Virus record (IMG/VR): IMGVR_UViG_3300005471_000014
Coordinates: 4,927-68,926 of that record
Direction: 5' to 3' (one strand)
From: a virus
Length of the DNA: 64,000 bases
The notes under the pieces are model-generated. The model had not been told where the DNA came from. It ran no database searches and saw only the letters and a program-made list of their open reading frames with translations. Shown here in pieces: positions 1 to 64,000 of this stretch. Numbering within the stretch: position 1 is the stretch's first letter; every line of letters begins with the position of its first letter. Both the position numbers and the translations under genes were made by a program.

Positions 1-126
1 CGTCGAGGCTTCCGACGCGGAGGACGCCGCGCGCGAATATCTGCTCGCGCGGAACTGGTTCGCCGATGCCGCGAATCCCCCTGACGCCGATCACATCATT
101 TAAGTCTCAACCAAGGGTCACGCATC

Positions 127-498
127 ATGAGCAAATACAAATGGGATTCGCCCAACGAATGGCTAGCGGCGAAAGCTGCGAAGTATGCCCAGGCGGGCAA
201 TGTCACCGAGCTGCATTCGCTCCTGACCTCCATCATCGACAAGATTGATCCGGATTCGGTACAGGATGTGTTCCAGTCCGAGATGGAGTCGGACGAATAT
301 TTCCTCGATCAAGAGCCATTCGACGCCATCAACAAATTCTCGCGCGATCAGATCGTGCGCGCGCTCGAAAGCGTGAGCATTCAATGCTACGACCACGAGA
401 GCACCGAAGAGCTGCGCGAAGCGCTGCGCGTCAATTATTCCGATGGCACGCTCAAAGCCGACGACATTGCCGCATTCTCCGATGAGGCATCGACATGA
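127..498 (+). CDS. hypothetical phage protein (acidic)
   Basis: 123-aa ORF with protein-like composition, first of an ATGA-coupled chain; AAGGGTCA 6 nt upstream. Confidence 0.7.
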   Translation: MSKYKWDSPNEWLAAKAAKYAQAGNVTELHSLLTSIIDKIDPDSVQDVFQSEMESDEYFLDQEPFDAINKFSRDQIVRALESVSIQCYDHESTEELREALRVNYSDGTLKADDIAAFSDEAST

Positions 499-809
499 AT
501 ACGCGCGACGCCAGCACCGCACCGACGCCGGAAGCCGCGCGCGTGGAAGAAACGGCTACGGGGCTGAAGCAGTACCAGCGCGACGCGTTGACGGTGCTCC
601 GCGCGCGGATCGATCCGAATGATTCGGGATTCGTGGGAACGGACGAAGTCCGCGCCGCGATTCGAGCGATTGGCCCGTACCTCACCGACACGCTTTCACT
701 GATTGATGTGGCGGCAGGGGGCGGATACTACGGCCAGCGCGAATACGTAGCGCGCGATGCGGACAGGGTCCGCACCCGCCGCAAACAAAACGCGGACAAG
801 CCCACATGA
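495..809 (+). CDS. hypothetical phage protein
   Basis: ATGA overlaps with both neighbours. Confidence 0.65.
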   Translation: MNTRDASTAPTPEAARVEETATGLKQYQRDALTVLRARIDPNDSGFVGTDEVRAAIRAIGPYLTDTLSLIDVAAGGGYYGQREYVARDADRVRTRRKQNADKPT

Positions 810-1348
810 CGCGCCTACCGGATGGTGCCAACGTTACCGCGCCTACTCAGCGAGAGATTGTCGCCGTTCTGCGCAGACATCCGCTCGTGAAGCTGCGCGA
901 GACCGTGCGGCGCGCGTTCGTGGTTGGCAGTCAGGCCAAGGGCGCGGCGCACGCCGAGAGCGATGTCGATATCCTGCTCGAAGTCGAGCCGACGCCAAAC
1001 ACCACAGCGGAGCAGCTAGAAGAGCGTTATCGCCAAGCGCTTCGCCAGTATTTCGTGACGCATAACATCCGCGGCAAAGACGATTCGATTCATCCGCAAT
1101 GGCAGGGGCGCCGCGTTGACCTGTATTTCACCTACGACGCGGATAAAGAGACGCGCCCGAAGATCGAATTAACCGCAAGGCCAGACCCGCAGCAACAAAA
1201 GACCAACATCGCACAGCTACGTCGAGCGCTCGACTTCTACGATGCGGCACTCCGCGATCCCAAAGGCCACGAAGTCGGCGCGGTGCGCGATGGGCTCGAA
1301 TGGGTACTCAAGGCCGCGCGAGCTGTGACAGGGAGCACCAACACATGA
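806..1348 (+). CDS. Pol-beta superfamily minimal nucleotidyltransferase (MNT-like)
   Basis: motif FVVGSQAKGAAHAESDVDILL (hG[S]..DxD) and later RRVDL third Asp. Confidence 0.8.
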   Translation: MTRLPDGANVTAPTQREIVAVLRRHPLVKLRETVRRAFVVGSQAKGAAHAESDVDILLEVEPTPNTTAEQLEERYRQALRQYFVTHNIRGKDDSIHPQWQGRRVDLYFTYDADKETRPKIELTARPDPQQQKTNIAQLRRALDFYDAALRDPKGHEVGAVRDGLEWVLKAARAVTGSTNT

Positions 1349-1824
1349 GCGTCGGGACATCCGGATATATGGAACAGGCCCAGGCCATTGCAAGCGAGCA
1401 CCCGCAATTCAAGACGGCGCCATTCCGCGCGAAGGCCGATGTGCTCGAAACGATCCGCAACCATTGGTCCGAATTTGAACGAGATGGACTTACCATCGAG
1501 CAGGCGGCGAATGCAGCGCTTGTTCAGATATTGCCGATGCCATGGTGCGAGAGCTGCCGCAGCTATCACCATGCGAGCGCGCCTCACATCCGGTCAGAAC
1601 GGACCACGCCCAAACTCATTTGGGATCAACTCAGCGAAGCGTCGCTTGCACTTGCGAATGCGAAGGCCCGCCTCTACATGCTCGATAGGACCGTTGCGCA
1701 TTATGAGGCGGATCGCGCGCTGTGGGAGCAATCGCAATCGATCCTCTCGCTCTACAGAGAAGCGGAAGGCCAACTGAATGCTTTGGGCAATGTGGTGCGA
1801 GAGCTGGCCAAAGATAGCCTATGA
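1345..1824 (+). CDS. hypothetical protein with CxxC-xxxH motif
   Basis: ATG overlaps upstream stop; WCESCRSYHH. Confidence 0.55.
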   Translation: MSVGTSGYMEQAQAIASEHPQFKTAPFRAKADVLETIRNHWSEFERDGLTIEQAANAALVQILPMPWCESCRSYHHASAPHIRSERTTPKLIWDQLSEASLALANAKARLYMLDRTVAHYEADRALWEQSQSILSLYREAEGQLNALGNVVRELAKDSL

Positions 1825-2162
1825 GCTACATAAGAGTCATCCCGCGCGATCTATTCAACGAAGCCAACTTGCTGAAGTGCTTCGGTCGTCTTTGGATCGA
1901 GACCGAGCGCTTTCGCTGCGTGCGTATTGAGCACGACGGCGATCCGTTCCAGATCGAACAGAACGAGGACAGCGGTTCGCTCAGCATTGCGAACGTGCAG
2001 GTGCGGATCGGGGGCCGGTCTTGCCAAGTGTGGCGCCCCCTGAACAGTCGCGACGCCTGGCCGCTCTACTTGCAAGTCGGCGACGAGGATGAGATTCGCG
2101 TATTCACCGACGAAGGCGCCCTGTCATCCGAAATGATGGCGCTTATCGAGGCCGCATCATGA
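1821..2162 (+). CDS. hypothetical phage protein
   Basis: coupled ORF, globular composition. Confidence 0.65.
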   Translation: MSYIRVIPRDLFNEANLLKCFGRLWIETERFRCVRIEHDGDPFQIEQNEDSGSLSIANVQVRIGGRSCQVWRPLNSRDAWPLYLQVGDEDEIRVFTDEGALSSEMMALIEAAS

Positions 2163-2900
2163 ACGCGCCCCCCAGCTCACAGGAAAATAACGGAGGAGTC
2201 ATGTCACAAAGCACCAGCACACCGCAGCTCTATACGCTGGAAGTCGACGGACGACTCGGACCGGTAGGCGCCTACACGAGTCCAGCGGAGGCGCTACCCG
2301 ATGCCATGGCGGCTGCGAACGAGAACGCGACAATCCGCCTCCGGGGCATTGAGCGCGATTACCTGTTGCAACGGCTTCCGAATGGCGCGGAGTGGGTATG
2401 ACACAGAGCAACGTCCGGCTTATGCAGTCCCGAGGTCACGCCATCCTCGCGATCTACTCCGGAGCGCGCATCTATATCGCGGAAAGCTACGGCTTCGGCC
2501 GCGCACCGGAGTGCTACTTGTCCGGATGCATCAGTCTCACGCGGCCGGCACACGTAATGAGTGCCGAGCAACACAACATCATGCGAGGAGTACACATGGA
2601 CAGCAACGAACCGAAACAGCCGGAACAGCCGCACATCTACGACGCCATGAAGGCAGCGGGGGTGCAGATCGATAACCATTACTCGGACTTGTACGTGCCC
2701 GTCAACGACACGACGCGCGCCATCATCGCCAAGTATCCGGATGCGCGTCCGCGAACGTTCACGAGTCAGATCGACAGCAAGCCGTGGTTTGAACTGACGT
2801 TCGCGTATCTGCCCTACTGGGAACAGCGTACGGCAGAAAAGCGGAACGCGGCAGGCTCGCCCACCGATGTCACCACCAACAACACCACCGAGAGCAAATC

Positions 2901-3596
2901 ATGACAATTCGACGCAACCTCAATGCGGCCGAGATGAGCGGGCGCCTCGCACTGATTGAGACGATGGACGAAACCGCACCGGTACCGTTGTACTTTGCCG
3001 TCCGCAGCGTGCGGGAGCTGATCGGCGAGAAGTGCGACGACCTGATACGCGATGTTCACGCGCTGAACCTAGCCGCGCCGAATTGCGATCAGATTCGCGA
3101 AGTCGAATCGGTGATGTATGCCTACGTCGCAGATGCGAATCCGCATCCGTTCGAGGCCGCGGAACAATTCGGGAGGTCGCTGGCAGACGCCAAGACTTCC
3201 GCGCCGATCATTGCGCGCGAAGTCGAAACGCGCCCTGACTTGAATCCGCCGCCGGTTCCGGCTCTGCCGACACGCGAACAGACGCTGCGCGACTTTTTGC
3301 GGAGCATTGCCAGGGGCGAACACTACCCCGACGACCCCGAAGGAATGACCAAGGCCGAGATCGCTGAAGCCGTCTTGAACGCAATCGAAACACGAGCGCG
3401 CTCTCTGCAAGCAACACTCTATCTTCACTCCCGCTATTCTGATCCGGACATCGAGCCGGCGCGCGAAGCCTTGGTTCGTGCCATTCAATCGCGCGCGCCT
3501 CGTATCGCTGCGCGATATGATATGCGTACCCTTTTAGGGACGCTCCAAGCCGCCACGGCGTTGCTCGATGGCTCAACCGATGAACCCGCAACGTGA
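2901..3596 (+). CDS. hypothetical phage protein
   Basis: 231-aa coupled ORF. Confidence 0.6.
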   Translation: MTIRRNLNAAEMSGRLALIETMDETAPVPLYFAVRSVRELIGEKCDDLIRDVHALNLAAPNCDQIREVESVMYAYVADANPHPFEAAEQFGRSLADAKTSAPIIAREVETRPDLNPPPVPALPTREQTLRDFLRSIARGEHYPDDPEGMTKAEIAEAVLNAIETRARSLQATLYLHSRYSDPDIEPAREALVRAIQSRAPRIAARYDMRTLLGTLQAATALLDGSTDEPAT

Positions 3597-3829
3597 TGCT
3601 GAGATGGTGGCGCCCGTCTGCTCGCGAGGTTCGAGAGTTCCGCGAATCGCGCGACTTGACGCGCGAGCAGTTCGTGGCGCCGTTGGGCATCGCAATCGAG
3701 CGGATCAAAGACTATGAGACCGAGCGCGCGCAGATGTCTGCGCACCTATGGATGCTCGTGCGCATTACCTGGGACCCGCTCGTGCGCGCGCAATGGCTGC
3801 AATGGATTCAGAAGAGGACGGAGCAATGA
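3593..3829 (+). CDS. XRE-family HTH protein
   Basis: VREFRESRDLTREQFVAPLGIAIERIKDYE matches XRE helix pattern. Confidence 0.65.
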   Translation: MMLRWWRPSAREVREFRESRDLTREQFVAPLGIAIERIKDYETERAQMSAHLWMLVRITWDPLVRAQWLQWIQKRTEQ

Positions 3830-4506
3830 GAGAAACCATGAATCCAACGGAAGCTGAAGCCGCCGGTGCTGACCCGCGGCTTCCCGCACCCGTTCGTGAG
3901 CGCTGGAAGATCGTCATCGAACGCGCGACGGCGAACGCGGCAGCAATTCAAGAACGAATCGGGCCTGAGCGGCAAGCGGTGATCGCTGCATACATGGATC
4001 ACATTGTGAAGAGCACGGACCCCACATGGATACGGCTCCGTGCGCTCAATCGCCTCGCCGATGAACACATGGCATTCACCCAAGGCAACGTCGCTTGCCG
4101 GCGCGGCTGTTCACATTGCTGTCATTGCGCGGTCGCGGTCGCCAAACCCGAGGCGGAAATGATTGGCATGGCGATCAAGCGACCACCCAAGAAGGTAAGC
4201 GGCGTTGTCAAAATGGACGCGAGCGGCAATTTCGAGGGCTTCGATTGGGGATACCACAACCCCTGCTCATTCCTCAAGAATGGCGAGTGCTCGATTTACG
4301 AGCATCGACCTCTCGCATGTCGCGTTCACTACAATCTCGACAATGATGACCTCCTGTGTCAGCTCAATCCGCCGTTGGGACAGCCGGTCCCGTGGCTCGA
4401 TGCGACGGCTTACAAAAAAGCATACATGCACATCTGTGGGCCGAAGCCAAAGCTCGCCGACATTCGGGAATATTTCCCGAAGCCAACCGGAGCAGACCGC
4501 ACATGA
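3826..4506 (+). CDS. YkgJ/CxxCxxCC-family cysteine-cluster protein
   Basis: CRRGCSHCC and CSFLKNGECSIYEHRPLACR motifs. Confidence 0.85.
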   Translation: MRETMNPTEAEAAGADPRLPAPVRERWKIVIERATANAAAIQERIGPERQAVIAAYMDHIVKSTDPTWIRLRALNRLADEHMAFTQGNVACRRGCSHCCHCAVAVAKPEAEMIGMAIKRPPKKVSGVVKMDASGNFEGFDWGYHNPCSFLKNGECSIYEHRPLACRVHYNLDNDDLLCQLNPPLGQPVPWLDATAYKKAYMHICGPKPKLADIREYFPKPTGADRT

Positions 4507-5159
4507 CGATCAGATTCATGCCCTGCATCTGCGTCCCCGGAATGGAATGCAACGTCAATGGACGTTGCCCTACGAAGGATCGCGAGCGCGAGCGACATCC
4601 GGACGAGCCAAAGAAGAAGCCGGAAACAACTGACGCGGCACGAGCTGATTGCATGAAGACGGTGCGATCGTGACTGCCGCGTGCGAAGAAAGCCGGAAGG
4701 CCGCCGCAAAACTGCGTGAAGGCCAAGTTTTGCAGGATCGTTACCGCGGCGGAAGGGTCTACGTCGATAGCTTGAAGGGTACGCGCGTACGCATATTTCA
4801 AGCTGAGAAGCCCCCCAAGAGCGATACCTACGTGCGCGCGCGTGGCTCCCCGGCGCGATGGGTAACCGCTGCGCGTCTCGTCAGGGACTTTTTCTTGGTC
4901 CAGCACGCATGAGGCCAGATCAGATCAAAACGGAGTGGGAGGCTATTCACGCAGCTCAGCGACGCCTTAGAGCAGCGAAGCGCTCACTTCGGTCAGCGCT
5001 CGCAAAGCGAGAACGGCGCGCTGCGCGAATTGAGGCGGCTGTCAGGGCATTTGAGGAATGTGCGCGCATCGTGGAGGCGGCCCAAACTGAACTGCAAATG
5101 GCACAACGCGAGAACGATCAGGCATTTCTGCGCTCGGCAAAACGGCGGTTGCGTGGCGT

Positions 5160-5780
5160 ATGAGCCTCACCTCTCTACGCGAGCTGCCGCCATCGCTTGC
5201 GAAACTGCCCAGGGCGCACGGCTTCCCGGTGCCCTGGTTTGTTTGCTACTTCAATGGCAAACCGGATTTCCGCGTGATCGATCCCGTCAAGCGGCTGCGT
5301 GCGATGAAGCAGGGCCTGTGCTGGATTTGTGGCGAGCGGCTTCGCCCCTCGAAGACATTCGTACTCGGCCCGATGTGCGTGATCCAGCGCATCAGTTACG
5401 AGCCACCGAGTCACCCTGATTGTGCGGAGGCGGCTATGCGCATTTGCCCGTTTCTCAGCATGACCGAGTTCGCGCGTAGAGAGGCGCAGCTACCCGACCC
5501 GAGCAAAATTGAGACGATCCCGTTGATGCAATCCCACAATCCCGGCGTGCATGCATTGTGGACGACGACGGCGTTCCGGCGCGATGACACGCTCGTTCAC
5601 GTCGGGGCGCCGTCGAGCGTCACATGGCGCTCACACGGGCGCCCGGCAACGCGCGCAGAAGTATGCGATGCGCTGAAGGACGCGCACGCGCGTCTCGAAG
5701 ATAAGGGCCATCTGCCGGTGTTGTGGCTCGACGAGCTACATCGAGAAGCAATTGCTCTTGCTCCGCCCGATCCGTCCTAA
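5160..5780 (+). CDS. hypothetical protein with putative Zn ligands
   Basis: CWICG ... HPDC ... CPFL. Confidence 0.65.
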   Translation: MSLTSLRELPPSLAKLPRAHGFPVPWFVCYFNGKPDFRVIDPVKRLRAMKQGLCWICGERLRPSKTFVLGPMCVIQRISYEPPSHPDCAEAAMRICPFLSMTEFARREAQLPDPSKIETIPLMQSHNPGVHALWTTTAFRRDDTLVHVGAPSSVTWRSHGRPATRAEVCDALKDAHARLEDKGHLPVLWLDELHREAIALAPPDPS

Positions 5781-5837
5781 AAATGATTCATGTATTGACG
5801 ACGAGACAACCATCGAGTAGAGCGCGACTCCACTTTG

Positions 5838-5846
5838 TGATATAAT
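5838..5846 (+). promoter_or_regulatory. extended -10 sigma70 promoter (TGnTATAAT)
   Basis: TGATATAAT in AT-rich intergenic DNA 35 nt before ATG 5882. Confidence 0.6.
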
Positions 5847-5881
5847 GCTCTCGCGTCAACACAGATTGAGGGTCACAACCC

Positions 5882-6496
5882 ATGGACCAAAACAACGAAG
5901 ACGGCGCCAAAACTTTGCTCGCTGAGCGATACGAGATCGTGAACGCGACTTGGCCGGAATCTGACTTGCCGGCACTCACGGATCACGAAGCGACGACAGC
6001 AGCGCGCCGTTTGTATCGCTACGGGTTTTCACTCTTTGACATCAAGCGCACGTTTCGCGGCGAGGTGCGGATCACGAGCGGCAAGCGCCATACGTGGGTC
6101 TACGGCGAGCGGGGCCGAGTCGTGGCTGGCCGCTACGTCCGTCACCGGTCGCAGGTGATGATGATCAACGCTGGCAAGGGCTGGCACGAGGTCGTGCATG
6201 GCCTTTCGCACTATGTTCACCACGAGTGCCGCCCTCATGAGACGGGGCACCGCGACGGCCACGCGTGGGTCGAGCGCAAGATGATCGAACATGTCGTCGC
6301 TCAGGGCTGGCTCACTGGGAAGCTGAAGCGACCCGAACGCGCGAAGCCCGACCGCAACGTCAAGGCCGAGAACTACGAGCGCGTGTGCCAGCGGCTCCGC
6401 AAATGGGAGTCGAGACTCAAGCGCGCGCAAACCACTATCAAAAAGCTGCGCCAATCCCGGCGCCGCTATGAACGAGAAGGAGTCTCTGCATCATGA
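5882..6496 (+). CDS. hypothetical protein with HExxH motif and basic coiled-coil tail
   Basis: WHEVVHGLSHYVH; own promoter. Confidence 0.65.
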   Translation: MDQNNEDGAKTLLAERYEIVNATWPESDLPALTDHEATTAARRLYRYGFSLFDIKRTFRGEVRITSGKRHTWVYGERGRVVAGRYVRHRSQVMMINAGKGWHEVVHGLSHYVHHECRPHETGHRDGHAWVERKMIEHVVAQGWLTGKLKRPERAKPDRNVKAENYERVCQRLRKWESRLKRAQTTIKKLRQSRRRYEREGVSAS

Positions 6497-6739
6497 ACCA
6501 GAAACGCTCGGCGCCGCCGAAGCGCACCGGCGCCAAGAAGTCCCCGGCGCCACGGGTTGAACCCGAGCCGATCAACGCCGTCGCCGAAGAGCTGGCGGAA
6601 GCGTGCCTGACCTTCATCGATGTGACGGGTCGGCCGCCAGTCACGAAGCTGTGCTGGATCGAGATGAACGAACACATCATCGCGGGATGCCGTTCACGCA
6701 TCGAGGCCGCTCGCGAAGAGCTTGCAATGAGAAGCGCAC

Positions 6740-7108
6740 ATGACCCAGTTCAACCCGGATGATTTCAGCTTCGACGGAATGTACCTGACCTACAGTGGCC
6801 AGTTCGTCGGCCGCTTCAAGCACCAGTCTCGCGACTGCGAGGCATTCACGAGATTCCTGATTGAGCACTTCACCGTCGAGGAATACTTCCGGCTGCATGC
6901 TGAAGGCATGTCCCCCGTGACCATCCTCGAAACGAAGGGCTACGTCAGCGCGACCGTCAAGGAACTGCTGACGCGCGCTGGCTACGAGCCCACGCAGGCG
7001 GGGTTCAAGGCATACGTCAACGACGCGCGCCCCGCCAGGGTTGAGGTCGAACCACATGAAGAAAACGCCGCCGCGCCAACCACACAGCCAACGACGAGGA
7101 CAACATGA
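6740..7108 (+). CDS. hypothetical phage protein
   Basis: 122-aa ORF in coupled chain. Confidence 0.6.
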   Translation: MTQFNPDDFSFDGMYLTYSGQFVGRFKHQSRDCEAFTRFLIEHFTVEEYFRLHAEGMSPVTILETKGYVSATVKELLTRAGYEPTQAGFKAYVNDARPARVEVEPHEENAAAPTTQPTTRTT

Positions 7109-7671
7109 AATCGAAGCCCCGCAAGGCGAAGGCGCCTCCGCTCACCCTCAAGACAGGCAATGCCATAGACGGATGGGTGGAGCATGAGGGACGCGCTCGA
7201 TTCTATGCAGGCGACCGCGCGCTATTCGAGATCGTTCCTCGCGAACGCGGAATTGAAATCACGGGCATCGACATCAACGAAATCGCGATCAGGCCCTCGC
7301 ACGCCAATTGTGTATTCATCGATGATGCGGAGCGCCCGACGAAATCCGTCGCCGCTGCCACAGCGGAGGAGGAGCCGGCTGATCCGGGAGAAAAGAAGTA
7401 CATCGTGCGAGGCGTCGGCGCCAAATATGGCGGCCTATGTGTCGCGTGCGGTCAGCCGACCGGGAATAGACCTTGGGACCTGGCGGAACTCGTGCTCCTG
7501 CAAGAGCCCGAGGACAAACAACTCGCAGCCAAAGCAAGAGAGCAAGGCAGAAAGGCACCGACGCCCGATCATGCTGTCGCCCATGCGAGATGCGTCGGCA
7601 TCAGTATAAATTCGCGCGGCAAAGTGCGCGGCGAATTGCCCGCTTCGGTCATGGTCAAATCGCGAGAGTGA
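7105..7671 (+). CDS. hypothetical protein, CxxC..HxxC zinc-finger-like
   Basis: CVACG ... HARC. Confidence 0.55.
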   Translation: MKSKPRKAKAPPLTLKTGNAIDGWVEHEGRARFYAGDRALFEIVPRERGIEITGIDINEIAIRPSHANCVFIDDAERPTKSVAAATAEEEPADPGEKKYIVRGVGAKYGGLCVACGQPTGNRPWDLAELVLLQEPEDKQLAAKAREQGRKAPTPDHAVAHARCVGISINSRGKVRGELPASVMVKSRE

Positions 7672-7966
7672 AGAGCGGCGGCGCGGGATAAACCCTGCGC
7701 GCCGCCCTCCACGTTCTACGTGCGTGGCCCGCTCAGCAGAGCCGCTGCGCTGTACGTCTGCGATGCAGTCCCTGCGCCCATCCTGAACGCCGGATTTGCG
7801 GTACTCGTGAACACCGCATCGTTCGCGGCCCATTGCGCCAAGGGCAACGCGCCGAAGTTCTCCTCGATCGGCGCCCCCAGTGTTTTCATTTCCGCCCGAA
7901 GTATCGGCTTGCGCGCCGAAGCCTTCACAGTGTCTGGCTTCGGTGCGCTCGCTTTATCCTCGGGCG

Positions 7967-8182
7967 CTACGCAAAAGGGCTGACGAGCACCTGCGCGCGG
8001 GTCATATCCAGATCGGCTGGAAGTTTCCCCGAGCGCTGTGCATCGAGCAGCACCTTCAATGCGACTGCTTGGCCATCGACCCCTGTATCCCATTCGGGAC
8101 CGAAGAGCAGACGCTCACTCTTCCCATCCTCACGTTCCTTCTTCGTTGGCTGTTCAATGACAGCCACGCCAAATAGCGACAT
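7967..8182 (-). CDS. small hypothetical phage protein (71 aa)
   Basis: MSLFGVAVIEQPTKKE...VLVSPFA; GAGGGTCA upstream. Confidence 0.6.
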   Translation of the reverse strand: MSLFGVAVIEQPTKKEREDGKSERLLFGPEWDTGVDGQAVALKVLLDAQRSGKLPADLDMTRAQVLVSPFA

Positions 8183-8211
8183 GGTTTGACCCTCAGTTGA
8201 TTGGTTCACGA

Positions 8212-8554
8212 TCGACTGAAAGTCCACCCACGGCAGGAAGCCGGGCGAGCACCAACGGGAGACGAACAACCCAAACTCGCGTGCCCGGATTTCGCCAGCT
8301 TTCGGCCAGCGCCACACCCTTGCTCGCTTTCACCATTCACCCTTGCAGATAGATGCACCCTTGCAGCCTGCCAACTTGAACCATGAGCCTTGAGTTGGTC
8401 ACATTGCAGACGGGAATTGAACCCGTGACTTCCGGCTTACAAAGCCAGTGCTCTGTCTACTGAGCTACTGCATCGGCTAGTGAGTGTTTTTCAAGAACAC
8501 CCGGTAACTCGTTCGTCTGTTTCTGGCAATTTACTCTGCGTGTCGGACAATCGA
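8212..8554 (-). ncRNA. candidate ~340-nt structured RNA enclosing a tRNA domain and short repeats
   Basis: nested long-range pairings 8549-8554/8212-8217, 8545-8548/8222-8225, 8536-8542/8229-8236, 8511-8518/8260-8267. Confidence 0.55.
8402..8474 (-). tRNA. tRNA-Thr(UGU)-like with imperfect acceptor stem
   Basis: D arm GCTC/GAGC, anticodon arm CTGGC-TTTGTAA-GCCGG, T arm ACGGG-TTCAATT-CCCGT; G1:U72 and A2:A71; no adjacent CCA. Confidence 0.7.
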
Positions 8555-8560
8555 AAAAAA

Positions 8561-9079
8561 CTATGCAGCCTCCATCAAGTCCGTCGTGGCATTCACCACC
8601 TCAAGCGTCGCATCGACGATCGAGGGCTCCGCGCGATACAGCTCGCGCTTCGCATCGCGCTGCGCGGGATCGTAGTAGCGGCGGATGCGCACCTCGGTGA
8701 CGGCGCCGCCCGGCGCGGTCTGAAGGTTCTGCTCCTTCAAGCCGCGATCGGTGAGCTTGCCCCACACTTCCGCCTCAAACTTCGCGAGATCGCGGCGACG
8801 ATGAATCCATTCGGCGAGTGACTTGGTGACCTGTTGCCCGTCGAGTTCGATCGTGACGGGCGTCGCGAGATTCGTGCGCTGGATCGCCACGCGCAGCTCA
8901 AGAATCTTCGCGAGAATGTCGTGATGCGCCTGCAACCAGCCGGCGACAGTGGCCGCCTGATCCGGATACGTCGGCGTCTGGATATTGAGGTCCGCGCAGA
9001 ACTCGCTCACCTTGCCGCGCAAATCCTCGGCTTTCTTCGCCAGCTCCTTGAGCTGCTTCATCGCATGGATGAGTTTCAT
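8561..9079 (-). CDS. DIP1984/DUF6847-like coiled-coil protein
   Basis: MKLIHAM..., LRVAIQRTNLAT, SLAEWIHRRRDL, VDATLEVVNATT resemble the family pattern as recalled. Confidence 0.6.
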   Translation of the reverse strand: MKLIHAMKQLKELAKKAEDLRGKVSEFCADLNIQTPTYPDQAATVAGWLQAHHDILAKILELRVAIQRTNLATPVTIELDGQQVTKSLAEWIHRRRDLAKFEAEVWGKLTDRGLKEQNLQTAPGGAVTEVRIRRYYDPAQRDAKRELYRAEPSIVDATLEVVNATTDLMEAA

Positions 9080-9206
9080 TTGTTTCGTCCTTTGACCCTT
9101 GAAAAGTGCCGGCGCATTCGTCTTTTTCAAAGACGAACGCGCCGGTACAAAGTCACCACATAACACGGTATCAACGCTAGCTGATTAGAGGGTTCGCACA
9201 TTCAGT

Positions 9207-9226
9207 CGGTCAATCTTCGCAACACC
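9207..9226 (-). promoter_or_regulatory. phage promoter motif GGTGTTGCGAAGATTGACCG (copy 1)
   Basis: exact 20-bp copy at 23566-23585, 17/18 copy at 51026-51043; contains TTGAC, TCTAAT 18 nt downstream. Confidence 0.6.
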
Positions 9227-9227
9227 C

Positions 9228-9677
9228 TCAGACGAAAATCCCCAGGTGATGCAGCCGGCCGCGCAGATATGCGAGATACGTGCGCCAGTCGGAGTACAGA
9301 GCGGAGCGGCTTTTGTTGAGCCGGGACGCCTTCTGTTCGACCGAGCCGCCCTGGCAGTACCAAACATAGATCAGCGCATAGACCGATTCGTGACTGCGTC
9401 GAATCGCACCGTCGAGCGCCAGCACATCGTCATGCATGACTTCGTCTCCACCGGGAAGCGGCGCGCCCTCCGCTTGTCGCATCATCCAGTAGATCGGATT
9501 GGCATTGCTCTTTGTCCAGTCAAACGCTTGCTGGGACCAACGAACACACAGCTCGTCCATTGGACCGAGATCGGAAGGCAGTCCGGCGTCGGCTGGTTGC
9601 TCAGCTTCTCTTCGTTGCTCCAATAGGCGCGCAGCTCTTCTATCAACCACAGCGCCCACCCACGACGGTAACGGCAT
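9228..9677 (-). CDS. antiterminator Q-like / late regulator with C-terminal HTH
   Basis: YALIYVWYCQGGSVEQKASRLNKSRSALY HTH pattern; position after replication genes; start uncertain. Confidence 0.55.
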   Translation of the reverse strand: MPLPSWVGAVVDRRAARLLEQRREAEQPADAGLPSDLGPMDELCVRWSQQAFDWTKSNANPIYWMMRQAEGAPLPGGDEVMHDDVLALDGAIRRSHESVYALIYVWYCQGGSVEQKASRLNKSRSALYSDWRTYLAYLRGRLHHLGIFV

Positions 9678-9774
9678 TTGAAATACTCACGGGCTTGCAT
9701 GCGACGAACCTCTGCCGTCCGCTCGTAGTAGCGGCGGTAGTACCCGCGCTCAACCCGTGATCGTGTGGTGACCG

Positions 9775-10266
9775 TCATGTGCGACCCGCGTACTTTGCGA
9801 GGGTCGCTTCTTGAATGGCGCGCGGAGCGTACCGGATCGAGGCCCATCTCTGGTACTCGCGCGACCACTCCTCAAAGCCTGGATCGTCGGCACACATCGC
9901 CGCCATCTCGCGCGCCGCGCGCGCCATGCCAATTTCAATCTGATAGCGCACCGGATCGGCGGCCTTCATCTCTCGCCACGTTGCTTCGTTCAGGCGCGTG
10001 GCCGCGTCGCGCCGTGGATCGTGCGCGCCCTCGATGACCGGCGCGCGACTACGTAGATCACGAGGCTTCGGGAATGCAGTGTCCTTCGTCGCGGTCGCGA
10101 TGATCCGCTTCACATTCGCCTGGACTTCCGACAGGTGCACATCCTTGAGCGCATCCCAGTAGGCGTTCACGAACGGATCGCCGGCCTCACGCGAACCTCG
10201 CAACGCTGCGCAAAGCTGATCCATGAGCTTCTGGAACGGAGCGAAGTCGCGCTGCGTATCCATCAC
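9775..10266 (-). CDS. putative helicase loader/inhibitor-like replication protein
   Basis: coupled directly after initiator; YWDALKD...FPKPRDL pattern. Confidence 0.45.
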   Translation of the reverse strand: MMDTQRDFAPFQKLMDQLCAALRGSREAGDPFVNAYWDALKDVHLSEVQANVKRIIATATKDTAFPKPRDLRSRAPVIEGAHDPRRDAATRLNEATWREMKAADPVRYQIEIGMARAAREMAAMCADDPGFEEWSREYQRWASIRYAPRAIQEATLAKYAGRT

Positions 10267-11069
10267 GGCGGGTCCACGGGATCATCGGCCGGCGGGCTCC
10301 ACCGTTCAGCCTGTGCCGCATCGGGAGGAACGTCCCAGTCCGCGAGAAAGTGTTTCTCCGGCCCGAGAAACGTCTTCGCTTGCATCACGTACTCGGATCG
10401 ATCCTTGCCCGTCTCCGCGATGAACTTCGCATAGCGCTTCGCGCCCTCGATCATGACCTCCGGCTCGATGCCTTCGTGGATGCGCGCGTTCCATGTGTTC
10501 TGCGCGAGACGCCACGGTTGTCCTCCGGCGCGCATTGGGAATTCGAGCTTGAAGCTCAGAAAGTCTTCATCGACTTCGGTTCCACGGGGAACACGCCCAG
10601 CGCGCGCTGAGCGTCTGCGCTCAGCACTCTTATTCTCAAAGGCAGATGGAGATGGAGATGGAGATGGAGATGGAGGCGTGCGCTCAGCGTCGTGGTCTGC
10701 GCCATTCTCTGCGCGTCGCTCCGCGTCACGCTGAGCGCGACGCTTCTCGTTCGCGAGCGTGGCGCCCAGCGTGTGCCTATCGCGCAGACGCAAGGCGTCT
10801 TTTCTGTGCTCTTCCAAGCGTCTATTGAAGAGACCTTCACCGTTTGCATCGAATTTCGCGCCGACTGTCGTCCAAATGCGCTCGAACTCTCCCTCAGTGA
10901 AACCCGTGATGCGTGCGAGCTGTGAAACATCCGCGGGCACGGCTCCATTGATCCATTGGAAGGCGAGCAAGCTGATGTAAGCGCCACGCTCAGCGCCCGG
11001 CCAATGCAACGTCGCGCCGAACCAGTCCTTGACCCAAAAGGGCATCATCGGAAGGTCGGTACTGCTCAC
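10263..11069 (-). CDS. DUF1376 (YdaU-like) phage replication initiator
   Basis: MPFWVKDWFGATLHW..ERGAYISLL..QW N-terminus, (SP)n linker, C-terminal YVMQAKTFLG; GTG overlaps upstream stop. Confidence 0.8.
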   Translation of the reverse strand: MSSTDLPMMPFWVKDWFGATLHWPGAERGAYISLLAFQWINGAVPADVSQLARITGFTEGEFERIWTTVGAKFDANGEGLFNRRLEEHRKDALRLRDRHTLGATLANEKRRAQRDAERRAENGADHDAERTPPSPSPSPSPSAFENKSAERRRSARAGRVPRGTEVDEDFLSFKLEFPMRAGGQPWRLAQNTWNARIHEGIEPEVMIEGAKRYAKFIAETGKDRSEYVMQAKTFLGPEKHFLADWDVPPDAAQAERWSPPADDPVDPP

Positions 11070-11362
11070 GCCGACGCCTTCACTTGGATGGGGCGGTACC
11101 GGGGCGGCCTCTCGTATCGAGCCTCGCTCCCATCGGCTTGCAGCGTGAAGCCGCGCCAATGAGTCACCCCGCCTGTGGTGAAGATGCCGTGAAGCGTCGC
11201 CGCCTGCGGCCAACGTTGCAGGAGATCGAGATCACGGCGTCGGAGCGTGAGCACCTTCAGGGTCGGCCGATTGACCGTGAGCCAATTGGCGAGCGGCGCC
11301 ATCGAATCGACGACTTCGCTGATCGCGTGATAGCCGCGAAAAGTATTGGAGCGCGCAGTCAC
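11066..11362 (-). CDS. hypothetical phage protein
   Basis: 98-aa ORF between cro-like gene and initiator. Confidence 0.55.
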   Translation of the reverse strand: MTARSNTFRGYHAISEVVDSMAPLANWLTVNRPTLKVLTLRRRDLDLLQRWPQAATLHGIFTTGGVTHWRGFTLQADGSEARYERPPRYRPIQVKASA

Positions 11363-11386
11363 CGGGACACGCCCTGCACGTTGGAG

Positions 11387-11644
11387 TTAGACGCGACGTT
11401 CTGTGGGGTCCGTAGTCGTCGCCGCGCGGACTGTGGGCTCAGCATTCATCGGATGCAGAAGCTCTCTCAGCAAGCGTTTCGGCGAGCACTTCAGCGCTCG
11501 CGTCAGATGCTCGAACAGCACAAGCCTTGGCACCAGGCGTCGGTGCTCAATCTGGCTGATGGTCGTCGCATCACAAAAACACTCGTCTGCCACGTCCTTC
11601 TGCGTTTTGCCCAGCTCTTCACGACGGTGTCGAACGTACTCCAT
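11387..11644 (-). CDS. Cro-like XRE HTH regulator
   Basis: RREELGKTQKDVADECFCDATTISQIEH; divergent from 11787. Confidence 0.8.
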   Translation of the reverse strand: MEYVRHRREELGKTQKDVADECFCDATTISQIEHRRLVPRLVLFEHLTRALKCSPKRLLRELLHPMNAEPTVRAATTTDPTERRV

Positions 11645-11676
11645 CGCGCGGACCCTACTCTCCGCAGAATCACGAA

Positions 11677-11695
11677 TGCAAACAGGCTGTGTGCA
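11677..11695. promoter_or_regulatory. 19-bp palindromic operator TGCAAACAGGCTGTGTGCA
   Basis: one of six related intergenic copies; between divergent HTH genes. Confidence 0.75.
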
Positions 11696-11786
11696 GATAT
11701 GAGAGCAACGGGCCTCTTTTGTTGAGCAGCACTCTACTCATCTGTATAGTTTCTCGGCCGATGATGGCTAGTCCACCGGGCCATTT

Positions 11787-12278
11787 ATGCGAGAAATCTC
11801 AACCAAGACGCGTCGCAAGCGCGCCCCCTTCAAACTGCGTCCTCTGACACCGGCAGAAAAAGCAGACTGCGCGGCGTTCGCACGCTGGAACGAGGAGCAG
11901 AACGCAGCACGCAAAGCCCGCGGCGAGAGGCGATTCAGCACTCAGCGCTGGGAAGAACTCACCGGTGTCCACCGCAACACCGTAGGCGCCTACGCCCGCG
12001 GTGAACGTCCAATGCCCGTTGAGTTTCAGTTAGATGCGGCTCAACACTGGCGGTGTCCTCCGCAGTTGATCTTCCCATCGTGGAAGTGGCCCAGCGTCAC
12101 GCGCGTGGCGCCGGATGACGAGTGCATGGCGCTCGTCGTGCAATTGCTCTCGCGCATGCGACCGAGCGAGCGCACCGAGGCGATATGGCTCCTCGAAACG
12201 TATGCAGGCGCGAACAAGTCCCTGCGCGCGAGAATTGCGCGCGAAGTCCGCAAACTCTTCGGAGACGGCGCGGGCTGA
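11787..12278 (+). CDS. CI-like HTH repressor (no S24 peptidase seen)
   Basis: WEELTGVHRNTVGAYARGERPMP HTH; divergent switch position. Confidence 0.65.
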   Translation: MREISTKTRRKRAPFKLRPLTPAEKADCAAFARWNEEQNAARKARGERRFSTQRWEELTGVHRNTVGAYARGERPMPVEFQLDAAQHWRCPPQLIFPSWKWPSVTRVAPDDECMALVVQLLSRMRPSERTEAIWLLETYAGANKSLRARIAREVRKLFGDGAG

Positions 12279-12542
12279 GCTAGAGCGATGCGCCTCTGAG
12301 TCTTCGCCCGCCGCCCGCTGGAACCTGATCCACCGGAATGCTCCTGGCGCGTTTTTTTCGTTTCGCCTTCACGAAAAAAAACGCGCGGTTATTCGGCCTG
12401 CTCCTCGACACTACTCCGCGCGTTGTGCCCGTCGCAAGTTACGCTCGCATCCTGCGGTGCTTTCCGCAGGAGTCCCGCTCCCGTTTTGTCTCTCGGTCGT
12501 TTGCAAACGCTCGTAGAGCTTCACTAACGTTCGCGCCCCCGC

Positions 12543-12561
12543 TGCACACAGCCTGTATGCA
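12543..12561. promoter_or_regulatory. operator copy TGCACACAGCCTGTATGCA
   Basis: matches palindrome consensus; 23 nt before ERF start. Confidence 0.75.
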
Positions 12562-12584
12562 GCGCCGACCCGAGGGGTGCGCAC

Positions 12585-13442
12585 ATGGCCGAGGACACGC
12601 AGCCGCTCCCACCGCCACCGCGCGTGGCCGCTGTGTTCGCGGCGATCCGCCGCGTCATGGAGGACATGGCGAAGTCGGGCGTCGGTAAGCTCAAGACCAA
12701 TTCGCAGCAGAATTTCGCCTATCGCGGCGTCGATGACGTGATGGATGCTCTCGCGCCCTCGCTCGCGCGCCACGGGCTCATCATCGTGCCGCACGTCACC
12801 GAGCGCTCGGTCACTGAGCGGGAGTCGCGCCAGGGGAGCAAGCTCTTCCACACGCTGCTCCGAATTGATTACGAATTCATCAGCGTGAGCGATGGCTCGA
12901 TTCACCTCGTCGGCCCGATCTATGGCGAGGCCATGGACAGCGGTGACAAGAGCACCAACAAGGCGATGGCGATCGCCTACAAATATTGCTGCGTGCAGAC
13001 CTTCTGCATCCCGGTCACGGGCGATGACCCGGATGCACAAGCCCACGAGATTGCGGGCGCGCAGGAGCGGGGGAACCTCCCGGCGGACTCGAAGCCCTCC
13101 ACCGGAACCGCTCCTAGCGCGCCCGCGCCTACCTCCGCATCTGCTCCGGAGCCGCACGCACCACGACGGGAGGTGCCGATCGGCGCCGATGGCAAGCCAC
13201 GCGTTTTGCGCAGTGGCGGCAATTTCGGCTACGGCAAGAAATTCGCGACGACCCCATGGGAGATGATGACGAAGCGCGACCTCGAATGGTTTCGCGACGC
13301 CGAGCGCACCCCCGAAAACGTGCGCACCAAGATCGACATCGAGTTGGCGTGGCGCGCCTATGACAACGCGATCTTTGAATCCGCGCGTGATGCCGATCGC
13401 GCCGCCGCCGACGCCGTGCCCTTCGACGACAGGATTCCGTGA
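12585..13442 (+). CDS. ERF-family single-strand annealing protein
   Basis: NFAYRGVDDV..LARHGL..GEAMDSGDKSTNKAMAIAYKY..F.IP..DDPD. Confidence 0.85.
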   Translation: MAEDTQPLPPPPRVAAVFAAIRRVMEDMAKSGVGKLKTNSQQNFAYRGVDDVMDALAPSLARHGLIIVPHVTERSVTERESRQGSKLFHTLLRIDYEFISVSDGSIHLVGPIYGEAMDSGDKSTNKAMAIAYKYCCVQTFCIPVTGDDPDAQAHEIAGAQERGNLPADSKPSTGTAPSAPAPTSASAPEPHAPRREVPIGADGKPRVLRSGGNFGYGKKFATTPWEMMTKRDLEWFRDAERTPENVRTKIDIELAWRAYDNAIFESARDADRAAADAVPFDDRIP

Positions 13443-13451
13443 GGGCGCGCC

Positions 13452-13859
13452 ATGCAAATCTACGAATTCACGGACGACATGAACGAGGTCAGCGGCTACG
13501 GCGGCGATTACGAGCGCGCCTGTCGCGCGGCCATCGCAGTCGGTGCCACCTGGGTAAGTCTGCATCCCGCAGCGGAGCCTGAAGTCGATGGCAACAACGG
13601 CATATCGGGGTACGTGCGAGGCGCGAATGAGGATGGAGCGAAGATGCTCGACTGCATCGACGATCAACCGTTCCGGATGGATGACGGACGCGAGGTCAAG
13701 CTGGGGGACGTGCTCACGCCCGCGATGTACTACGTCGCGCTCTATCACATCGGCTTCATCACGGAGTTCGGGTGGAATGCGTATGCGGAAAAGATGCGTT
13801 CGCCTACGCCTCTCCGTCCCGACGCCCGCACAAAGGTCTCCGATGACGACGCAAATTGA
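13452..13859 (+). CDS. hypothetical phage protein
   Basis: 135-aa ORF with purine-rich upstream site. Confidence 0.6.
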   Translation: MQIYEFTDDMNEVSGYGGDYERACRAAIAVGATWVSLHPAAEPEVDGNNGISGYVRGANEDGAKMLDCIDDQPFRMDDGREVKLGDVLTPAMYYVALYHIGFITEFGWNAYAEKMRSPTPLRPDARTKVSDDDAN

Positions 13860-14073
13860 GCTGACCGAGAACCAATTGCTCGCGCAGCTCCTGCGCGCGG
13901 CGACCTGGGTCATCGTGACATTCATCGTGTCCTTTGCGGCTTGGTCGATTCACAACAACTATTGCGCGAGCCTCGCGCTCGCGAAGGGAATTGATCCGCT
14001 CGGCGTCGCCTGCGTCTTCGGCAGCGACCGCACTGCCTGCGCGCTGGCGGCGCGCGGAGCGCCGCGCCCATGA
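13843..14073 (+). CDS. small membrane protein
   Basis: one hydrophobic segment WVIVTFIVSFAAW. Confidence 0.5.
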   Translation: MTTQIELTENQLLAQLLRAATWVIVTFIVSFAAWSIHNNYCASLALAKGIDPLGVACVFGSDRTACALAARGAPRP

Positions 14074-14273
14074 ACGCATGGGATGTCACTCAGCTCTTCG
14101 CGATCTATGCCGACCTGCTGGAATTTTATGAGCCCCAGGCGGCACGGGAATGGCTCGTGACACCCCAGCCGCTCCTCGACCATCGGCGCCCCTGCGAACT
14201 GCTCTCCACCCCGAGGGGGCACCAGCGTCTGCTCGACCTCCTCGCGCAACTGCGCGACAGCGCGCACCTCTGA
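14070..14273 (+). CDS. MbcA/ParS/Xre antitoxin C-terminal-domain protein (DUF2384-like)
   Basis: AREWLVTPQPLLDHRRPCELLSTPRGHQRLLDLL. Confidence 0.75.
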   Translation: MNAWDVTQLFAIYADLLEFYEPQAAREWLVTPQPLLDHRRPCELLSTPRGHQRLLDLLAQLRDSAHL

Positions 14274-14298
14274 AACGGAACTCGAAGGGTCAACTCAC

Positions 14299-15177
14299 AT
14301 GACAAAGCCAACGAAAATCGAATTGCCGCCGCTGAAGCTCGCCCACGCTGAAGTCGGGATTGTGGGCGACACGCCGCTCATCGTGCATGCGTGGAGTCAG
14401 AAGGCGCGCGAGGAGATGTTGCGCAAGCAGATGAAGCTCCCCGTACATCGCACGAGCAAGGACCCAGTGGATGCGTTCCTGCGCTCGATGTATCGCACGG
14501 ATGAGAATTTCTATGGCGTGCCCGCGGTCGGGGTCAAGAATGCAATGGTGACGGCGTGCACGTCCGTCGATGGGATCACGAAGACGGCTGCGCGACAGGC
14601 GTTCATCATCGTCGGCGAGAGAGGCAAGACGAAGGCCGCGTTCGCCGATCTATTTTCACCGCAGGACTTGGTGCGCATCCTGTCGCCCAATCCGCCGACG
14701 TTGCGCGAGGACATGGTGCGCCTCGCCGGCATCGGCAACACGGCGGACCTCCGTTACCGCGCCGAGTATTGGCCATGGGGAGCAAAGCTCACCATTCGCT
14801 ACAACGCGAACGTGCTCTCGCTCGATCAGCTCGCGAATTTGCTCAACACGTCGGGCTTCGGCGTCGGATTGTGCGAGTGGCGCCCGGAGAGAGATGGTCA
14901 GTCGGGCACCTTTCACGTCGCCGATGAGCACGACATGAAGATGCTCTCATCGCGAGCGTGGCTCACGCATCGCGAGCCCGAGCTGCCCGATGTCTCGGCG
15001 TGGATGCGCAAGATGAACGCCGAGAACCAAATAGCCGAGGGGAGCGTGCGCGCCGTCGCACGGCGTGGACGGCAGAAAGTCGCGATCCCCGAGGCGGCGA
15101 ATGATCCCGTGTTCGCACCGCCGGAGGCCCCGCAACCACGGCGGCGCCGTCGCAATGGTGCCGAGGAGATCGCGTGA
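14299..15177 (+). CDS. stand-alone RAMP (Cas7/Csm3-like) RNA-binding protein
   Basis: beta1 motif IVGDTPLIVH, helix motif VPAVGVKNAM, C-terminal Gly-loop GFGVGLCEWRPERDGQSGTF; no other cas genes. Confidence 0.7.
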   Translation: MTKPTKIELPPLKLAHAEVGIVGDTPLIVHAWSQKAREEMLRKQMKLPVHRTSKDPVDAFLRSMYRTDENFYGVPAVGVKNAMVTACTSVDGITKTAARQAFIIVGERGKTKAAFADLFSPQDLVRILSPNPPTLREDMVRLAGIGNTADLRYRAEYWPWGAKLTIRYNANVLSLDQLANLLNTSGFGVGLCEWRPERDGQSGTFHVADEHDMKMLSSRAWLTHREPELPDVSAWMRKMNAENQIAEGSVRAVARRGRQKVAIPEAANDPVFAPPEAPQPRRRRRNGAEEIA

Positions 15178-15635
15178 ATCGCGAGATCAAGGAAGCGCTC
15201 GATCAGATTGCAGAGAGCGACGAGCACGGGCGCCTGCGCGCGGAAGCGATCCTCGATCGCGCGAAGACGCGCAGCTCCCCGCTCCATCCGTGTTTCACCT
15301 GGGATGACGGCAAGGCGGCGGCGCGGTGGCGCATCGAAGAGGCACGCGGCTTGATCCGAAGTTACAGCGTCGTCATCGAGCAGGCGCATCCGATCCTGAC
15401 GCGCGCGTACGTGAGTTTGAAATCTTCGCGTGTGCAGGGCGGAGGCTATACGTCGATCCAGCGCATTCTCTCGGATCGCGAACTGCATGCCGAAATGCTG
15501 CGTGATGCGCTCGAAGAGATCGGGGAAGTCGAGCGCCGTTACGGACACTTGCGTGAATTGCAACCGGTGTTCGCGGAGGCGCGCAAGGTGAAACGTCGAG
15601 CGAAAGTCGCGAAGGTCGAGCCCGCGCATGCGTGA
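15174..15635 (+). CDS. phage protein coupled to the RAMP gene
   Basis: GTGA overlap; SPLHPCFTWDD..AA..WR...AR.LIRS motif; array starts 2 nt after stop. Confidence 0.75.
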   Translation: MNREIKEALDQIAESDEHGRLRAEAILDRAKTRSSPLHPCFTWDDGKAAARWRIEEARGLIRSYSVVIEQAHPILTRAYVSLKSSRVQGGGYTSIQRILSDRELHAEMLRDALEEIGEVERRYGHLRELQPVFAEARKVKRRAKVAKVEPAHA

Positions 15636-15637
15636 GT

Positions 15638-16500
15638 GGCAGGAAGGTAAGCGCTAGGAAGGGACCGGCCCCGATCGGGACGGCAAGGAATGCTTGGCTA
15701 GTTGGGGATTGGCAGGCGAGGCCGCTTGAGGCGCGTAGAGGCTGATCTTGGTGCGTCTCGTCGATGTTGGACTGGCATGGCCCGGCAGGCGAGGTTGCGC
15801 GAGTTGCGCAAGGGCGAAGTAATGCGAGGGATGGCAGGACGGGATTCGCTCTGTGTCGCGCGGACAGGCGAGGACTCGCGGTGACAGGTTTGGTTTGGGC
15901 TTGGACCGGCAGCCTTGGCATCGCGAGGCGCGAGCGGGGCAAGGTCGGGACAGGACCGGCCGGCATGGTGGCGAATGCAATGGATGGGCGACTCATGCGT
16001 TGGCGCGGCGATTCGAGGATGGGCAGCCAAGGCGGTGCATTGGTGGCGTCGCTGGATGCGGCAGGCTTGGCTTGCATAGCGCGGGCAACGCTCGGGAAGG
16101 CTCGGCCGGAACGGCTCGGATTGTCGGCGTGGTGTTGGAGTGCATTGGATCGGCTGGATAGGTTTCGCAGTGCCGGGCCACGACAGGACGGGCCGGATAG
16201 CGATGGCGGGTCGATGCTGCGACAGGCACGGACAGGACCGGCGACGCAGGCGCGGCTTCGCTGCTCGCGGGCGGGATCGCATAGGCATGGCGAGCATTGC
16301 CAGCGCGCGGCGAGCGACGGCAGGCGAGTTGTCGGTCAGGCACGGACAGGACCGACTTTGCGGTGCGCGGATTGGACAGGCTGGCATGGTCCGGCAAGCC
16401 CCTGCGGGGCTTTGAGGGCGGAGGCACGGCAAGGCAGGCATGGGCGGCGGGGTGCTGCGCGCGAAGGCAAGGAACGCATTGGCGTGGCCGGTGAGGCGGT
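15638..16500 (+). repeat. non-coding pentamer-periodic (GGN-NN) array of ~15 units, putative guide-RNA precursor
   Basis: 5-nt phase e.g. GGCA|GGACG|GGATT|CGCTC|TGTGT|CGCGC|GGACA|GGCGA|GGACT|CGCGG|TGACA|GGTTT|GGTTT; strong G skew; units start at GGCA/GGCC/GGCT tetramers. Confidence 0.8.
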
Positions 16501-16504
16501 TGGG

Positions 16505-16538
16505 CGCACACAGCCTGTTTGCACACAGGCTGTGTGCA
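16505..16538. promoter_or_regulatory. two overlapping operator copies before xis-int
   Basis: CGCACACAGCCTGTTTGCA (16505-16523) and TGCACACAGGCTGTGTGCA (16520-16538). Confidence 0.8.
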
Positions 16539-16554
16539 AATAAACAGGCCACAA

Positions 16555-16932
16555 GTGTCAAATGCCGCCGACACCGCCACGCCCGAAGCGGAATATACGG
16601 AGAAGCAGATTGCGGACCGGATGCAGGTGAAGGTCCGCGATGTGAAGTGGCTGATGAGAACGGGTCAACTGGAATTCATGAAGGTCACGCCGCGCAAGTG
16701 GCGCATCACCGAGAACCAATACCAGCGCTACAAAGCGCGGAAGGAAGCGGAGGCCGCATGCCGCGCGAAGATCGACTTACCTACAAGGGCTACTACCTCA
16801 TCGAGCCCGAGGCCAATAGTAAGTCCCCCTGCTACCTCATCGCCTGGTACGACGCTAAGTCCGGACAACGACGCACTCGTACAACTGGCGTCGAGAATGT
16901 TAGCCCGGAGAGCAAAGACCAAGCCCACCTGA
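16555..16932 (+). CDS. excisionase-like HTH (MerR/HTH_17-type) protein
   Basis: YTEKQIADRMQVKVRDVKWLMRTGQL..KWRIT; directly upstream of and overlapping integrase. Confidence 0.7.
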   Translation: MSNAADTATPEAEYTEKQIADRMQVKVRDVKWLMRTGQLEFMKVTPRKWRITENQYQRYKARKEAEAACRAKIDLPTRATTSSSPRPIVSPPATSSPGTTLSPDNDALVQLASRMLARRAKTKPT

Positions 16933-18386
16933 AGCTCATCAAATACGCGAACGCTCACCCGCTGCTCGTTCGTCAGGCGGCAGCCGCTGAAGCGAGTCTC
17001 GCGCGCCAGTTCGCGAACACGAAGCCGCTGACCGACGAGGAAGTGAAAGTGCTCGCGCAGGAGGCAGCGGACTCGGTCGAGGCGCAACCGGATTGGGCCA
17101 AGCGCGAGCCGGTAGATGATCTACCGCTCAGCGCCGTGATGATGCAGTACCTCGCGCTGCGCACGTACATCAAGAACAAGGGTCGAGTCGTGAGCGCGCT
17201 CGCGGACTTCCAAGAAGTGTTCGGCAAGAACGTGACCTGTCGGCAACTCACCGGCGCGGCCCAGCACACCTTTGTCGCGAACCGTCGCGCGCTCATCGAC
17301 CCGACGACGGGGCTGCGTCAACAAACGGACTGGACGATCCTCACGCGCATGAAGAGTGCGTGGGCGGCGATGAACGATGCGGTTGAGATGAACACGTTGA
17401 AGCGCAAGGCCGTGCCGCGACGGCTGTCGGCGCGCAAGTGGAAGCCGAAGGCGTTCCTGAAGAAGCGCAAGGTGACCCTGCCGTTGGAGTCGATCGCGAA
17501 GTTGATTATGGTCGCGTGGCAGAATCCCGAGCGCTGGCTGCCTTTCATTCTTCAGGGCATCGAGTATTGCTGCCGCCCGATGGGGGCGCTCGATGCCGAG
17601 CCCCGCAACTACGATCCGGAGAGCGAGACCGTCTCACTCCTCGCCTATGGCGAGAATGGCGAACAGGTCGAGGAGAGCGACAAGCGTCGGGCAATCGTGA
17701 AGCTCAGCCCGACGATGCAGCGGTGGCTGAAGTTCTGGTGCGCCAAGAAACGGCAGGCGCCGCAATGGCACGACCCGCAGTTCGTCACGTACATGGGTCA
17801 CCGGATGGTGACGTTCGACTTCTTCATGGTGATCGCGAAGCGCGCCGGGGTCACGATCCCGCGTGGCCTCGGCGCCTACATCCTGCGAAAATTCGCCGCG
17901 TCACAGTTGGCCAAGCGCAAGGTCAAACGGGAGGAACGACGGGTGCGGCTCGGACATGACATCGATCAAGACCCAGTGTCGAGTGGGTACGTGCATTTGG
18001 AGCCCGACTATCAGGCCGAAGCCGCTGCCGCGCTTGAACAGATGTGGCACGAGATCGATGCGTTTCTGCCGCCCGAGATGACGATTCTCGTGCCGCATGA
18101 TGCGGTGGGCGAGTTGGTCAGCGGGGACGCGGACACGGAGGCTGCGGCGCTCTATGTACCGGGAAAGCGGCCCCAGGATCGAGTCATGCACCTCGACCCG
18201 GTGCGAGAGGATCAAGCGGAGCCTGGACGCTACGCGACATGGTTTTGGGAGCAGTTCCAAGGGGCCGCTTTTAGGCTGCATCCGGGACCGTGGCACGAGC
18301 GTGGCACGCGTCGGACGAATCAGCACAGTAAACAGGAGGTTACAGAGACTGTGGCAGTCCCTGACAAGGACCCGCCAAGTGAATGA
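16758..18386 (+). CDS. int: tyrosine recombinase / integrase
   Basis: catalytic pattern R (YCCRP), K (SDKR), YILR (HxxR variant), LGH, Y (GYVH); GGAGG upstream of ATG 16758. Confidence 0.75.
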   Translation: MPREDRLTYKGYYLIEPEANSKSPCYLIAWYDAKSGQRRTRTTGVENVSPESKDQAHLKLIKYANAHPLLVRQAAAAEASLARQFANTKPLTDEEVKVLAQEAADSVEAQPDWAKREPVDDLPLSAVMMQYLALRTYIKNKGRVVSALADFQEVFGKNVTCRQLTGAAQHTFVANRRALIDPTTGLRQQTDWTILTRMKSAWAAMNDAVEMNTLKRKAVPRRLSARKWKPKAFLKKRKVTLPLESIAKLIMVAWQNPERWLPFILQGIEYCCRPMGALDAEPRNYDPESETVSLLAYGENGEQVEESDKRRAIVKLSPTMQRWLKFWCAKKRQAPQWHDPQFVTYMGHRMVTFDFFMVIAKRAGVTIPRGLGAYILRKFAASQLAKRKVKREERRVRLGHDIDQDPVSSGYVHLEPDYQAEAAAALEQMWHEIDAFLPPEMTILVPHDAVGELVSGDADTEAAALYVPGKRPQDRVMHLDPVREDQAEPGRYATWFWEQFQGAAFRLHPGPWHERGTRRTNQHSKQEVTETVAVPDKDPPSE

Positions 18387-18819
18387 AATCACCCACTTGC
18401 AGGTCGTCATTGCGCATCGCATGACAACAGAGAACAATGGCTCGCGGTTGCCTCCGTGGCAGCCCGTGGCAGTCGGTCCTGGCAGGCAGCCGACTCAAGT
18501 AGCACCGCGCTCCTAGAAGCGCACGGGGGAAGGCACTTGAGTACCGACAGCACGCCCAGTGCGCGCGATCGTGCGTTCGCTGCTGGCGAGAGTATTGGCG
18601 AATCGCTCGCGCGCGAGCACACGCACGCCGCCGAGCACGTCTTCCAAGTCTTTGCCGTTGGGGCGCCGTCCGCGCCCGTCACTCACTCCGAAATGTTGCG
18701 CGTCATGTGGGGTAGCTACCTCGGGCACCTCGTGGGTCATACCGCGCGCGTCATCGGCACGGATGTCGCCAGCATGTTGCAGCAGCTCGTCGCCATGCAG
18801 GCCGAGGAGGAGCGCCGCC

Positions 18820-19164
18820 GTGCCAACTAAATCCAAGCCGAAACCGGACCCGGAGGAGTCCATCGGCGTCCCGGACTCCGTGGACAATCATCCGCTGATC
18901 GTCCAAGCACCCCACATTCACAGTGGGCAGGCGATATTTCGGGACATCCCGAATCTCACGGTGGCGCGCGTCCTGCGAGCCATCGCTCACGAGAATCTAT
19001 CCGCCACATTTGTCCTCGCTCTCAATCCGAAGTTGCGGCCGGTCCATCTGGCCGCGAGCCTCCGCTACGCCGCCGATGTAATCGAGGTCGTGGGCCGGCT
19101 TCAGCATCGAGATGCCGAGGAATTGCAAAGCGAACTCGGACGGCGCAAACGCAGGCACAACTGA
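18820..19164 (+). CDS. DUF433-family (antitoxin-like) protein
   Basis: P.IHSGQAIFR...V..VL...P.L....L.A.L.YAA pattern; GAGGAG SD. Confidence 0.65.
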   Translation: MPTKSKPKPDPEESIGVPDSVDNHPLIVQAPHIHSGQAIFRDIPNLTVARVLRAIAHENLSATFVLALNPKLRPVHLAASLRYAADVIEVVGRLQHRDAEELQSELGRRKRRHN

Positions 19165-19186
19165 AAACGCAAATGGAGAGGGAAAC

Positions 19187-19552
19187 ATGGACTCAGTGAA
19201 AGTAGACAAGGCCGAGCTGCAAACGGTCGTCAAGCACAACCGCGAGAAACATCACGCGACATGGAAAGCGGCATTCGATGGCTACCGTCGCGCCGTCATC
19301 ACAGCACTGGAAAACAATTTGGAGGCGTTCAAGACGGGCCGCGCTGAGCGCGTGTTCATCAACGAATCCCCGCCAGAAGATCACACGAAGGACTATGACC
19401 GGGTGCTGTGCATGCTCGACATGAGCAGGGAAGATCAAATTACGCTCTCGTCCGAGAGTTTTGAGCAGTATGTGCTCGACGACTGGAAGTGGAAGCGCGC
19501 ATGGACGACGAGCAATTCCAAGTACCTCGCCAGCGATGTGAACACCCTATGA
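19187..19552 (+). CDS. hypothetical phage protein
   Basis: GGAG SD, helical 121-aa ORF. Confidence 0.7.
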   Translation: MDSVKVDKAELQTVVKHNREKHHATWKAAFDGYRRAVITALENNLEAFKTGRAERVFINESPPEDHTKDYDRVLCMLDMSREDQITLSSESFEQYVLDDWKWKRAWTTSNSKYLASDVNTL

Positions 19553-19715
19553 AACGCAAGGCATCTCCCCGCCGCCGAATCATTCGCATTCGGATCGAGA
19601 AGCCGGTCCTCATGTGGCTGGACAAGGTCGCGATCATGGCGGGGGTCTCGCGCGAGGCAGTGTGTCAGGTGCTGCTCGCGCAGTTCGCGGTGCGCGAGCG
19701 CGAGAGGGAAGCGCC

Positions 19716-20246
19716 ATGAAGAAGTTCTACGCCGGGATCGGCTCGCGCGAAACGCCCACTGATGTATGTGCGCGCATGTCGCGCATCGCCCGAATGCTGC
19801 GTGAGGGCGACTACACCTTGCGCAGCGGCGGGGCGAAACGTGCCGATACCGCGTTCGCGCAGGGTGCGGGCAGCGATGCCGTGATCTATCTGCCGTGGGC
19901 TGGGTTCGACTTTGTGCAGACTGGCGCGAAAACCGTCGTATGTGGCGATGATCCGCGTCTGCGCGCCATTGCCGAACGCCTGCATCCGGCATGGCGGGCG
20001 TGCTCGAAGGGAGCCCGCGCCTTACACACACGCAACGTCGCGCAGATTATCGGCCATGAGCCCGACGATCCCGTGAGTGAGTTCGTCGTGTGCTGGACGC
20101 CCTTCGGCTCGGGTCTCGGCGGAACTGGCGGAGCGCTGCGTGTGGCGAGGGAGCACGGCATTGATGTCTTCGATCTAGCCATCCCCGAGAGTTATGAGGC
20201 GCTGATTGAAAGGATCGTCGTGAAGGAGGCGCTTCAGAGGTTGTGA
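19716..20246 (+). CDS. SLOG / DprA-Smf-like nucleotide-binding protein
   Basis: YAGIGSRETP, LRSGGAKRAD, CWTP..GGTG motifs. Confidence 0.8.
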   Translation: MKKFYAGIGSRETPTDVCARMSRIARMLREGDYTLRSGGAKRADTAFAQGAGSDAVIYLPWAGFDFVQTGAKTVVCGDDPRLRAIAERLHPAWRACSKGARALHTRNVAQIIGHEPDDPVSEFVVCWTPFGSGLGGTGGALRVAREHGIDVFDLAIPESYEALIERIVVKEALQRL

Positions 20247-20810
20247 TGCTGCTGCGGATCGTGGGGCCGGACTTCGTGGCCGGCATCGTACGTGGCGGGG
20301 CCTGTGCGCCGATCCTGCGAAAGCATTTGAAGGGCAAGACGCTGCGGGAAATTCGAGCGTACTGCGCGGAGCGCCGATGGACGGTGGAGATCATCGGAGG
20401 ACACATGCAAGTCAATGAAGAGGTAAAGGGCTGGTGCGAGACGAACGCCGCCATGCTCGAACGCCTGGCGCCAATCGACATCGTGACTGCGTGGGAAGAA
20501 TTCAAGGCGCGCAGCGTGCATCGCTGGCCCGGCGAGCCCCCTCATTGCCCGAGTTGTGCCTGCGGACTGCCGATCGCGCCATGAGCGACATCTTCCGCCT
20601 ACTCAAGCGAATGATCGGACGCACTCAACGTAGCGCGGCTAGCAATGCGCCGCCGTCGCGGAACGTGGAGGTTCGCAGTGTTGAGGCGCTAGAGCGCGTG
20701 CGCGAGCTGCACGAGGGGTCTGCATTCCATGCGGCTGTGAATGGCGACCTCAATGCGGAGGAGTACCTGAAGCTCGATAACTCCAAGGATGCCGAAGATG
20801 GGAGGTCGCC

Positions 20811-21398
20811 ATGATTACCCAAGAGATTATCGAGGCATTCACCGAAGCGGTGTATCCGGGCGCCGGACATTTGGCGCTCGCCAGCTTCAGGCTAGAAAAG
20901 GTGCTGCTCGATGCTACCGAGGAGCTTGATCGGCTGCGAACAGAGCAAGAGCGGTTGATGCGATTGCCCGAACAGGAGTGGGGGGAAGTATGTGCGATTC
21001 TGTTGCAGATACTGGCAAGCGCTGCTCGACAAGGATTCAAGGTCAACGAGACCGACGCCGTTGCCGCGATGGATCGCGGCAAAATGTATGTCGATCGCCT
21101 GCGCGCACGACTCGCTGCCGACGCCCCCCTGACGTGTGCCTACTGTCATGGCAATGACCGTGACATGCCCTGCGCATATCCAAGTGAAAGCAAGCCCGGC
21201 TGTCTACGCGACCAGCGACTCCGAGGCTCGCCGGAGACCCTGGAATCGCGTGCAGCCGCCCTGCTCGCTTCAGCAATCGCGGCGGGCAACGAACCACTTT
21301 CTAAGGCGTGGCGGGTAGATGCCGCAAGCTGGATCAATCAACGGAGCGCTTCGATAAAGCGAACGACCAAGGGAGCAGGATCGCATGTCAACAAATGA
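20811..21398 (+). CDS. hypothetical protein with Cys cluster
   Basis: GGAGG SD; CAYC..C..C. Confidence 0.5.
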   Translation: MITQEIIEAFTEAVYPGAGHLALASFRLEKVLLDATEELDRLRTEQERLMRLPEQEWGEVCAILLQILASAARQGFKVNETDAVAAMDRGKMYVDRLRARLAADAPLTCAYCHGNDRDMPCAYPSESKPGCLRDQRLRGSPETLESRAAALLASAIAAGNEPLSKAWRVDAASWINQRSASIKRTTKGAGSHVNK

Positions 21399-21906
21399 TG
21401 TTCCGGGCTATAAGGCTGTCCATCAGGATCAGCTCGCAATGGGATGTTGGGCCGAGCACGCTGACGGCTCACTCATTGTTGTGGAGTCCACCGAAGGCGG
21501 CCGGGTCGTCTATTCGATTTTCGACATGGAGAAGCAACCGGTAACAGAGTATCGGGACGCGATGGCCGAGGGTGCCTTCAAAAAGGCTTTCTCATGGAAT
21601 CCAAAGGACCCCGCTTCGGAGAAGTGGACTTGGCACGATAAGACGCCGTTCCCGTGGGATCGCATCATCAGAGCAGGAGCGCGCGACGGCACACGTTACG
21701 CGTCCGCCGAGGATCACATCACCGCAGCCGAGCGCATTCGTCGCTCGCGCGAAATTCATCACGCAGAGCCCGTTGACCCGAAGGACATTGAGACCCGATT
21801 CGATCAGATAGGCGAGCGCGCGGCTGATGCGATGATCCGAGCGGTGCAACGGGCGATCGATCGCCTCCCGCCCGGCAAAGGACCGAGCCGGAGGGGCAAG
21901 CGATGA
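21385..21906 (+). CDS. hypothetical phage protein
   Basis: 173-aa globular ORF. Confidence 0.65.
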   Translation: MSTNDVPGYKAVHQDQLAMGCWAEHADGSLIVVESTEGGRVVYSIFDMEKQPVTEYRDAMAEGAFKKAFSWNPKDPASEKWTWHDKTPFPWDRIIRAGARDGTRYASAEDHITAAERIRRSREIHHAEPVDPKDIETRFDQIGERAADAMIRAVQRAIDRLPPGKGPSRRGKR

Positions 21907-22217
21907 AAGCGGACCTCACCGATGGGTTCGTATATGCCGAGGGCATCCAGCGCACGAACGTCGATTGCACTCACTGTTCGAGAGTCTTCGTCGCGAAGAT
22001 CAATCACGACCTCGACGGCAATCACAAGATCATCTGTCCCTATTGCGGTCATGAGCACTGGCGCGCCATCAAGAAAGGCATTGTCACGGCGGACCGTTGG
22101 GGATCACAGCATGGCCCCAATCGCGAGGTACCGACCGAGCGCATGTGGTCGGATCGTACAGTCGGCATTGAGACGAATACGGCTGCCGAATACATCCGGC
22201 GCAAGTGGATCGGCTGA
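21903..22217 (+). CDS. zinc-ribbon protein
   Basis: CTHC...CPYC. Confidence 0.65.
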   Translation: MKADLTDGFVYAEGIQRTNVDCTHCSRVFVAKINHDLDGNHKIICPYCGHEHWRAIKKGIVTADRWGSQHGPNREVPTERMWSDRTVGIETNTAAEYIRRKWIG

Positions 22218-22729
22218 TGACCATGTTCTCCGCAACGAATGCGATCCATACCTACACGTCCGGCACGGCGGCCTCGAATCAATGGGTCCTATATTCGCCG
22301 ACCGCGACCGGGGCCACGACCGCTTCGACATACATCGCGTGGGACACCACCAATTGCGCCGACGTGGTCGCCGTCGCGCAGCGCAAGCTCTCGCACGGCA
22401 TGCAGTATGAGCTGCCCGATGGGGCACTCCTCGACATCGACGACTTGGGCAACTACAAAATTCAGGATCAGCACGCGAAGGTCATCTATCGCGCAAACCG
22501 CGTACGTGAGTTCAATCGCTACCTCAATGCAAGCGATTTGCTTGAGGCGTTCATCGACGATGTCGGCAAGCTCGATGGCGTCGATCAAACGCAGGTGCTG
22601 CGCTTGCCTATCGAGGCGTTCATTAACTGGCTCATCCTTCAGGCGGCGACGAAGGATGGGGACCCGACCGACCATCTCCCGAGCGTTGCGGCGGCACTGC
22701 CCTCGCCCAAATCCCCGGACAAGACATGA
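22217..22729 (+). CDS. hypothetical phage protein
   Basis: TGATG coupling to upstream gene. Confidence 0.6.
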   Translation: MTMFSATNAIHTYTSGTAASNQWVLYSPTATGATTASTYIAWDTTNCADVVAVAQRKLSHGMQYELPDGALLDIDDLGNYKIQDQHAKVIYRANRVREFNRYLNASDLLEAFIDDVGKLDGVDQTQVLRLPIEAFINWLILQAATKDGDPTDHLPSVAAALPSPKSPDKT

Positions 22730-23184
22730 GTGATCCGTACGCAGCGCTGCGCGAATTGCTGACTATCGCGAATGATCCGCGTGATAGCGATGAGCTGCTA
22801 GGAAATGTCTTTCGGAGCCATCTTGCGGAGCTAGAGGAACTTGGAAAGCCCACGCTCGCACCCGACATCGACACCCCGGCCCCCTTGCAGATGGCGCGTT
22901 GGCTCGACGAACGTGCCGAGATCAATTTCAAATACGCGCATCTCCCACCGCAGGCGTGGGAAACCCACACGCTGCCATACATCGCGGTACGGCTAAAGCA
23001 GGCGGCCGAGATCATCCGCCGGTTGTGTCTGCCTCACACTGTCGAGCAGCGACTCGGGGAGGCGCTGCTTAGATTCATCGAGGCGGTAGATGATGAGAAG
23101 GGGACGCCCGCTCAGGATTACATCGAGCACATGATTGCTAATCTGCTGAAGGATGTGCGTCCGTTTCTGAAGCGGAAGACATGA
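22726..23184 (+). CDS. hypothetical phage protein
   Basis: coupled ORF. Confidence 0.55.
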   Translation: MSDPYAALRELLTIANDPRDSDELLGNVFRSHLAELEELGKPTLAPDIDTPAPLQMARWLDERAEINFKYAHLPPQAWETHTLPYIAVRLKQAAEIIRRLCLPHTVEQRLGEALLRFIEAVDDEKGTPAQDYIEHMIANLLKDVRPFLKRKT

Positions 23185-23536
23185 GCAGCTTCAGGGTGTC
23201 GGCGAGGCGGTTCTCACAGATGCGCACGAGCCCAGGATCGTAGAGGTTGTAATCATCTGGAATATTCCAGCAGTACACGGGCTTCTTGCGCGCAATCGAG
23301 TACAGCTTCACGCGTCTAACGTGCACCTCCTCCATGCACACGATCACCTGCGCCCACATGAGGAGAGCGCGACTCAGCGGAGTGCACACGACATCGGCGA
23401 ACGAGCCCTCGTGACGAGGAACCCCGCAAGAGTCCGCCAAGAGTCCGGCCTTGCGCGCCACATACTCCGCAGTCGGCGACCGACACAGATTCGCCGAGCA
23501 GACGAAGAGCCACCGATAGGCCGGAGTGACAAGCAC
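23138..23536 (-). CDS. low-molecular-weight protein tyrosine phosphatase-like
   Basis: P-loop LFVCSANLCRSPTAE, WAQVIVCMEEVH, IPDDY; start approximate. Confidence 0.85.
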   Translation of the reverse strand: MLVTPAYRWLFVCSANLCRSPTAEYVARKAGLLADSCGVPRHEGSFADVVCTPLSRALLMWAQVIVCMEEVHVRRVKLYSIARKKPVYCWNIPDDYNLYDPGLVRICENRLADTLKLLMSSASETDAHPSAD

Positions 23537-23565
23537 ATCGTCAAGCTCACCCGGCCAGCAGTGGC

Positions 23566-23585
23566 CGGTCAATCTTCGCAACACC
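23566..23585 (-). promoter_or_regulatory. phage promoter motif (copy 2)
   Basis: identical 20-mer to 9207-9226, just upstream of the LMW-PTP gene. Confidence 0.6.
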
Positions 23586-23621
23586 TTTGTACGTCACGCG
23601 CGAACGAGCATCGTGCGCGAC

Positions 23622-24047
23622 ATGCGTTACAAGACATTGGGCGATTGCCCTCCGGGCCTGCTGAAGCTGCTTGGCGAACAGAAAGTTGGGCTACCGAAGA
23701 AGCGGGGCAAGTTCGGGAACGTACCGGTCGTGGTGGATGGGGTCCGCTTCCCCTCCAAAGCTCAGGCCAGACGCGACCAGTTCCTGAAGCTCGCCGTAGC
23801 GCATGGCGTCATCTATGGGTATGTGGCCGAGGTCTCACTTCGACTGCCGGGGGGCAATCGGATTCGCTTGGACAGCCTCGTAAATGAGCCCGCCGTCTAC
23901 AAATGCAGCCATTGCGGAGGGCACAATACGGTCGCTACTTTGACTCTCGAAGATGTCAAAGGACATGTGGCAAAGGAGTGGGAGGTCAAACGCAAAGCAC
24001 TCGAAGCAGCTCTCGGGGTGAAGGTCCGCATAGTTTCCGGCCGCTAG
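23622..24047 (+). CDS. DUF1064-like PD-(D/E)xK endonuclease
   Basis: KFGNVPVVVDGVRFPSKAQARR ... EDVKG; CxxC insert. Confidence 0.7.
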   Translation: MRYKTLGDCPPGLLKLLGEQKVGLPKKRGKFGNVPVVVDGVRFPSKAQARRDQFLKLAVAHGVIYGYVAEVSLRLPGGNRIRLDSLVNEPAVYKCSHCGGHNTVATLTLEDVKGHVAKEWEVKRKALEAALGVKVRIVSGR

Positions 24048-24094
24048 AGCTGGACTATTGCCCCTGGGGGCTACGTGGGAGTAGATTCGGGCGG

Positions 24095-24113
24095 TGCAAA
24101 CACCCTGTATGCA
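24095..24113. promoter_or_regulatory. operator copy TGCAAACACCCTGTATGCA
   Basis: degenerate match to palindrome; upstream of csrA. Confidence 0.65.
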
Positions 24114-24183
24114 AAGGGATTGGATCGAAGGAGCGAGGGGAGGTGAAGCAGGCTGGGAAGTCGAGTCACGGAACGAGGTGTGT

Positions 24184-24414
24184 ATGTTGATTCTGACCCG
24201 CCGCACAGGCGAAACAGTCATGATAGGAAATGAGGTCACTCTCACCGTTCTAGGGGTAAAGGGGAACCAAGTACGTATCGGCATCAATGCGCCGAAGTCA
24301 GTCCCCGTACACCGAGAGGAAATTTACGAACGCATCAAGCGCGAGCTGCAAGGCGATGTGGTTGGCAACGTGCAGGACGAAGCCAACACTCGGAGAGCCG
24401 AATTCGCTAGGTAA
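24184..24414 (+). CDS. csrA: carbon storage regulator CsrA/RsmA
   Basis: [48 protein letters not shown]. Confidence 0.95.
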
Positions 24415-24548
24415 GCGCTGCTGAAGTAGACGCATCCCCGGTATCTCACCAATGCATCCGCGTCTACGCCAATCCACCAACACAGATGCCTGCGGAGCAG
24501 GGAATGCAGGCATCCCTCACATAACATGGAGTCTGAGGAGTTGGATCG

Positions 24549-24830
24549 ATGAAACCCTGTATCAACGCTCGCGAGTTCGACTGCGAAGGAATGGTAGGCG
24601 ATAACGCCGAAGACGAGCGATGCCGGAACTGTAAGGGATTCCCCAAGCGCTGGAAGGGCAAGCCCGTACACAAGATCGTGAAGCGCTTCAATAATCTGCG
24701 TCGTTGGGAACACAACATGGAACCGTTCGTGCCCTCGAAGGAAAAACAGGGTCACTCGGGAAAGGTGACCCCATTGCACCGCGTTACCGCTACTAGAGTC
24801 GCGGCATCACCAGCACGGCAAAGAGCGTGA
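24549..24830 (+). CDS. small Cys-rich hypothetical protein
   Basis: GAGGAG SD; C..C..CRNC. Confidence 0.55.
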   Translation: MKPCINAREFDCEGMVGDNAEDERCRNCKGFPKRWKGKPVHKIVKRFNNLRRWEHNMEPFVPSKEKQGHSGKVTPLHRVTATRVAASPARQRA

Positions 24831-24833
24831 TGT

Positions 24834-25670
24834 ATGCCAAAACAAATGACTCGCTCAAAATGGGTCCCCGAACTCGCGCGTTCCATCGGTTGGGACCCGC
24901 AGCGTTTGCGGATTCTCTTCAACAAAAAAGGGCTCTTCGCTCCATTCGGAGACGATGACTCTGTAGGGCTGAAGATTCTCGAAGACGCGAAGATCAACAC
25001 GGCCAAATACCGAGCGGCGAAAGCCGCGGCAACGCCAGCAACGCCAACCGCGCCAGCAGCGACGGCGGGCGCGCCTACTGGGAAAGCAAAGAAAGCAAAG
25101 AAAACAAATTCCACCGGCGCGAAGATCAGCGCCGCGTTCCGCAAGAAGCTCGTGCGAAGGCTCGCTCGTTTACTGCCGCAAGGAGATACCGCATACGGCC
25201 AGCAAAAGGTGCGCGATATCCTCGCCAAACACGGGATGAAGAAGCCGTGGAACCATGATAAGAACGAGGCACCAGCCTTGGCGATCTTCCAGAAGGAAGG
25301 AATCCCGATCGACAAGTTCGAGTACGCCAATCCCGGCACGGGCACGGCGCTCGTCCCCGCGACCCCTTCAGCAAAACCTGTCAACGGTGCCGCGGTCGTC
25401 TACCAAAATCCGGAGGCGCTGGTCGGGAATCCGGGCGCCCTCGTCGCGAGCTATAACGAACTTCTCGCGAAGCACGATGACCTCGCGAAACGCCACAACG
25501 ACCTGCTAGGGCGAACCAAGACCTCCGCGGAAATCCTGCACACGTATGCCATCCGTTTGGTCAGCGCGCAGTATCACCGACAATTGCCGGTGGCTGCGGA
25601 CCCACTCGAATATCCTATGACGGCGCTGAACATCTTGCGCGGTTCAACCAGGCGACCGGGGTCTGAATGA
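24834..25670 (+). CDS. hypothetical protein with Ala/Lys-rich linker
   Basis: 278-aa ORF, last rightward gene of the block. Confidence 0.6.
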   Translation: MPKQMTRSKWVPELARSIGWDPQRLRILFNKKGLFAPFGDDDSVGLKILEDAKINTAKYRAAKAAATPATPTAPAATAGAPTGKAKKAKKTNSTGAKISAAFRKKLVRRLARLLPQGDTAYGQQKVRDILAKHGMKKPWNHDKNEAPALAIFQKEGIPIDKFEYANPGTGTALVPATPSAKPVNGAAVVYQNPEALVGNPGALVASYNELLAKHDDLAKRHNDLLGRTKTSAEILHTYAIRLVSAQYHRQLPVAADPLEYPMTALNILRGSTRRPGSE

Positions 25671-25725
25671 AATTTCAAACATGGATCATGGAGCGCACGA
25701 TGCGGCTCAATATTCGAGAGGGACC

Positions 25726-26478
25726 CTATTCAACAGGCGCCTCGGCGCCGACATCCAGTCCGAGCGCTTCTAGTTCCTGCTCAATCTCCGCCATGCGATC
25801 CACGGCACTGACGTGCGCCTGCTCATCAAGGTCCCCTTCAGAGAGTCGTGTCAGCAGCTCAGTGTATTCGTCGTAAAGCTTTTCGGGATCGGCATTGGCA
25901 TGCACCTCTCCGCCATCCGCCATCGTCACCGGGGGAGCCATTGGCGGCGCAGCCAGACTTCGGCGCAGACGATCCAGCGGGGACTCGAAGTCCTCGGACG
26001 GTTGTGGGGATGCCTCCATGAGTGCATCGCGTCCTGCACGCAGGGCCGCGATTGCATCGTCCTTGCCGCGGGCGATGAGATCGCGAATTTCACGGCGCTC
26101 CTTCGCGGAGGGGCCAACCGGCTTCGCGACCTTGCCGCCTTCGGCGAACCGAAAGCGCCCGAGCGTGCTCTGCGCGTGGCGGATCGCATTGTCGGCGGCG
26201 CCGAGCTGTGTGCCTTGCATTCCTGACATCGCGTGGCCCATGAGTGGTGTCGTGGAAAAAAAATTGTGCCCGTGCCCTTGGCCATTATTCATTTGCGCAT
26301 CCATTCCCATCTCTAGTGGCGTTGCGCCTCCGGCTGCGCGCCGGAGAATGCCGGTGCGTTTGTCAGCCTGATTGAACTCATGCGCTACGTGTTGCGGGAT
26401 GCCGCGCTTCTTGGCAAAGGCGGGGTTGTGATCAGCCATCGCCATGAGGATTGCCTGGGACTTACTGTGCGACGGCAT
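25726..26478 (-). CDS. late gene product with repeated xAxGG motifs
   Basis: GGAGG SD; MPSHSKSQAILMAMADHNPAFAKKRGIPQ; FAEGG, MADGG. Confidence 0.7.
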   Translation of the reverse strand: MPSHSKSQAILMAMADHNPAFAKKRGIPQHVAHEFNQADKRTGILRRAAGGATPLEMGMDAQMNNGQGHGHNFFSTTPLMGHAMSGMQGTQLGAADNAIRHAQSTLGRFRFAEGGKVAKPVGPSAKERREIRDLIARGKDDAIAALRAGRDALMEASPQPSEDFESPLDRLRRSLAAPPMAPPVTMADGGEVHANADPEKLYDEYTELLTRLSEGDLDEQAHVSAVDRMAEIEQELEALGLDVGAEAPVE

Positions 26479-28738
26479 CTTCATCCTCCGTGGCGAATGG
26501 GGCTGAATCCGGAGCATGCGGGTACGCTGCGTCGACCGCTTTCGGCGTCTGCTGCGCGCCGATGATTGTGGACAGCAGGATCGTGCGTTGAGTGGAGGGC
26601 CGCATCAGGAGCACGCGGCGCAGATGTCGCACTTTCGCCGGATCGAGAAGCGCATCGGCAATCGCGACGGTGCCGCGGTCGAGCGCTTCCTGTTCGGCCA
26701 AATCGATCACTTTCTTGCGAGGGGTCGAGAGCCATTTGAACGCGCTGGCGGCGCGCCCCTTCATCGCATTCGCGAATTCCGTGTCGTGTCGAGTGACCGA
26801 GCCGGCGACGGGCGTACTGCCCAAGCGCTTCGCGGCGTCCATCAGCTTCTCGAATGCATCAACCGAGTCCGGCGGCAACATCTCGCGCATGCGCAGGCGC
26901 TGCTGCGGGGTGTCGTATAGCTCGTTGCGAAACTTTCCGGGGACATTCACCTCGGCGCCGCTCTTCGTCTCGCGCTTCGCCGCGTTGAGGCTGTAGCCGA
27001 GCCACGAGCGCACGAGATCATTCCACGTCTGGGGGCTCTGCGCCTGAATCGCGCGCCGGGCGAGCGCAATCTGCGCGGGCGATACATTCTCATCGGAGAA
27101 GATTTGCGCGGCAGCGGTTGCGGCGTCTCGATCCTTGATTCGTGCCAGGACGCCGACCGGCCCATTTTCAAGCGGCGCAATCTGTGCGGCGTGCAGCGTC
27201 TTGTACTTCTCACGCGCAGCGGCGTACTCCGGGGTGATCTTGTCGAGCGCATCCACGAACGCATCGCGCTGGCGTTGTAGTGCGCCCGCAAGTTTCAGCT
27301 TCGGCTTCTCACCGCCGCGCAGCTCCTCGATCACGTCATCCAGTCCCTGTTTCATGTTATCGAGTGCGCGAAGGTCCGGCACCTGAATGCTCGCCTCGTC
27401 CGAGGCCGGGCTTGCTTTCATGCGGTAGAAGGCGCCCGTCTTTTCGCGGGTGAATTTCTGCGGCACTTTGGTCGTGACGTAGGGGGCCTCGTTCTCTTCC
27501 AGCTTTGCGATGATCTGGCCGCGTTTGAACGCTTCCGGGAAGTACGGCAGCTTCAGAAACTCCAAGATTTTGGGATCAGTCACGACGGGCATCTTGGCGT
27601 ATGCCGCCTCGTAGTCGGGACGGACTTTGTTACTCACCTCGCGCTTGGCAGTCATGATGGCGCGCTCCGCCGCGTTCGTGCCGGCGAGACCCGCGACATC
27701 AGCATTCTTCTCCGTCGCGATGGTATCGAGCACTCTGCGCGTGGCATCCTCGAATTGCCCGGCGCTCTTGAGATCATGCGTCTCGAACTTATCCGCCGCC
27801 TTGGTCGGCGAACGCGCGGCGAAGCCTCGCGCCGCGATCAGCCGGCGATTCCCCGCCGCCTGCGCAAGATCAAGATCGATGTCGAGGTCGGCTTTCGTTT
27901 GCTGGCGCACTTTCTCCGCGGCACGTAACTCACCCGGCGTCATGTCGATATAGCGACCCTTGTTGTAGAGGCCGATCGGCACGCGGCCCAACACATCGCC
28001 GCCGAGCGCCGTGACTCCTTCTACCGCGGTCGATTTGGCAAGCCCTACAGGGTCCAATGGCTCGTCGAAAATCTTGCTCGCGATGTACCGCTTCCCGGCA
28101 TGCATGGCCATGGCACCCGTAGGAGCGCCCCACCACGGCCCGGAGAGACTGCCCGCGATAGCGCCGGCTGTCTCCGGTGCGTTGGCGAGATTGCTCGCAC
28201 CGAATCGCGTCCAGCCCGAACTGAGCTGCTGCATGTCCCCGTTGTCGTCAACGTAGACTGGCTTGCCGTCGAAGAACCCGACCCGGTTGATGCCTTCAGG
28301 GTCCTTCGGGAACAGCGAATCGGCCATGATGCGGCGTTTGGTCAATTCGTCATCGACGAGGTCGATCTTCGCCGTCGTGCCGAACTTCTGAACCGGTGAC
28401 GGCGGGAGTGGAGGCTTGCGATATTGGAGATAGGGGTCCACGGCCTCGCGATCGAGCGCCAGTAGCTCGGGTTGGCCGTATACCTGATCCGGGTGCTCCG
28501 CTTCATACTTGCGGATCGCAGCCATGCGATCCGAATATTCCTGCTGCTTCTGAGCCTGAAACATCGCGGTCGCTTGTTCCTGCTTCGCCGTCGCAGACTC
28601 AATCGGCGTTTGCTTCTGAGCGAGGTAGGTCTGATATCGAGACCACAGTTGTTCCTGCGTAGTCCCCTCGGGCACATCGGGGATGACCGTCCCATCCGGC
28701 ATCGTGACGGCGAAGTGCTGTAGCTGCGGGCGTGGCAT
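26462..28738 (-). CDS. large internal virion / ejection protein
   Basis: 758-aa helical ORF at end of podovirus-like operon. Confidence 0.6.
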   Translation of the reverse strand: MPRPQLQHFAVTMPDGTVIPDVPEGTTQEQLWSRYQTYLAQKQTPIESATAKQEQATAMFQAQKQQEYSDRMAAIRKYEAEHPDQVYGQPELLALDREAVDPYLQYRKPPLPPSPVQKFGTTAKIDLVDDELTKRRIMADSLFPKDPEGINRVGFFDGKPVYVDDNGDMQQLSSGWTRFGASNLANAPETAGAIAGSLSGPWWGAPTGAMAMHAGKRYIASKIFDEPLDPVGLAKSTAVEGVTALGGDVLGRVPIGLYNKGRYIDMTPGELRAAEKVRQQTKADLDIDLDLAQAAGNRRLIAARGFAARSPTKAADKFETHDLKSAGQFEDATRRVLDTIATEKNADVAGLAGTNAAERAIMTAKREVSNKVRPDYEAAYAKMPVVTDPKILEFLKLPYFPEAFKRGQIIAKLEENEAPYVTTKVPQKFTREKTGAFYRMKASPASDEASIQVPDLRALDNMKQGLDDVIEELRGGEKPKLKLAGALQRQRDAFVDALDKITPEYAAAREKYKTLHAAQIAPLENGPVGVLARIKDRDAATAAAQIFSDENVSPAQIALARRAIQAQSPQTWNDLVRSWLGYSLNAAKRETKSGAEVNVPGKFRNELYDTPQQRLRMREMLPPDSVDAFEKLMDAAKRLGSTPVAGSVTRHDTEFANAMKGRAASAFKWLSTPRKKVIDLAEQEALDRGTVAIADALLDPAKVRHLRRVLLMRPSTQRTILLSTIIGAQQTPKAVDAAYPHAPDSAPFATEDEDAVAQ

Positions 28739-28745
28739 GGTGGGG

Positions 28746-30059
28746 TTACTGCTTCGGCAAGTTGTAAAACGAGACGGTGCCAGGGCTGATGGCCACTGCA
28801 TCATCACCGGATGGGATTGCGGGAACGGCTGGCGGCGGCGCGGCGCCCTCTTCAGTCGCCGCTGCTGCGGGGGGCGCTGAGACCGAGGCTGGTGCCGCCG
28901 TCTGTTTTTTGGGGAAGAGTGGATTGGCGCGACTCCATTCGTCCAGCTCATCAAAAAAGTCCTCGCTCATGTGCCCGTGCTTCTTGCGATAGGCGCGCGC
29001 CATGCGCGCGACATCTTGGTCACGCTGAGCGAGCTTGATCGCCGTCTCAATGATGAGGCGATTTCCCTCGGGCGTCTTGCCGATCCCCGGTGTCATGCTC
29101 TTGAGATATTCGCGGTCTGCATCGGACAGCGCGCCGGGCATGCCGGCACCACCGGCTGGATTGCGTAGCGTGAGAGCAATCTCGTTCGTGAGCGCTTCGG
29201 CTGCCTGCTTCGCGCCAAGCCGCTTGTCGAGTGTGATGCCGAAACTATCTGCCACCGCGGCGATGGTTGCGAATGTCGGAGTGAGCTTGCTCGTCTTCAT
29301 GCCTTCCATGAGGTTCGACAGCCGCTCGTACTTCGCGATCTGCGCATTGGCATCGATTCCCGACTGAAGCATGGTGTTGTAATGCTTCGCCATGCCTTCG
29401 CCGACGCCTTTTGACTCCGCGCTCTCCTCCTTCAAATTCACATTGGTGGAACTGGCCGCCGGCACCCACGCCTCAGAATTCCTCGCCTGCGGGCGAGCGC
29501 GCCAATACACCTTGCCATCGGCACCAATGACCCGATCGTTCGGCAGCGCCGCTTCTTTGGCAGCGAGCTGCGCACGGAGCTGCGCGAGTTGAAGTTGTGC
29601 CTGCCCCGTGCGTTCATCAAGCCCGGCCATGCTCGTGTCGATGCCGAGCAGTTCCTTTTGCCGAGCCTGCTCAAAAGCCTCCTTTTCGCGGAGCGGACCG
29701 GCGAGCGCTTCAGATACGTTCCCGAAGGTCTCGCCGATGCTCCCGGTCCGCGTTGACTTTCCGAGGGCCGACGAAATGGCGAGCAGCGGCAATGCGCTGC
29801 TGTAGCGACGCGCCACGATCTGCGCGCGGGCTTTCGCGAGTGCCGCGCGGGCCTGCTTGGAACTTCTCGCCATAGTGGCGAATGCTTCCGCGGCGCCGGG
29901 GATATCGAGTGCCTTCAGCCCGCCCGACGCGGAGACGCTGCCCATCGGTGGCGAGTCGGCGCTGTAGTCGTCGCTGCCCGCCTGTAGGGTCTCGTCACCA
30001 CCTTGAGTCGTCTCGTCATCATCATCGGCGAGCCCGAGCGGGCTTTGCGGAGTTTCCAT
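28746..30059 (-). CDS. internal virion / ejection protein
   Basis: Ala-rich helical ORF in ejection cluster. Confidence 0.55.
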   Translation of the reverse strand: METPQSPLGLADDDDETTQGGDETLQAGSDDYSADSPPMGSVSASGGLKALDIPGAAEAFATMARSSKQARAALAKARAQIVARRYSSALPLLAISSALGKSTRTGSIGETFGNVSEALAGPLREKEAFEQARQKELLGIDTSMAGLDERTGQAQLQLAQLRAQLAAKEAALPNDRVIGADGKVYWRARPQARNSEAWVPAASSTNVNLKEESAESKGVGEGMAKHYNTMLQSGIDANAQIAKYERLSNLMEGMKTSKLTPTFATIAAVADSFGITLDKRLGAKQAAEALTNEIALTLRNPAGGAGMPGALSDADREYLKSMTPGIGKTPEGNRLIIETAIKLAQRDQDVARMARAYRKKHGHMSEDFFDELDEWSRANPLFPKKQTAAPASVSAPPAAAATEEGAAPPPAVPAIPSGDDAVAISPGTVSFYNLPKQ

Positions 30060-30065
30060 GAGTTG

Positions 30066-31121
30066 TTATGGCCCCTCCTCGTCAGTGGGCGAGGATTCAT
30101 CACTGGATTTGGACGTGTTCCAGTCCTTGAAAATTTTCGCCAGCCCCGCGATCCCAGTTGCCGCCGACCCAATCTGCGCAAGGGGCGATGGCCCGACAGC
30201 GCTCGCTGGTCCGGTTGCGGTCGTCGTTGAGGATACGGGCGCCGGCATTCCCCGGATCACAGACGACAACCAGTCCACGGTTTGTCGCGGATATTGGGTC
30301 TGTTTCAGGAAGTCCTGATACGCAAGGTCGAGATTCGCCTGCTGCTGCTGTTGCTGCTTCGTCCCGATCGTATCGAGCGCGGAGGCGCCGGTGATTCCAA
30401 GTTGCTGTTGCATCTGACCGAGCGCGCCGAGTTGCTGGCCGGCGGCCAGCTTCGCGCTCTGATCCTGTGTGCCGAGTTGCCCGGCGAGCTGCGCGACGCC
30501 GAGCTGGCGCGATTGATCCTGCCCGAACATTTGGCCCGCATTCGTGTACGCGGTGGAGAGCGCGGAGTTCGCGTTACTCTGCAATCCCTCCGTGATGTCG
30601 CGCGCCGCTCGATTGGCTTCGCGCTCGTGAGCCGAGGAACCATACTGTCCCGCCGCCGTGAATTTGTTGGTGAGCGATGGGTCGAGGGATTCGTCGTAGA
30701 ACCGGCGCGCTTCGAGCTTCGAGCGATCAATCACGTTCTGCACGTACGGGTCCATGTACTGCGAGACTGCACCGGGGAAATTCTGCGCTGCCTGCGTCAT
30801 GTACGGCTGTGCGGTCGCGAGCCCCCCCGCCCCTGGTGCCGTCGCGCTCTCAGTGAGCCCGAGCGCTTGGGCGAGCGGAGCTTGATACGAGTTCGCCGCT
30901 GTCCGCGTCATCGCGAACGCGTTCTCGGTATCGGGCGAGAATCCCGCGAGACGCGGACCGCCGTATGCTTGATAGGGTTCAGCCGCGATCGTGTTGGCGC
31001 GTGCGATCAAGCCCTTGTTGTAGTCCTCCATCCAGGCCGGGATGTTTGAGGAGCTAGAGCCGTACGTGGTGACGGACGGAGGTGGCTTGCCTTCAAAAAG
31101 AAACGATGCAACGCCGCCCAT
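30066..31121 (-). CDS. DNA injection (pilot-like) protein
   Basis: Q/A/G-rich, PYQAYGGPRLAGFS, hydrophobic GxxxG C-terminus. Confidence 0.6.
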   Translation of the reverse strand: MGGVASFLFEGKPPPSVTTYGSSSSNIPAWMEDYNKGLIARANTIAAEPYQAYGGPRLAGFSPDTENAFAMTRTAANSYQAPLAQALGLTESATAPGAGGLATAQPYMTQAAQNFPGAVSQYMDPYVQNVIDRSKLEARRFYDESLDPSLTNKFTAAGQYGSSAHEREANRAARDITEGLQSNANSALSTAYTNAGQMFGQDQSRQLGVAQLAGQLGTQDQSAKLAAGQQLGALGQMQQQLGITGASALDTIGTKQQQQQQANLDLAYQDFLKQTQYPRQTVDWLSSVIRGMPAPVSSTTTATGPASAVGPSPLAQIGSAATGIAGLAKIFKDWNTSKSSDESSPTDEEGP

Positions 31122-32989
31122 CAGCGTCCTCCCCGCAGGTATTGCATTGGCGCCTTTGCGTTCGGTGAAATTTTTCCGCGAGCGAGTGCGGTGCCTTTGT
31201 GCTTGCGAAGCTGCTGACGAAATTCATCGAGGCGCTGTGCGCCTGCTTCGTTCGAGCCATCACCGAGGAGCGCGACATCTTCGGCGGTCAAGACGTACTC
31301 GCCGTCCGAGAGCTGCGCAGGAATCGAATCGCTGCGACCGGTCCCCGGTCCTCTGACGTGCTGCGAAGAGATCGCAGCAAGTCCGCCACGCGCCTTGCCC
31401 AAGCCGAGATAGGAAGCGACCGGATGCGCACTGTTCGGTCCCGATCCCGTGATGACGCCCCAATCCACCGGCGAGCCGGAGATGTAGCGATTCACGAGAT
31501 CGGAGGTCATCGCACGCTGATCGGCTTGCCACTCCTGCGGGATATCTGTGCGCCAGCCGCCGAAATCGGATTGGAACCACGGATCGATGACCTTACTCAT
31601 CACATCCTGAGTGGTGGCGCCTTTGCCGATTGCGCCGCTCGTGTATGCCGCATTGATCTTGTCCGCCATGTCGGCGATGAATTTGTCTTCATCCTTCTTG
31701 CCGTACTTGCCACTGCTGCGCGGAGCGAACGCGCTGTGGCTGCCGCGAAACTCGCCGGCCACGGCTTGATAAAAACTCTTTGGGTCTACCTGCTGAGAGG
31801 TGTCGTAGTTGCCGGTTTTTGGATCGAGCAAGTCGTAATACTTGTCGCGGACCTTTTCCTCCGCGTAGTCCTTGCCGTGGATCGCGGCGCCCGCGGCGCC
31901 AACTAGGCCACCGATCACTGCACCGAGAGCAGTCCCGATGCCGGGAACGATGCTGCCAATCGAAGCACCTGTTGCCGCGCCAGACAGCGCCGCGCTCTTT
32001 TTGTCTCCTGCTTGAATTGATTTCAGCGTGCCGTATCCGCCGGTGATGGCACCGAGCACCGGGACCGCTTGTGCAACGGTGCTGCCACCAACGCCGGCTG
32101 CGCCGGCAATTTGCGCCGCGCCCGTGCCGGCCTGCGCGTATCCCTGCACGCCTCCCTGCTTCAATCCGCCGTAGATATTTAGAGCCCCGCCGACACCACC
32201 GAGCGCGCGTGATGCCGTCGAGGGACCGGCCTTAGTGACTGCACCAGTCGCTCCCGCTCCCGAATCGATGACGTTGCCGGCTTCGTCGAACTGAAGTGGT
32301 GGCGCGCCGGAGCCACTGAAGCCCGCTTCGGTCAGTGCATCACTCGTCGCCTTGCCCGATGCGAAGTCCGCCATGCTCGGCGAATTCATCGAGTTGTATA
32401 GCTTCAGGCCGCTCTTCGCTGCGCCCACATAGTTGCCGCTCGCAAGCTTGCCGGCCGTGCTCGCTCCCTGTGTGATGGCATTGTCATAGCCGAGCACCTT
32501 CGCGAGCGCTGCGCCACCTGTGAGAACGGAGCCCACGCCCGCCAAGTTGTTCGCGGAGGAGCCAGCACTTTGCGTCGTCGGTCCGGTTGGCGTTTCCGGG
32601 AGGTGCACGTAATCCGGTTGCGACGGCGTCACGTTCTGTGAATAGAACTGCTGCTCCGGACCCGCACCGTAGGTGTAGTAGTCGGGAGTGATCGCGGTCC
32701 GCGAACGGAAGAGGTCCGCCTCTGCTGAGCCGCCATCGGCCATGCGCTTCAGCGAGCCAGGCGCGAAGCCATACTCGGCGGCGCCTGTCTGTGCATTCAT
32801 TCGCGGCGCGCCCCATCGAGCGCGAAGCTGCGCCATCTCGGGCGCGGACAAATGCATCATCATCTCGCGCGCCGGCATTGTTCGCGCAAGGCCACCCCTT
32901 GCGTACGGTCCACATTCATAGAGCCGAACGGCGTGCACGGGGCCACCTCGCGCGAGCGTCGGGCTGCGCAGGATCGTGGTCGAATTCAT
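31121..32989 (-). CDS. internal virion protein with Gly-zipper
   Basis: GAATGASIGSIVPGIGTALGAVIGG zipper; C-terminal GPGTGRSDSIPAQLSDGEYV. Confidence 0.6.
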   Translation of the reverse strand: MNSTTILRSPTLARGGPVHAVRLYECGPYARGGLARTMPAREMMMHLSAPEMAQLRARWGAPRMNAQTGAAEYGFAPGSLKRMADGGSAEADLFRSRTAITPDYYTYGAGPEQQFYSQNVTPSQPDYVHLPETPTGPTTQSAGSSANNLAGVGSVLTGGAALAKVLGYDNAITQGASTAGKLASGNYVGAAKSGLKLYNSMNSPSMADFASGKATSDALTEAGFSGSGAPPLQFDEAGNVIDSGAGATGAVTKAGPSTASRALGGVGGALNIYGGLKQGGVQGYAQAGTGAAQIAGAAGVGGSTVAQAVPVLGAITGGYGTLKSIQAGDKKSAALSGAATGASIGSIVPGIGTALGAVIGGLVGAAGAAIHGKDYAEEKVRDKYYDLLDPKTGNYDTSQQVDPKSFYQAVAGEFRGSHSAFAPRSSGKYGKKDEDKFIADMADKINAAYTSGAIGKGATTQDVMSKVIDPWFQSDFGGWRTDIPQEWQADQRAMTSDLVNRYISGSPVDWGVITGSGPNSAHPVASYLGLGKARGGLAAISSQHVRGPGTGRSDSIPAQLSDGEYVLTAEDVALLGDGSNEAGAQRLDEFRQQLRKHKGTALARGKISPNAKAPMQYLRGGR

Positions 32990-32995
32990 TGGGAC

Positions 32996-33232
32996 CTATG
33001 TCGGGAGTACGACGGTCTGGTTGAATCGTTCGGCCCACTCGCGCCAGTCGGAGAACTGGAACGGGTTTGGCGGACTAAAGGCGGCGATGCGTGGTGACTG
33101 GCAGACCGTCAGCGCCCACGTCCGCCAGCTCAGCGGATCATCGAGGCGCGGGGGCTGGCTGAAACCGATCAGCTCGTTTGTCATGAAGTCTGTCCACTGC
33201 ATGACACTGAGCCCGCGCGGATCGAGGATCAT
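32996..33232 (-). CDS. small virion protein
   Basis: coupled Trp-rich ORF. Confidence 0.6.
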   Translation of the reverse strand: MILDPRGLSVMQWTDFMTNELIGFSQPPRLDDPLSWRTWALTVCQSPRIAAFSPPNPFQFSDWREWAERFNQTVVLPT

Positions 33233-34746
33233 TGGGTAATGCGACCGTCCGCCGGTTCGACGTGCGCGATACATTGACCCATTTGAAAGTCACCATTCAC
33301 CGCATTGGAGGTGAACTTGAAGCGCATGAGCCGACGCACTTCCTTCAGATTCACAATCTGATTGCTCGCGTTGGTTGCGACATCGGGGAATGTAAAGGTC
33401 TCGCCGGGGTCCTCCGGCGCGCGTGCATTGGCGCGGCCCGTGACCACGACCGACATATCGCCGCTTTGAACGAAGTCAGGCTCGATGCGCGCGCAGCGCA
33501 GACTCTTGTTCACGGGCTGTTGCCCCGTGAGCATCGTGATGTCGGCGGTCGTGATGAATGCGGGCACGGGCTCGACGATCGGACCGTTGATCGCATCCAC
33601 TCCGGTTTCATGTTGCCAAAGTGTGTACCCAGTCGCCGTCGCGTCCACGTCCATCATGAGGGGTTTGCTGTAGACCTTCGCGTAGATACCTGCGGAGCGC
33701 CCGCTATTGGGTAGCTGTGTGTCGTACCAACTTCCCTCACGCACGTTGAGCACGACGGCATGCGTGCATTCGGTCGCCGAGTCTCGCGGATAACACCACC
33801 AGATTTCGCCCCAGCGCGGAACCTTGATCGCGAACACTTTTTGGCGCCAGGCGTAATTCAAGTGATCGAAGAACCAGTTCTGGTTGAACGAATTTGGGAC
33901 TTCGCGGACCACACCATTGAAGGACAAAAACCGATCGACGCCCGCCCAGTAATACACGCCGTCGTATTCGATGACACTCTGTGAGGAGAGGATCGAGGAC
34001 TCAGAGGAAATCGTATCGAAGCTAAACGGAACGCCGCTCAGAATGCTGGAATTGAACGACATACGGACAAGTGAATCGAGTGACCACAGAAGCCCCGCCG
34101 GTCCACTGCCGCCACCTCGAAGCGGTAGGCCCCGCACGATCTTCTGCCCCGTAACGAACGCCGCATCCGGCGGGGTCGTCACATCGTTTGCCGGAGAGAC
34201 ATCGACTCGGCCGCCGTTGCCGTAACTGACGAGAAACGGCGAGAGCACCATGACTCCACCACTCTGCGGGTCCATGGCAGTCGCGACGAGTGCGGCGGTT
34301 CCGGTTACATCTCCGTAGTAGATCGCGGTTTCCGTATCGCTGCTGATGTCATCGAGATTCAGCGCAGCGTGCGCGACGAGAATCGTATCCGTAGCCGACA
34401 CGTTGTTGTTCATCGCGTCGAACTGCCAGAGATTGTTCGCATCGAGCGGGAACGCGGCCGGTGTGCGATTGTGAAGACCGATCAGAATGCCGGCGGAATC
34501 CACTTGCGCCTGCTGCAGCATGCTCTGACTACCGACGTGTACGTACTGCACGGCGTTCTGCGAATACGAACTCATGCCGTACACGCGCTCGGTGAAGGTG
34601 GAACTGATTCCGCGATAGCCGCCGATTTTGCGAGGCAGCCCACGGCTGAAGCGACACCATTGTCCGTCCGTGTAGTTGTTGCCCTCGAATTCGGTACCAT
34701 CGCGTTTGATACCCGGATCACTGCGAATGACGATCGGGCTTTCCAT
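33229..34746 (-). CDS. tail nozzle / stabilisation protein (P22 gp10-like position)
   Basis: beta-rich 505 aa, EIWWCYP motif, precedes ejection genes. Confidence 0.6.
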   Translation of the reverse strand: MESPIVIRSDPGIKRDGTEFEGNNYTDGQWCRFSRGLPRKIGGYRGISSTFTERVYGMSSYSQNAVQYVHVGSQSMLQQAQVDSAGILIGLHNRTPAAFPLDANNLWQFDAMNNNVSATDTILVAHAALNLDDISSDTETAIYYGDVTGTAALVATAMDPQSGGVMVLSPFLVSYGNGGRVDVSPANDVTTPPDAAFVTGQKIVRGLPLRGGGSGPAGLLWSLDSLVRMSFNSSILSGVPFSFDTISSESSILSSQSVIEYDGVYYWAGVDRFLSFNGVVREVPNSFNQNWFFDHLNYAWRQKVFAIKVPRWGEIWWCYPRDSATECTHAVVLNVREGSWYDTQLPNSGRSAGIYAKVYSKPLMMDVDATATGYTLWQHETGVDAINGPIVEPVPAFITTADITMLTGQQPVNKSLRCARIEPDFVQSGDMSVVVTGRANARAPEDPGETFTFPDVATNASNQIVNLKEVRRLMRFKFTSNAVNGDFQMGQCIAHVEPADGRITQ

Positions 34747-37166
34747 CAGCTCACGGCCCCCTTCACATGGGGCGAGGCGTTGCCGCTGATGAAGTTCACC
34801 GTGCCGCTGTTGATGTTGAGAGCCTTGCCGGCGAGACCCGCGAAGCCAGATGCAATGTCGATCGACTGTCCCGTGGGCGCGGTTCCATTGGTTCCGGCGA
34901 TGCCGAAGTCACCACCGTTTCCGCCCGCTCCGCCCGTTGCTGATCCCGCCTGCGCCCCTGCGCCGCCTGTTCCCTTCGAGTCAGAGCCGTCATAGAACAG
35001 CGCGCCGTTCTGTCCATAGCCACCGGCAGATGGCGTCACGCCTTCCGCGTACACGAGTGCACCCGGCACGCCGCCTGGACCGCAGCCGGCACCACCGCCA
35101 CCACCGCCACCGTTCGCGACGTTCGCTCCATCGTCGAGGCTGATTCCGCCGCCACCGCCGCCACCGCCGCCACCCCAAATGAACCCGGCGGCGTTGGTGA
35201 TGTTGATCGTGTTGCCCGATCCGACACCTTGAATCGCCGTGCCACCATCTTGACCATCGGTGCCGGCGTAGCCGATGTTGTCATTGCCTACTGCTTGTCC
35301 GAAGCCTCCGTTACCGCCTCTACCGCCGCAGCCAATGATGTAGCCGAGGTTCGTGAGATTGAGCGTGGAGCCCGACGGCAAACCCGACAAATCCATGGCA
35401 TACGATCGATTGCCCGATGAACGGAAAATTGCGCCTACAGGGATGTTGATCGTGAATGTCCCTGGCGCACCGGGCGTCCCGCCGAGTGCGACGATCAAAT
35501 TGAAATCCCAGTACGTCCCGGCGCTGAATGAGATCGTGCCGCCGCTCGCTGCGCCGGGTGCTGCCCATACCTCGTCGCCACGCCAGAACGTGGTCGCACT
35601 CGCATTCGTTCCAGAGTTCAGTCTCGTGACCGGCAAGTTGCCCGTCACACCGGTCGAGAGAGAGACTTGATCCCAATTCGGGTTGTTGCTGGCACCAGTG
35701 TTTGCGAGGTAGCGCGTGGCGCTCGTGTTTTTTGCAAGTGTGGAGAGCGTGTTGAGCGCTGAGCCATACAGGAGATCGCCTTGCGCTATCGTCGTGAGCC
35801 CGGTGCCGCCCTGGGGAACCGTCACTACCGCGTTGGTGGTGAGGATCGTCGTCGTCGCATTCGGCAACGTGTATGTTTTGATACTGCCGGCAGGACCCGT
35901 GAACAGCGTGAACGCGTTGCCCGTGCCCCCGTTGCCCGCTGGCAGGATTCCGGTTACGCCATTGGTCAATTCAACTTGAGCCCAGGCCGGATTGTTTGAC
36001 GTGCCCGTGTTCGCGAGATAGCGCGTCGCGGTTGTATTTTTTGAGAGCAGCGAATACGTGTCCGCGGCCGAGCCGTAGAGCAACTGTCCTTGCGCGACGG
36101 TAATGAGTCCCGTGCCCCCCTGCGTGACAACGACCGGCGTGCTGACGATGAACGTCTCTGCGTGAATGACATTCGTTCCGTCACAGTAAAGAATCGTCCG
36201 CTGTCCCTGCGGTACGACAATGCCGGTCCCGCTCGCCGTCTTGACGGTCAGCGAGAATGCCCCCGTGGTGTCATTCGACACCCAATACTGCTGCACGGCC
36301 GCCGGCACGATGATGTTTCGGTTGCCGGTGAGAATGCCGATGAAGTCGTAGGCGATGCGATTGAGTTCAGCGCCCGTGAGCGTGTAGTCGCCAGTGCCAC
36401 TCACGTTGATGACAATGAAATCGAAAACGGAGTTTGTGGCCTGACCGAGTCCGACCGTGAAGTAGTTACTACCATCGCTGTAGACGAACGCGCTTTCGTC
36501 CACACCGAAAATCAGCGAGGCGCTGCCATCGAGCGTGCCCGAGGACGGCGTGACGGTGAGACTTCCTGTGCCTGCATTCTTCACCGCGACATACCAATCC
36601 GCGCCCACGGATGCAGGGGTGGGCAGCGTGAAGGTGCCGAGTGCGCCGGTCCATTCCTGAACGGTCGCGCGATCGGCGTTCAAGATCGCATAGTTGACGG
36701 TGTGCGCGACAGGCAGCAGCTTCGTATTCAGGGTCGTTGTGATCGCCTTCAACCCGGACCCGGCGAGAGCCGCTGCGTTGGCGGTCGATGTTCCTGCGCC
36801 CTGCTCGAAGATGTCCCAGGTTCCGGCCGCCGTGGAGTTGTCGTTCAGGTAGATCGTCCACACTTCGCCCGAGGCGACAGTCAGGATCGTGCCGCCAGCG
36901 TTGTCGAGGATCGTGACGGTATCGGCTTCTTTGTTGTTGAAGCTCGTCGTGTACCCGGTCGAAACTTCTCTTGCGTCGGCGAGCGTGACACTCAGGCCCG
37001 CACCTGCGGGATGCAGGTTGATGATCTTTGCGACAATGTTGTCGCCCGCCACCGCTTGCTCGATGGGCCATACAAGCGACACATCCGTCGCAAATACGAG
37101 CGACAGAAAAGTTGGCTCGGCGGGGTAAATGGTGCCCCCGCCGAAGATTTCGGTGTACGTGGTCAT
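34746..37166 (-). CDS. tail fibre / receptor-binding protein
   Basis: Thr/Gly-rich beta protein, two GGTG-QGDLLY-type modules, poly-Gly C-terminal domain. Confidence 0.7.
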   Translation of the reverse strand: MTTYTEIFGGGTIYPAEPTFLSLVFATDVSLVWPIEQAVAGDNIVAKIINLHPAGAGLSVTLADAREVSTGYTTSFNNKEADTVTILDNAGGTILTVASGEVWTIYLNDNSTAAGTWDIFEQGAGTSTANAAALAGSGLKAITTTLNTKLLPVAHTVNYAILNADRATVQEWTGALGTFTLPTPASVGADWYVAVKNAGTGSLTVTPSSGTLDGSASLIFGVDESAFVYSDGSNYFTVGLGQATNSVFDFIVINVSGTGDYTLTGAELNRIAYDFIGILTGNRNIIVPAAVQQYWVSNDTTGAFSLTVKTASGTGIVVPQGQRTILYCDGTNVIHAETFIVSTPVVVTQGGTGLITVAQGQLLYGSAADTYSLLSKNTTATRYLANTGTSNNPAWAQVELTNGVTGILPAGNGGTGNAFTLFTGPAGSIKTYTLPNATTTILTTNAVVTVPQGGTGLTTIAQGDLLYGSALNTLSTLAKNTSATRYLANTGASNNPNWDQVSLSTGVTGNLPVTRLNSGTNASATTFWRGDEVWAAPGAASGGTISFSAGTYWDFNLIVALGGTPGAPGTFTINIPVGAIFRSSGNRSYAMDLSGLPSGSTLNLTNLGYIIGCGGRGGNGGFGQAVGNDNIGYAGTDGQDGGTAIQGVGSGNTINITNAAGFIWGGGGGGGGGGISLDDGANVANGGGGGGGAGCGPGGVPGALVYAEGVTPSAGGYGQNGALFYDGSDSKGTGGAGAQAGSATGGAGGNGGDFGIAGTNGTAPTGQSIDIASGFAGLAGKALNINSGTVNFISGNASPHVKGAVS

Positions 37167-37813
37167 TACGGTGCCTTGCGTGTCGCCGATCGATCAACGA
37201 TTTTTTGCAAGTCCTGCGTGTTGATCGCCTGCATCTGCTGTCCGTACATCGCGCTCCATGTCGGAATGCGCTCGTCGTTTTTGAGGAAGGGCGTTGCTTC
37301 CAACAAACTTCTGTAGAGCAGAGCGTTCGGCGCGTAATCCGTCAGCCAGTTGGTCTGCGTGGCGTCATCGAGCAACGGCGGTTGCTGGTAGTAGAGGACT
37401 TCCCAGGGATAGCTCACGCCAGGGGTCGGCGTGATAAGCCAATGCGTGTAGTCGTAATCGCTGTAGAAGAGCGGCAGTGCCACTTCGGCAGAGTCTGGCC
37501 AGTAAGACCTGGCGTATTCATACGACCTCGGGAAAAGCGATGTGCGGGTGTTGTTCTCGTCACCGGTCCCGAAATTCATTGACACCGTTTCGCGCCATCG
37601 ATCGGGCTTTTGATACACGCTCACGCCTGGATCGAGCGTCGTGACGACAACATTGATGAAGCCCTGAAATTTCAATTCCCCGGCGATGGCGCGCTCCGCC
37701 AGGTTGATGAGGCTGGGGAGCTGATCGAACACGGTCGTGTCCACCACATATCCACGTTCGAGGTAGCGCCGCATGTCCTCTTTGAGTGACGTGAAGGTCA
37801 TCGCGGTCGGCAT
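37166..37813 (-). CDS. head-tail adaptor-like protein
   Basis: GGAG SD; INLAERAI..., TNWLTDYAPNALLY. Confidence 0.6.
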   Translation of the reverse strand: MPTAMTFTSLKEDMRRYLERGYVVDTTVFDQLPSLINLAERAIAGELKFQGFINVVVTTLDPGVSVYQKPDRWRETVSMNFGTGDENNTRTSLFPRSYEYARSYWPDSAEVALPLFYSDYDYTHWLITPTPGVSYPWEVLYYQQPPLLDDATQTNWLTDYAPNALLYRSLLEATPFLKNDERIPTWSAMYGQQMQAINTQDLQKIVDRSATRKAP

Positions 37814-37829
37814 GCACTCCTCCAAACGC

Positions 37830-37853
37830 AAAACCCCGCCGAGGGGCGGGGTT
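37830..37853 (-). terminator. GC-rich hairpin with short U tract
   Basis: minus strand AACCCCGCC-CCTC-GGCGGGGTTTT. Confidence 0.55.
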
Positions 37854-37875
37854 CATCAATCAACGGCATCGGCCA

Positions 37876-38025
37876 TCACTCCGGTAAGGGAGGAGGCGTG
37901 TTGTTCATGCGTTCAATCGCGTCGAGCGCGGCGGTGATTTCGTTGTACGCCGCCACCTCGGAGCCTTGGAGCTGCGTGCGTAGCAGAAACGCGCGGATGT
38001 TTGCGATCAATGCATTGGTCAGCAT
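37876..38025 (-). CDS. 49-aa protein after fibre genes (chaperone-like position)
   Basis: ATG abuts upstream stop; MLTNALIANIRAFLLRTQLQGSEV. Confidence 0.45.
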   Translation of the reverse strand: MLTNALIANIRAFLLRTQLQGSEVAAYNEITAALDAIERMNNTPPPLPE

Positions 38026-39069
38026 CTAGGCAGGGTCTCCGGACAAACGAATGGTGTATTGGCCTTCGGGGACGAACTCCGCCTCTGCGCTGTTCCAGTG
38101 CCAGAGGCTATCGCCACCGGGATTGCTGAAGAGGGCATCGGCTGTATCGAATGTCTGGCCCCACTCCTCCACGTTCAGCGACGTGAAATAGTTCTGCGAG
38201 ACTTCGGCGTCTTCCACTCTGAATTCCATCTCACTCGGTGCGACCGAGAGCAGGCTGTAGCCGCTGAAGCCGTAGACGCCAGAGATTCGCGAGCCTTGAA
38301 AAACCAGCGTGCCACCAGTGGTCCCAAAGTTGGAGTACCCCTCGGCGCCGACGCCTACGGTGTCAGCAATGAACACGATGTCCGGTGCCGCCGCGCCGCC
38401 GCTCCCCGTAGACCAAAACGTGTCCGTGCCATCGCTGGTGAGCACGTTGCCCGACTGCCCGCTCTGATCCGGCAATAGCGCATTGAGCGCATCGTTTGCT
38501 GTCGCTTGGCCGGTGCCGCCGTTCTCGATCGGTAGCTCAGCAGTCACACCGCTCGTGAGGTCGACTTGTGCCCAGGCTGGATTGTTTGATGCGCCCGTGT
38601 TTGAGAGATACCGCGTCGTGCTCGTGTTCTTCGGCAAGGCGCTCAGCGTGTTCAATGCTGTTGCATAGATGAGGTCGCCTTGTGCGAATGTCGCGACCCC
38701 CGTGCCGCCCCGCGTTACTCCGAGCGTGCCGCTCGTGAAGAGCGCGGTATCGCGAATGCTGCTGCCGCTAACCGTTGTCGTTCCGTTGAGCGCGACATTG
38801 TTTGAAAACGTGTGCGCCCCCGTCCATGTCGGGACGATGCTCTGACTGAGTACAGGCGCGGCGTCCGAGCGCATCGCAGTGGTGGCAACACCGTTGACCG
38901 CGGAGAGCCCGACGCTTGCTGTGGGATTCGCGAATGCGGTCCCGCCGCTCGCGATATCAGACACCGTGCATCGGCGCGATGTCCCCGACTGCACGACCAT
39001 CACCATCTCATTGCCCACGAGCGGCGTCACGACAGTCGGTAACTCAGTAACTTTTATTGTGTCGCTCAC
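38026..39069 (-). CDS. tail fibre-like protein
   Basis: IKVTELP N-terminus, shared fibre modules. Confidence 0.65.
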
Positions 39070-40103
39070 GGCGAGATGACCTCCACGTATGAGGTCCCCG
39101 TGAATGTGGGCGTCATCGAGGGAGGAGTGGTTGCATTCACTGCGCGAAGCTGGACCCGCGCCACAAAGGCATTGGTCAAATTTGTCGCAAAGGGACCATC
39201 CTGCAAGCCGTGGAACACGAGTGGCGTGATCGCCGGAGAGTTCAGCACCTTCTGACAGCCTTCATTCGGACTGGGGAATGTATTCACGTTGTACGTATCG
39301 AAGAACATGAAGCCATCGCTTGACCCCGATGCGCTGGCCGGCATGTATGCTTCAAAATAGAAGGCACTGTTGGTCGCATTCGTCACCGCGACGTTGACTC
39401 CCACTCTGATGCGCGGGAATAGCACGGCTCCCACTGCCGATAGATCGAGGTCTACGTCAACGTTGCCGGCGCCGCTGAAACTGATTGAGCCGGCCGCATA
39501 GATGTGCAACACGTTACTCGATGCAAGCGTGGCTGCCGGGACGCTGAACTTGACGATGTTGTAACCCTGCGCGTCGGTCGTCGGCGTTGGGTTCAGAGAG
39601 ATGATTGTCCGATTACTCGTACCGCCTGCGGATGCCCACACTTCATCGCCGCGCCAGAATGTGGAGCTACTTGCGCCTGTCCCGCTATTCAAGCGGCTGA
39701 CGGGAAGATTCCCACTCACGCCGTTCGCGAGATTGACTTGCGCCCAGGCGGGCGCATTCGACGCACCGGTATTCGAGATGTATCTCGTCGCGTTCGTATT
39801 CTTCGCGAGTTGCGCGAGCGTATTGATCGCCGACGCGTAGATGAGATCGCCTTGCGTGTAGCTTGTAAGTCCCGTTCCGCCAGTCGTCGGGCTGATGATG
39901 GTTCCCGTTGGAATGGCCCCGACATCCGTCGCGTCGAGCACCACAACACCGGTCTGACCGTTGACCGAGGTAACAGCGCCCGTGCCGAGGTCCGCGATGT
40001 CCTGCACCGTCGTGCGCACCGTTGCACTCGACTGCACAATAGGAACTTGCTCGGTGCCCGATAGCGCGGCGGCGGGTGGTAGACCAGAGATCGTTACGCT
40101 CAT
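39066..40103 (-). CDS. tail fibre-like protein
   Basis: [27 protein letters not shown] repeat, shared module. Confidence 0.65.
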
Positions 40104-40528
40104 GAGGCCCACGGCTCCACAATCAGAAGTTCATTGCATGCGGGCAGCGCGTTGACTGCGGCTGCCAGCTCGACACCATCCTCCGTGAGAATTGGACTGA
40201 TCCCTTGGCTGACGACGTAGATGTCGTCTTGTGTAATGAAGTAGTGGAGACCGTTCTCCGTGAAGATGTAGCCGGGAAGATCAAACGGGTGCTCGCACGT
40301 CGTCACCGCGATCGGCACATCTGGACGTACGAAAGGCAACACGAGATTGTCCGGTTGCCGCGGCGGTAACCGGTACGGATCGAGCATGTCCCAGTCGTCG
40401 CGGCAGACACGAAGGCCGGGAAGGTTTCCGTCTTCGATCAGCTCATGCAGTAAGAACCGACGATTGCACCGATCACAGATACCCACCGCGGACCAAGGTG
40501 CGCCGGTCGGATCATCCCAGCCGCTCAT
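40100..40528 (-). CDS. small Cys-containing virion protein
   Basis: ICDRC...GLRVC...DPY. Confidence 0.6.
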
Positions 40529-41607
40529 TTTGTGTATGGCGAGAGATTGACGCGGAAGAAGGTCGGGCTCGAATCCTCCTCGCCGGTCCAAGCTGTCGTG
40601 ATGGCGCGATCCGCCGAACCACGCAGCACCGGGATGAGATTGATATCGACCTCCTGAATCTCCATTGCCAGGCGCGCCGCGAGTTCACTCACCACCGCTT
40701 CAAACCAGCGCTGCGGGAAGTCGAGCGTTTCAGTCAGCGTCCCCACATCCATCAGGTAACGCTTGCGTACCAGCACGAGCTGCCAGAACGTGTACTGAAG
40801 TTGCACCGCCGGCCAGATGCGCAGCACCGGCTGATCGCGCTGAAGATCAAGCCAGTATTGGACCGGTCGGCCCTGGAATGCCTTGTCCGGCAGGCTCTGA
40901 TAGTCATCGCGATTGATCCGCGCCATCGGGATTTCCGATGGCGTGTTTGCGACAACGAACTCCGCGACATCGAGCACCGTTGGCGCGGTCGCAAGTAGCT
41001 TCACATTGAGTACGTTATTAAGAGCAGTTCCCTGAAGAGTCGTCTCTGTCGCAAAGAGATCAATCCAGACCCACTCACCGCGGACCGCCGCGAATGTCGC
41101 GTTGGTGTAAACCGATGTATAGGTGACGCCATCGGGCGAGGTCTGCACGGCGACATTCCATGTGCCCGTCGCATTCGGCAAGATTCCAATATTGGTGATG
41201 TCGGTTTCCGACTCGAACGTGATGATGATATTTCCGCCGGGCGTGGTCTGAGTGCAGGCGGTCTCGACATCACCATCCGTTGCGTTGTCCGCAGTCCCCT
41301 CGCTGGCAGTCGTATCTCCTGAAAGCCGTTGCAACTGCCGGATTTGAAGATTCAAGACATCAACGGTTCCCGCGGGGCAGATGACTTCGGTTGACCCTTC
41401 GTAGAGCGGGAGGAGCTGCTTCTCGACACACCAGAGCGGGATACCACGATTCACCAACTCGCTCATGAGCAGATAGAGCAAGTCCTGCGCAGTTTGCAGA
41501 TGCTCGCTCGTAATGAGCTGCGTCGGCAGACGACAGCGACGGAACGCGTGATCGATGACCTTGCGCGTGACGAACGTCGTCTGCGACACGGTCCCGCTGA
41601 CTGCCAT
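40525..41607 (-). CDS. head-tail connector / tail tubular protein
   Basis: VIDHAFRRC..NRGIPLW..RINRDDY..GRPVQYW..FPQRW. Confidence 0.6.
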   Translation of the reverse strand: MAVSGTVSQTTFVTRKVIDHAFRRCRLPTQLITSEHLQTAQDLLYLLMSELVNRGIPLWCVEKQLLPLYEGSTEVICPAGTVDVLNLQIRQLQRLSGDTTASEGTADNATDGDVETACTQTTPGGNIIITFESETDITNIGILPNATGTWNVAVQTSPDGVTYTSVYTNATFAAVRGEWVWIDLFATETTLQGTALNNVLNVKLLATAPTVLDVAEFVVANTPSEIPMARINRDDYQSLPDKAFQGRPVQYWLDLQRDQPVLRIWPAVQLQYTFWQLVLVRKRYLMDVGTLTETLDFPQRWFEAVVSELAARLAMEIQEVDINLIPVLRGSADRAITTAWTGEEDSSPTFFRVNLSPYTK

Positions 41608-41809
41608 GATTGCTCCGAGTGGGGATAAACGGGGACATCCCTGTCCCAAGCACTCCGAGGGTCAACACGGAGAGCGCGTCTTCAGCGACGCGGCGCGATT
41701 AGTTTCTCTAGACCTTTGTGGCCTTTCGGGGCCGGATACTTCACATGCTCGCCAATCGTTTGTTCGGCGATACGCTTCGCCTGCGCGACGGTGACGGGCG
41801 AGCCATCAG

Positions 41810-42550
41810 CTACTTTTTTTTAACGCTTCCGCCGCTTTCATAGCCCATACGCTTGTTGGAGGCGCCGCCTTTGGATCGCATCATCATCGGTGCGCCCCGG
41901 CGAATCATCTGATCCCGCATCATCGGCGGTGATGGCCGCTGCATCTTTGCGGCTTGTGCCATTCGGACAGCCTTACCGATCATCGGCGCGAGGCCACCTC
42001 GCGCTCGCTTGGCCTTGCCACCGCGTGCGTAGTCCTGCCCGGTTGAGGCATTTGCCACGTATTCGTCGATGGACTGGTTTTTGCCGTTGACCATCCCGCG
42101 CTGTCCACTCGCCATTCCCCGCTTGACCTTGTCAACGAACGTGCGCAGCAGCTCCTTTGGAATTTCAGGGATGGCCTTCACCGATTCTGCGAGGGTGTAT
42201 GGATTCTGACGACGAGGAAGTACAGCGCCGCGCCGGACCGGGCCGCCGTCCGCCTTCTTCATGCGTCCGCCCTTCCTGAACCCCGGACGTAGCGGAGTCT
42301 TGCCGCCCGACTCCTGATCGAGATTGTTGTATGACTTCGCGCGACGAATGAGCGCACCGCCCTGATCCCCAACCTCTTCGCTCTTCATGCGTGGGTTGTC
42401 CTGGCGTACGAAGCCGCCATCGGCGAATGCTTTGCGACGGATGTATGGCGACACATTGGTGACGCTGCCGGTGGACCCGGTGAATCCCATGCGCGCGGGA
42501 AACTTGAAGCCTGCGCTTGGGCCGTAGCCGGTGGGTTTGAAGCCCTTCAT
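41810..42550 (-). CDS. basic late protein with many xxGG repeats
   Basis: FADGG, KKGG, ADGG, YARGG, ARGG, SKGG, ESGG. Confidence 0.6.
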   Translation of the reverse strand: MKGFKPTGYGPSAGFKFPARMGFTGSTGSVTNVSPYIRRKAFADGGFVRQDNPRMKSEEVGDQGGALIRRAKSYNNLDQESGGKTPLRPGFRKGGRMKKADGGPVRRGAVLPRRQNPYTLAESVKAIPEIPKELLRTFVDKVKRGMASGQRGMVNGKNQSIDEYVANASTGQDYARGGKAKRARGGLAPMIGKAVRMAQAAKMQRPSPPMMRDQMIRRGAPMMMRSKGGASNKRMGYESGGSVKKK

Positions 42551-42566
42551 GAGTTGTGCTCCTTCG

Positions 42567-45455
42567 TCATGCAAATCGCAGCCAAGAGCCGAGGTTCGTT
42601 GCGATGAAAATCATCGCGAACGGCAAACTGGCAGTGATCGTCGATGGCGCGCCTGAGATCGAATTGCCGTTGCCGCTCACCGTGAGCGCCGTGACGGTCT
42701 GCGTTGTGGTGACGTGGATGATCTGTCCGTTGAGAGGGCTAGCCGGCATGTTGATCGTGCCGGTGGCGAGGGTGCCGGCCGGATTCAGGACGAGAATCGT
42801 GTCCCGATCGGCGATCGTGATCGTGAAGCCCGTCGAAGGCGTCTGTTGATTCTCGCCGCGAATGCCATTCGCGCCGGTGAAGTACGCCATACCGGCGACG
42901 CCGCTTCCTGCGGCTGCTCCACCGTTGATCGCCACGTTGCCGGCCAGAGCACCGGCGGTGGTGGTCGAAGTACCTCCGGCGATAGTGACATTGCCGCCGC
43001 TCCCACTCGTGACACCGACGCCGCCGTTGATGTTGACGGCACCGCCGCCATTTGTCGCACCTCCGCCCGCGCCGGCATTGAGATTGAGCGCGCCGCCCGC
43101 ACCTGCCGTGGCCGCGCCGCCTGCAATCGTGAGCCCGAGTCCGGTCGTGGTGGATGGCGCGCGAAGCGTCCCCGCTTGGCCAGACTCACCGAGTTCAAGA
43201 ATGTCCGTCGCAGCGGTGAATGTGAAACCCGCGTCGCCTGCGAACGCGCCTGCGTTGTTGTATTGAACTTGCGTCGTGCTGCCGCCGGGCGCGGTAGCCG
43301 GCGCCGCCTGCCACGTCGGCGCGGAGCCCGATCCATTGGATGTGAGTACGTTAGTGCTGCTGCCGGCACTTCCGCCCACGAGCCACGCACCCACCGCATC
43401 AATCGTGATTCGCGTTGAGCCGTTCGTCGCGAGACTCAGATTCGCGGTGCCACTCCCGGTGCGCGTTCCAGTTGCGATTGAGACAGTGCCCGCGTTCTGG
43501 TTGGTGCCGACGCCGTTGCCGCTGGTGATCGTCGTCGCGCCACCCGCGCCGGTGCCCGCGCCGTTGCCGGAGGTGAGGGTGATGTTGCCACCCGTGCCCG
43601 AACCGGCGGCGCTCGCTGTGAGGGTGATCGAGCCACCATTGGCTGCGCTGCCGCCCGGATTGCCGCCCGTGATCTGCACGCCTCCCGGTTGTCCAGCGTT
43701 CGCCGAAAGGCCGCCCGTGATAATTACGTCGGCGCCGTTGCCATTGGTCGTATTTCCGTTACCACCCTGCAACGTCAACAAGCCACCATTGCCGGAAGTG
43801 CCGCCCCCCGTACCACCGCGCACGAGAACGGACCCACCAGCGCCGGTTCCATTCCCAGCGCCGGCACTCAAAGTGACGTTGCCGCCTGCTTGATTGCTCG
43901 GCGCAATGCCACCGAGTAGTTGTAGCGTCCCGCCGGTGCCACTGCTCGCGCCAGTGCCGGCACGAACGATGAGCCCTCCGCCCGTCGTGCTCCCCGTTGG
44001 CGCTGTGATGATGCCGGTCGTTGCGAGAGAGCCGACCGTCAGAATGTTGTTTGTGTCATCCCAAGTGAGATCAGCATCACCTGCGAACGCGCCCGAGCTG
44101 TTGTATTGAATTTGCGTCGTGCTTCCGGCGGCCGTGCCGGTGCCCGTGTTCTGCCACGTCGGCGGCGTGCCGGTGCCGTTTGATGTGAGCACCTGTGCCG
44201 CATTGCCGGCAGTTGTGCCAGCCATCAGCCAAGCACCATTCGCATCAATGCGAAGCCGTTCCGTGCTGTTGCTGGTCAATCCCAGTGAATTTGCAGCCGG
44301 CCTATACATCCCCACGGTAGGCGGAGAGCTTCCACTGACGCCAACGCGCGGCGCGCTAATCTGACCGCTGAACGTCGCGGTGCCCGTCCCGAGCTGTGTG
44401 AACGTCGGGTTATCGGTCGCGTTGCCGACGCTGATATCTGAGATCGCTGTCGTCGTGCCACGCGTAACCGCGAGCCAGTTCTTGCCAGCTCCGTCCGCGT
44501 CCGTGCGCGTGCGCCCGGTGAGGACGCTCGCGTTCACGTCGAAATCCCATAACTTCAAATCCGCGCCGACATCCGTCTCATTCAGTAGCAATCGCGGCTC
44601 TGCAAGCGACCATGTATGAATTCCGGTCCACGTCGGAACAATCGCCTGCGAAAGTGCCGGTGCGCCATCCGAGCGGAGTGCGGTCGTCGCCGAGCCATTG
44701 ACTGCGGCAAGCCCGATCGTCGCTGTCGGATTCGCAAGACCGGTGACGCCGCCAGCGGCGGTTGCCCACGACGCCGCCGCGCCAGTGCCCGCACTTGTGA
44801 GCACCTGTCCCGAGGTGCCATTCGATCCGTTTGCACTGAGTTCGCCCGAGGCACCCACAATGAAGCGATTCGAGCCGCCCGCGGCCAAGACAATCGTGCC
44901 GTTTGCTCCTGCGCCGGCCTTCACGCCGGCAGCGACCGTCACGTTGCCGCCGTTGCCCGCGTTGGCTCCATCGCCCGCATTGATCTGAATGCCGCCGCCG
45001 TTGCCACTTGTTTGCGCATCGCCAGCATTCAAAGCGATCGCGCCACCCGCTCCCGCCGTCCCGCCTCCACCGCCCAATGTGAGTTGTGCAGGCGTTGTGT
45101 CTGTGAGTGGTGCCCCGCCCGAGACAATGAGGCCCGCTGTGGTGCCAGTGCCGATAGCACCGACCGCTGTGCCGACAGTCAGCGTGCTACCGGCGTCATT
45201 CCATGTGAATTTGGAACTCGCACCGAACGCTCCCGAGTTGTTGTACTGAATCTGTGTGTTCGCGCCGGCTGGACTTCCACCGGCGGCGCTGACAATTACC
45301 TGCCCAGGCGTGGCCGTGCTGACTGTGATATTCGAGCCGGCCGTGAGAACGCGCGAGTTTGGAAGACCTATCTCCGTAGAAAAGGTCACGAAGTCTTCGG
45401 TGGACGGCGCGCTGCCCCCGCCGCCAGTGATGCCGGGGCCTTCGATGCCGCTCAT
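42567..45455 (-). CDS. Gly-rich fibre / spike protein
   Basis: 962 aa, three TQ(I/V)QYN(N/S)xGAF motifs each followed by GGxxxxxAG repeats. Confidence 0.7.
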   Translation of the reverse strand: MSGIEGPGITGGGGSAPSTEDFVTFSTEIGLPNSRVLTAGSNITVSTATPGQVIVSAAGGSPAGANTQIQYNNSGAFGASSKFTWNDAGSTLTVGTAVGAIGTGTTAGLIVSGGAPLTDTTPAQLTLGGGGGTAGAGGAIALNAGDAQTSGNGGGIQINAGDGANAGNGGNVTVAAGVKAGAGANGTIVLAAGGSNRFIVGASGELSANGSNGTSGQVLTSAGTGAAASWATAAGGVTGLANPTATIGLAAVNGSATTALRSDGAPALSQAIVPTWTGIHTWSLAEPRLLLNETDVGADLKLWDFDVNASVLTGRTRTDADGAGKNWLAVTRGTTTAISDISVGNATDNPTFTQLGTGTATFSGQISAPRVGVSGSSPPTVGMYRPAANSLGLTSNSTERLRIDANGAWLMAGTTAGNAAQVLTSNGTGTPPTWQNTGTGTAAGSTTQIQYNSSGAFAGDADLTWDDTNNILTVGSLATTGIITAPTGSTTGGGLIVRAGTGASSGTGGTLQLLGGIAPSNQAGGNVTLSAGAGNGTGAGGSVLVRGGTGGGTSGNGGLLTLQGGNGNTTNGNGADVIITGGLSANAGQPGGVQITGGNPGGSAANGGSITLTASAAGSGTGGNITLTSGNGAGTGAGGATTITSGNGVGTNQNAGTVSIATGTRTGSGTANLSLATNGSTRITIDAVGAWLVGGSAGSSTNVLTSNGSGSAPTWQAAPATAPGGSTTQVQYNNAGAFAGDAGFTFTAATDILELGESGQAGTLRAPSTTTGLGLTIAGGAATAGAGGALNLNAGAGGGATNGGGAVNINGGVGVTSGSGGNVTIAGGTSTTTAGALAGNVAINGGAAAGSGVAGMAYFTGANGIRGENQQTPSTGFTITIADRDTILVLNPAGTLATGTINMPASPLNGQIIHVTTTQTVTALTVSGNGNSISGAPSTITASLPFAMIFIATNLGSWLRFA

Positions 45456-46084
45456 GCGCCGGTCCCCGCCTGAAGTACGGTCAGCTCCGCCGAGCCCGTA
45501 CCGGAATTCGTCAGCAATCGAACCGCCGTGACCGGCGAGATGATTGTGCCCACGTCGTCCGCGGTCACATTGGTCAGGTCCACATGTGCGAACCACACAA
45601 ACGGGCCTGAACTCGTGAGCACATCTGAGTCGCCCGTGTATTCGAGCGTGACATCCACCGTGCCCGTGACATCGATGAATAAACTTACGTCGAACGGATC
45701 GATATATAGGTCTAGCGGAATGGGCTGCGAGGCGCCGACACCAGTCGTACCGAATTCGACGTTCGTTCCAACCGCCCCGCTCGCAGCGATACGCGTCACG
45801 GTCAGAAAGTCGAGTGTCGTGCTGACGGTCGTATTGTTGATACCCGTGACGGTGTCAGTGATCGAGGCGCCGGCCGAGTTCGTCCCGTACACCGTAAAGA
45901 TGACCGTGGAAATGTTGCCGGTCGAATGACCGGCGACCTTCCGCTGCGCGGTGAGCTGCGCGACGCCTCCCGCAACAAGTGCGCCATTGAGAGTGAGATC
46001 GGCAGCGCCCACAGTTGTCTGCACCTGCGCGATGCCATCCGCGTCTGCCGTGAGCAGCGCGCGTGTGATGATGACTGGACGCAT
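45452..46084 (-). CDS. structural protein (beta-rich)
   Basis: Thr/Val/Gly-rich ORF in head-fibre block. Confidence 0.6.
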   Translation of the reverse strand: MRPVIITRALLTADADGIAQVQTTVGAADLTLNGALVAGGVAQLTAQRKVAGHSTGNISTVIFTVYGTNSAGASITDTVTGINNTTVSTTLDFLTVTRIAASGAVGTNVEFGTTGVGASQPIPLDLYIDPFDVSLFIDVTGTVDVTLEYTGDSDVLTSSGPFVWFAHVDLTNVTADDVGTIISPVTAVRLLTNSGTGSAELTVLQAGTGA

Positions 46085-46145
46085 GAAAGTCCCTCAGAGT
46101 GCAGCCCCGTTTCCGAGCTGCACCCTGGTGTGAGTTGCGGAGGAG

Positions 46146-47126
46146 TTAAGCGGGATCGGCGGAGGTGTAGCCGGCCGAGGACGCGTTGCCGTACCAGTTA
46201 TCGTTGGCGTTCGCCCGTACGTACCCACCCGCGTTCGAGTAAGTGCCGGAGAGGTTGTTGCCTGTGATCTGGTTGAGACCGGCGCCGCCGGTCAGGTCAA
46301 TACCGCCCGAGTTGGCGGCGGCCGTGAACGGGCCGATATCGTTGTTCGCGATCAGCGTGTTCTGAGCTGCGCCGATGATCTGATTGGTGTTCGTGGTAAA
46401 TACGTTGTCATGGATATACCACTGATACATCGAGCCACCGGTCACGCGGATCGCAGTCGTCATGTTGTCGAACTGCGAGAACGCCACCTCCACGTTGTAT
46501 GGGTTCTCGGTGAAGCTCGTCGCCCCGCATCGAATGCCGATCCCGGTACCTGAGAAACGCATGGCGCGAATCGATGCGTGGGAGGCATCGCGCTCCAAGT
46601 CTCCCGCTCCGGCGTTGCGCACGATTTCCAGACAGGCGGCGTTCACATCAATCGCCGTCATCAAGAAGTTCGTTAGGCGCCATCCCTGCTGAAGAATGCG
46701 CAGCGTCGCTTGCGCAGCGGTCCCGCCACTTGCCGGCGGAGCCCACTGAGCGGCGGCGTACTGGCCCCCGGCAGGCGTGGAGTCAGCATGTCGGGGTCTA
46801 TTGCCGCATCCGTTGATCCAGCAATCGAACACCTGCACAGGCGTCACGAGTTGTTCCGTGATCTTGCCAATGAAGTTCACGACATCGCCATCGCTGATGA
46901 CGGTGAATGCCTTCGCCATCGTCAAAAACGGCTGCGTCGGTGCGGTGCCGCTGTATCCATCGCTGCCAGGGCTCCACCCCGTCGCCGGAATGGTGCTGCT
47001 CGCGTTGACGAACCACGTTCGGCCGAAGGCCGACGTGACGAATTTCTGATCGCCGCCGAACAGCGGGACGCCGAAGCTCGTCACGCCGTTCGGAAAATCA
47101 GTGTATGAGTTGTATGGCGCACTCAC
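46146..47126 (-). CDS. parallel beta-helix (pectin-lyase-like) virion protein
   Basis: GTAPTQPFLTMAKAF, Asn-ladder repeats IHDNVF, IANNDI, ITGNNL. Confidence 0.6.
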   Translation of the reverse strand: MSAPYNSYTDFPNGVTSFGVPLFGGDQKFVTSAFGRTWFVNASSTIPATGWSPGSDGYSGTAPTQPFLTMAKAFTVISDGDVVNFIGKITEQLVTPVQVFDCWINGCGNRPRHADSTPAGGQYAAAQWAPPASGGTAAQATLRILQQGWRLTNFLMTAIDVNAACLEIVRNAGAGDLERDASHASIRAMRFSGTGIGIRCGATSFTENPYNVEVAFSQFDNMTTAIRVTGGSMYQWYIHDNVFTTNTNQIIGAAQNTLIANNDIGPFTAAANSGGIDLTGGAGLNQITGNNLSGTYSNAGGYVRANANDNWYGNASSAGYTSADPA

Positions 47127-47129
47127 GGC

Positions 47130-48047
47130 TCATACTCCTGCCGTGCCAAACACGGTTCGCCAGTCCACCCAGTTCGGCAGATATCTTTCTGAAGACTTGT
47201 ACCTCATCGAATCTGTGTTGAAGGATGGCTCGCTCGTACGTTCGAGACGACGACGCATCACCAACTTCAGTCCGTCATCGACATTCGTCTGTACCCACCA
47301 TGCCGTCGTGGAGGTGAGGCGCGATAGATTCGCCTGCCCTTTCGAGAGCAGACCCATTGATTTGACCGGGTTAATGTCATTGTTCGCGGCGCCTGTTCTC
47401 AACACGCTCTTTAGCAGCACTTCTGCTTGGAACGTGTTGCTCGGAGAGACCACGAGCGACATCGGATTGAGCCGAATCTTTTTTCCGCGCGAATCGATCG
47501 CCTGCCGCACCTGAATGAGCATCTGCTCAAGCGAAGTTTGCGAAAGTGCCGCCGGAGTCGTGAGCTGATTGCTCGCTACACCGCCGATGATCGGATGCGA
47601 AGTCGAAACGAGTGAGACACCATCACCGCCCGGATAGCTCGCGTTGAACGCGCGATTCAAAATATTTGCACACAGGGTCTCTTTTGTTTCAATCATCGAT
47701 TGCGCGAGATGGCGCGCGTACGTTGTGCCAATCTGGATGTGGTCTCCATCTTCCACAAGTACCTTGGTGAGACTAAAGGCCAAACCAAATACGGCGTACA
47801 CCGTTCTTTGGATATAGAGCACACCGCCGCTGTCGTAAGTAAATGAAGTCCCTTCTGGCACCTGCGGGGCGACACCGAAGCCATAGAGAACGACATCTTC
47901 CAAGTACGCGCGCGGAGGAACGTTTGATTGTTCCTTGAACACTTGGCGCCATTCATCGGCGCGTTGATCGTACAGTCCGTCGAATGCGTCGGAGAGGATT
48001 GGCTCTACGACACTTCTGAAATCACTGCTCTGCATAGGCACGGCCAT
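47130..48047 (-). CDS. major capsid protein
   Basis: 305 aa; LAQSMIETKETLCANILNRAF..GGDGVSL..HP..DWRTVFGTAG; AGGAG SD. Confidence 0.85.
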   Translation of the reverse strand: MAVPMQSSDFRSVVEPILSDAFDGLYDQRADEWRQVFKEQSNVPPRAYLEDVVLYGFGVAPQVPEGTSFTYDSGGVLYIQRTVYAVFGLAFSLTKVLVEDGDHIQIGTTYARHLAQSMIETKETLCANILNRAFNASYPGGDGVSLVSTSHPIIGGVASNQLTTPAALSQTSLEQMLIQVRQAIDSRGKKIRLNPMSLVVSPSNTFQAEVLLKSVLRTGAANNDINPVKSMGLLSKGQANLSRLTSTTAWWVQTNVDDGLKLVMRRRLERTSEPSFNTDSMRYKSSERYLPNWVDWRTVFGTAGV

Positions 48048-48059
48048 TTTGGTTTCTCC

Positions 48060-48614
48060 TTAGTAGCCGGCCGTTGCCGACTGATTTTGATGCTCGTTGA
48101 TCCGCACGCGCACGACGGTGAATGCGTCACCCCATGCGTTCGTGGGCGAGAGGGAGATACCGATGACCTGAAGCCCCGCAGTCGTGACGGCGGGCGTATC
48201 GATCGTCACGCTCGAAAGGCCCGTGATCGTGTTGCCGGAGTTGGTCGTGTTCGCGGACCAGTCGGCTTCCTCGCCGATGTCGCTCTCCGTGATCGAACCC
48301 GAGCCTTGGATTTCGTAGATCGTCGCCGGATCAGACGTGAACCAGCACACGATGTCGGTGGCACTCGTGGATGCCGGCCACTTGTTGCTGAAGTTTCGGC
48401 GACCGTTCACGTCGGTGTACTGCACGCCTGCGAACGAGCCGATCGCGGCCGAGCCCGCGGCTGCAAGCGTGATTACACCGTCGAGATACGCGACCGGCGA
48501 ATACTGAAAAATGTTCGACGTATATCCGGTCGCGATCGAGCCCGACACGGGAATGATGGTGCCCGAGGGGTGATAGACCGGCTTCAGTCCGAACGGGGCG
48601 GACACAGTAGACAT
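48060..48614 (-). CDS. capsid decoration / accessory protein
   Basis: APFGLKPV N-terminus, directly before capsid gene. Confidence 0.6.
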   Translation of the reverse strand: MSTVSAPFGLKPVYHPSGTIIPVSGSIATGYTSNIFQYSPVAYLDGVITLAAAGSAAIGSFAGVQYTDVNGRRNFSNKWPASTSATDIVCWFTSDPATIYEIQGSGSITESDIGEEADWSANTTNSGNTITGLSSVTIDTPAVTTAGLQVIGISLSPTNAWGDAFTVVRVRINEHQNQSATAGY

Positions 48615-48650
48615 GGGGAACTCCGGGAACTGGTCATGACCTTCCCGCCC

Positions 48651-49214
48651 TCACGTCTCGCCAAACTCATCGGCGAAGTTCGGAGGCGCGGGACCCTTCC
48701 CCAGTTGCGCGGTTCCGTCGAAGAGCTTCACGGGGCCGACCGCTCCATGCGTGGCCTCTTGCTGCTTCAGGACTTCGGCGACGATCGCGCTCTCTTCCTC
48801 AAGCGGTTGCTCGTGGTGAGAGATCGTCATGTAGTCTTGATAGACAGACAGAGGCAGCTTCGCAGCCAACATCTCGTTGATGCCGACAAACCCCTGATAC
48901 TCGCCCGTCTTTACGTTGGCGAAATCAAACCCCGGAATCTCGCTCGCTTTGATGAGCTGATAGCCCAATCGCATGCGCGCTTGAATGGAGTCTTTGGGAT
49001 TCGTCGTCGTCAACCAGCAAACGTGAAAGCCCGGTATCGCGGGCAAATCCGGCAAATGGGTCTGATAGAGCCCCTTTCTGTACGCTTCGCGTCGCTCTTC
49101 ATCAGACAGCGCTCGGTTCTCTCGGAGGCTGCGCTCTTGCGCGCGCCGATCTACGCGAGACTCCGCGGTCTTTCGTTTGAGTCGCGAATCCAAAAATGGG
49201 GCATTGGTGGTCAC
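48651..49214 (-). CDS. head-associated hypothetical protein
   Basis: PGFHVCWL..RMRLGY; between scaffold and decoration genes. Confidence 0.6.
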   Translation of the reverse strand: MTTNAPFLDSRLKRKTAESRVDRRAQERSLRENRALSDEERREAYRKGLYQTHLPDLPAIPGFHVCWLTTTNPKDSIQARMRLGYQLIKASEIPGFDFANVKTGEYQGFVGINEMLAAKLPLSVYQDYMTISHHEQPLEEESAIVAEVLKQQEATHGAVGPVKLFDGTAQLGKGPAPPNFADEFGET

Positions 49215-49237
49215 ACCGTTCTCCGGTCTGTCCCGAT

Positions 49238-50236
49238 TCAAGATCGATTGGACGCAGATACTTCCGCGTCCCACTCTGCGTATCGTTTGAGCATGCGGTT
49301 GCGGGTCACAGGGTCGTCCCACACTCCGTACTGCTTCATCGCTTCCTTGCGCTCCGCCGAGACATAGACCTCACCCTTTCGGAGTGGACGCTCGCGCCCA
49401 CCTGAACTGAATTTCGGCCCGGCCTTCGGACGGGGTTTCTCGTCCTCGTCCTCCACGTCGTCGTCATCGTCGGCGCGCGCTCGCGCGCCTTTGAACTTCT
49501 CGGGAAGGCGGCGCTTCACACGCTCCGTCAGTTCTTCCCAGTATTCGGGTGTCGACGGATCGAATCCCTCGCCCGCCAACGACTCATCAATCGCGCGCAC
49601 GACGACGCTGTGCTCATCAGTTCCGTTGAAATCGAACCAGTCGTGCTCGCTCGCCCACTCGCGCGCGTGGCGCACGATGCGCGGATCAGGTTTCTGCACC
49701 TCGGGCTCGCGGCGCTGCTGCTGGACGGCTTCCGCCTGCTGCTTGCGCTGCTGCTTCGCTGTGCCCAATTCCGCCAACTGATCGCGCAACTGATCGCGGA
49801 TGCGCTGCGCTTCGACGAACTCCTCGGCGCCCGTGCCGTTGGGTTTCTTCAAAGCCTCCGCGATCACGCGATCCGCGTTGTTGAGTTGCGCCTGAATCGT
49901 GTTGATGCGCTGATCGACGGCGGCGCTCTCGTTCTGAGCCGTGCGCCCTTCGACCGCCATCAAGCGCTTCTCCAAATCCTCATTGCGCTGGCGGAAGTAG
50001 TTGTACTCAAGGCGCTCGCGGGCTCGCGACGCCTTGGCTCGTTCACGGCGCTCTCTCGCTGACTCGCGCCTCTTCGCACCGACTTGAGGTTTGTCGTCGC
50101 CTTCGGGTTCGTCGCCAGCACCGAGGCGCTTATCCTCCGGCTCGTCCTCCGTCTCGGGAGGCGCCTCGGCGAGCCCTTCAGCTCCCGGCCCAACCGGAAT
50201 TAGTTTCTCTTCGTCAGCTTTCGCGGCTTCGCCCAC
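49238..50236 (-). CDS. capsid scaffold protein
   Basis: acidic coiled-coil, GFDPSTPEYWEEL, position. Confidence 0.65.
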   Translation of the reverse strand: MGEAAKADEEKLIPVGPGAEGLAEAPPETEDEPEDKRLGAGDEPEGDDKPQVGAKRRESARERRERAKASRARERLEYNYFRQRNEDLEKRLMAVEGRTAQNESAAVDQRINTIQAQLNNADRVIAEALKKPNGTGAEEFVEAQRIRDQLRDQLAELGTAKQQRKQQAEAVQQQRREPEVQKPDPRIVRHAREWASEHDWFDFNGTDEHSVVVRAIDESLAGEGFDPSTPEYWEELTERVKRRLPEKFKGARARADDDDDVEDEDEKPRPKAGPKFSSGGRERPLRKGEVYVSAERKEAMKQYGVWDDPVTRNRMLKRYAEWDAEVSASNRS

Positions 50237-50247
50237 GGCAATGCCTC

Positions 50248-50685
50248 TCAGATGTACGCGACCACAGACAGCGGGTCGCAGGTGATGCGGCCGATGAGAT
50301 CGAGGTCATCGAAGACCACGAACGTCACGTACTCATCGGTGGTATTGGGAATGGCAACGCCCCATCGATCGCCGCCGAACTGCGGCACACGGACGTACTC
50401 GCCCGGCGCGCACCACGCGCCCTCTACCCAACTCACGCCCTGGTCGCGGTTCTTGAAGGCAAGCGGCCCGAGAGCGCGAACGCGCGCGATCTGAGTGAGT
50501 TCGTGCTCTACGCCGCGCGCAGCCGGCGCGACGATGATCCCGCTCGCGGTTCGCGTCTTGGCTCTGCGAATCTGCACGAGCACGCGCGATCCGTATGGCA
50601 CGAGTCCCGGATCAACGTCCGGAAACGCATCCTCAAGCGAGGAGTAATTGAAAGTCGGGCGCGCAACGGCGGCGACTTGCGGCAT
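50248..50685 (-). CDS. GroES/Cpn10-like co-chaperonin
   Basis: PYGSRVLVQ..KTRTASGII..VRALGP..DDLDLIG. Confidence 0.8.
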   Translation of the reverse strand: MPQVAAVARPTFNYSSLEDAFPDVDPGLVPYGSRVLVQIRRAKTRTASGIIVAPAARGVEHELTQIARVRALGPLAFKNRDQGVSWVEGAWCAPGEYVRVPQFGGDRWGVAIPNTTDEYVTFVVFDDLDLIGRITCDPLSVVAYI

Positions 50686-50797
50686 CGGAGACAGCTCACT
50701 CTGCAAAGCATCCGAACGCCTGCCATGCACGCTCGCGCACCCTCCACGGAGCGAAGGCACACGCCTGGCGAACAGCGTGCAAAACAGGGGCTAGGGA

Positions 50798-51025
50798 TCA
50801 GCGCTCGTCGCGGCGTTCCGAGAAATCGGGATCGCCTTCGTTGAGGCAGTGCTCAAGGATTGACCGGGCCATATCAATAGCCTGGCGCATTCCGCAGGAG
50901 TGGCCGTAGCCATAGAGTGTTTGGTCAGCCGGAGTGATGGACTCCTCGGCCAGCCGGGCTCTCAGCTTCGTCAACTCATCAATCGCACGTTCAAGGGGCG
51001 AGAGTGCATCTACACGTTTGAACAC
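50798..51025 (-). CDS. small hypothetical late protein
   Basis: 75-aa ORF before GroES-like gene; start uncertain. Confidence 0.5.
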   Translation of the reverse strand: MFKRVDALSPLERAIDELTKLRARLAEESITPADQTLYGYGHSCGMRQAIDMARSILEHCLNEGDPDFSERRDER

Positions 51026-51043
51026 GTCAACCTTCGCAACACC
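51026..51043 (-). promoter_or_regulatory. phage promoter motif (copy 3)
   Basis: plus-strand GTCAACCTTCGCAACACC, 17/18 to copies 1-2, upstream of head genes. Confidence 0.55.
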
Positions 51044-51216
51044 CCGCGCCTACTTGCGATAGTTCCATTTCATGGGAAGTACATCGGGCAATCGCAGGAA
51101 CGGTGGCGGCGCGTACTCCTCCTCATGCAGGGCATTGAGGATGTCTTCGAGTGGCAGATGCTCGCCGGCACGTTCCGCCTGCATTCGCAGAAGCGTGCGC
51201 TCGATGTCGCAGCAGT

Positions 51217-51366
51217 TCATCTGCCGCGTCCGCTCGGTCGCATCATCTTCTTCTTCACGACCCGGCCGCCCTTTTTGTAACCGGGGTTCGGCTTGGGATT
51301 CGGTGGCGGTTCCAGTCCTTTGCCTTCCGCGAGTCGATAGCGTTGTCGTACAGCTTCGTCTGACAT
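51217..51366 (-). CDS. 49-aa basic protein with YKKGG motif
   Basis: MSDEAVRQRYRLAEG...GYKKGGRV; AAGGA upstream. Confidence 0.5.
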   Translation of the reverse strand: MSDEAVRQRYRLAEGKGLEPPPNPKPNPGYKKGGRVVKKKMMRPSGRGR

Positions 51367-51509
51367 GATTACGTTTCCTTCAGGTAGTAGAGAGATGCGC
51401 GAGGACGATCTTCACCAGAATGATCGCGAGGAGCACGATCGCGCCAATAAGGGTGAGCGTGCGCCACCCATGTTCATGCCAATACTCGCGGAGTTTCATA
51501 GATCACCTG

Positions 51510-54074
51510 TCATGGATTCGGATTGATGCCCGTACCCGTCTCGACGGCTGCCTTGGTGTCGGCCAGCGTCTCGGCTTCAGCGATTGTGAGGGCAGTGACG
51601 TTGTCGGCCGTATTCATCCGCTCGCGCGCCGCCAGCTCCGCCGTATTGCGCGCATTCTCGTTTTCCTGTTGCGACGCTTCACGCATCGTGAGCTGCTGCT
51701 GCATCATCGAGGAGCGCTTGTCGTCGTGTGCCTGCTTGATCTGGTCTCGCTGCATGTCCGCTTGCGTCTTCTTCGCATCACGTTGCGCATCTGCGGCCAG
51801 CGTCAGTTGCACTTCAGATTGGCGCGCTTGAATTTTCTCGCGCGCGCTCTGTGCGTCGATCTGCTTGCTGGCGAGTTGCGCCTGCGCCTTCGGATCAGGA
51901 GGCACATTCGGCCCAAACGATTGAAGCATCTGCTGCGCGCGCTGGATGATCGCGGGCAGCGACTGAAAGGTCTGCTGTGCCGCTGCCACCGTTTCGTGGG
52001 AGGCCGCTGCAAGCGTCTGGTCCAGCTCCTTGCGCGTCTGCGGATCGCGGAACTTCATGAGGTCACCCAGGTCCTGACGCAGCTCGGCCGAGAGTGATTC
52101 GTAGATGTGATTCACATACCAGAGCCCGACGTGTTCCTTGAGATGATTGAGCGCGGCGGGGATGAAGGTCGATGCGATGACGCTGAGCTGCCCGAAGAAA
52201 GGCGAGGTCATGTAGTCGAGCAGGACCTGAATGTGTGCAAGGTGATCCTGATCTGGATATGCAGCGACTGGGCGCCCAAATGTCATCGCGAGATTTTCAT
52301 TGACCGCGTTCATTGGTTCGGCGCTCGGGGCCGGCACCAACAGGTTCTCGGCATCCGGAATGCGCGTCTGTTCGAGAATCATCAACTCGACGGCGCGCTG
52401 GTCGTATAGCGGATTCATCTGCGCGCGCTGTGCCACAATTTGCATTTGGGCAAAGCGCTGGATATCGGAAAAGATTTCCGGATCGCTGACCGGGATCACA
52501 TCGAGTGGGCCATCGAAATCCGAGCGGCGCACCATCAGCTCGCCAGTCTCATCACGCACCATCTCATCCGTGAGATACATGCGATTGATCCGATGAAGGA
52601 TGCCAAGTGTGCGCGCCATCGCATCGTGCAGCCGCGAGTGAATCGCGGAGAACACTTGCATTCCCTGTTCGATCATCGCCAACGTGGTGCCGACCGGCAT
52701 GTTGGCGCTGGCGTTGTCGGCGAACTTTTCAAATGTGGTTTGAATCACGCTGCGGCCAGCGTCTACACAGAAGCCGAGCAATGTGAAGAGCGTGGCAGAC
52801 GGCGGGTTGAAGGGCAGCGGCATCATCAATTTTCTGATGTCATCCGTCGCAATGGCTCCCTCCACTTCAGTCACCTGCGTCACATTCAACTCAAGGCTTT
52901 GCCCGCTGAAATTAGTCCCTTTCAATTTCAGCAGCGTGGGTAGGTTGTTGATGTGGGCGCTGTCGAGCAACGCGCGTAACGCACCAGTTGCGGCACCCGA
53001 GAGCGAGCCGATCATGTGCGTCAGACCAATCGGGTAGCACCCCCTCCACGGGACGAACGGCCATTCCGACATCCAATACATCGGCTGTCGGGTGTCGTCG
53101 CTCTGCTCCCAGTTGCGTACGACCGCGGTCACCTTTTTGCCCGTCGCATCGATGCTGATGCGATAGGGCACGACACCTTCGTCTTCGAGGTCCGCATGCA
53201 CCATGACCTCGTACATGGTGCGCAAACCGTCTTGGTTGTAGACCTCCTGTTGCTTCCCCTCGATTTTCTGGTTCGCCTGTTCTGCCTTCGTGACTTCCGG
53301 CGGCGCGCCGGGCGGCATCATGTCGATGTCGCGATAGATTCCCTCCTCAACGCGTTTGTCGTATTCGTACTCGGTGATGTACTCGACATATGTCGCGCGT
53401 TCGGCGGTATAGAAGCTACTCGCCGCGTACGGCAGATAGACATCGTCCACGGGCACGAACGTCGCAACCGGACGCTTTTTTCCCGTGTCGTAGACGATGC
53501 GCAGATACCCGACGCCCGCAAGCGGCGTTTGCGTCAGCAGTTGCTCAAGCTCGCCGCGAAACTCCTGCATCTGCTGCTTGCACTGCCAATTGAGATACTT
53601 GGTTTTGCGCTCCGCCTTCGCGACGCGTGCCTTCGTCGCCTTGCCGGGAATGTAGTCGCGGGCCGGGCCATCAGCGGGGAGCAATTCGCGGATCGCGCGC
53701 GATGAAAAATCGATGCACGCCTCGGTGAGCATCGGATGTACGACTCGGCTCGCGCCTGAAAACGCAGCGCCGCCGGGCGCGTCCTCGCCGAGTCCGGTCC
53801 TGCGCAATCCCTCCTCGTACTGCTTGTCGCGCTTCTTGCGCGACTCCTTGTCATACTCGATCTTCTGCACGAGTTCACTGCACAGTTGGTCGAGTTCGTC
53901 TTGATCGAGATCGTCGGCGATGTTCCGATACCACTCGCCCTCCCTCTCGACTTCACGATCTTGTGCGAGCGTGACGATCGCGCCGCCGTCATCGAGGTCC
54001 ACCGGTTCATCTTGGGCAGCACTCATCGTCGGCGCGTCGGGCGACGCACCGAGCATCGGTTCGGGCATTGGCAT
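51510..54074 (-). CDS. portal protein
   Basis: 854 aa after TerL; HPMLTEACIDF, PVGTTLAMIEQG, C-terminal coiled-coil barrel. Confidence 0.85.
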   Translation of the reverse strand: MPMPEPMLGASPDAPTMSAAQDEPVDLDDGGAIVTLAQDREVEREGEWYRNIADDLDQDELDQLCSELVQKIEYDKESRKKRDKQYEEGLRRTGLGEDAPGGAAFSGASRVVHPMLTEACIDFSSRAIRELLPADGPARDYIPGKATKARVAKAERKTKYLNWQCKQQMQEFRGELEQLLTQTPLAGVGYLRIVYDTGKKRPVATFVPVDDVYLPYAASSFYTAERATYVEYITEYEYDKRVEEGIYRDIDMMPPGAPPEVTKAEQANQKIEGKQQEVYNQDGLRTMYEVMVHADLEDEGVVPYRISIDATGKKVTAVVRNWEQSDDTRQPMYWMSEWPFVPWRGCYPIGLTHMIGSLSGAATGALRALLDSAHINNLPTLLKLKGTNFSGQSLELNVTQVTEVEGAIATDDIRKLMMPLPFNPPSATLFTLLGFCVDAGRSVIQTTFEKFADNASANMPVGTTLAMIEQGMQVFSAIHSRLHDAMARTLGILHRINRMYLTDEMVRDETGELMVRRSDFDGPLDVIPVSDPEIFSDIQRFAQMQIVAQRAQMNPLYDQRAVELMILEQTRIPDAENLLVPAPSAEPMNAVNENLAMTFGRPVAAYPDQDHLAHIQVLLDYMTSPFFGQLSVIASTFIPAALNHLKEHVGLWYVNHIYESLSAELRQDLGDLMKFRDPQTRKELDQTLAAASHETVAAAQQTFQSLPAIIQRAQQMLQSFGPNVPPDPKAQAQLASKQIDAQSAREKIQARQSEVQLTLAADAQRDAKKTQADMQRDQIKQAHDDKRSSMMQQQLTMREASQQENENARNTAELAARERMNTADNVTALTIAEAETLADTKAAVETGTGINPNP

Positions 54075-54198
54075 TCTCTGTGGGAGATGGCAATTGCCTT
54101 CAGTCGTGAGGCAATTGCCACGGGGGTTTGTCGGTGCGCCGCTTGTAGAGGTTTAGCGGCGCTCTAGTGGCTGGCCCATCCTTTGCAACGGATTAGGC

Positions 54199-54525
54199 AT
54201 GAACACAAACACAAAAGACCTGTGCATCGGCTATTACGAGAAAGCCTTCGGCGAATACGTCGGTGGTTCCACCGTGCGCTACACCTGGCGGTGTGGGCAT
54301 CAGTACACCGAGACGCTGATGATCGGCCCAAAAGGTCGAGGCAGCCGCGGCCTGCGTAAGCCCATGTCACCGGAGGTGGTGAAGATGCTCGCGAAATATT
54401 GGGGGCAGATGATCGACGGGAAACCGCACTACGGTTTATCCGCCGGACCGTGTCCCACATGCGTGAAGATCGCCAAAGCGATCGACCCCAAGCTCGTCCA
54501 ACATCTCAAACGGCGTAAGGGTTGA
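54199..54525 (+). CDS. hypothetical Zn-binding protein inserted antisense between TerL and portal
   Basis: CGH...CPTC; 108 aa. Confidence 0.55.
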   Translation: MNTNTKDLCIGYYEKAFGEYVGGSTVRYTWRCGHQYTETLMIGPKGRGSRGLRKPMSPEVVKMLAKYWGQMIDGKPHYGLSAGPCPTCVKIAKAIDPKLVQHLKRRKG

Positions 54526-56023
54526 TGAGCGGGCCGGGGACACGACGCACCTCATCGTCCTCGTTTCGTCTGGCCGGCGGTGAAAACGCCGGAATCCACT
54601 GATCCTTGAGGACGCGTAATGCGGCAGTCGTCGAATCGAGCAAGTCATCGTGCGCGATCGTTCCGGCACCGGAGTACGAACACACCTGCGTGATGAGCGG
54701 ATCGGCCCACATCTTCGGCTTGCCTCGCATACGCTCGCTCTCTACCACCCACACGCGGGCGTGTGCGAAGAGCGGCGAGATCAAATGCAATCTTGCTAGC
54801 TTGTCCGCGCGGCCAGGATTGTAGGCATGGCAGAGTAGTCCCTCGCGCGCCAACGATTGACGCAAGCTGATGCCCGAGCCCTTGTCTTCAATTAAGATCA
54901 TGTCGATGCCACGACCGCCGCGGGCTTTCAGCGGTCGCTGCGAAGGCAGATACGGCTGCACCAGTTCCTCGGCTTCACCGTACTGGAACTGGCTTTCCTT
55001 TTTCACCCTCGTGACGAGGTCCGGAAATCCGAGCCTGTCCTGCCACGCGTCGAGCAGCAGCACATGTCGCTGTCGTTGCCCCTCGATGTGCGAGCCCGCG
55101 CGAATGATGTCGGGGCCGGCTTCCTCGAATACACCCCACACGCTGCACGCAGTGAAATCCGCATCGCGTGTTTTGCGGTCCACCGTGTCTTCGGTAAATG
55201 CGGTATCGAGTGACATCACCACGCACAGGAACCGGGGCAGAGGTTCGTCAACAGGCCATAGGTTCCATTGTGATCGCCTGATGATGCCGCCCTCTTCCGG
55301 ATCAATCAGACGGCCGAGCGCTTCCTGTTCCCAAATACGTGTGCCTCGATACTGTTCAATTTCTTGCAGCATCGAGTCGGGAAGATTCTGCGCATTCTCG
55401 TGAATGCTGCCGCTCACGATGATCGTGCCAGGCTGCGGTGCCATGCGCTCGCGCATGAAGGCAGTTGGGCGCGGCGTTGTCGTCCACATGACGCGCGGCA
55501 GATGGCCGAGGCGCAGGCCGAAAATCATGTTCGACCACGCCTCTTCGGGATACGCCCACGCGGCCAATTCTTCCGCCCACACGCGATGGTGCTGCGGCCC
55601 GCGTAGACGATCGGGTGAATCACCGGCGAAGCCCCTTAGCACAGCGCCGTTCCAAAGCGTGAGACTGGGAACGCTCCGCGAATAATCTTCCGGCTTGTAA
55701 AGCAGCGGCGGGATTACGGCCAACAAACCTGTCGGCCCTTCAAAACATGTGTACCTCGCGTCCTGATACGTGGGCGCGATGATTGCGTTGAAACTGTTGG
55801 GATGCTGAGCGGCTTCGAGCCCGATCCAATTTGCGCCGGCCAGGGTTTTTCCAAATCCTCTTCCGCTGCAAATGCCGAAGCATTTCCAACCGGGATCGGT
55901 TGCATCTGGCGGAATCTGCTTCGCGCGGGCCTGTCTTGCCCACCGCGCTTTCCAATACGCGACTGCAAGCTCGTGCTCGGTCAGCTCGTCGAGCTGACTG
56001 CGGAGCACGGATTCGTTTATCAA
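54506..56023 (-). CDS. terL: terminase large subunit
   Basis: Walker A GRGFGKT, LRGPQ, Walker B VWAEE, TTTP, nuclease SLDTA and HDDLLD. Confidence 0.92.
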   Translation of the reverse strand: MINESVLRSQLDELTEHELAVAYWKARWARQARAKQIPPDATDPGWKCFGICSGRGFGKTLAGANWIGLEAAQHPNSFNAIIAPTYQDARYTCFEGPTGLLAVIPPLLYKPEDYSRSVPSLTLWNGAVLRGFAGDSPDRLRGPQHHRVWAEELAAWAYPEEAWSNMIFGLRLGHLPRVMWTTTPRPTAFMRERMAPQPGTIIVSGSIHENAQNLPDSMLQEIEQYRGTRIWEQEALGRLIDPEEGGIIRRSQWNLWPVDEPLPRFLCVVMSLDTAFTEDTVDRKTRDADFTACSVWGVFEEAGPDIIRAGSHIEGQRQRHVLLLDAWQDRLGFPDLVTRVKKESQFQYGEAEELVQPYLPSQRPLKARGGRGIDMILIEDKGSGISLRQSLAREGLLCHAYNPGRADKLARLHLISPLFAHARVWVVESERMRGKPKMWADPLITQVCSYSGAGTIAHDDLLDSTTAALRVLKDQWIPAFSPPARRNEDDEVRRVPGPLINPYAV

Positions 56024-56151
56024 GTCGTGATCGTGGTGCCAGAGGTTGGAATTTGAATCGGCCAGGCCGGTACCGCTATAGTCCGCGCCCGCCCGCGTTT
56101 CACAGAAAGGAAAGCCCCCGATGACGTGACCTTTTTTTGAGGACTCACGTC

Positions 56152-56469
56152 ATGAACAAAGCGCTCCGGCGACACCAGCAGCGCGTGGCCCGCTTGCGTC
56201 ATCTCCGCTACATCTGGCGGGAGTGCGTCTGGTACTGGCATGGATGGGGCACGCAGCGGGATGTCGGCTGGCAGTTGCCCGAGAAACCGTGGCAGCTTCC
56301 GCATCGAGCGACGATGCGCTCAGAGCCCAAGCACTGGCGGAAGCAGTTCAATCTTCAGCCCTCGCGCATCCGACAGAATCAGCTCCTGCGGTCCATCGAG
56401 CGCGGTGTTGATCCCGACGCGATCCGCCGATGGCCCGACTACCGCAAGCCGCATATTTATTACTGGTGA
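56152..56469 (+). CDS. Arg/Trp-rich hypothetical protein
   Basis: GAGGA SD, 105 aa. Confidence 0.5.
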   Translation: MNKALRRHQQRVARLRHLRYIWRECVWYWHGWGTQRDVGWQLPEKPWQLPHRATMRSEPKHWRKQFNLQPSRIRQNQLLRSIERGVDPDAIRRWPDYRKPHIYYW

Positions 56470-56931
56470 GTGAGATAATCGACCCACTTTCCCCAGTAAT
56501 CCTCCGGGCGGCACGCCCGCATCTCGCGCAAATAGTCTTCGTATCGCTGCACGGGACGAAGCACGCAATCACGCGCGTGATCCTGAGCGTAGTCGCGACC
56601 GCATTCCGGGCACAACGACGCTGTGCCGTCGCTGGCTGCACGCTGAGCGTCTATGGCAATATCCCCCCGCCATGTCGTGCACAACGAACAACTTGCGACG
56701 ACTCGCCTACCTACGGCTCGACGGCGTACGACCGAACGAAACGGTTTGGTTTTGCTCGCGCTGTGACTTTCAGAAAGCCTCGGCGTTGCCGATGCCCTGG
56801 TGTCCGGTGTGTGAGGCCAAAATCGAGGCCGCTCGCGTCACGCCCGATCTAGTTGCTCGGATCAGAGCACACGCCGCGTGAGACGGGTGTCTCGTCTTCG
56901 ATAAGGTTTCAGATTAGGAACAAGTTCGGAC

Positions 56932-56950
56932 TGCACACAGGCTGTGTGCA
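56932..56950. promoter_or_regulatory. operator copy TGCACACAGGCTGTGTGCA
   Basis: perfect palindrome, identical to 16520-16538. Confidence 0.75.
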
Positions 56951-57172
56951 ACTTGTGTTAGGCTCTAGAGGTGTGCCCGCAGGCCCGTAGACGTGTACGG
57001 ATCGTCCTGCCTGCTGGTTCGGACCCGTCGTGTCATGTTGGTGGATGTGACGCGGGTCTGCGGGCGCCTTCTCTGCCCAAGAGGCGAGAGCGACCATATC
57101 AGATTCGTAGGTGAACTGCCGTTACAAGTTATCCATTTTTGGGAATCACCAACGTTCGATTATCAAACGCGG

Positions 57173-57493
57173 TCACAGGCTTACAAGTTCCAGCGGCTGC
57201 AAAAACGTTAAGCCGCTGATCGGGCCATCGGCCCACAACACCGGCTTGTTATGCAGGCTGACGAGCCAGCAGTGCCAGCCGTTGCGTTGGTCGCGGCCGA
57301 AGAATCGCATCGAGATGTCCTTCATCTCCGGATGCAGCCCGGCGCAATGACATCGCAGATATGCGAGCAGCGCCTGCACCTCATCCTCGATGAGCACAGT
57401 GCGCGCCATCGACTCCATGTACGAGGCGCACCGGCTCTCGTGCGGACGAATCTGAACCTGCATCGGAACTCGCGTCAGAATCTGCGTCGTCAT
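57173..57493 (-). CDS. hypothetical phage protein
   Basis: 106-aa ORF. Confidence 0.5.
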   Translation of the reverse strand: MTTQILTRVPMQVQIRPHESRCASYMESMARTVLIEDEVQALLAYLRCHCAGLHPEMKDISMRFFGRDQRNGWHCWLVSLHNKPVLWADGPISGLTFLQPLELVSL

Positions 57494-57804
57494 ATCACCA
57501 CCAGAAATGCACGATCAACCAGCGAAGCTGCTTGTTCTCCACGTAGAACAGGCGCGGCGTGTAGGAGTGGAAGGCCATCGCGCCATCGATGAGTTGGCCA
57601 ATCCGCATGTTCGCGCGATGAGGCGAGCGCCATATAACCCACGCGAACTTCAGAACATCCCAGGTCGTCGTGCGGTATTTCATCGCCACACATCTAACCG
57701 ATATGCCCGCGCTGGACGAGCCCTGGTGTCCATGTGCTAGGCTCCACTTGCGATCGGCGCCCACCACGCCGCTGAGCTACCGGACATCCACCGCCGGTAC
57801 GCAT

Positions 57805-57879
57805 TGGATGCGGAGGCAGGAGTTGCACCTGCGACCTCATGGGTATGAACCATGCGCGCTGCTACTGCGCCACTCCGCG
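57805..57879 (-). tRNA. tRNA-Met(CAU), initiator-like
   Basis: CGCGGAG/CTCCGCA stem with C1:A72, CATGG-TTCATAC-CCATG arm, T arm GCAGG-TGCAACT-CCTGC, encoded CCA. Confidence 0.85.
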
Positions 57880-57918
57880 GTTTGACAAGGAACGAAAAAG
57901 GAAGGGTGGAGGCGCGAG

Positions 57919-58500
57919 ATGAAACGGCATCATCTGAGCTTCAAGGGAGTTCCCCTTGATACCGTGTCCGCGATCAAGCTGTACCTTGCGAATCTAACCC
58001 AGTATCTCGCCGCGAACCCCGCGGACATCGAGGTGCAAGTCGGCGCACTCGCCGAATGCTTCGTTTCGATCGCGGGCGACGCTATCGAAATGCAAACGCT
58101 CGTCGCTGAGCGCGTGCGCGCGTGGATCGTCGAGATGCGCGAAGCCATCGCACTTCGGCAGGCTCGCCCTGAACTGACCCAGCTTGAGCAGCATGTGCTC
58201 GGCACGATCATCAATCACGGCGCCGCTATCTCAACGATCGAAATCTTGAGCAGGACGCACCTCGCACGCACGACCCTGAACGGCTCGTTGCGGCAGCTCG
58301 TTCTGAAAGGCCGACTGCTGCGCGAAATCCGTGGGCAGATTGGCTATTGGTCGCCGACCGAGAAGGGCCGCGAATTCCAACCTGAGCGCACACCCGAGGT
58401 CTCCTCATCAGGCGCTTCGATTCTGCCGATGCAGACTGCGGTGCTGCATCTGAGTGGCAAGCCGTGGAAGCAGCGGGGCCGCGGTCCCGCCAAACGATGA
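57919..58500 (+). CDS. protein with C-terminal winged-helix
   Basis: LTQLEQHVL..TIEILSRTHLARTTLNGSLRQLVLKGRL..TEKGR. Confidence 0.6.
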   Translation: MKRHHLSFKGVPLDTVSAIKLYLANLTQYLAANPADIEVQVGALAECFVSIAGDAIEMQTLVAERVRAWIVEMREAIALRQARPELTQLEQHVLGTIINHGAAISTIEILSRTHLARTTLNGSLRQLVLKGRLLREIRGQIGYWSPTEKGREFQPERTPEVSSSGASILPMQTAVLHLSGKPWKQRGRGPAKR

Positions 58501-58784
58501 GCGCCGCGATTTCGTTGCTTGATGCGGCCGGCAATCCCTATCGAACGCGGACCGCATTGGGATCAAGATCGCGGCGCTCGCCCCTCGCGACAGAATTCCC
58601 CCGCGATGCCCGATGGCATCGATTCACCAGCTCGCCAGCGGTGCCTCGGGGATTGGCGGCGCGCTCACCGCGCAGACGTGGGCCGTTGAACCGGGTTACT
58701 CGCGTCTATGTCAGCTTCCCTCCGGACGGGTTGGCGAGTGAGCAGTCCGGGCCACTTTCTTCAAACTGTCAGGGCGGACCGAAC

Positions 58785-58982
58785 ATGGATGCCGAAGGCG
58801 TGCGCAGACGGTTGCGCGAGAAGGGCGTCGGGTTCACAACACAGAAGGCACTTGCCGAAGCCATCGGCATGTCGCCGCAGGCTTTGAACGGGATCATGAG
58901 GGGGAAGCGCGAGCCGACCGGGAAGCTGCTCGCGTTCCTCGGCCTCGAACGTGTCGTCCGCTACCGGATAGCGAGACGCTGA
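58785..58982 (+). CDS. small XRE HTH protein
   Basis: TQKALAEAIGMSPQALNGIMRGKREP. Confidence 0.75.
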   Translation: MDAEGVRRRLREKGVGFTTQKALAEAIGMSPQALNGIMRGKREPTGKLLAFLGLERVVRYRIARR

Positions 58983-59475
58983 GCGCTCGCTGAGCCTATA
59001 TATAAGGAGTGAACGGTGCAGCAAGGAAACCAGGCTGGTCAGGGAAGACCGTCCGTCCTGCCCGCCCGCAGCCTCTATGGTTAAAGACGGGGAAATTGGG
59101 ACTTCGCCGAAAAATGTTTTCGCGGAGGCGGCCCGGCGAACGGATCAGCGCCTCCGCGCCTCCTAGATAACGGAAAGCACCGAGACCTCCGTCTCAAAAA
59201 GGGAGGGGGGCGAAAGCTCAGCCCCTTCTCTCGGATGCCACGGCGCAGCAGACTCGCTGGCCGTCCTCGGCTAACCACGGTCGGCTCCTTGTCAGGGTCG
59301 AGAAGGTGACTGTGGGTGGCGGAGGGGGGCAGGACGCCACAAATACGTCCTGCTCCCCTTCGATTTCCGTACAGGGTCAGTACACCGTCATGTTGCACAT
59401 GGACGAGCACCAACCTCCGACCAAACTCGCCAAAATCGATACATTTCCCGTTTTCAAGGGACAAGGGAGAATGGA

Positions 59476-60846
59476 ATGCCTCGATTCAAATGGATAACAG
59501 TCTCGATCAGCATCATCACGCTGTCCGCCTGCGGCGGTGGCAGCAGCTCCGATAACACTGTCACTTCAAACGCACCCCCTCCTCCGCCCCCGCCGCCGGC
59601 ACCAATGGTCGGCTACCTCTTGAACGTCAAAGGCGTGCGCTTTGAATCGTGCGGCGGATACAAGGGGTACACCGGAGCCGGCGGTGTCTTCGGCTTCGCG
59701 CAGCTCCTCAACTGCACTGTCTCCTTTTCGATCGGTGGCATGCCCCTCGGCTCGACTGTAATTGCCGATTGGAACGACATGGTCATCACGCCATACGATC
59801 TACATCAGGGCACGCTGTCCACTGACGCGGTCGCGCGCACGAACATCCTGACGCTAGCTCAAACGCTGAACGCTCGCCCCAATTCACGCGGCGTCATCGA
59901 GATCAGCTCAGAGACCGATCAGTTGGCGCATGACGCCGGATGGACGCCGATCGATTACGCTTCGATCGATTTCAACTCGATTGCTTCCGCTGAAATCCAG
60001 AAGCCACTCGTCGATAGCGCGCGCGCGACCAGCGACTACAACCCTTCAGTGAGTTGCCTTCACGTCGGCTACTTCTTCGGAGGCACGAGTGGCTCAGTGG
60101 CAGGGCCATCCGATTCCAATGGCAACCCGACAGAAACCAATGTGGTGACGACGCTCATCAACGGCATCGCGACGCCCGATGGCAATGTATGGCTCGCGCT
60201 CAATCGCGTTACGAATTTCTACAGCTCAGATTTGGCGTCGGACTACGATCGCCTTTCGGGCAGAGTCATCCCAACCACCATGGGGCTCGGCTTCGACGCG
60301 GTCGGTTCCAAGATTTCCAGTCGTCTCTTTTTCAAGTCGGCCTTCCACTTGAATGGAGATGTGAGCCTCATCGGCAATGGAGATTGGAAGGGCGTCCTCA
60401 CTACAACCCAGGACCAACGGATTCTGGAACTCTCGGACGCGCCTCCTGGGAAGGCCGTCAAAGACGCGCCGAATTGGAATGATATACCCGACCTGAAATT
60501 CGCCGGGCGTACGGCCGATACCTACCTGCTCTCACTTGAGGTGTACGCCGACGATGGTGTCCGTGTCATCGTGAATAACGCGATCGCCAACACGGTGACG
60601 AAGCGCGGCGATCAAGCGCTACTCAGAGGCTTCATCGATGCCAACGACAACGTGACAGCCACTGGCCACACGGGATCAGACCAAGAGGAGCGCTCGTACA
60701 AATTGGTCGGCAAGATCGATCGCGCGAAAATGATCTTCACCGGCTATGTCATGACGTGGACGCCTACCGCGCCCAATCCAGTCCTGTACATGGAATTCAC
60801 CGAAGAGGCGCCCGCAGAGGGCTGCGCCGTCTTCCCTCACGTCTGA
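59476..60846 (+). CDS. lipoprotein, paralogue A
   Basis: lipobox LSAC-GGGSS, Pro-rich tether, shared motifs with next gene. Confidence 0.8.
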   Translation: MPRFKWITVSISIITLSACGGGSSSDNTVTSNAPPPPPPPPAPMVGYLLNVKGVRFESCGGYKGYTGAGGVFGFAQLLNCTVSFSIGGMPLGSTVIADWNDMVITPYDLHQGTLSTDAVARTNILTLAQTLNARPNSRGVIEISSETDQLAHDAGWTPIDYASIDFNSIASAEIQKPLVDSARATSDYNPSVSCLHVGYFFGGTSGSVAGPSDSNGNPTETNVVTTLINGIATPDGNVWLALNRVTNFYSSDLASDYDRLSGRVIPTTMGLGFDAVGSKISSRLFFKSAFHLNGDVSLIGNGDWKGVLTTTQDQRILELSDAPPGKAVKDAPNWNDIPDLKFAGRTADTYLLSLEVYADDGVRVIVNNAIANTVTKRGDQALLRGFIDANDNVTATGHTGSDQEERSYKLVGKIDRAKMIFTGYVMTWTPTAPNPVLYMEFTEEAPAEGCAVFPHV

Positions 60847-60876
60847 TGAAGTCCGCACCAAAAAGGAGACAATAAC

Positions 60877-62289
60877 TTGAAGAACATCATCGGAACGACG
60901 TTCGTTCTCGCCTTGACACTCTGCGGATGCGGAGACGGAGGCAGCGATTCAGCTCCACCACCGCCGCCGACCGCCCCGGCAACGCCTCCCGTGAAAAGGA
61001 CGGGCTACTTCCTCAACGTCAAAGGCGTCCGCTACAAATCATGCGGTGGATACGAAGGCGTCACGGGCGATCGAGGTGCTTTCGACTATGCATCGTACGG
61101 CCAGTACAACGCACCCGACTGCCTCGTCACATTCTCGATCGGCAAGATGCAGCTCGGGTATCCCGTGCTCCTTGACGGCGACCCCTACACGCACAAAGTG
61201 GATGCCCTCGTCATCACGCCGTATGACCTCGTCAAGTACGACTATGACGCTCGTTTCAACGACGATCATTCTCCGGACCCCATCCATGAACCGGCGCGCA
61301 ACAACATCCTGACGATGCTGGAATCGTTGACGGCGCGCCCGAACTCGCGCGGCGTGATCGAGATCAGCACAGAGACGGATCAGTTCGCGGACTCTGCCGG
61401 ATGGTCGATCCTATGGGGCGCACCCGACTTCCGCGACCGTGCAACAGCGCTGCTCGGTCCTGCGAACAAGACGCTCGTCGAGACGACTCAAGCAATCAAC
61501 GACTACGCGCCGACCGTGAATTGCCGCAACACCGGCTACTACGACGGCTTTGGGTCCGGGGGTCATGGGACAACACAAGTGTACGACTCCAATGGCAAGG
61601 AGACGTTCGACTCCATCGATTTGGAGGTTCATGGTGTCGTCACACCGGATGGAAATGCGTGGCTCTATCTGATGGATAAGCAGTCGCCGTACAACCCCGT
61701 TAAGGTTGTTGACTATGACGTGTGGAGCGGCACGGTAGCGCCGGGCGCCTTCGGCCTGGGCTTCAATGCGGTTGGATCAAAATCGAGCGGGGCCGTCTAC
61801 TTCGAGGACGGATTCAACATGGCGGTAGATAATGCCACGCAAATCGGCGCGAAGGATTGGACGCCGGGCCGATTCTCGGTCAGGCAGGACGAGCGGGCCA
61901 ATGCGTTTACGCGCTTCACCAGCACGTCACCGCACTACTTCGATTTGCCGGTCCTGAAATTCGCCGGGCGCAACGATACCCATCTGCTATCGCTTGAGGT
62001 GTTCGCCGACAACACCGTGCGCATGATCGTCAACGATGCGAAGTCGGATACGAAAACCGGAAGCAGCGACGCTGCATTGCTAAGTGGTTCGGTCAGCGGC
62101 GATACCGTGACGGCCGAGTCAACGGGATCGCAACGCTCGTACAAGGCGGTTGGGACAATCGACCTCGCGAACATGACGGTCAGCGTCACTGTGACAGTGA
62201 CCACGCCGACCCAACCCGATCCGCAGCCCTACATGAGCATCACTGCTGCGTCCGGCTGTACGGTCTCCCCCACTCTCGATGCGACATGA
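60877..62289 (+). CDS. lipoprotein, paralogue B
   Basis: AGGAG SD + TTG, lipobox LCGC-GDGG, shares ARPNSRGVIEIS.ETDQ and LKFAGR..LLSLEV. Confidence 0.8.
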   Translation: MKNIIGTTFVLALTLCGCGDGGSDSAPPPPPTAPATPPVKRTGYFLNVKGVRYKSCGGYEGVTGDRGAFDYASYGQYNAPDCLVTFSIGKMQLGYPVLLDGDPYTHKVDALVITPYDLVKYDYDARFNDDHSPDPIHEPARNNILTMLESLTARPNSRGVIEISTETDQFADSAGWSILWGAPDFRDRATALLGPANKTLVETTQAINDYAPTVNCRNTGYYDGFGSGGHGTTQVYDSNGKETFDSIDLEVHGVVTPDGNAWLYLMDKQSPYNPVKVVDYDVWSGTVAPGAFGLGFNAVGSKSSGAVYFEDGFNMAVDNATQIGAKDWTPGRFSVRQDERANAFTRFTSTSPHYFDLPVLKFAGRNDTHLLSLEVFADNTVRMIVNDAKSDTKTGSSDAALLSGSVSGDTVTAESTGSQRSYKAVGTIDLANMTVSVTVTVTTPTQPDPQPYMSITAASGCTVSPTLDAT

Positions 62290-63125
62290 AAGGCACCATA
62301 AGAATGAATGCACGCCTCGTGATAATCATGCTCGCGCTCGGCCCCGCGTCGGCTAGCGCGAGCCCCCAATTTTATTTCGCTCTCGCGGGCGGAAAATCAC
62401 AGTTCAAGCAGTTCGAGGAGTTGCAGACCGCGATCTACTCGCGAATGGCGGATGAAGAATTCAAGATCGAATCGCTCGCGCGGTGTGGCCAGTGCGGTCA
62501 ACGTGAGGAGATTGCCTGGGCGTACAGCGCAACGGCGGGCGCGGAATTCGGAGCGCATTTCGCAGCAGAGCTGTCTTACAGCATGCTCGCGAAACCCGAT
62601 TACCGCGCATCGAGCACCCATTTCGCGCACCTGCCCGACAATCTCGGGGCGGCGAAGTATTCGCAAACGATGAACGCCCGAATCGATGGCCTCGCGCTCT
62701 CCGTCGTGGGCTACTTGCCGCTTGACTTGGGCTATCGAATCTACGGGCGCGCGGGAGCGCTTTACGCGCGAGCGCGTGCGAAAGGCACACTCTGCGGCAT
62801 CACCGAGACAGACGAACAATTCTGCTCGCCGCAAGTGACGAACGATGTGCTGACCGGTGAGCCGATCGGCGGATTCGCGCCCGGTCATCTTGGAGACGTG
62901 CGGGTCAGCGCGAACTCCCTGATGCCGACGCTCGGGATCGGCTTTGAATGCACCAATTGGAGCGGCCTCGGTTGGCGCATTGATTACAGCATCTACGGCC
63001 TCCGCAATCCGAAGTCGTCGAACGATGCGCCCCCATTGCAGGGCGTGCCCTCGACTGGCGTCGTTCAATTCCTGTCAGTCGCCGTGACACTTAATCTCAC
63101 CCAACTAATGAGGCACGAGCAATGA
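62286..63125 (+). CDS. outer-membrane beta-barrel (OmpA-TM-like)
   Basis: signal peptide, FYFALAGG, FAAELSY, LSVVGYLPL..IYGRAG, LGIGFE strands. Confidence 0.7.
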   Translation: MKGTIRMNARLVIIMLALGPASASASPQFYFALAGGKSQFKQFEELQTAIYSRMADEEFKIESLARCGQCGQREEIAWAYSATAGAEFGAHFAAELSYSMLAKPDYRASSTHFAHLPDNLGAAKYSQTMNARIDGLALSVVGYLPLDLGYRIYGRAGALYARARAKGTLCGITETDEQFCSPQVTNDVLTGEPIGGFAPGHLGDVRVSANSLMPTLGIGFECTNWSGLGWRIDYSIYGLRNPKSSNDAPPLQGVPSTGVVQFLSVAVTLNLTQLMRHEQ

Positions 63126-63412
63126 GACGACGACTCGTTTTTTTCTTTATCGCAGCTCTGATTGTCGGGTCCGCGCTCTACATGGTCATCGGACGCAGCA
63201 CACCGCATGCACTCACGCCGGAAGACACTGGCTCCTTGGGCTACCCTGATGAGGACCCCAGGCCGGGCCGCACAGACGGCGACTCCCACGGCATCACCAC
63301 ATACTTTGGCGACGCCGAAGAGAACAACGCCTCCAAACCGAAAAGTCCTTCGGAGCAACGCTGACGCGGCGGGCGGCCGGCATCGTCCAGCGGTCCCGGC
63401 CGCTTTTCCCGC

Positions 63413-63679
63413 ATGAGGCCCGACGCGATGACAGCAGCAAATCAATCATTTGCGGGATGCAAGGAGTACATCCGCATGTGCGCCGAGAATGAATCGACGA
63501 TCTATGTGTTACCGGCCGAAGCCGAGTCCATTGCCGCGGCCCATCCTGGCGTGTACACGCTGACGAAGATGCAACTCACCGACGACGAGGCACGCCAGCT
63601 CAACGAGAGTAACGCCAGGGTCCACGCGCAGCAGGCGTGGCGTCGCCTGGTTGTTAGAAATCATGAGGGTCAATCATGA
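63413..63679 (+). CDS. hypothetical protein
   Basis: coupled to next ORF. Confidence 0.45.
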   Translation: MRPDAMTAANQSFAGCKEYIRMCAENESTIYVLPAEAESIAAAHPGVYTLTKMQLTDDEARQLNESNARVHAQQAWRRLVVRNHEGQS

Positions 63680-63999
63680 AGCTGAGTCGCGTAATCCTAT
63701 TCGTCGTCATCGCGAACATCGCGCTCTACATCTGGTTCGCAGCGACACGACCCGCTCACGCAGAAGCAGCGCCACCGTTCGATCGCAAGCATTCAATTGC
63801 GAAGCGCCGCGACACTCAACTCATCATTGAGCGTGGTGAGGGGGAAATGCTCCGCGAGTGGAGATGCCAGGACGAGTACCGCTCCGCTCCCATTCCGCTG
63901 TGGCGGGACACCCTCCGATTCGATGGCGGAGGCCATGCGGAAGAGCACGCCGCATCGAGCACCTGCGACGAAGCCGACCGAGCCATTAGCGCGACGTAG
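63676..63999 (+). CDS. secreted / membrane-anchored hypothetical protein
   Basis: N-terminal hydrophobic helix, GAGGGTCA upstream. Confidence 0.5.
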   Translation: MKLSRVILFVVIANIALYIWFAATRPAHAEAAPPFDRKHSIAKRRDTQLIIERGEGEMLREWRCQDEYRSAPIPLWRDTLRFDGGGHAEEHAASSTCDEADRAISAT

Positions 64000-64000
64000 A

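Follow-up and report, generated by a model that had tools for sequence, protein, structure and literature searches.

The closest described systems are those termed VIPR (Viral Interference Programmable Repeat; bioRxiv 10.64898/2026.04.26.720920 and 10.64898/2026.04.26.720927). In the available text of the first of these preprints, the repeat RNA is composed of pentamers with a GGY-type constant part followed by two variable bases (NN), units of the forms NNNGG, YNNNG and NNNNG also being allowed, and the guides are directed against competing elements and regulators of the lysis-lysogeny decision (10.64898/2026.04.26.720920). According to the available text of the second, both Gs are read specifically in SUSP1, with R138, D177, W178 and R179 as the G1/G2 readers, and position 3 does not admit a purine (10.64898/2026.04.26.720927). 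A preprint of October 2026 describes, in the part available, guides directed at catalytic-core codons of a satellite recombinase, the idea being that these are codons that the targets cannot change. The terms 'CBASS', 'ImmA' and 'anti-defense' do not occur in the main texts of the VIPR preprints other than the structure preprint, and 'JAB' and 'peptidase' are absent too from the main text of one of these two preprints, as is 'metallopeptidase' from that of the other.

We suggest that the locus described here, which lies in a window of 64,000 nucleotides (the whole stretch of DNA analysed), is a VIPR system carried by a temperate phage of 69 kb, uncultured and sampled in rhizosphere metagenomes, a reading to which we assign a probability of about 0.88. 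The VIPR class is already in print, so the locus as such is a confirmation.

The locus (Table 1) is placed between the gene for an ERF recombinase and xis/int, in a virus record estimated by CheckV to be 89% complete. The six source runs are all DNA, rhizosphere or soil metagenomes, and contigs from four runs, short and of low depth, represent the same phage in other samples. The two genes are organised as the sequence-only reading had described them, an ORF of 292 aa coupled to one of 153 aa, with the GTG start of the second overlapping the stop of the first by 4 nt. The onset of the repeat tract had also been placed correctly, 2 nt past the stop of the second gene: this stop occupies positions 15633-15635 and the first GGCA unit begins at 15638. 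Neither cas genes nor CRISPR repeats had been seen, and the searches agreed. No PADLOC defence or Cas model was matched by 51 of the 52 ORFs of the window at E ≤ 1e-5, the sole exception (ORF 806-1345) giving weak matches to non-Cas models, and Tandem Repeats Finder reported no CRISPR-like array in the window. Furthermore, no Rfam family, CRISPR repeat families included, was found in positions 14000-17000 at E ≤ 1. A promoter and terminator scan remained at chance level, with a single promoter-like site (11722-11750), itself at the chance rate.

Table 1. Coordinates of the features of the putative VIPR locus (positions in the window)
Feature	Position	Strand	Description
VIPR locus	14299-16507	+	vipr, accessory gene and pentamer array
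vipr	14299..15177	+	292-aa stand-alone RAMP (Cas7-like) protein
vap-like accessory gene	15174..15635	+	153 aa; GTG start; coupled to vipr by GTGA overlap
vrRNA array	15638..16507	+	~177 [GGH][NN] units; ~16-18 guides
Guide [DE]R[DE]A[DE]W[FL]AS[DE]	15715..15783	+	second zinc-ligand motif (E.EA..FA..E) of M78 peptidase genes
Guide R[FL]SVA[HQ][DE]LG[HQ][FL]	15837..15891	+	HExxH motif of M78 (ImmA/IrrE-like) peptidase genes
Guide Y[IM]G[DE]WHTHP[DE]	16195..16244	+	JAMM zinc motif of Cap3-type Prok-JAB genes
Guide [HQ]T[HQ]P[FL]GA[FL][HQ]	16334..16378	+	decoding only; internal repeat with 16194-16240 (D2, 72% identity)
Perfect 13-bp hairpin	16507..16538	+	directly 3' of the last array unit

Cas7-group RAMPs bind guide RNA with one subunit per fixed step, and their thumb flips bases out. 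Judged by its sequence, the product of the first gene is a Vipr relative: a profile of 45 homologues matched the PDB entry 36pp ('SUSP1 Vipr protein') with an E value of 1.7e-7 over query residues 140-200, in an alignment that takes in the G-loop (GxGxWRP) and the thumb (YR). Residues R154, E193, W194 and R195, invariant in the 45-sequence alignment, align to the SUSP1 residues R138, D177, W178 and R179 mentioned above. The product is also matched by PHROG phrog_4652 (function unknown) at 2.1e-21. The AlphaFold2 model of the protein (pLDDT 86.5, pTM 0.76) had Csm3/Cas7 chains as its best Foldseek matches (E 2e-5, probability 1.0), with 48 matches at E ≤ 1e-3 and a sequence identity to the structural matches of 8-16%. 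The RAMP/Cas7-like identity proposed from the letters alone, for which a structural comparison with Cas7 and Csm3 had been suggested as a check, is therefore upheld both by the profile match to SUSP1 Vipr and by the predicted fold. An alignment of 22 close relatives separated a core of ~205 aa from a clade-specific C-terminal extension, with helices to about residue 248 followed by a disordered basic tail containing RRGR and RRRRR.

The vap-like accessory gene is present in 67 of 80 related loci. Its protein matched no Pfam family across 46 members and no sequence relative in the PDB; the ESM Atlas returned only unnamed viral clusters, and the structure search only weak winged-helix-like rows.

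The tract from 15638 to 16500 contains 378 G in 863 nt and has a GC skew of 0.29, compared with 0.05-0.11 in the flanking genes. Peaks of GG autocorrelation had been predicted at 5, 10 and 15 nt, and they were found at these lags, with z values of 7.3, 3.7 and 3.0 over 300 dinucleotide shuffles (9.0, 5.2 and 5.4 for G alone, likewise over 300 shuffles); autocorrelation was negative at lags 2, 3, 7 and 8. Chaining of GG units gave 177 units over 15642-16507 (866 nt) with a score of 151.5, whereas the best control chains reached 14.5 over the entire window on the other strand and 10.0 in the window with the tract masked. Most steps of the chain are of 5 nt (155), the remainder being of 4 nt (17), 6 nt (2) and 3 nt (2), and the 4-nt steps, mostly GGCN, divide the array into its guides. 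The description of a G-skewed tract advancing in 5-nt steps was thus accurate, and so was the list of its triplets (GGC, GGA and GGT, with CGC and TGC): a separate chaining of 183 units counted 65 GGC, 30 GGA, 14 GGT, 12 CGC and 10 TGC. By position, the unit has G at frequencies of.76 and.79 in the first two places, C (.50) or A (.27) in the third, and N in the last two. The pentamer array is not detected by Tandem Repeats Finder, and the direct-repeat families inside it are short and 68-82% alike. No repeated structured tail was found among the array repeats, the units continuing through the 4-nt steps. The sole strong RNA structure at the array is the hairpin after its last unit (16490-16565 folds at -35.9 kcal/mol, a z value of -3.6, and 1 of 200 shuffles was as stable). 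No U-run follows this hairpin; it may terminate the array transcript or cap its 3' end.

The database search yielded 3841 proteins related to Vipr at E ≤ 1e-3, some of them 64-89% identical, and our comparison set comprised 160 related loci from many phyla, including those of cultured Gordonia and Mycobacterium phages such as ODay and Donkeykong, respectively. Scanning metagenomes with the single Vipr protein revealed no close relatives, and the corresponding scan of viral_contigs gave one weak partial match. The sequence-only reading had asked whether homologues also carry adjacent 5-periodic tracts, and most of them do. Of the 76 genome loci in which 600 nt or more follow the gene, 63 showed, on its strand and no further than 1.5 kb downstream, a G period-5 power of at least 2.0 (4/70 elsewhere in the loci). 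In 100 of 118 loci the highest-scoring GG-pentamer chain begins within -60 to +1500 of the homologue's gene end, with a median chain score of 70.75 vs 8 on the opposite strand. The arrays after vipr homologues are strand-specific and of very different lengths. In those of 117 relatives, 5-nt steps (8299) likewise outnumber those of 4 nt (832), 6 nt (51) and 3 nt (48), and the 4-nt unit has the consensus GGCA and is most often spaced by 10-11 units. The vipr gene, its partner and the GGCA-punctuated array travel together.

The guides were read from the two variable bases of each unit with the published 1-nt-skip (NNx) rule. It had been proposed that the NN pairs spell a gapped target, to be sought with gaps of 0 or 1 nt; this holds for the 1-nt gap, since three guides are in frame with coding DNA, with 19 (HExxH), at least 120 (JAMM) and 9 (M78 motif 2) exact matches in genome_contigs. 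The numbers expected by chance in this database are ~0.07 for 22 specified bases and ~1 for 20 (for 596 billion bases, with both strands considered and equal base frequencies assumed). In all three matched guides the skipped base is the wobble position, and all three begin directly after a GGCN step. Their NN pairs are perfect over 10-11 units although four to five triplets in each are not GG, CGC, TGT, TGA and GCG being among the triplets carried. The corresponding peptides are RFSVAHELGH and EREADWFASE (M78) and YIGEWHTHPE (Cap3-type JAB).

All 19 genome_contigs matches of the HExxH guide, over 22 bases, are in frame as RFSVAHELGH[FL] and belong to Pfam Peptidase_M78 (19/19 in each case), and the one exact viral_contigs match is in frame within a Peptidase_M78 ORF. 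The decoding of the motif 2 guide probably extends to LLVP, the match running on across the 4-nt unit at 15765 with agreement at 6 of 7 bases. All nine of its exact matches are in frame, and seven of these are in Longimicrobiales/Gemmatimonadetes MAGs. At least 80% of the NN bases were matched in 5 of 20 M78 loci vs 0 in 20 shuffles, and the matches of this guide are in frame and 72-132 nt downstream of the HExxH site. In six of the nine motif 2 loci, a site for the HExxH guide is also present at -126 nt and in frame with the first, with 20-21 of the 22 bases matching, whereas shuffled guides reached at most 16 of 22 bases. Neither a Vipr homologue nor DNA resembling 20 kb of the phage was found in the five genomes with both M78 sites.

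The JAMM guide has one exact viral_contigs match, in frame in a JAB gene whose operon (CapV / CD-NTase / Cap2 / JAB) is a full type II CBASS. Its genome_contigs matches are in frame in 120 of 120 cases among the matches listed, and among these matches Cap2 is encoded upstream of JAB on the same strand in 41 of the 65 loci with full flanks. In all 41 Cap2-bearing loci among the matches listed, the JAB gene is downstream of cap2. The segment 16334-16378 is possibly a second JAMM-type guide. The candidate target that it gave, a single 18-base viral_contigs match in a 19-codon frame, looks like chance and was rejected.

In the databases searched, no above-chance target was found for the remaining nine among the twelve runs of at least 7 pentamers. 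Two 10-unit patterns from 15962-16021 gave 0 matches, as did 16249-16318; 16383-16432 gave 0 matches in viral_contigs and, with up to 2 mismatches in 301 Gemmatimonadota genomes, 1 match vs 1 for the backwards control. On M78, JAB or Longimicrobiales loci, none of the unmatched runs (of 12-13 tested) rose above shuffles. In the phage's own 68.9 kb, no self-target exceeded the wrong-skip and shuffled controls. Among the arrays of the 117 relatives, two carry HELGH-type guides (~0.01 expected) and none carries a JAMM guide. The matched motifs are common to many phyla; the guides therefore point to gene families rather than to the actual host or the element targeted.

VIPR systems are further characterised by expressed vrRNAs that co-purify with Vipr, in a complex that binds dsDNA and represses transcription. 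If the locus operates as described for SUSP1, vipr, the accessory gene and the array would be carried on one transcript, within an early operon continuing into xis-int. This long transcript would be cut at or near the 4-nt GGCA steps into guides of ~7-14 pentamers, and each pentamer would be bound by one Vipr protomer, with its first three bases buried and the two variable bases presented. The resulting filament may pair with dsDNA, reading NNxNNx... with every third base skipped, and transcription would be blocked there. The most likely role would be the silencing of genes of co-resident mobile elements or of host defence or regulator cassettes, with guides presumably aimed at codons that the targets could not alter without loss of catalysis. 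The idea of codons that cannot be changed, put forward for VIPR in the available text of the October 2026 preprint, is supported on an unrelated clade by these peptide-encoding matches, and with two guides on one gene.

The breadth of this silencing can be read in two ways. ImmA-like M78 peptidases are lysis-lysogeny regulators (ImmR/ImmA switches), which counts for a narrower aim of the same machinery, directed at one competing prophage or satellite of the host, as in the published cases of SUSP1 and P. fulva; on this view, matches in CBASS and defence-island surroundings would be incidental and simply reflect the universality of the motifs. Both viral_contigs matches (M78 and JAB) are in provirus records, and the targets published so far, as far as the available texts describe them (competing elements, lysis-lysogeny regulators and the catalytic-core codons of a satellite recombinase), point the same way. 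We give this reading somewhat less than even odds. However, the Xre-M78 cassettes matched by both guides adjoin HNH, GmrSD_C, ResIII-helicase, HigB and IS21 genes, with no phage structural genes seen within 4 kb around them, and the JAB matches listed are mostly cap2-cap3 pairs. The JAB and Xre-M78 matches raise the possibility that some VIPR guides are directed not only against rival phages but also against immune operons of bacteria. In such a counter-defence role, motif-level and wobble-blind guides would detect entire gene families by their catalytic codons, the targets being the Cap3-type JAB of CBASS-like cap2-cap3 operons together with defence-island Xre-M78 cassettes; we offer this joint reading tentatively and consider it rather unlikely. 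If it were true, one guide would be effective across many alleles and hosts. Since JAB is downstream of cap2, a block at cap3 would not silence the upstream CBASS genes.

The array is long, and its unusual irregularity may bear on its activity. The sequence-only reading had considered it more degenerate than strict GGY, and indeed GG occurs in 62% of the units (11th percentile among 117 relatives' arrays), A occupies position 3 in 25% (above 97% of relatives), and the many non-GG triplets include CGC, TGC, GCA and GCG. Together with the nine runs lacking an above-chance target, these values would fit a decaying VIPR locus, with intact genes and an array so drifted that most units no longer load Vipr, leaving the system partly or wholly inactive. 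However, drift would strike the NN bases too, and three guides keep perfect NN pairs over 10-11 units; the vipr and vap reading frames are open, with the conserved residues present. Moreover, array pieces of 294, 282 and 258 nt show 0 differences in the contigs of three other rhizosphere runs, in which the flanking genes show a few differences. Decay is therefore improbable in our view. The tract could also be some other G-rich element (low-complexity coding sequence, G-quadruplex DNA, or an att or regulatory site near xis-int), the motif matches being coincidental. Long ORFs do cross it (259 aa on the + strand and 287 aa on the - strand), and it adjoins xis/int and ends in a palindrome. Nevertheless, the period-3 signal is absent (G power 0.13 vs 1.4-8.8 in three flanking genes), and the 4-nt steps break any reading frame. 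A strand-specific tract follows the vipr homologue in the 100 of 118 loci mentioned above, from many phyla; the matches are in frame on one motif each (19/19 and, among the matches listed, 120/120), and two guides fall on one gene at a fixed spacing of 126 nt. This explanation is already contradicted by the comparative data, and we regard it as hardly tenable.

We therefore retain the VIPR interpretation and compare the locus with the known systems. The predicted fold of Vipr is matched by Cas7-group RAMPs (Csm3, Cmr4/6 and Cas7-11; E 2e-5 to 1e-3, probability ~1.0), but VIPR advances by 5 nt, of which 2 bases pair, and class 1 Cas7 by 6 nt, of which 5 pair, and Cas5, large and small subunits, a Cas6-type protein and a repeat-spacer array, which characterise class 1 CRISPR-Cas systems, were not found here. 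The SUSP1 / Pseudomonas fulva prophage VIPR type II has, like this locus, a stand-alone RAMP with the G-loop and thumb residues. In the available descriptions, type II also shares with it a two-gene vipr-vap operon in a phage with an adjacent RNA of 5-nt units, and guides that read coding DNA while skipping 1 nt, the wobble base. Sequence similarity to SUSP1 Vipr is, however, limited to ~60 residues in the C-terminal half, and the protein described here, with its helical and basic C-terminal extension, has 292 aa whereas SUSP1 Vipr has 202 aa. As far as the SUSP1 array is described in the available text, it consists of ~100-nt units with a conserved pseudoknot tail and a strict Y as third base; here there is one 866-nt run with GGCA 4-mers between guides, and the third base is C > A > T. 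The array thus differs from the 9-16 repeats, each with an invariable structured 3' pseudoknot tail, by which type II is defined in that text. In other VIPR types, staggered vrRNA arrays are described, in the text available, as head-to-tail and tailless with a one-base irregularity at the junction; the GGCA step resembles this junction, a likeness drawn from the description of that array only. The resemblance to VIPR that the sequence-only reading had pointed out has proved apt, VIPR being published and the Vipr homology, the conserved layout and the NNx guides all fitting it. The locus combines a Vipr homologue, adjacent pentamers, an accessory gene free of cas and CRISPR surroundings, and NNx matches to coding DNA with no match to itself, and these are among the features by which VIPR systems are recognised.

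We conclude that the region 14299-16507 is a VIPR locus, a class that has already been published. The 292-aa ORF, the coupled 153-aa gene and the G-rich tract were all as the sequence-only reading had described them, the first GGCA of the tract lying at 15638, 2 bases 3' of the partner's stop. No cas gene was found among the 52 ORFs of the window and no CRISPR-like repeats were detected in it, in agreement with that reading.

Features of the VIPR locus and of its surroundings, in window coordinates
Feature	Position	Strand	Remarks
HTH repressor	11390-11644	-	lambda-like early region
Divergent promoter-like site	11722-11750		between the repressor and the ERF gene, where an HTH ORF also lies
ERF annealing protein	12585-13442		followed by vipr, vap and array
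vipr	14299-15177	+	292-aa ORF
Partner (vap-like)	15174-15635	+	153 aa; GTG start overlapping the vipr stop
Pentamer array	15638-16507
Second-motif guide	15715-15764		M78, second zinc motif
HExxH guide	15837-15891		M78, HExxH
JAB guide	16195-16244		JAMM/JAB
Excisionase-like ORF	within 16519-16932		3' of the array
Integrase	16758-18386		3' of the array

The early region around the locus (11390-18386) is lambda-like in arrangement. Directly 5' of vipr, a 67-aa ORF (14070-14273, + strand) comprises the toxin-binding domain of an antitoxin and nothing else (Xre_MbcA_ParS_C, Pfam E 3.1e-8), with no toxin gene adjoining it; the phage may use its product as a decoy for host toxins of the Res/MbcT/ParT type.

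The vipr product matched no Pfam family and was assigned to phrog_4652, of unknown function, with about 3841 similar database proteins at E <= 1e-3. Searched as a single sequence against the PDB, it reached 36pp ('SUSP1 Vipr protein') at an E value of only 0.27, and a profile of 45 homologues reached the same entry at 1.7e-7 (query 140-200). This alignment pairs R154, E193, W194 and R195, invariant in the 45 sequences, with SUSP1 R138, D177, W178 and R179, which are the contacts of the two guanines according to the structural preprint (10.64898/2026.04.26.720927). The nearly invariant H30 may be the counterpart of SUSP1 H17, a part that lies outside the alignment. The AlphaFold2 model (pLDDT 86.5, pTM 0.76) had 48 structural matches at E <= 1e-3 in a library that ends on 8 April 2026 and does not list 36pp; the leading Foldseek matches were to chains of Csm3, Cmr and Cas7-11, with E values from 2e-5 upward and a probability of about 1.0, so that the proposed RAMP fold is borne out at the level of the predicted structure. 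A C-terminal extension (window 14911-15177; residues about 205-292) is common to a close clade of 22 sequences (64-88% identical), in which W221, H224, E226-P227, P230-D231 and W235 are conserved and which also carries RRGR and, at its end, RRRRR; it is modelled as helices up to about residue 248, with a disordered tail thereafter. By contrast, the SUSP1 protein (202 aa) and relatives of 217-225 aa lack this extension. By protein similarity, cultured phages (records H1-H25) encode 36-40%-identical homologues annotated as hypothetical proteins; phages with a homologue include Gordonia phages ODay, Ecliptus, UmaThurman and Pipp, as well as Mycobacterium phages with about 27 records, among them Donkeykong, Quico, Saal and Brocalys.

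The tract contains 378 G in 863 nt, and G autocorrelation gave z values of 9.0, 5.2 and 5.4 at lags 5, 10 and 15 (against 300 dinucleotide shuffles), the very lags at which peaks had been anticipated, with negative values at lags 2, 3, 7 and 8. The period-3 signal present in neighbouring genes was absent. Chaining of GG-starting units yielded 177 units across 15642-16507 with a score of 151.5; the best other-strand chain in the whole window scored 14.5, and the best score with the tract masked was 10.0. The units have the composition G.76, G.79, C.50/A.27/G.12/T.11, followed by two positions without preference, and 155 of the steps are of 5 nt, as expected from a semi-constant triplet plus two variable bases. 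A perfect 13-bp hairpin lies directly 3' of the last unit. In contigs from three other rhizosphere runs, array pieces of 294, 282 and 258 nt (15670-15963, 16162-16419) showed no difference, and erf and vipr pieces from the same runs differed at a few places; as depth was low, this gives only a hint against hypervariability of the array at such a scale.

Tracts of this kind also accompany most of the homologues compared, a check that the sequence-only reading had asked for. In a comparison set of 160 loci, 80 each from species genomes and metagenomes, the best pentamer chain started between -60 and +1500 of the end of the vipr homologue in 100 of the 118 loci that extend 1 kb or more beyond the gene, and such a start was not found in the remaining 18. 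Among the 76 genome loci with sufficient flank, 63 have a G period-5 power of at least 2.0 on the strand of the gene in the 1.5 kb that follow it, compared with 6/78 upstream and 4/70 elsewhere. A homologue of the 153-aa partner was found in 67/80 genome loci, in some of which it separates vipr from the array and in others follows the array. Array length has its median at 54.5 units (266 nt) and its 95th percentile at 158, and the largest array counts 327 units; the window array, with 177, ranks among the longest. In the relatives the units read, by consensus, G.92, G.83, C.55/T.32/A.08, N, N.

The arrays are punctuated by 4-nt steps. Across 117 relatives' arrays there were 8299 steps of 5 nt, 832 of 4 nt, 51 of 6 nt and 48 of 3 nt, the 4-nt steps being sixteen times commoner than those of 6 or 3 nt; the 4-nt unit is GGCA (C.79, A.69), and the commonest run length from one such step to the next is 10-11 units. 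The window array, which opens with GGCA, has the same proportions (17 steps of 4 nt and 2 each of 6 and 3 nt).

Pentamer runs were written as NNx, with one target base skipped, and exact matches were sought in viral_contigs and genome_contigs, where by our own arithmetic about 0.07 chance matches are expected in genome_contigs for 22 bases and about 1 for 20. The proposal of the sequence-only reading that the NN pairs spell a gapped target holds with a 1-nt gap: three guides match coding DNA in frame. Of the 20 matches of the HExxH guide, one came from viral_contigs and 19 from genome_contigs, and every one is in frame at RFSVAHELGH in an ORF that Pfam assigns to Peptidase_M78. The second-motif guide, which spells [DE]R[DE]A[DE]W[FL]AS[DE], matched at 80% or more in five of the loci fetched by the HExxH guide (0 in 20 shuffles), in frame, 72-132 nt downstream of HExxH, at an E.EA..FA..E motif. 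Searched alone, it gave nine exact matches, seven in Longimicrobiales/Gemmatimonadetes MAGs; in six of these nine loci the HExxH guide also matches, with 20-21 of its 22 bases, at a distance of exactly -126 nt, and in four of these loci the match of the second-motif guide extends across a 4-nt unit by 6/7 further bases. The target genes are Xre-HTH + M78 pairs adjoining HNH, GmrSD_C, helicase, HigB and IS21 genes. Two guide-matching cassettes lie 2.6 kb apart on one Longimicrobiales contig (L312/L313), and one genome carries the pair L308/L311; these paired cassettes adjoin HNH, HigB and YhgA-like transposase genes, a setting that resembles a mobile or defence island. Guides for the motif RF[TS/DE][IL]AHELGH occur in the arrays of two distant relatives (L114 340-414 and L039 5151-5230), one per orientation, and M78 peptidase genes therefore seem, at the sequence level, to be targeted repeatedly within this Vipr clade.

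In viral_contigs the JAB guide has a single match, which falls within the JAB gene of an operon ordered patatin / DncV-like CD-NTase / E2-E1 (Cap2) / JAB, a type II CBASS layout. In genome_contigs there were at least 120 matches, and all 120 listed were in frame at Y[IM]G[DE]WHTHP[DE] (median ORF 165 aa); of the 65 loci whose flanks are complete, 41 have a Cap2 homologue upstream in the same orientation, the JAB/cap3 gene being downstream of cap2 in 41/41 loci checked. Such targets would suit guides aimed at bacterial defence or regulator genes, but a block of cap3 downstream of cap2 has no obvious benefit for the phage, and this counter-defence reading is therefore weakened. Four further 20-base guide patterns had no match in viral_contigs, and nine of the twelve runs with seven or more pentamers had no above-chance target in the data searched. 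The phage's own genome contains no M78 gene and no self-target above wrong-skip or shuffled controls (the best, 15/18, was equalled with 0- and 3-nt skips).

The likeness to VIPR proposed in the sequence-only reading holds for the profile match to SUSP1 Vipr, the conserved partner and array, and the 1-nt-skip guide matches. According to the main VIPR preprint, phages carry RAMP proteins named Vipr, together with a vap gene and with vrRNAs assembled from GGY/NN units, whose NN bases pair with dsDNA, skipping every third target base; most targets lie in coding DNA and have the skipped base at the wobble position, and there are seven types, with array variants including 'staggered' ones with 1-nt overlaps (10.64898/2026.04.26.720920), for which the figure legend agrees with the GGCA punctuation reported here. 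The structural preprint gives one protomer per repeat in the filament, together with base contacts (10.64898/2026.04.26.720927). According to a third preprint, guides target the catalytic-core codons of a satellite recombinase, and wobble-skipping is argued to block escape (10.64898/2026.10.15.759431). By analogy, we infer that the array would be transcribed and processed at GGCA, that non-GG units may also be loaded, and that silencing would result. The locus is a further example of a class already in print, notable for its decoded targets and for the size of the comparison set.

Follow-up and report, generated by a model that had tools for sequence, protein, structure and literature searches.

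What is the function of a G-rich tract of 863 nt (15638-16500) in a phage genome? The window analysed here is a stretch of 64,000 nt that makes up most of a 68,926-bp phage record (IMG/VR IMGVR_UViG_3300005471_000014), and all positions below refer to this stretch. The original prediction, made from the letters of the DNA, proposed that the tract is composed of pentamers with two informative bases each, and that phase-breaking tetramers (GGCA, GGCC, GGCT and once CGCA) divide it into separate guides. On the basis of the current results, we consider, with a probability of about 0.85, that this 69-kb phage carries a VIPR system and that the tract serves as its guide array.

The tract contains 378 G, 206 C, 142 A and 137 T, and G autocorrelation at lag 5 is +0.29. 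Its Fourier spectrum peaks at 4.9 and 4.85 nt and not at 5.0 nt (power 8.3 and 6.8, respectively, versus a mean of 0.25); a peak slightly below 5 nt is expected from a pentamer array with regular 4-nt steps. When the whole 68,926-bp phage genome was scanned in segments of 300 nt, power above 2 was found only in eight consecutive segments, with starts from 15575 to 16275. Within 15638-16500, TRF found no direct repeats longer than 20 nt with unique spacers and reported only a 9-nt, 2.6-copy row, and the tract differs from a CRISPR array in having no repeat-spacer arrangement. No Rfam family, including any ribozyme, was found in 14500-17500 on either strand (E≤1). A blastn search of 14300-18400 against 50,697 phage records gave no match, and nothing relevant was found in the literature on pentanucleotide periodicity. 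Three array pieces (15670-15963, 15670-15951 and 16162-16419) were found again with 0 differences in rhizosphere contigs, which came from three further runs belonging to different studies; near-identical phages therefore recur. No array variants were seen, as contigs of four DNA runs gave identical fragments only. Directly 3′ of the array there is a perfect 13-bp hairpin (16507-16538, + strand), which TRF in addition reports as a repeat of 15 nt in 2.2 copies; the fold of 16486-16570 has an energy of -43.9 kcal/mol (z -3.76). This hairpin has no T-run and received no terminator call. A hairpin likewise follows right after the arrays of two related loci (L007 and L013).

Two genes on the same strand precede the tract. 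The first, vipr (14299-15177, +; P0034, phrog_4652), encodes a Cas7-like RAMP protein of 292 aa, as judged by family profile and fold. Comparison of the phrog_4652 family profile with PDB identified 36pp_D, 'SUSP1 Vipr protein' (E 6.1e-9), with the alignment extending over the thumb R and the G-loop GxGxEWRP. In the HMM alignment, R154 of the window Vipr corresponds to thumb residue R138 of SUSP1 and E193-W194-R195 to the G-loop residues D177-W178-R179, and these positions vary little or not at all among 15 family members. An AF2 model of Vipr (pLDDT 82) gave 44 PDB matches with E≤1e-3 in Foldseek; among the matches listed, all were CRISPR effector-complex entries (Csm, Cmr and types III-D, III-E and VII). 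The second gene (15174-15635, +; 153 aa, phrog_15946) ends 2 nt before the tract and was designated as a vap-like accessory gene on the basis of synteny. Its relatives adjoin a period-5 G tract in all eight viral (IMG/VR) loci and in two of six bacterial genome-assembly loci. The AF2 model of this protein has a pLDDT of 89, and its fold gave weak forkhead/winged-helix rows (Foldseek E 0.4-1; VIA Z 5.7-6.2 for residues 1-100). Loci differ in how vipr, vap and array are ordered, and every order was seen in the relatives. Pfam and NCBIfam yielded nothing useful for vipr, vap and their neighbours (no match at all for vap), and no close relatives of the window Vipr were found in IMG/VR. The module contains no nuclease gene, and the locus, which is phage-borne, has no other cas genes.

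Several additional observations were made on this module and its surroundings. Homologues of Vipr (36-40% identity) occur in cultured Gordonia and Mycobacterium phages and in one Pseudomonas aeruginosa phage (records H9-H33), where, among the matches listed, they are annotated as hypothetical proteins. In the window, an Erf-family annealing protein is encoded at 12585-13442 and a DnaD-like replication initiator on the other strand at 10263-11213 (-). A weak integrase match (phrog_1, E 1e-8) was found at 16758-18386, just downstream of the array and preceded by a small ORF. One related locus (L006) has arrays on both sides of its vap gene (1-150 and 640-860), with CGCA as the tetramer. Four of the six genome loci with a vap homologue (L009-L012, in CPR, Clostridiales, Lachnospiraceae and Ructibacterium MAGs) have no period-5 tract in the flanking DNA examined, which extends for 3 kb at most on either side.

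VIPR (Viral Interference Programmable Repeat) was described in 2026 as a phage-borne system of a minimal RAMP protein (Vipr) and an accessory gene, vap (10.64898/2026.04.26.720920). According to this preprint, its guide RNAs (vrRNAs) consist of 9-16 YNNGG repeats; the protein holds GGY, and pairing with DNA is confined to NN. One base of the target is skipped per repeat, and most targets are coding sequences in which the skipped base occupies the wobble position (10.64898/2026.04.26.720920). In the structural account, H17 and D177 contact G1, R138 and W178 contact G2, R179 of the next protomer contacts Y3, and the Y pocket excludes purines (10.64898/2026.04.26.720927). Beside the type II arrays, the preprint describes 'staggered arrays with overlapping vrRNAs'; according to the legend of Fig. 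S18, neighbouring vrRNAs overlap by 1 nt, the end of one being the start of the next, and the legend mentions 'individual processed vrRNAs' (10.64898/2026.04.26.720920). As presented there, small-RNA sequencing confirmed only ribozyme arrays and single-vrRNA systems, not staggered arrays (10.64898/2026.04.26.720920). Where two pentamer registers overlap by 1 nt, a 4-nt unit results, and this staggered signature is the punctuation noticed in the original prediction.

The window locus resembles the staggered arrays, as far as these are known from the legend, in its pentamers of GGY and NN, the lack of a tail between guides, the single shared nucleotide and the presence of vipr and vap in a phage. 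It contains 16 GGCN/CGCA tetramers with the next repeat directly after each, an arrangement that is shared by 59 other arrays, and its units carry 7-14 GG[C/A]NN repeats each, although these are degenerate (61% GG and 38% GGY). With the type II VIPR systems of Escherichia phage SUSP1 and a Pseudomonas fulva prophage, as described in the preprint, it shares a homologous Vipr with the same G-loop and thumb residues, the pentamer code and the 1-nt skip with the skipped base at wobble positions. It differs from type II VIPR, whose vrRNAs of ~100 nt each carry an invariable 3′ tail with a pseudoknot, in that the window units abut and are tail-less. Neither an invariable structured 3′ tail nor any conserved segment other than repeats was found between the window tetramers, and a single hairpin follows the whole array. 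Position 3 is often A in the window array, unlike the GGY described for type II VIPR. A more distant likeness is to the backbones of Class 1 CRISPR complexes (Cas7/Csm3/Cmr4 on crRNA), which have the RAMP fold, one protomer per fixed number of RNA bases and bases flipped out at regular intervals; the period here is 5 with 2 pairing bases, whereas that of CRISPR is 6 with 5. From its sequence, the window array is of the staggered kind, and the tetramers are the limits of its guides, which have 7-14 repeats each.

Inspection of the tract bore out the proposed punctuation. All 15 tetramers of the original prediction were found at their positions, the 14 spacings between them (73, 73, 49, 75, 50, 64, 38, 44, 48, 39, 54, 74, 60 and 54 nt) were exactly reproduced, and a 16th canonical tetramer (GGCC at 16486) was present beyond the earlier list. 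It was also correct that 7 of the 14 spacings are exactly 4+5n (49, 64, 44, 39, 54, 74 and 54) and that the other seven are off by 1 nt. Each of these seven contains exactly one irregular internal unit (GCTT, TGTT, GGGCTT, GAGCGG, TGGT, TGTT and GTTGTC), whereas the seven exact spacings contain none. As the M78 match of unit 15711 (see below) passes through one of these irregular units, TGTT, the deviations of 1 nt are explained.

The resulting array (15638-16500, + strand) has 16 canonical tetramers and about 15 guides made of GG[C/A]NN pentamers. GGCA opens unit 1 (15638-15710, 73 nt, 14 repeats with one irregular, GCTT; target not found), unit 2 (15711-15783, 73 nt, 14 repeats with one irregular, TGTT; spelling [DE]R[DE]A[DE][CW][FL]AS[DE][FL]L[IM]P), unit 3 (15784-15832, 49 nt, 9 repeats; target not found), unit 4 (15833-15907, 75 nt, 14 repeats with one of 6 nt, GGGCTT; spelling RFSVAHELGH...), unit 5 (15908-15957, 50 nt, 9 repeats with one of 6 nt; target not found), unit 7 (16022-16059, 38 nt, 7 repeats with one irregular, TGGT), unit 8 (16060-16103, 44 nt, 8 repeats), unit 13 (16319-16378, 60 nt, 11 repeats with one of 6 nt; spelling the JAMM-like [DE]S[HQ]T[HQ]P[FL]GA[FL][HQ]) and unit 15 (16433-16485, 53 nt, 10 repeats with one irregular, GGGC). 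GGCC opens unit 6 (15958-16021, 64 nt, 12 repeats; target not found), unit 9 (16104-16151, 48 nt, 9 repeats with one irregular, TGTT) and unit 11 (16191-16244, 54 nt, 10 repeats; spelling Y[IM]G[DE][CW][HQ]T[HQ]P[DE]). GGCT opens unit 10 (16152-16190, 39 nt, 7 repeats) and unit 14 (16379-16432, 54 nt, 10 repeats; 0 exact matches), and CGCA opens unit 12 (16245-16318, 74 nt, 14 repeats; target not found). The 16th tetramer, GGCC, is followed by 2 repeats and the end of the array (16486-16500).

The original prediction had further expected that an unbiased segmentation would recover the same boundaries. Segmentation was carried out in two ways, with a cyclic HMM of five states that allowed steps of 4 nt and 6 nt. 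When trained on the tract alone, the model learned G (.75), G (.81) and C/A (.54/.26) followed by near-even N N, and called 18 four-nt steps and one insertion; 11 of 14 interior boundaries were recovered, and a 12th had a step placed 6 nt away from it. When the emissions were instead fixed by hand on the basis of cleaner arrays of related loci, the window not being used in training, all 15 tetramers were recovered together with GGCC at 16486. Extra calls of this second model comprised six 4-nt units (15692, 15765, 16041, 16133, 16442 and 16486) and three 6-nt units. The window array is the most degenerate of the 60 arrays compared, with 61% of pentamers starting with GG, 38% with GGY and A at position 3 in 26%, although A should be excluded by the published Y pocket. 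A boundary in it is a repeat that keeps its GGC but has a single variable base, and GG comes immediately after it (at 15908 and 16022, a degenerate GC). The irregular units without GG (TGTT, GCTT, TGGT and the three 6-mers) are wear internal to guides, which target reading passes over; the 15 original marks are real boundaries, and the extra HMM breaks are not.

To what extent this grammar is shared was examined in related loci. A contig scan with the Vipr alignment yielded 80 metagenome loci with a vipr homologue; an array was identified in 48 of them under a strict rule and in 10 earlier loci, and many of the remainder were short contigs. The comparison covered 60 distinct arrays, including that of the window, with tetramers called by HMM. 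The 254 tetramers consisted of GGCA (176), GGCC (27), GGCT (11), AGCA (9), CGCA (6) and others (25), and the tetramer logo was G.91 G.99 C.95 A.81 followed by G1.00 G.97 C.81. In the 59 arrays other than that of the window, almost all inter-tetramer distances (173 of 175) were 4+5n, with peaks at 44 (36), 49 (42) and 54 (32) nt and 140 of them within 39-59 nt. Considering both this regularity and the common GGCA logo, the tetramer is a conserved and quantised feature of the clade and not the result of chance deletions. Unit sizes are mostly 39-59 nt in the relatives versus 38-75 nt in the window. The same GGCNN/GGCA grammar was also observed at L013:3426-4050 and L014:2220-2660, in an assembly labelled Deltaproteobacteria and a Firmicutes MAG (Galloscillospira), and the clade therefore crosses phyla.

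The guides of related loci also allowed the target code to be tested locally. We compared 225 units of at least seven pentamers with 520,633 bases, using a threshold of 85% of NN letters. A skip of 1 nt gave 172 matches, compared with 64 for skip 0, 66 for skip 2 and 71 for shuffled guides. The excess of 1-nt-skip matches is due to guides of three loci that match conserved codons of rival vipr genes. These guides (L045:4707, L019:2786 and L083:4553) have matches in vipr at 27, 19 and 12 other loci, respectively, all on the coding strand; the first matches the Vipr G-loop VG.GEWRPE and the second EML.KQMK, which are among the best conserved parts of Vipr. In the alignments with vipr targets, the perfect stretch opens with the pentamer that follows GGCA or closes with the one that precedes it. 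Matching of these guides is 85-94% inside the tetramers versus 48-72% beyond them, the latter being an inflated upper bound as the best of seven registers was taken. No guide of other loci matched vipr or vap of the present phage at 80% or more, and no window guide matched any of 153 vipr/vap family proteins at 85% or more.

For the window guides, IMG/VR was scanned by exact IUPAC matching with four 20-base patterns and one 18-base pattern. Two of the four 20-base scans (units 16191 and 15833) gave one match each, both in frame, in the sense direction, with skipped bases at the wobble position and on catalytic motifs; the other two (units 16379 and 15711) gave 0 matches. Both exact DNA matches start right after a GGCN tetramer, and one of them, that in cap3, also ends at the next tetramer. 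The 18-base core of unit 16319 had a sole exact match, which was out of frame and was taken as chance. The empty scans also give a measure of how seldom patterns of this kind find a match. For 12 of the 15 window units no target was identified, the IMG/VR scans being capped and limited to exact matches.

Unit 16191 (10 repeats) has its exact 20/20 match at L095:10789-10817(+), where every skipped base falls at the wobble position and the target spells YIGEWHTHPE in a 167-aa ORF for a Prok-JAB protein (JAB/Cap3). The JAB gene closes a complete type II CBASS operon, in which it follows the genes for a phospholipase effector, a cyclase and E1-E2; the 52,678-bp record that carries this operon is classed as a provirus by IMG/VR. 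The codons flanking the target do not match the units next to 16191. The degenerate peptide of this unit agrees at nine or more of 10 positions with 106 of 120 Cap3-like proteins and at eight or more with all 120, whereas the shuffled maximum is 6. On the target provirus, 0 of 100 shuffles reach its score, and it is the only window unit that stands out; no other window guide exceeded shuffles there. Among the homologues listed, those of Cap3 with organism names are mostly from Burkholderiales, and a protein identical to the Cap3 target is named at NCBI for a Ralstonia solanacearum plasmid (megaplasmid). A single-protein search of IMG/VR for Cap3 relatives returned the same contig only.

The other two guides point to Peptidase_M78 (ImmA/IrrE-type) proteins, for which 150 diverse family representatives served as the comparison set. 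The first 10 repeats of unit 15833 match L101:607-635(-) exactly (20/20), in frame and with the skipped base at the wobble position, and spell RFSVAHELGH, the HEXXH motif of a 152-aa protein whose gene lies at the edge of a provirus record. As a 14-mer, this unit agrees at 70% or more with 55 of the 150 representatives (shuffled maximum 8). Unit 15711 matches the second conserved motif of M78/ImmA-IrrE peptidases, with its best match in ERDANLFASELLMP (12/14). With all 14 repeats it reaches 70% or more in 69 of the 150 representatives (shuffled maximum 8), compared with 14 of 150 when only the 10 repeats before TGTT are used, which indicates that the match continues through TGTT and that the last two letters of TGTT serve as NN. 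No M78 or Prok-JAB gene is present in the phage itself. Conserved catalytic motifs thus appear to be the targets of no fewer than three guides, two directed at M78 peptidase genes of prophages and one at cap3 of type II CBASS. The proposal that the tetramers delimit guides of 7-14 pentamers with NN as the informative part is supported by these data, since three units spell protein motifs and the exact matches start after GGCN, and it agrees with what has been published on VIPR.

Alternative explanations of the tract should also be considered. That it is no guide array, being instead a protein-coding frame or a G-rich structural element (R-loop origin, G-quadruplex tract or RNA sponge), is hardly credible. 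Long ORFs are indeed present on both strands (15764-16543, + and 15698-16561, -); however, open frames are expected where stop-forming letters are scarce, the periodicity is 4.9 nt, and for no base is the main peak at 3 nt. A GC skew of +0.2 would be in keeping with a G-rich element, but the module, the grammar and the in-frame target matches are all explained by VIPR. Further candidates were dropped on the PDB match to Vipr, including a TRAP-like ring-binding RNA, a CsrA-type sponge, a G-quadruplex or R-loop origin, a rut/Rho element on the minus strand, a ToxI-like type III antitoxin array and a pentapeptide-repeat ORF.

It also appears rather improbable that the array is decaying and largely inactive, with most units being relics and the tetramers the remains of old boundaries. 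The GG content of the array (61%) is the lowest of the 60 arrays, seven units carry 1-nt indels and 12 of the 15 units are without a target, all of which would be expected under decay. On the other hand, units that contain an indel still agree with the conserved motifs at 12/14 and 11/14 positions when read through it, vipr and vap are intact with conserved contact residues, and array stretches are unchanged in contigs of three other runs. Not very likely, though deserving of some weight, is the idea that the VIPR array is left uncut at its tetramers, so that it would act as one long RNA in which GGCN breaks the register and separate Vipr filaments lie side by side. This is consistent with the lack of a nuclease gene in the module and of any ribozyme or other Rfam family in 14500-17500, and a repeat with a single variable base could not continue a filament that, in the published structural account, needs 5 nt per protomer (10.64898/2026.04.26.720927). 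Against it, the Fig. S18 legend speaks of 'individual processed vrRNAs', and vrRNAs are published as discrete species (10.64898/2026.04.26.720920).

The mode of action of this array may be outlined by homology with the SUSP1 and P. fulva systems. The array would be transcribed on the + strand, probably together with vipr and vap. By the same homology, each Vipr protomer would hold the GGY of a single repeat and expose its two variable bases, these dinucleotides would pair with DNA reading NN-x-NN-x..., and the bound complex may silence transcription. At the tetramers, either cutting or filament nucleation could take place.

A possible role of the guides in counter-defence is more speculative. 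The phage might use them against bacterial immunity as well as against rival prophages, RNA-guided silencing then being a form of counter-defence; we regard this as unlikely at present. If true, one guide would correspond to the JAMM block that is invariant in cap3, a gene of type II CBASS operons in Burkholderiaceae-type hosts, and it is of relevance here that unit 16319 spells a second JAMM-like block. However, as Cap3 is last in its operon, a roadblock there would not obviously lower the upstream genes, and as the CBASS operon lies on a provirus, guide 16191 may simply aim at a rival element. The terms 'CBASS' and 'anti-defense' are absent from the main text of two of the three VIPR preprints of 2026.

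Staggered arrays have so far been documented by one supplementary figure in the preprint (10.64898/2026.04.26.720920). To this, the window locus contributes, together with 59 related arrays, a sequence rule for the limits between guides, along with target-based evidence that this rule is correct. What is new here includes the boundary consensus, GGC[A/C/T] followed by GG, the distribution of unit sizes, the read-through of internal indels and the predicted targets. It is also of interest that a naive reading of the raw sequence can recover the grammar of such a system. If the internal units of 4 and 6 nt are indeed read through, the Vipr filament would tolerate register errors in the GGY part of a repeat and not in NN. 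Finally, with ImmA-type switch proteases and a gene of CBASS as candidate natural targets, the biology of this clade becomes accessible to experiment.
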